Positions 1-15,845 of a stretch of 15,845 bases of DNA are shown in pieces (position 1 is the first letter of the stretch; every line of letters starts with the position of its first letter). The DNA is taken from contig JANPEF010000104.1 in NCBI GenBank assembly GCA_031431875.1, positions 1-15,845 on the forward strand, given 5' to 3'. Source of the DNA: Candidatus Eiseniibacteriota bacterium (GTDB lineage Bacteria > Eisenbacteria > RBG-16-71-46 > DASYSL01). The position numbers and the translations under genes are program-made. The notes beneath the pieces were generated by a model, which saw nothing but the letters and a program-made list of their open reading frames with translations, did no database searches and was not told where the DNA came from.

Positions 1-130
1 GCACGGCCGGCTCCCTTCGTATGCGGCTCGGCTGCTTACGGCAGCAACCCGCGGCAGAGGTGGATCAGACCACCCGGTCGTCCCCGGGCTTCTGGTTGGG
101 AACGACGGTACGACTCGGGGCCGGTCATGC
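1..130 (+). ncRNA. Candidate structured RNA with a multibranch fold, probably truncated by the window edge; family unidentified
   Basis: Bases 1-14 (GCACGGCCGGCTCC) pair with 117-130 (GGGGCCGGTCATGC). An inner TCGTAT/GTACGA helix encloses three hairpins: GCTGC-TTACG-GCAGC, GGTGG-ATCAGA-CCACC and GTCGTCCCC...GGGAACGAC. No convincing ORF is present. Confidence 0.35.
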
Positions 131-166
131 CATAGGGTCTAGAGCGGCACGCAGGCGCAGCGCGCG

Positions 167-200
167 ACGGCGCGGTTCCCCATGGGAGCCGCGCCGTTTC
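167..200 (+). terminator. 14-bp GC-rich hairpin, probable intrinsic terminator, possibly bidirectional
   Basis: ACGGCGCGGTTCCC-CAT-GGGAGCCGCGCCGT followed by TTC, with one G.U pair on the + strand. It lies 20 nt beyond the stop of the convergent minus-strand gene. Confidence 0.6.
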
Positions 201-217
201 GCATGCCCGGCTGCCCG

Positions 218-673
218 TCAGTCGTGGGCGTGGCCCGGCTTGCGGCGGGTAAAGCGCAGCCCCGACCAGGTCACGTCGATCGCGCAGACCTTGGAATCGA
301 CCAGCCCCGCCGCCAGCGCCAGCCGCCGCACCGGCTCGTCCCCCAGGTCGGAGACCACGCCCGAGGTCTTCTTCGGCCAGCAGATCCACAGCGCGTGCCA
401 GTCGTCACGACGGGCCCAGCCGTGCAGGCCCTGCGCGTACTCGGCACGAGTGACGACGAACCACAGCGCCACGTCGCTCGCGCCGCGGGCGCCGGGGCGC
501 AGGCGCGCGCCCTCGGGCAGCACCCCGAGCGTGCGCTCGAAGTCGTCCGGGGCGCCGACCAGGACGACGATCGAGCCGGGCTGGATGCCGAGCTTCTTCG
601 GCAGGGGCGTGCCGGAGTACCCGGCGGGAGCGGACTTCGCGGCGGCTCTCGGAACTGGCTTGCGGGCAGGCAT
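218..673 (-). CDS. DUF3052-family protein (151 aa)
   Basis: C-terminal part of the 218..2497 ORF: AGYSGTPLPKKLGI...LWICWPKKTSGVVSDL...VRRLALAAGLVDSKVCAIDVTWSGLRF, the characteristic DUF3052 pattern. ATG at 673 lies 7 nt after a TAGAAT -10. Confidence 0.85.
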   Translation of the reverse strand: MPARKPVPRAAAKSAPAGYSGTPLPKKLGIQPGSIVVLVGAPDDFERTLGVLPEGARLRPGARGASDVALWFVVTRAEYAQGLHGWARRDDWHALWICWPKKTSGVVSDLGDEPVRRLALAAGLVDSKVCAIDVTWSGLRFTRRKPGHAHD

Positions 674-680
674 GGCGCGC

Positions 681-718
681 ATTCTAGGCTGCCCCGCCCA
701 CGCGCGGTCGGCTATTCT
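681..718. promoter_or_regulatory. Divergent -10 elements: TAGAAT (minus, 686-681) and TATTCT (plus, 713-718)
   Basis: Each TANNNT hexamer lies 6-7 nt before an ATG, and neither gene has a Shine-Dalgarno sequence. Confidence 0.55.
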
Positions 719-724
719 GCTGCG

Positions 725-2167
725 ATGAACGACGTGCGCTATCGCGCCCTCCCTGCCGTCGAACCCCTCGTCGAACGCGCCCTCACCGCCCTCGTGGCCG
801 ACGGTTCGGTCGGAGAGGCGCCGCCGCGCCCGCTGGTCGTCGAGGCCGTCCGCACCGTGCTGGCCGCCGAGCGCGCCGCCCTTGCGGCCGACCCAACCGC
901 CGTCGTCGACGCCGAGGGTGATCGCCTGGAGCGCATCGTCGAACGTGCCCGCACGCTCGCCCGCCCGCGCCAGGAGCGGGTGATCAACGCCACGGGCGTC
1001 GTCCTCCACACCAACCTCGGGCGCGCGCCGCTGTCCGCGGCGGCCCGCCGCGCGCTGGCCGAGGCCGCCGAGGGCTACCTCACGCTGGAGTACGACGTCC
1101 CCGAGGGGAAGCGCTCGCAGCGCGCCGTGGGCGTCGCCGAGTGGCTGGTGCGCCTGACCGGGGCCGAGGCGGCACTGGTGGTCAACAACGGCGCGGCCGC
1201 ACTCCTGCTCGCTGTCTGGTCGCTGGCGCAGGGGCGCGAGGTGATCGTCTCGCGCGGCGAACTGATCGAGATCGGTGGCTCCTTCCGCCTGCCCGAGATC
1301 CTCGCCCGCGCCGGGGCGAAACTGGTCGAAGTGGGGACCACGAACCGCACGCGGATCGACGACTACCGGCAGGCGATCACGCCCCAGACCGCGCTGCTGC
1401 TGCGCGTGCATCCGAGCAACTTTCGGCTCGTCGGCTTCGCGGAGCGGCCCAGTCGGGAGGAGCTGGCGGCGCTGGCCCGTGAGGCGAAGCTGCCGCTGGT
1501 CGAGGACGTCGGCTCGGGCGCGCTGGTGCCGACCGAAGATTTCGGCCTCGAACACGAGCCCACCGTCGCCGAGAGTTTGACCGGCGGCGCGGACATTGTT
1601 ACGTTCAGCGGCGACAAATTGCTGGGGGGACCGCAGGCCGGACTGATCGTCGGCCGGCGCGAATGGATCGCTCGATTGGAGCGCGATCCGCTGGCGCGCG
1701 CCCTCCGGGTGGACAAGCTGACGATCGCCGCTCTCGAAGCCACGCTGGCGGCATACGCGGATCCTGCGATCGCGCGGCGCGACATTCCCGCGCTCGCCCA
1801 GCTCGCGGCCCCGGCCGGGGCGCTCGCCGACATCGCGGCGGGACTGGCCCGGGCCATTCGCGCGGCGCTGGACGAGGCGGCGACGGGGGCGAGCGGAGCG
1901 ATCCGCGGCCTCGACGTCGCAGTCGTGCCCGCGACGAGTGAAGTCGGCGGCGGTGCGCTCCCCGGGGCGGTACTGCCCACTTCGGTCGTCGCGCTCACGT
2001 GGGCCGGTCGCACCGCCTCGGCGCTCGAGCGGCGCTTGCGGCTCGGCCGTCCACCGTTGATCGCCCGCATTCGTGAGGACCGCGTCCTCCTGGACGCACG
2101 CACACTCATGTTCGAGGACCCGGCGGAGGTCGCGCGACTCGTGCGCGTCGCCGTCACCGGGGCCTGA
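725..2167 (+). CDS. selA: L-seryl-tRNA(Sec) selenium transferase
   Basis: Motifs VINATGVVLHTNLGRAPL, VNNGAAA, SRGELIEIGGSFRLPEI, EVGTTNRT, VHPSNF, the PLP-lysine motif TFSGDKLLGGPQAG, RALRVDK and VGGGALP. The start is trimmed from the track ORF to the ATG at 725. Confidence 0.96.
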   Translation: MNDVRYRALPAVEPLVERALTALVADGSVGEAPPRPLVVEAVRTVLAAERAALAADPTAVVDAEGDRLERIVERARTLARPRQERVINATGVVLHTNLGRAPLSAAARRALAEAAEGYLTLEYDVPEGKRSQRAVGVAEWLVRLTGAEAALVVNNGAAALLLAVWSLAQGREVIVSRGELIEIGGSFRLPEILARAGAKLVEVGTTNRTRIDDYRQAITPQTALLLRVHPSNFRLVGFAERPSREELAALAREAKLPLVEDVGSGALVPTEDFGLEHEPTVAESLTGGADIVTFSGDKLLGGPQAGLIVGRREWIARLERDPLARALRVDKLTIAALEATLAAYADPAIARRDIPALAQLAAPAGALADIAAGLARAIRAALDEAATGASGAIRGLDVAVVPATSEVGGGALPGAVLPTSVVALTWAGRTASALERRLRLGRPPLIARIREDRVLLDARTLMFEDPAEVARLVRVAVTGA

Positions 2168-2210
2168 GGAATCGTTCCGGGGCCACCCTCCCCGCGGAAG
2201 GAGCCGACCC

Positions 2211-5200
2211 TTGTTCCTGACCAAGCTCGAGTTGCGCGGATTCAAGTCGTTCGTCGACGAGACGAGCGTGTCGTTCGGCAACGGCATCACCGCCGTCGTC
2301 GGCCCGAACGGCTGCGGCAAGACCAACATCTCCGACGCGATCCGCTGGGTCATGGGCGAGCAGTCCGCGAAGCAGCTGCGCGGCGAGGCCATGGACGACG
2401 TCATCTTCAACGGCTCGGCCCGGCGCAAGCCGATCGGCATGGCCGAGGTGACGCTCACCATGCTCAACGACAAGGGCGTGCTCCCGACGGAGTTCACCGA
2501 GGTCGAGATCGGCCGCCGCGTCTACCGCTCGGGTGCCTCGGAGTACGTGCTCAACAAGAGTGTCGTTCGCCTCAAGGACATCAAGGACCTGTTCTTCGAC
2601 ACCGGCATGGGCAGCCACGCCTACTCGGTGATCGAGCGCTCGATGGTCGACAACCTGCTGTCGGACAACACGGGCCACCGTCGCTTCCTGTTCGAGGAAG
2701 CCTCGGGCATCACCAAGTACAAGCAGCGGAAGAAAGAGGCGCTCAACAAGCTCGAGGCGACGCAGGTCGACCTCGTGCGGGTCAGCGACCTGCTGATCGA
2801 GATCGAGAAGGAGATCGGCTCGCTCGCCCGCCAGGTGGCGAAGGCGCGCCGGCACGAGCGCTACCGCGGCGAGATCCAGGATCTCGACCTGCGCCTCTCG
2901 GCGCTCAAGCACCACGACCTGATCGCGCGCGAGAAGGCCCTGGCCGAGGAGCACCAGGCCGAGTCGGTGCGCCGCGAGGGCGCCCAGACCGAGCTCGACA
3001 CGCGCGAGGCCGCGCTGCAGACCGTGAAGATCGAACAGATCGAGGAGGAGCGTGCGTTCGCCGCCGCGCAGCAGACGCTCGCCGAGCGGGAGTCCGCGCG
3101 TGCCGCCGCGCAGCACGAGGCCCTGGTCCTCGCCGAGCGCGAGGATGGGCTCACCCGCCGCATCGCCCAGCTCGACGAGGAGATCGGCCGCGCCAACGAG
3201 CGCCTGTCCGAACTCGCCGCCCGCGAAGCCGACGTCAAGGCGCAGGTCGAGGCGCTCGAGGCCGACGAGGTGACGCGCCGCGAGGCGCTGGCCGCGCGCG
3301 AGACCGACCTGACCGCGATCGAGGCCGAGCTCAAGGACACGCGCGCCGAGGTCACCGGCGTCAAGCAGCTCGCGCTCAACCTGTTCCAGGCCGAGTCGAA
3401 GGAGCGCGCCGAGTGCGAGCGCGCCCGCGAGCGGCTGACCAACCTGGCCGAGCGGCGCGAGGCGGTCGAGACCGCACTCCAGGCGCTCGTCGCGCGCATC
3501 GAATCGACCGGTGCCGAGCTCGCCGCCGCCGGGGAGACCGCGGCTCGCGCGCAGGCTGCTCACACCGAGGCCGAGGCCCGCACCGCCGTGCTGGCCGCCC
3601 GCGGGCAGGAACTCGAGCTCGAGGGTGCCGCCCGCGTCGAGGCCGAGACCGACGTGCGCGCGCGGCATGCCGGAATGTCGTCGCGTCTGGCCACGCTCGA
3701 GGAACTGAAGCGCGCCTACGAGGGCGTCGACGATGCCGTGAAGTCGTTCCTCTCCGCCCGCGGCGACGGCGCGCTCGGCCTGGTGGCCGATCTCCTGACC
3801 GTTCCGGCCGAGCGGCTGGACGCCGTCGAGGCCGGCCTGGGCCCCGCGCTCTCCGCGGTGGTCCTGCCCGGCGCGGGCGACCTGGCGCGCGCCCGGCACG
3901 AGCTGGCCGAGGCCGGCGGCGGACGCGTCGGCTTCCTCGCCCTCGAGCATGCCGAGGAGACCGCCGCCGCGTGGGCGAAGGCGCTCGCGGGTCGCGGCGA
4001 CGAGGCGCGCAGCGCCTATCCCGACGCGATCGAACTGGCCGGCGTCGTTGGTGCGCGCGAGGGTGCGGGCGCGCTGGTGCAGGCATTGCTGGCTGGCGTC
4101 TTCACGCTCGATGACGAGGAGCGGGCGGCCGAGGCCGCGCGTCGCTTCCCCGAGTTCACCTGGGTGTCGACCCGCGGCACCGTGTTCGCCCGCGGTCTCG
4201 TGACTGCCGGTCGCGCGCAGGACGCCGATCGTGGCCTGTTGCGCCGCGAGCACGAGATCGCCGCCCTCGTCGCCGAGCGCGCGGTGCTCGATGCGGCCGT
4301 CGCCGCTGCCGTCGAGGCGCGCGTGCGCTGGGCGGGCGAGCGCGAGACGTGGCAGGGCGAGACGCGCGAGCACGCCATGCTGATCGCGCGCTTGCGCGAC
4401 GAGGCGCAGGCCGGTCGTGGCCGTGTCGAGGCGCTGACGCGCGAGGGCGCGCAGGCCGAGCGCGAGCGCGAGTCACGCCTCACCGAAAACGTCGCGGTGT
4501 CACACGACGAGGCGCAGGTCACCGACCTGCTGGTCACGCTCGAGTCGGCGCTCGAGGCGGCGACCCACCGGAGCCGCGAGAAGAGCGGCGAGGCCGCATC
4601 GATCGAGAGCCGGCTCGCCGAGCTCGAGGCGCGGCGCGAGGCGCACGCGCGGGCGGCGGGTGAGGCGCGCACGGCGTGGATCGACGGCACGAGCCGGCTC
4701 GGTGCGCTGCGCCAGGACCTGGCGCGCTGCGAGGTGACCGCGCGCGAGACTGCCGAGACCCGGGGCGGCCGCGAGATCGAACTTGCCGCCGCAACCGAGC
4801 GTCGCGGCGAGACGACCGAGGGCCGCGGGCGCGCCGAGGCGTCCCTGGCGGGACTGGTCGAGCGCGAGACCGAGGCGCGCACCACCGCCGAGACGGCGCG
4901 CAGTCGCACGCTGGGCAAGCGCGAGCTGGTGCAGGCCGAGGAGGGAGATCTGCGCGCGCTGCGGCACGAGGCGAACGCGCTCGCCGAGCTCGTGCACACG
5001 CTCGAGGTCAACCGCCTGAACGCCCGCTCCGAGCTCGACCGCACGCTCGAGCGCCTGCGCGTCGAGTACGACGTCGAGCTGACGGCGTTCGAGCCCACGC
5101 CGTGGGACGAGGCGGAGCGCGGCGGGCCGTTCGATCCCGCGACCGCCGAGGCGCGGCTCGAGGACGTGCGGACCAAGTTCCGTGCCCTGGGCCCGGTCAA

Positions 5201-5933
5201 CCTGCTGGCGCTCGAGGAATACACGAAGAAGAAGGAGCGCTACGACTTTCTCAAGACCCATGTCAGCGACCTGGGCTCGGCGCGCGACCAGCTGCTCGAG
5301 GCGATCGAGAAGATCAACACGACGGCGAGAGAGTTGTTCCTCGAGACGTTCACCGCCGTGCAGATGCATTTCACCGACACGTTCCAGACGCTGTTCGTCG
5401 GCGGCTCGGCCGAGCTGCGCATGGTGGGCGACGATCCGCTCGAGTGCGAAATCGACATCTTCGCCCGCCCGCGGGGCAAGAACCCGCAGAACATCTCGCT
5501 GCTGTCGTCGGGCGAGCGGGCGCTGACGGCGATCGCCCTGCTGTTCGCGATCTACCTGATCAAGCCCTCGCCGTTCTGCCTGCTCGACGAAGTGGACGCG
5601 CCGCTCGACGAGGCCAACGTCGATCGCTTCGTCGCGCTGCTCAAGCGCTTCAGCGAGAAGACGCAGTTCATCATGATCACCCACAACAAGAAGACGATGG
5701 AGGCCGCCGGCGCGCTGTACGGCGTCACCATGCAGGAGCCCGGCGTCTCCAGACTCGTCTCGGTCCGCTTCGACACGCCCGAGTCACGCCTGGCGGGAGA
5801 AGGTGGTGAGGCGACGGGCGCCGCGGGCGAGACCGGCGTCGCGGGCGAGACCGGAGTCGCGGGCGAGACCGGAGTCGCGGTGGGCGCCGAGGCCGCTGCG
5901 CCCGTGGGCGCCGGCACCGGCGAGTCCGCATAA
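2211..5933 (+). CDS. smc: Chromosome segregation protein SMC (1240 aa)
   Basis: TTG start at 2211 after AAGGAG. Motifs LRGFKSF, Walker A GPNGCGKTN, long coiled coils, a central hinge, LGPVNL, signature LSSGE, Walker B/D-loop LLDEVDAPLDEAN and ITH. Confidence 0.97.
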   Translation: MFLTKLELRGFKSFVDETSVSFGNGITAVVGPNGCGKTNISDAIRWVMGEQSAKQLRGEAMDDVIFNGSARRKPIGMAEVTLTMLNDKGVLPTEFTEVEIGRRVYRSGASEYVLNKSVVRLKDIKDLFFDTGMGSHAYSVIERSMVDNLLSDNTGHRRFLFEEASGITKYKQRKKEALNKLEATQVDLVRVSDLLIEIEKEIGSLARQVAKARRHERYRGEIQDLDLRLSALKHHDLIAREKALAEEHQAESVRREGAQTELDTREAALQTVKIEQIEEERAFAAAQQTLAERESARAAAQHEALVLAEREDGLTRRIAQLDEEIGRANERLSELAAREADVKAQVEALEADEVTRREALAARETDLTAIEAELKDTRAEVTGVKQLALNLFQAESKERAECERARERLTNLAERREAVETALQALVARIESTGAELAAAGETAARAQAAHTEAEARTAVLAARGQELELEGAARVEAETDVRARHAGMSSRLATLEELKRAYEGVDDAVKSFLSARGDGALGLVADLLTVPAERLDAVEAGLGPALSAVVLPGAGDLARARHELAEAGGGRVGFLALEHAEETAAAWAKALAGRGDEARSAYPDAIELAGVVGAREGAGALVQALLAGVFTLDDEERAAEAARRFPEFTWVSTRGTVFARGLVTAGRAQDADRGLLRREHEIAALVAERAVLDAAVAAAVEARVRWAGERETWQGETREHAMLIARLRDEAQAGRGRVEALTREGAQAERERESRLTENVAVSHDEAQVTDLLVTLESALEAATHRSREKSGEAASIESRLAELEARREAHARAAGEARTAWIDGTSRLGALRQDLARCEVTARETAETRGGREIELAAATERRGETTEGRGRAEASLAGLVERETEARTTAETARSRTLGKRELVQAEEGDLRALRHEANALAELVHTLEVNRLNARSELDRTLERLRVEYDVELTAFEPTPWDEAERGGPFDPATAEARLEDVRTKFRALGPVNLLALEEYTKKKERYDFLKTHVSDLGSARDQLLEAIEKINTTARELFLETFTAVQMHFTDTFQTLFVGGSAELRMVGDDPLECEIDIFARPRGKNPQNISLLSSGERALTAIALLFAIYLIKPSPFCLLDEVDAPLDEANVDRFVALLKRFSEKTQFIMITHNKKTMEAAGALYGVTMQEPGVSRLVSVRFDTPESRLAGEGGEATGAAGETGVAGETGVAGETGVAVGAEAAAPVGAGTGESA
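5823..5880 (+). repeat. 18-bp tandem repeat (3.2 copies) encoding (AGETGV)3 in the SMC C-terminal tail
   Basis: GCGGGCGAGACCGG(C/A)GTC at 5823, 5841 and 5859. Confidence 0.95.
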
Positions 5934-5944
5934 CCGCGGCCCCC

Positions 5945-6862
5945 GTGGGCCTCTGGGATCGCCTCACCTCCGGCCTCAAGCGGACGCAGGAAGCGCTCAC
6001 CGGGCACGTCCAGCGCGCCTTCGAGGGCGTGACCGGCGAGCGGCTCGACGATGCCACCGCCGACCGCCTCGAGGAGGCGCTGCTCGCCGCCGACCTCGGT
6101 CCCGCCGTCACCGACCAGGTGCTCACCGCGCTCAAGGCCCGCCGCGGCCTGAGCGGTGTCGAGGCGTGGCGCGATGCGCTGGTCGAGGAGTTGACTTCCG
6201 TGTTGGCCGGTCGTGGCGCCTGCAGGCTCGAGCCGCCGCCCGGCACGAAGCCGTGGGTCGTGCTCGTCATCGGCGTCAACGGGGTGGGGAAGACGACGAT
6301 GATCGGCAAGCTCGCCGCGCGTGAGAAGGCGCTCGGGCGCAGCGTACTCGTCGTCGCCGCCGATACGTTTCGCGCGGCGGCGGCCGACCAGCTCGCGGTG
6401 TGGGCCGAGCGCGCGGGCGCGTCGCTCGTGCGGCAGAAGGAGGGGGCCGACCCCGCGGCCGTCGCGTTCGACGGCGTGCAGGCGGCGGTGGCGCGGGGCA
6501 TCGACACGGTGTTCGTGGACACGGCCGGACGCCTGCACACCAAGTCGAACCTCATGGACGAGCTGGCGAAGATCCGCCGCGTGATCGGCCGCGCGCTGCC
6601 GGGCGCACCGCACACCACGCTGCTCGCGCTCGATGCGACGCTGGGCCAGAACACGCTGGCCCAGGCGCGCGAGTTCGGCGCCGGGATCGGCGTCGACGCC
6701 CTGCTGCTCAACAAGCTCGATGGAACGGCGAAGGGCGGGGCGGTGGTGGCGCTGGTGGCCGAGCTGGGATTGCCCGTGGCGCTCGTCGGCGTGGGCGAGG
6801 GGCTCGACGACTGGTCGTCGTTCGATCCCGCGGCGTTCGCGCGCGGGCTACTCTCCGCGTAG
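5945..6862 (+). CDS. ftsY: Signal recognition particle receptor FtsY, short NG-only form
   Basis: MGLWDRLTSGLKRT amphipathic start, GVNGVGKTTMIGKLA, DTFRAAAADQL, DTAGRLHTK, KLDGTAKGG and GVGEGLDD. The smc-ftsY gene order is a classic arrangement. Confidence 0.96.
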   Translation: MGLWDRLTSGLKRTQEALTGHVQRAFEGVTGERLDDATADRLEEALLAADLGPAVTDQVLTALKARRGLSGVEAWRDALVEELTSVLAGRGACRLEPPPGTKPWVVLVIGVNGVGKTTMIGKLAAREKALGRSVLVVAADTFRAAAADQLAVWAERAGASLVRQKEGADPAAVAFDGVQAAVARGIDTVFVDTAGRLHTKSNLMDELAKIRRVIGRALPGAPHTTLLALDATLGQNTLAQAREFGAGIGVDALLLNKLDGTAKGGAVVALVAELGLPVALVGVGEGLDDWSSFDPAAFARGLLSA

Positions 6863-7762
6863 CGGTGCGGTCCCCGCCTGGCGGGGCGTGTCCGCGGGAG
6901 CCTCGATGCCGGGCCCGCCGCTGTTCGGGCGCAGGAACCCGCGATGCTTGCGCCAGCTCGCCAGTATCGCGCTCTCGGCACCGGTTCCCCAGTCGACCAC
7001 GGTCGCGGTGCGATGGAGCGTCTCGATCATGTGTTCCGGCGCCGTCGTCGACGCCTGGCCCACCGCGTAGGTCTGGATCTTCCGCACGTTCACTTCCTCT
7101 TCCCTGGCCACGCTGGTGACCGGGATCTTCCGCGTCATCCACGTCTTGCGCACCATCTCGGTGATGCGATTGACCGTCGAGTCGGCCATCTGCCGGGGGT
7201 TGCGCAGCTTCCGGTCGAGGCGGACAAGGCTCGCATCGAGCTTGCCCTTCGCCGTCGGCACCGTCTCGATGCCGAGCGTGTCGCGCTGGCCGCGCAGCGG
7301 GCGGAGGTCGGGATTGCCGCTGGCCGCCGAGGGGCGCAGCTCGACCATGTCCGGAATGCCTTCGTCATCCATGCCGTAGAGCACCATGCGGACGTACATC
7401 TGGTAGCGCAGGTCGGAGTCGGGGTCCTTGAACACTTCGAAGCTCACCAGCGTGAGGTCGAACGCCGCATGGGACGAATCCGGCCCGTACCAGGTCTCGA
7501 GCCAGAAGCACTTTTCGCCGCGAAATGTGTCGGTGCCGACGACGCGGACTTCCTGATAGTTGAGGTCCTCGTCTCCCAGGTCGTTCGAGACGTCGACCCG
7601 GTAGCGCACCCAGTCGCCCACCTTGAAGTTCTGCTTCGTGTAGTCGAGCAGGCCGACGGCGCTCACGCGCGCCCCGGCAGTGGGGGCGAGGAACAGCAGG
7701 GCGATGGCGACGACGAGGGCGAAGGCGGCGAGCGGAATCGCGACGGTGCGTTGAAGCGTCAT
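6848..7762 (-). CDS. Exported hypothetical protein (304 aa) with an N-terminal signal peptide and a predicted beta-rich body
   Basis: ATG at 7762: MTLQRTVAIPLAAFALVVAIALLFLAPTAGA. Strong GC3 codon bias. Segments FKVGDWVRYRV, ETVPTAKGKLDA and KTWMTRKIP. It overlaps the ftsY 3' end by 15 nt. Confidence 0.8.
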   Translation of the reverse strand: MTLQRTVAIPLAAFALVVAIALLFLAPTAGARVSAVGLLDYTKQNFKVGDWVRYRVDVSNDLGDEDLNYQEVRVVGTDTFRGEKCFWLETWYGPDSSHAAFDLTLVSFEVFKDPDSDLRYQMYVRMVLYGMDDEGIPDMVELRPSAASGNPDLRPLRGQRDTLGIETVPTAKGKLDASLVRLDRKLRNPRQMADSTVNRITEMVRKTWMTRKIPVTSVAREEEVNVRKIQTYAVGQASTTAPEHMIETLHRTATVVDWGTGAESAILASWRKHRGFLRPNSGGPGIEAPADTPRQAGTAPLRGE

Positions 7763-7806
7763 GGGACCGGGAATCTCCTCGAAGATCGGGTCGGCGGGCT
7801 CACGAA

Positions 7807-7849
7807 AGGATAGCACAGTCCCCGGCCAGCCCCCTCGATCTGCTATCCT
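7807..7849. promoter_or_regulatory. Back-to-back identical extended -10 elements (TGcTATCCT) on opposite strands
   Basis: AGGATAGCA at 7807-7815 is the reverse complement of TGCTATCCT at 7841-7849. Both lie between divergent genes. Confidence 0.55.
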
Positions 7850-7888
7850 GCCGCCGCCCCGCCACTCGCCCCCGCGAGGCTCGACCGC

Positions 7889-8569
7889 ATGCCCGCTTCG
7901 TTCGCTTGCACCCTGACGTCCGCCCCCGCCAAGACTCCGACGCTGCCGCTGCCCGCGGCCACGCTTCCCGATATCGACCTGCTGGCCCGCCTGCTGTGCG
8001 GCGGCCGGGCCTCCGCCCGCGCCCGCCGCGCTGCGGTTCGCCTGCTCGAGGCTCGTTCGCTCGAGGCGTGGACGCGCCTTGCGCCCGACGCCTGCGTGCT
8101 CGAGGCGCGGCGGCTTCTCGGCGCCGACGAGGCGGCCGCTCGCGTCGTGCCCGTCGCCTGCGAGTTCGCCCGCCGCGCGCTGGGCCCGCCGCCCGGGGTC
8201 ACCCTGTCGCGGCCCGAGGATGTCGTGCCATGGCTCGCGGAGTGGCGGGGGGCTCGCCGCGAGCACTTCGTCGGCTTCTACCTCAATGCGCGCCACCAGC
8301 TCCTGGCGCGAACGATGATCAGCGTCGGCAGCCTGTCGGCGTCGATCGTCCATCCGCGCGAGGTCTTCGTCCCGGCGGTGGCGGGCAGCGCGGCGGGCGT
8401 GATCGTGGCGCACAACCACCCGAGCGGGGATCCCGAACCCAGTCCCGAGGACCTTGCGGTGACGCGGCGGCTGCGCGAGGCGGGGGACCTGCTCGGGATC
8501 GAACTGCTCGATCACCTGGTCGTCGCCGAGCGGGGCTACGTCTCGCTCAAGTCGCGCGGCGCGATCTGA
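7889..8569 (+). CDS. radC: RadC/UPF0758 JAB-domain protein
   Basis: REHFVGFYLNARHQL, GSLSASIVHPREVF, the JAMM motif AHNHPSGDPEPSPED, and LGIELLDH. The N-terminal half is degenerate and the exact start is uncertain. Confidence 0.92.
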   Translation: MPASFACTLTSAPAKTPTLPLPAATLPDIDLLARLLCGGRASARARRAAVRLLEARSLEAWTRLAPDACVLEARRLLGADEAAARVVPVACEFARRALGPPPGVTLSRPEDVVPWLAEWRGARREHFVGFYLNARHQLLARTMISVGSLSASIVHPREVFVPAVAGSAAGVIVAHNHPSGDPEPSPEDLAVTRRLREAGDLLGIELLDHLVVAERGYVSLKSRGAI

Positions 8570-8591
8570 TCAACTTTTGGCGGGTGAAGGG

Positions 8592-8620
8592 TTGACGCGC
8601 GCCCGGGGCGCCCCGATCAT
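8592..8620 (+). promoter_or_regulatory. Sigma70-like promoter TTGACG-N17-GATCAT
   Basis: Near-consensus -35, exact 17-nt spacer, followed by a GGAG SD and the ATG at 8644. Confidence 0.5.
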
Positions 8621-8643
8621 GCCCCGGGACTGGAGACCGTGCG

Positions 8644-9081
8644 ATGAACCTTGAGCCACGCCCTTGCCATCACTGCGGCACCAGCATCGGGGACAGTCCG
8701 TACCGGATCGTCCTCCAGGGCTGGGCCGACGATCACGACCTGCCGCTGTGCCGGTCGTGCCAGTCATTGCGCCAGGCCGGGCAGCTGCCCGCCGACCTGC
8801 TGGTGCAGCAGTGGGTGTTCGCGCGCTCGGGGCCGAGCGCCGCGGGGAGTGAAGTCGAGCAGGTGATCGTGCGCCTCGAGTGCCTGGGCTGCGGCGATGT
8901 ACTGGCGGGGGCGGGGGCGGGGGCAGGGGCGGGGGCAGGCCCGGGACCCGCGGTCGAGTCGGGAGCGGTCGACGCGCGGCGCCTGCCCGACGGTTCGCTC
9001 ACCACGGAGTGTGCGCGCTGCCAGCGCACGAACCTGCTCGCGCGCCGCGGTCCGCAGATGGTCGCCGTCCGGTTGTGGTGA
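8644..9081 (+). CDS. Hypothetical zinc-binding protein with four CxxC motifs (145 aa)
   Basis: CHHC, CRSC, CLGC and CARC motifs, a GGAG SD, and its own promoter. It fills the gap between radC and the convergent Lon-N gene. Confidence 0.75.
   Translation: MNLEPRPCHHCGTSIGDSPYRIVLQGWADDHDLPLCRSCQSLRQAGQLPADLLVQQWVFARSGPSAAGSEVEQVIVRLECLGCGDVLAGAGAGAGAGAGPGPAVESGAVDARRLPDGSLTTECARCQRTNLLARRGPQMVAVRLW
8905..8940 (+). repeat. 6-bp microsatellite (GC[G/A]GGG)x6 encoding (AG)6
   Basis: GCGGGG GCGGGG GCGGGG GCAGGG GCGGGG GCAGGC. Confidence 0.9.
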
Positions 9082-9097
9082 CGCCGGTGCCGCCCAT

Positions 9098-9796
9098 CTA
9101 GTTCTGCTCGCCCGGCCCGGCCGACAGGCGCGGCAGGTCGCGCCCCGCCAGCGCCGCATCGAGTTTCATCCTGAGCCACGCCTCGACCATCTCCGCGCGC
9201 GCCAGGGGCCCGCTGGCCTCGAGCGCGCGCAGCTTTGCCACCACCGGCACCTCGAGATTCTGGCACACGGTGTGGATCACGGTTTCGCGCGCCGCGCTCT
9301 CGTCGTCACCGGAGGTGGCCAGCAGCGTCGTGCCGCCGCGTCCCGCCAGGTGCGCCGTGTACTCGTAGGTGAGGAACATGCGCCGCACGCGTTCGTCGAA
9401 GTCGGGACGATCGGCGGGCAGTGGCAGGTCGGGGAGCGCGCGGGCGTGCACCGAGCGATACGGGCGATCGGTGAACTCCTCCTCGAGCGACACGCGTTCG
9501 CCGCCGTGCAGCAGGATGTCGAGGAGCCCGTCCGGGCGATCGATCACGTGCACCATCCGGCCCACGGTCGCCACCGGGTGGAACGCCGGCGCCCCCCCCT
9601 CGTCGCCCTCCCAGCCCGGCAGCAGCGTCGCGACCACCAGCCGCCCGTCGCCGGCTCGTGCCTCGCGCACCATGGCGAGGTAGCGCGGCTCGAAGATGTG
9701 CAGCGGCAGGAGCGCGTCCGGGAAGAACACGAGTTCGGGCAACGGGAACACCGGCACGACGCCGGAGAACCCCGAGGCGGCAGGGCGTTCGGACAT
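9098..9796 (-). CDS. Stand-alone LON peptidase substrate-binding (N-terminal) domain protein
   Basis: VPVFPLPELVFFPDALLPLHIFEPRYLAMV...VATVGRMV...PDGLLDILLHGGER...PY. No AAA+ or protease domain is present. ATG at 9796. Confidence 0.9.
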   Translation of the reverse strand: MSERPAASGFSGVVPVFPLPELVFFPDALLPLHIFEPRYLAMVREARAGDGRLVVATLLPGWEGDEGGAPAFHPVATVGRMVHVIDRPDGLLDILLHGGERVSLEEEFTDRPYRSVHARALPDLPLPADRPDFDERVRRMFLTYEYTAHLAGRGGTTLLATSGDDESAARETVIHTVCQNLEVPVVAKLRALEASGPLARAEMVEAWLRMKLDAALAGRDLPRLSAGPGEQN

Positions 9797-9806
9797 GGCG
9801 TCGATT

Positions 9807-10943
9807 CTAATCGAGGACGAGCTCGGCGGCCACCGTCGGGTCGATCTCGACCGCCCGGCGCGCCGTCCTCGCCGCGAGGGCCACCTCGCCGCCGAGCCGC
9901 GCCAGCGCCCACGCGGCGGCGCCGCGCACCACCGGATCGTTGTCGGCGAGCACGGCCGCAAGCGCCGGCACCGCCGTCCGGTCGCCGCGGTTGCCCAGCG
10001 CGATGCAAACGTTGCGCACGAAGCCGCCTCGCCCGGCGCGCAGGATCGCGCTCCCCTCGAAGGTGCGGGCGAACGCCGCCTCGTCGAGCCTGAGCCAGGC
10101 CACCAGCGGCGTGGTCAGCAGGCCCGGCCGCGCGCGGACCTCGTCGCTGCGTGCGGCCTGGGCGAAGCGATTCCACGGGCAGGCGTCGAGGCAGTCGTCG
10201 CAGCCGTAGATGCGCTCGCCGATCAGCGGGCGCATTTCCAGCGGGATCGCGGTCTTGAGCTCGATCGTCAGGTAGCTGATGCAGCGCCGCGCGTCGACGC
10301 GGTAGGGCTCGGGAATCGCGCCGGTGGGACAGGCGTCAATGCAACGCACGCACGAGCCGCAGCGCCGGTCGGCCGGCGCGTCGGGTTCGAGCGCGCGATC
10401 GAGGATCAGTTCGCCGAGCACGAACCAGTTCCCCAGGTCGCGACGAATCAGGTTCGTGTGCTTGCCGACGAAACCGATGCCTGCGCGCTCGGCCCACGGC
10501 CGTTCGAGGATGGGCCCGGTGTCGACGGCGACGCGCACCTCGGCCCCGGGCAGCGCCGTCCGCGCGAAGCGGGCGAGCGCGCGCAGGCGCGACGTGACGG
10601 CGCGGTGATAGTCGCGGCCGCGCGCGTAGCGGGCGATCCCGGCGGCGGTGCCGGAAGGCTCGTCGGGGCGATGGTAGTTCCACGCGACCGAGAGCAGCGA
10701 GCGCGCGGCGGGCCACATCGTGCGCGGGTGGGAACGATCTGCGCGCTGGCGCTCGAACCAGTCGAGCGTGCCGTGATCGCCGCGCTCGATCCAGGCGTCG
10801 AGGCGATCCCCGGCCTCGCGCATGGCGAGCCCGAGCGGATCGCTCGCATCGGGGGCATCGAGGCGGGCCACGCCGACGGCTGCGAAGCCCAGGCGCAGCG
10901 CCTCGGCCTTGAGCGCGGCCGTGACGGCGGCGTCGCCCGTCAG
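9807..10943 (-). CDS. queG: tRNA epoxyqueuosine(34) reductase QueG; probable CTG start at 10943
   Basis: ARYARGRDYH, VDTGPILER, AGIGFVGKH, CGSCVRCIDACPTGAI, CISYLTIE, YGCDDCLDACPWN and a C-terminal HEAT repeat. The conserved N-terminal LKAEALRLGFAAVGVA lies upstream of the first GTG (10871). Confidence 0.93.
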   Translation of the reverse strand: MTGDAAVTAALKAEALRLGFAAVGVARLDAPDASDPLGLAMREAGDRLDAWIERGDHGTLDWFERQRADRSHPRTMWPAARSLLSVAWNYHRPDEPSGTAAGIARYARGRDYHRAVTSRLRALARFARTALPGAEVRVAVDTGPILERPWAERAGIGFVGKHTNLIRRDLGNWFVLGELILDRALEPDAPADRRCGSCVRCIDACPTGAIPEPYRVDARRCISYLTIELKTAIPLEMRPLIGERIYGCDDCLDACPWNRFAQAARSDEVRARPGLLTTPLVAWLRLDEAAFARTFEGSAILRAGRGGFVRNVCIALGNRGDRTAVPALAAVLADNDPVVRGAAAWALARLGGEVALAARTARRAVEIDPTVAAELVLD

Positions 10944-12568
10944 GCCGTGGGGCCCCGGTAGCGGAAGACCAGCGCGGTGATGTCGTCGGCCTGCGGATAC
11001 GCGCCGGCGAACTTGTGCACGCTGTCGACGAGACGATCGAGCACCTCGGCGGCCGGCGCGTCGTGCACGCCGTCGAGGCAGGCCTTGAGGCGCTCCTCCT
11101 CGTACTGCTCGCCGTGCGCGTTGAGGGCCTCGGTCACGCCGTCGCTGTAGAGGATCACGAGGTCGCCGGCATCGAGCTGGATCTCCTCCTCCTCGTACGT
11201 GGCGTCGGGGAAGATGCCGACCATCAGCCCGCCCTTGTCCAGCGTCTCCAGCACGCCGTTCCGGCGCAGGACGTACGTCGGATTGTGCCCCGCATTCGAC
11301 ACGCGCAGGCGCCCGTCGGGTTCGGCGATGGCGAAGGCGACCGTGGCGAAGCGCGACTGGATCGAGCGGCGCACGAGGGTGTGATTGAGGCGTTCGAGCG
11401 TGTCGGAAGGACCGGGCTCGTCCTCGGCGTGCGAGTTGAGGATGCCCTGGATCACGGCCGCCATGAGCGCCGCCGGTGGCCCCTTGCCCGAGACGTCCCC
11501 CAGCGCGAAGCCGAGGCGGCCGCCGGTGAGCTCGGTGTGTTCGTAGAAGTCCCCGCCGATGGCGCGGCAGGGCTCGGTCATCGCCGCGATCTCGAACGGA
11601 CCGGCGGCGAATCGCGCGGGCGGAAGGAGCGCGCGCTGGATCTCGGCCGCGATCTTGAGCTCGTTCTCCATCCGGTTCTTCTCTTCGACCTCGCGGTAGA
11701 GGCGCGCGTTCTCGATCGCGACCGCGGCTTCGGCCGCGAGCTGGTCGAACGCCGCGTGCAGGTCCGCATCCTCGAGCTTGCCCAGGCCGCCGCTGTCGAC
11801 GTAGAGCACGCCGAGCGGCTGGTTGCCGGAGCCGCGCACCTTGGGCAGCGGCGCGCAGAGCACGGAGCGGATGCCGTCGACCATCGTGTTACGCCCGTCC
11901 GGCACCTCGTTCTCGAACACCAGCCGGCCGGACTCGAACACGCGCGACGGCACCGTGTGGCTGCGGCGCACGGTCTCGGGGTCGATCGTGCGCCGCCGCC
12001 GGTCGCGGGCCATGCGGATGACCAGGCCATTGCTGCCGGCGCCCTCGGGCGACAGCATGACGAAGCCGCGATCGGCGCTCGAGAGCGCCACGGCCTGGTC
12101 GACGACGATGGCGAGCACCTCCTCGAGAACGCGCCCTTCGGCCATCGCCTTGAGCGCCTGGCCGAGCAGGTTCATCGAGCGACCGCTGACCACGCCGCGC
12201 GTCTTCGCGTCTTCGGGCAGGGCGGGCGGTGCGCCGACGGTGAAGCGGCTGGTGATCTCGTCGGTGACGAGCTGGAACTCGACCGGCGGCCGGTGCGGCG
12301 AGCCGAAGTGCACGTGATCGCCGTGGGCCAGGCGATGCGGGCCCTCGAGCTTCTTCTCGTTCACGTAGGTGCCGAACTTCGACCCCTTGTCGAGCAGCAC
12401 GTAGGCGGTGCCGTCCTGCGTGATCTCGGCGTGTTCGCGCGAGACGTCGCCCTCCTGGATGACGAGCTGGTTCTCGGGGAGGCGACCGATCTTGAACGGG
12501 AATTGCTCGAGGACCCGGGCGACCTTGCCCTCCCCCTCGGGAATCATCAGGCGTGCGACTTCGGCCAC
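10940..12568 (-). CDS. FHA-GAF-PP2C (SpoIIE/RsbU-type) serine phosphatase
   Basis: FHA: KIGRLPEN...VSREHAEI...DKGSKFGTYVN. GAF: IRSVLCAPL...GVLYVDS...AAVAIENARLY. PP2C: GGDFYE, GDVSGKG, NAGH, YSDGVTE and DDIT. GTG at 12568 is preceded by GAGGT. Confidence 0.92.
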   Translation of the reverse strand: MAEVARLMIPEGEGKVARVLEQFPFKIGRLPENQLVIQEGDVSREHAEITQDGTAYVLLDKGSKFGTYVNEKKLEGPHRLAHGDHVHFGSPHRPPVEFQLVTDEITSRFTVGAPPALPEDAKTRGVVSGRSMNLLGQALKAMAEGRVLEEVLAIVVDQAVALSSADRGFVMLSPEGAGSNGLVIRMARDRRRRTIDPETVRRSHTVPSRVFESGRLVFENEVPDGRNTMVDGIRSVLCAPLPKVRGSGNQPLGVLYVDSGGLGKLEDADLHAAFDQLAAEAAVAIENARLYREVEEKNRMENELKIAAEIQRALLPPARFAAGPFEIAAMTEPCRAIGGDFYEHTELTGGRLGFALGDVSGKGPPAALMAAVIQGILNSHAEDEPGPSDTLERLNHTLVRRSIQSRFATVAFAIAEPDGRLRVSNAGHNPTYVLRRNGVLETLDKGGLMVGIFPDATYEEEEIQLDAGDLVILYSDGVTEALNAHGEQYEEERLKACLDGVHDAPAAEVLDRLVDSVHKFAGAYPQADDITALVFRYRGPTA

Positions 12569-12639
12569 GGCTAGAACCTCGGCGGACGGGGACCAGGGCT
12601 CGCAGGTGAGGCATTCGGACGGCGCAGCAGTGGAGCCAC

Positions 12640-12654
12640 CGGGTATCTTACCCG
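12640..12654. promoter_or_regulatory. Palindrome CGGGTA-TCT-TACCCG carrying overlapping -10 hexamers on both strands
   Basis: TATCTT (+, 12644-12649) lies 7 nt before the Nudix ATG. TAAGAT (-, 12650-12645) faces the phosphatase gene. Confidence 0.45.
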
Positions 12655-12656
12655 AC

Positions 12657-13142
12657 ATGACCCTCTGGCTCTACTGCCCGCACTGCGGCACCCCGCTCGA
12701 GCCCACCGGGACCTGCCCTGCGTGCGGTGATGGCCGGGTGCACCGCCGGCGCACCGCGCCCGCCGTAGCCATGGCTGTGGTCGAGGCCGGATGCGTCCTC
12801 CTCGTGCGCCGCAAGTACGAGCCGATGGTCGGGCACTGGGCACTGCCGGCGGGCTTCATCGAGGGAAACGAGGCGCCCGCGGCCACCGCCCGCCGGGAAG
12901 CCGCGGAGGAAACGGGACTCCTCATCCGCCCGACCGCGCTCCTGGGGGCATTTCCGGGCGGCGCGCCAGACGCGCGTGTCGTGCTCCTGGTCTATCGCGG
13001 CGTGGTCGAAGGCGGGGTGCTTGCTGCGGGGGATGACGCGAGCGACGCGGGGTTCTTTCCCCTCGACGCCCCGCCGGCACCCCTCGCTTACGGGCCCCAC
13101 CGGCGCGTGCTCGATCTCCTGCGGGTCGATCCCACGGGCTGA
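12657..13142 (+). CDS. Nudix hydrolase with an N-terminal zinc ribbon
   Basis: YCPHCG...CPACG, WALPAGF, the Nudix box GFIEGNEAPAATARREAAEETGL, and AGDDASDAGFF. ATG at 12657. Confidence 0.92.
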   Translation: MTLWLYCPHCGTPLEPTGTCPACGDGRVHRRRTAPAVAMAVVEAGCVLLVRRKYEPMVGHWALPAGFIEGNEAPAATARREAAEETGLLIRPTALLGAFPGGAPDARVVLLVYRGVVEGGVLAAGDDASDAGFFPLDAPPAPLAYGPHRRVLDLLRVDPTG

Positions 13143-13278
13143 GCGATTCCGCGGTCCATTCGCCGTGGCGTCCCGGAAAAGCAAAAATGAAGTCAAGTCA
13201 TTGCACCTCAATCGTTTCCGTTCGAATTCGACCGCTATCCGGGGCTTCGGGTTCGCCTGGATTGGGTGCTGAAATTTG

Positions 13279-13307
13279 TTGCAGCGCGGAACGGACGGTC
13301 CTACGCT
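13279..13307 (+). promoter_or_regulatory. Sigma70-like promoter TTGCAG-N17-TACGCT with an AT-rich upstream region
   Basis: Exact 17-nt spacer. The predicted start site (~13314) coincides with the beginning of the long hairpin. Confidence 0.55.
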
Positions 13308-13313
13308 CGCTCT

Positions 13314-13662
13314 CCAGCGGGCACAAGACGCACCGAAAAGATTTACCGGCTGAGTTCCGCAAATAGCGCGCAGACGATTCGCGCGACCGTGTGGAGGCCG
13401 CTGATTTTCGGTGTCACCCCGCGTCTCTTGTAATGCCCGCAGTTCGCGGGCGCTGGAGCCTGCTCCGGGGATGGACTTCGGGGGGAGCCACCCCGGACGG
13501 CTCTCGGTCTTCCCGCTCGATGGCCGCAGGCGTGACGAGTTCCGCGTCACGTCCTGCTGCCAGAGCGACATGGATGGAATACGGGTCCGCGAGACGGACC
13601 GACAGGACGCCGGTCCGGTTTGACTTCGGGGGGAGCCATTCCGGCCGGCGGCTTCGTTTTTC
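13314..13662 (+). ncRNA. Candidate multi-hairpin ncRNA or long structured leader; family unidentified
   Basis: Five consecutive helices: 13317-13440, 13456-13503, 13514-13567, 13584-13600 and 13608-13650. It ends in CTTCGTTTTT and contains no ORF with the host codon bias. Confidence 0.55.
13474..13638 (+). repeat. Two exact copies of the 17-mer GACTTCGGGGGGAGCCA (13474-13490 and 13622-13638)
   Basis: Read directly from the sequence. Each copy sits at the apex of a CCGG...CCGG stem. Confidence 0.95.
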
Positions 13663-13723
13663 GCCGTTTGCGGCCACCCAGCGCGCGTTCTGCGCGGACG
13701 CGCGATGACCTTCCGCGTACACT

Positions 13724-13749
13724 GCCTCCGACCCCACGGAGGCTTTTTT
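13724..13749 (+). terminator. Intrinsic-terminator-like hairpin containing the mqnD Shine-Dalgarno sequence
   Basis: GCCTCCG-ACCCCA-CGGAGGC-TTTTTT, then C-ATG. GGAGG at 13738-13742 is in the 3' arm. Confidence 0.65.
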
Positions 13750-13750
13750 C

Positions 13751-14626
13751 ATGTCCGACGCAACGACCACCATCGGCAGCACCGCGACCGACGCACCCGT
13801 TCTGCGCATCGGCCACAGCCCCGATCCCGATGACGCGTTCATGTTCTACGGCCTGGCGCACGGCGCGGTGAAGATCCGCAACTACCGGATCGAGCACGTG
13901 CTCGAGGACATCGAGTCGCTCAACCGCCGTGCCATCGCGCGCGACCTCGAGGTCACCGCGATCTCGGCGCACGCTTATCCGCGGATCGCCGACGCCTACC
14001 ACATCCTCGCCACCGGCGCGTCGATGGGCCGCGGCTATGGGCCGATCCTGGCGTCTCGTGTGCCCATGGCGATCGCCGACCTGCGCGGCAAGCGCGTCGC
14101 GATCCCCGGCCCGTGGACCACGGCCGCGCTCCTGACGTCGATCTACGTCGAAGGCCACGTCCCGGTCGAGGTCATGTTCGACCAGGTGCCGCAGGCAATC
14201 CTCTCGGGCGAGGTCGACGCGGGCGTGATCATCCACGAGGGCCAGCTCACCTACGGCGGCATGGGCCTGCACAAGATCGCCGACTACGGCGAGCTGTGGG
14301 CCGCCGAAACCGACGGCCTGCCGCTCCCGCTGGGCCTCGACGTCGTGCGCGCCGACCTGGGCCCCGAGCTCTGTCGCGAGATCAATCGCGGGCTGCGCGC
14401 CTCGATCGAGCACGCGCGTGCGAACCTCGAGCCGGCGATCGATTACGCGCTGACGTTCGGGCGCGGCCTCGACCGCGACCTGGGCAAGAAGTTCGTCGGC
14501 ATGTACGTGAGCGAGGACACCGTCGATATGGGCCAGCCGGGGCGCGCGGCGCTCCAGCTGCTGTTCGAGCGCGGCGCGGCAAAGGGCCTGATTCCGGCAG
14601 TGCCGGAGCTGGTCGTGATCGACTGA
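13751..14626 (+). CDS. mqnD: 1,4-dihydroxy-6-naphthoate synthase (MqnA/MqnD family, futalosine menaquinone pathway)
   Basis: GHSPDPDDAFMFYGL, DIESLN, GASMGRGYGP, PGPWTTA, IIHEGQLTY, LPLPLG and GMYV. Confidence 0.9.
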   Translation: MSDATTTIGSTATDAPVLRIGHSPDPDDAFMFYGLAHGAVKIRNYRIEHVLEDIESLNRRAIARDLEVTAISAHAYPRIADAYHILATGASMGRGYGPILASRVPMAIADLRGKRVAIPGPWTTAALLTSIYVEGHVPVEVMFDQVPQAILSGEVDAGVIIHEGQLTYGGMGLHKIADYGELWAAETDGLPLPLGLDVVRADLGPELCREINRGLRASIEHARANLEPAIDYALTFGRGLDRDLGKKFVGMYVSEDTVDMGQPGRAALQLLFERGAAKGLIPAVPELVVID

Positions 14627-14658
14627 TCACGGTGCCGCGGATCCGGGTCCACCCGCGC

Positions 14659-14687
14659 TTGACCACCTGGTGATCGAGCGCTAGGCT
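14659..14687 (+). promoter_or_regulatory. Sigma70-like promoter TTGACC-N17-TAGGCT
   Basis: 5/6 match at -35, exact 17-nt spacer and a TANNNT -10. Confidence 0.7.
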
Positions 14688-14693
14688 TCCTTC

Positions 14694-14764
14694 AGTTCAT
14701 CACCCCTGTCGCTTCGGCGCAGGGCGCGAGGCCGTCTCCGAAAGGGGGCGGCCTCTGCTTCGTT
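14694..14764 (+). ncRNA. Candidate ~70-nt small RNA: UUCG hairpin plus a GAAA terminator hairpin
   Basis: CCCTG-T-CGC-TTCG-GCG-CAGGG (14704-14724), then GAGGCCGTCTCC-GAAA-GGGGGCGGCCTC (14728-14755) followed by TGCTTCGTT. It begins about 7 nt after the -10. Confidence 0.55.
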
Positions 14765-14786
14765 CCGGCTCCCGTCTGGCGGCTCG

Positions 14787-14849
14787 ATGCGAACGATCGT
14801 CTACGTCGATGCCTTCAATGTGTAGTACGACTGCCTGAAGGGCCGGCCG
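14787..14849 (+). pseudogene. Remnant N-terminus of a NYN (LabA/DUF88, PIN-like) nuclease with an in-frame stop
   Basis: Translates as MRTIVYVDAFNV*YDCLKGRP, matching the family start MRTxVYVDGFNLYYGxLKG. TAG at 14823-14825 replaces a Tyr, and similarity is lost after about 21 codons. Confidence 0.7.
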
Positions 14850-15006
14850 GGGGCGCGCCTGCGCTTCGCGCGCATCTGGCGAAGGGCTGACTCCGGCGGC
14901 GACGGAATTCGTGATGCTGGATTAGGTTGTGAGAGTCTGAAGGGCAGCTGCGAGATCGATGAGCCAGCTGTGGCTGTCCCGGGGGGGGGCGCGCGAAGTG
15001 ACAGCT

Positions 15007-15696
15007 ATGACGTGGATTTTAGGCGTGGCTAGCCTGCTGTTCGCTTCCGGACAGGCTTGGGCCGCGGAACCTGGAAAGAGTTGCGGCGTCCGACTGTCTG
15101 TCTTGGAGGCATTCAACCTGACGGGTGATCCCGCCTACGTGCCACCGGCGCTGAACTCCCTTCTGGTGCGGACGCTGTCGGGCGAGTCGCACGGCGAGTT
15201 CATCGAGGCGAACAGCGGGATTGGCATTGGACGGGTTCGAGCCCGGAAGAACCCAATCCGATTGGCCGATCTAGGCGAGGGATGCAGCGATTCGATTTCC
15301 ATCGCGGTCGATCTGGAGCAGTCCTATTACGGAGTCCTGGCGGATCCAGGGAAGGCTGTCTCCGGATACGCAGCGCTCGGGATCTTGGGAGTAATTCTTG
15401 GGGATGGGGCGACGGGGGCGGCGCTAGTCCAGCTCCGTGCAATCGTACGATTCGGTGCCGACTCTGACTCCGTCGCGCTCACGTCTGTTGGACTACTGGA
15501 AGTTGATCTTGAGAAAGCGCCGCGACGTTTTGCGATGCGACGCGCGATGTCGAGGGCATTACACCAACTTGGGTATCGGATCTCGGAGGCGGTGGACCGA
15601 CGGCTAAAGCTGGGGCTCGAGCCGCGCAGTGTCTCAATGACGCCTGAAAAGTACTTCGAACTTCTGGACCGCGACGAAGGGCTGCCTGCGAAGTGA
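15007..15696 (+). CDS. Exported hypothetical protein with atypical codon usage (alternative start 14959)
   Basis: MTWILGVASLLFASGQAWA-AEP resembles a signal peptide with an AxA cleavage site. Many A/T-ending codons (TTA, CTA, GGA, ATT) contrast with the flanking genes. Confidence 0.65.
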   Translation: MTWILGVASLLFASGQAWAAEPGKSCGVRLSVLEAFNLTGDPAYVPPALNSLLVRTLSGESHGEFIEANSGIGIGRVRARKNPIRLADLGEGCSDSISIAVDLEQSYYGVLADPGKAVSGYAALGILGVILGDGATGAALVQLRAIVRFGADSDSVALTSVGLLEVDLEKAPRRFAMRRAMSRALHQLGYRISEAVDRRLKLGLEPRSVSMTPEKYFELLDRDEGLPAK

Positions 15697-15702
15697 GACT
15701 GA

Positions 15703-15845
15703 TCACTCCCCGATGATCTTCACCAGCACGCGCTTGTCGCGCATGCCGTCGAACTCGCCGTAGAAGATCTGCTCCCACGTCCCGAAGTCGAGCTTGCCCG
15801 CGGTGATCGCGACGACCACCTCGCGTCCCATGACCTGGCGGCGCA
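15703..15845 (-). CDS. yjbQ: YjbQ/UPF0047 secondary thiamine-phosphate synthase family protein, 3' part only
   Basis: Not in the ORF track because its start is outside the window. It reads [46 protein letters not shown]. Confidence 0.9.

Follow-up and report, generated by a model that had tools for sequence, protein, structure and literature searches.

In the window (the whole stretch of 15,845 nucleotides that was analysed), the 610-nt gap between a Nudix hydrolase gene and an mqnD-like gene contains a promoter-like pair of boxes, a 17-nt repeat and hairpins, and very likely holds a real structured RNA. The RNA gene is genuine, uncatalogued in Rfam and restricted to one clade, and its product is probably a stand-alone RNA that is transcribed from the plus strand and acts in trans. 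As for its function, we tentatively read it, from sequence, as a decoy of CsrA that would mimic the leader of a CsrA target. Table 1 compiles the positions of the features; hairpins A and B belong to the first copy of a duplicated module, and hairpins C and B' to the second. Gene calls in the genome of the window (G000) were made with a rough script, and its intergenic labels are therefore approximate.

Table 1. Features of the region between the Nudix and mqnD-like genes, as positions of the window.
Feature	Positions	Strand	Evidence and remarks
Nudix hydrolase gene	12657..13142	+	PF00293, E 7e-19; upstream neighbour of the RNA
Candidate promoter P1	13265..13307	+	A/T-rich upstream tract; -35 TTGCAG 13279-13284, 17-nt spacer, -10 TACGCT 13302-13307
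Non-coding RNA	13315..13661	+	About 345 nt; folding z -3.9, no conserved reading frame, RNA contigs
Conserved 5' motif AAA-R-M-UUU	13335..13361	+	31-35 nt downstream of the -10 box; a weak hairpin follows, its 7-nt loop ending in UU
Hairpin A, small, module 1	13435..13451	+	4 of 6 pairs changed on both sides (both modules pooled); fold
Hairpin B, long, bulged, module 1	13455..13503	+	Invariant tip UUC-GGGG-GGA 13477-13486, then pyrimidine tail; covariation
Optional insert hairpin	13514..13567	+	Window's sub-clade; z -5.3
CsrA-consensus site C-AUGGAU-G	13569..13576	+	56 nt ahead of the second tip; inferred binding
Hairpin C, small, module 2	13584..13600	+	Paralogue of A; alignment and folds
CsrB-like CAGGACG	13603-13609	+	Second such site
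Hairpin B', long, module 2	13608..13661	+	Helix 13608-13650, same tip 13625-13634, U-rich tail about 13652-13661
Putative -10 box TACACT of mqnD promoter P2	13718..13723	+	No consensus -35
Hairpin and U6 over the mqnD Shine-Dalgarno	13724..13749	+	Only terminator-like call in the region
mqnD-like menaquinone biosynthesis gene	13751..14626	+	PF02621, Pfam E 1.6e-71; downstream neighbour

As the preliminary description of this DNA had supposed, the RNA belongs to no known Rfam family: scans of the window, of the region alone and of 10 homologous loci gave no match near a gathering score, and the sole overlap, with Termite-flg, reached 18.8 bits of the 40 needed and lies downstream of the modules. 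The tmRNA, SRP and RNase P RNAs and a 6S candidate below threshold are all encoded elsewhere in the genome; this last one, a 6S-like RNA after a zapA-like gene (C140:26607-26790, L015), scored 31 bits against an Rfam cut-off of 46 and is probably a diverged 6S RNA. No conserved reading frame was found, the ORFs across the hairpin sharing neither start, stop nor length. No description of the RNA turned up in searches of the literature on the motif, on Eisenbacteria RNAs and on mqnD or futalosine regulation, although the supplements of motif catalogues could contain an entry that is missing from Rfam. The name mqnD comes from the preliminary description and from the protein family rather than from a specific model, an NCBIfam search having given no match.

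For the plus strand of the region (13314-13662), the predicted folding energy is -177.5 kcal/mol (z -3.9), and none of 100 shuffles was as good. The minus strand also folds well (z -3.4); since both strands score, the folding z alone gives no strand. An identical 17-mer occurs at 13474-13490 and at 13622-13638, 148 nt apart, as the preliminary description had pointed out, and a repeat of this length is beyond chance: no exact repeat in 300 dinucleotide shuffles exceeded 14 nt, and the longest one per shuffle was most often 8 nt. With up to two mismatches, the 17-mer has only two copies in the 3.75-Mb genome, both at this locus.

Read from 5' to 3', the locus consists of the promoter, the AAA-R-M-UUU motif, a variable domain, module 1, a variable linker and module 2. 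Each module is made of a small hairpin, a long bulged hairpin with the invariant UUCGGGGGGA tip, and a U-rich tail. The long hairpins B and B' are paralogous over their full length, with 53-76% identity within a locus, contrary to the preliminary description, which saw one apex on different lower stems; hairpin B is 80-100% identical to the window copy in the 12 homologues compared. Its four hairpins (B, the insert, C and B') are predicted much where it placed them, and it missed the small hairpin A, a conserved and covarying structure. The 124-nt rod that it drew in the 5' domain folds on its own (z -3.4, 2 of 200 shuffles) but is not conserved, and its 3' arm is the 5' arm of hairpin A; outside the two closest relatives, the identity of this domain falls to 48-67%, and its fold differs by lineage. 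The insert folds too, but it is optional: one homologue (L178) lacks it, and in other sub-clades a far shorter linker takes its place. One homologue (G003) has a single long hairpin and the others have two, so that the idea of a tandem array of paralogues holds as far as the duplication of the module goes, but a single promoter was found, ahead of the array. Homologous RNAs measure 215-358 nt, and the transcript would end either in the U-rich tail that follows hairpin B' or farther on, at the 13749 terminator. Two recurrent words were also seen: a GUUC(C/U)GC-type loop word in four hairpins of the window's sub-clade, optional ones included (13335-13361, 13439-13445, 13537-13545 and 13686-13696), and GA.TTC.G, the commonest gapped word of the variable parts (6 of 7 clusters).

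Selection on this structure is indicated by the pooled alignment of the modules, in which 92.5% of the cells are paired, against 36-65% in slid controls, and 14 of the 26 pairs have changed on both sides, which none of 500 shuffles matched; these figures are not probabilities, the structure having been drawn from the same, related sequences. The covariation spans genomes whose MqnD proteins are 80-96% identical. Together with the conservation and the RNA contigs described below, it supports the earlier proposal of a structured RNA with selection on its apex.

The tip itself is conserved in another manner. UUC-GGGG-GGA, with its U-G wobble and its run of exactly six G, is fixed in 34 of 34 copies, and the adjacent pair alternates between C-G and U-A. 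This invariance is circular for the first copies from metagenomes, which were selected by their sequence, but not for the genome copies or the 23 second copies, all of them exact, for which the search pattern had not selected. Several stem pairs are moreover invariant in sequence between the paralogous modules. Such recognition at the level of base identity is poorly explained by binding of CsrA, and it speaks for a different role, in which the long helix and its tip would be a platform for an unknown RNA-binding protein, for the anti-SD of the 30S subunit, for processing of the RNase III type or for a two-tier G-quadruplex built from two tips. We consider this role quite unlikely: no candidate protein was identified, and G003 has one long hairpin only.

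The distribution of the element is narrow. In a BLAST search of 61 related genomes, 10 matched and seven carry the element (G000-G005 and G007); further matches fell in the part before the promoter (G037 and contig C157 of G007), and those in G036 and G058 were rejected as coding-looking sequence. A 23-nt pattern retrieved 18 metagenome loci, of which all 18 have the first long hairpin in its context and 17 the second, one locus being cut off. A covariance model was built from 34 of 48 module copies after near-duplicates had been dropped. It matched in seven of the 102 genomes of the order, which all belong to two genera of the family of the window. In 151 genomes of the phylum, it gave no convincing match beyond four carriers; three genomes had weak matches of 22-26 bits, which were rejected since they have no module layout, one being a terminator between convergent genes. 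These model searches scored part of the first-look candidates (41 or 27 per genome) and may thus have missed diverged homologues.

Shorter patterns are less specific. The 17-nt pattern occurs at 120 or more loci in genome contigs, and among the matches listed five carry the element and the rest are unrelated. The 12-nt tip pattern is present in 55 of the 102 genomes of the order; 49 of its loci were folded, and the non-carrier ones were rejected as coding sequence, SD sites or unrelated hairpins. None of four matches in viral contigs is the element; two of them (L187 and L189) fold like the long hairpin, at 26 bits in pattern-selected sequence, and were taken as chance, in the case of L187 because it is antisense to the end of an ORF that, from its sequence, is RecA-like. 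One locus of another genome (L272, G092:C58:9341-9396) has a 44-nt direct repeat whose units bear the same 12-nt tip in a short hairpin, in another architecture that scores 13 bits against the covariance model.

On the MqnD tree, 18 carriers lie on one side of a branch and 23 non-carriers on the other (support 99/95), and in two genomes without the element (G006 and G009) a Nudix-like ORF, read by eye, extends right up to mqnD. Most simply, the element was gained once, by the common ancestor of the two genera. An element that interrupts an otherwise contiguous junction could also be a DNA-level relic such as a REP, a MITE or a palindromic transposon end, and both long hairpins end in U-rich tails, the second one in G007, with seven U after hairpin B', looking like a classical terminator, so that a pair of ordinary terminators, or a hidden peptide gene, might be considered as well. 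We hold these readings to be highly improbable and largely refuted, given that there are two copies per genome at one locus, which also disposes of the high-copy repeat raised in the preliminary description, that no match was found in 72,556 plasmids and 50,697 phages, that promoter and base pairs are conserved or covary, and that the ORFs have nothing in common.

The promoter ahead of the RNA, with the two boxes and the spacing given in the preliminary description, is a candidate sigma70-type promoter of its own, from which transcription is predicted to start at about 13314-13316. The pattern TTGY-N16/19-TAnnnT is present at all 22 homologous loci that reach far enough upstream, compared with 0.25% of random 110-nt genome windows. 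A consensus promoter scanner did not call P1, and its support comes from the conservation across loci and not from the scanner. Four columns of the 5' motif are invariant at 22 of 22 loci, and its weight matrix scores 38.5 bits at the locus against 18.9 for the next best position in the genome; a repressor operator was rejected, the genome having no second site.

Expression was looked for in three metatranscriptome runs from two studies, picked by the words that they share with positions 12600-14700. Each run yielded one RNA contig lying wholly on the element (13330-13579, 13331-13632 and 13336-13576). The contigs differ from the window by 13-25 letters and therefore come from relatives; in all three runs they start within about 20 nt of the predicted P1 start, and no listed RNA contig from the element reaches the promoter, the Nudix gene or mqnD. 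They hint at a discrete transcript, with the reservations that contigs carry neither strand nor level, that DNA carry-over is possible and that uncovered stretches do not amount to silence.

Three lines of evidence point to the G-rich strand, and plus-strand transcription is the favoured prediction: the promoter-like pattern of the plus strand is found at none of 23 loci on the minus strand, G-U cells outnumber A-C cells by 110 to 26 (20 of these 26 at one position), and the plus strand has the more stable fold in 20 of 21 cases. The preliminary description had offered, as one possibility, a minus-strand sRNA with C-rich anti-SD loops, and the same three observations go against it.

The adjacency to mqnD calls for a different explanation to be weighed. 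Directly ahead of the hairpin that buries the SD of mqnD, a TAnnnT box (TACACT, TACATT or TAGAGT) stands in 22 of the 23 loci that reach it, as counted with a search expression derived from these same sites, and it appears to belong to a separate mqnD promoter, P2. A transcript that starts 6-8 nt past this box would omit the 5' arm of the SD hairpin. In the window, the predicted cost of opening the SD is 13.5 kcal/mol in read-through RNA compared with 2.8 in the P2 transcript, and over 22 loci it is 4.9-16.7 compared with 2.3-6.4 kcal/mol, the order being reversed in one locus (L169). The SD hairpin may be an insulator or terminator that buries the SD in read-through RNA only. The SD (13735-13742) reads C-ACGGAG-G, a form of the CsrA consensus that also occurs in many carriers and may be incidental; SD sequences often fit that pattern.

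Because mqnD appears to have a -10 box of its own, the RNA is probably not its leader. As a cis-acting leader (an attenuator or a riboswitch), it would, while being transcribed, pair its tip with the C-rich 5' arm and loop of the SD hairpin and so open it, with a ligand or CsrA on the modules shifting the balance. We regard this as unlikely, although mqnD lies directly downstream in seven of seven genomes and in 15 of 18 metagenome loci (of the other three, two are cut off and one looks chimeric), in all 22 loci the tip octamer is able to pair with the SD-hairpin arm (-8.9 to -12.8 kcal/mol), and a tandem arrangement of modules upstream of a hairpin that buries an SD recalls riboswitches. The carriers, however, form one clade (18 of 41 MqnD rows) with one locus, so the linkage of the RNA with mqnD is a single inherited event, and in 12 loci mqnD leaders that lack the RNA pair with the tip about equally well, between -6.9 and -12.4 kcal/mol; of 842 leaders of the window's genome, 32% reach -9.2 or better. 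Furthermore, the last base of the tip shows no covariation with the SD-hairpin arm, the distance from tip to box ranges over 40-101 nt with module and SD hairpin never overlapping, and the RNA evidence, which consists of contigs only, includes none that bridges to mqnD. A riboswitch test found no expression platform that overlaps the conserved domain with a conserved alternative pairing. The chimeric-looking locus (L172) tracks another one (L181) until about 60 nt past the second tip, exactly at the expected mqnD -10 box, and continues as unrelated coding-like sequence; it is probably chimeric and, if real, would be the only copy away from mqnD.

The link to CsrA begins with the motif CA(N)GGANG, which had already caught attention in these sequences when its occurrences were counted. 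It occurs in 18 of the 21 full-length RNAs, against 4.0 expected from shuffles and 2 on the minus strand, and in six of the seven clusters formed at 72% identity. In 16 of the 21, it lies 56-68 nt ahead of a tip within poorly conserved sequence: ahead of module 2 in the window's sub-clade and in L169, and ahead of module 1 in the others, from which it appears to be a third component of the ancestral module. Several of the sites are textbook short hairpins, and an accessible ANGGAN-type site closed by C-G, as a Csr antagonist should have, is found in the same proportion of RNAs (18 of 21). The sites cost mostly 0.1-3.7 kcal/mol to open, some up to 7.4, and about 2-2.5 for the GGA of the window site that lies between the insert and hairpin C. 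The Nudix-mqnD gap is one of 11 intergenic strands, out of 2186, in which three CsrA motifs fall within 200 nt; here the mqnD SD counts as one of them.

Other counts are less favourable. Three further gapped words recur in at least 5 of the 7 clusters, and three of the 21 RNAs (those of G005, L173 and L176) have no consensus CsrA site, though G005 has two csrA genes. The total of GGA is 11 here against 9.0 expected and 6-15 per RNA, with no consistent excess, and most of them are paired. The best-conserved part of the RNA, the long helix with its tip, is off-canonical for CsrA, as the tip does not have the A of ANGGA, its GGA is paired and its G run takes 4.9 kcal/mol to open. The tip looks like a Shine-Dalgarno, but no start codon follows it; at several loci of the order that are not homologous (L243, L284, L285 and L289, for example), the tip 12-mer is found, SD-like, a few bases upstream of an ATG.

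The csrA gene is present in all seven carrier genomes and in 96 of the 102 genomes of the order, with two paralogues in the genome of the window; of the 96, seven only have a match to the model. FliW, the protein antagonist of CsrA, was found in four of the five genomes tested, Hfq in none of five, and flagellin (Flagellin_N) in none of five genomes of the family. In the genome of the window, a fliW-csrA pair adjoins the RNase P RNA gene, and the second csrA precedes a sensor/response-regulator-like cluster (C115:16876-17643 and C153:76745-77008; L208).

CsrA targets frequently combine a strong upstream site with another in the SD. On our tentative reading of the RNA as a decoy, each module would imitate the leader of a CsrA-repressed mRNA. 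CsrA is described as a dimer with two RNA-binding faces, a consensus site with an ANGGAN loop and many targets with two sites (PMC7652899); the exposed C-ANGGAN-G site would capture one face, and the other would be occupied by another GGA, either in the SD-like tip or at the base of the long helix. Synthesis of the RNA would draw CsrA off its mRNAs and lift translational repression, and mqnD would be a bystander with its own promoter, the SD hairpin keeping read-through from the RNA silent. The protein sponge mentioned in the preliminary description thereby acquires a named candidate, for which the positioned CsrA-consensus site is specific but indirect evidence. The wider claim, that this is a CsrA-sequestering family outside the Gammaproteobacteria, of an architecture unrelated to CsrB and RsmZ, which coexists with FliW where no flagellin gene was found, seems doubtful to us. 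Elsewhere in the genome, no canonical CsrB-like RNA was recognised among the eight GGA-densest intergenic stretches looked at. In one stretch (C91:26991-27535, minus strand), ahead of an NAD-synthetase-like gene, A(N)GGA motifs cluster upstream of a terminator-like hairpin; it could be another CsrA-binding RNA or a leader.

To our knowledge, RNA decoys of CsrA have been documented so far mainly in E. coli-like bacteria. The CsrB/C and RsmX/Y/Z RNAs bind and titrate CsrA, and BarA-UvrY or GacS-GacA drives their transcription. The RNA resembles CsrB/CsrC and RsmX/Y/Z as a stand-alone non-coding RNA with repeated elements and C-ANGGAN-G or CAGGANG sites (as given in PMC7652899) in a host that has csrA. 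It differs from CsrB/C, for which PMC6546359 reports 13-22 GGA motifs in loops and single strands, in having 0-3 consensus sites and no GGA excess, and from CsrB and RsmZ in that a long, G6-tipped helix makes up its conserved core and its hosts mostly have FliW. With so few sites, and no match of the CsrB/C and RsmX/Y/Z models of Rfam in the window or in 10 homologous loci, the RNA falls outside the CsrB/RsmZ family; it may still work as a Csr antagonist. In E. coli, McaS and GadY are base-pairing sRNAs bound by CsrA. SR1 of B. subtilis, whose pairing with its target ahrC is promoted by CsrA by the account of PMC6546359, is another. The present RNA shares with this group the few CsrA sites beside another conserved functional part; unlike them, it has duplicated modules, and neither a conserved mRNA target nor a conserved ORF was found for it.

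This likeness belongs to a further rival, the base-pairing RNA, in which the GGGG loops would seed pairing with C-rich sRNAs, as a sponge of the RosA/RsaI type, or with C-rich anti-SD leaders, activating their translation, and CsrA would be the chaperone in place of Hfq, which was not found. RsaI of S. aureus is reportedly a G-rich RNA sponge. Like RosA of B. subtilis, whose single-stranded G-rich regions are described as acting against C-rich sRNAs (PMC8216469), the RNA has two or more exposed G-rich stretches within 200-350 nt. Its GGGG loops are predicted to be unpaired with a probability of about 1.0 in most copies, the leaders of the window's genome are rich in C, with 78 runs of C6 to 28 of G6, and in 1470 leaders there are 13 copies of CTCCCCCCG where a Markov test expects 4.7. 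We nevertheless judge base pairing rather improbable. The longer complement TCCCCCCGA is not enriched (4 against 2.8); of 34 exact 11-nt complements in five other genomes, 30 were fetched, and none lies in a leader whose orthologue in the window's genome has a site; genomes without the RNA also have 4-5 such complements. Base pairing, moreover, leaves the conservation of the whole stem sequence unexplained, and the search for a conserved base-pairing target of the tip found none. A perfect 12-nt complement of the tip was seen 20 nt before the start of a LacI-type regulator (C147:33032, minus strand). In contrast to RosA and RsaI, the G runs cap long conserved helices instead of lying in extended single strands, there is no sequence relation, and no C-rich partner was identified. 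The reverse complement recalls 6C RNA of Actinobacteria in having two stem-loops with six C each (as described in PMC6486639), but the G-rich strand is favoured here, the loops are 80-150 nt apart, the phylum is another one and the 6C model of Rfam gave no match.

Our results add a well-supported and apparently expressed RNA family to Eisenbacteria, a phylum that, as far as we know, has no cultured member, although, in the genomes searched, the RNA has a narrow range, confined to two genera of a single family. None of the known families tested accounts for the invariant G6-tipped helix, which may be a recognition element of a new kind. If the proposed binding of CsrA is true, control of CsrA by RNA has an independent origin here and another design, in a lineage that has retained both FliW and CsrA and in which no flagellin gene was found. 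Eisenbacteria are reported to have low frequencies of the hag-repressing CsrA class, and their CsrA is predicted to be functionally unlike the B. subtilis type (PMC13443453). Joint control of CsrA by FliW and an sRNA in one species, which was described as undetermined in a 2020 review (PMC7652899), would then become directly testable.

Beyond the RNA locus, two plausible ORFs of the window, at 14959-15696 (245 aa) and 8644-9081 (145 aa), had no match in Pfam or NCBIfam, and an open frame tested at 15700-15840 had none in Pfam. This last segment is covered deeply, in all three runs, by RNA contigs from other organisms, and it is part of a widely conserved minus-strand gene that runs off the end of the window.
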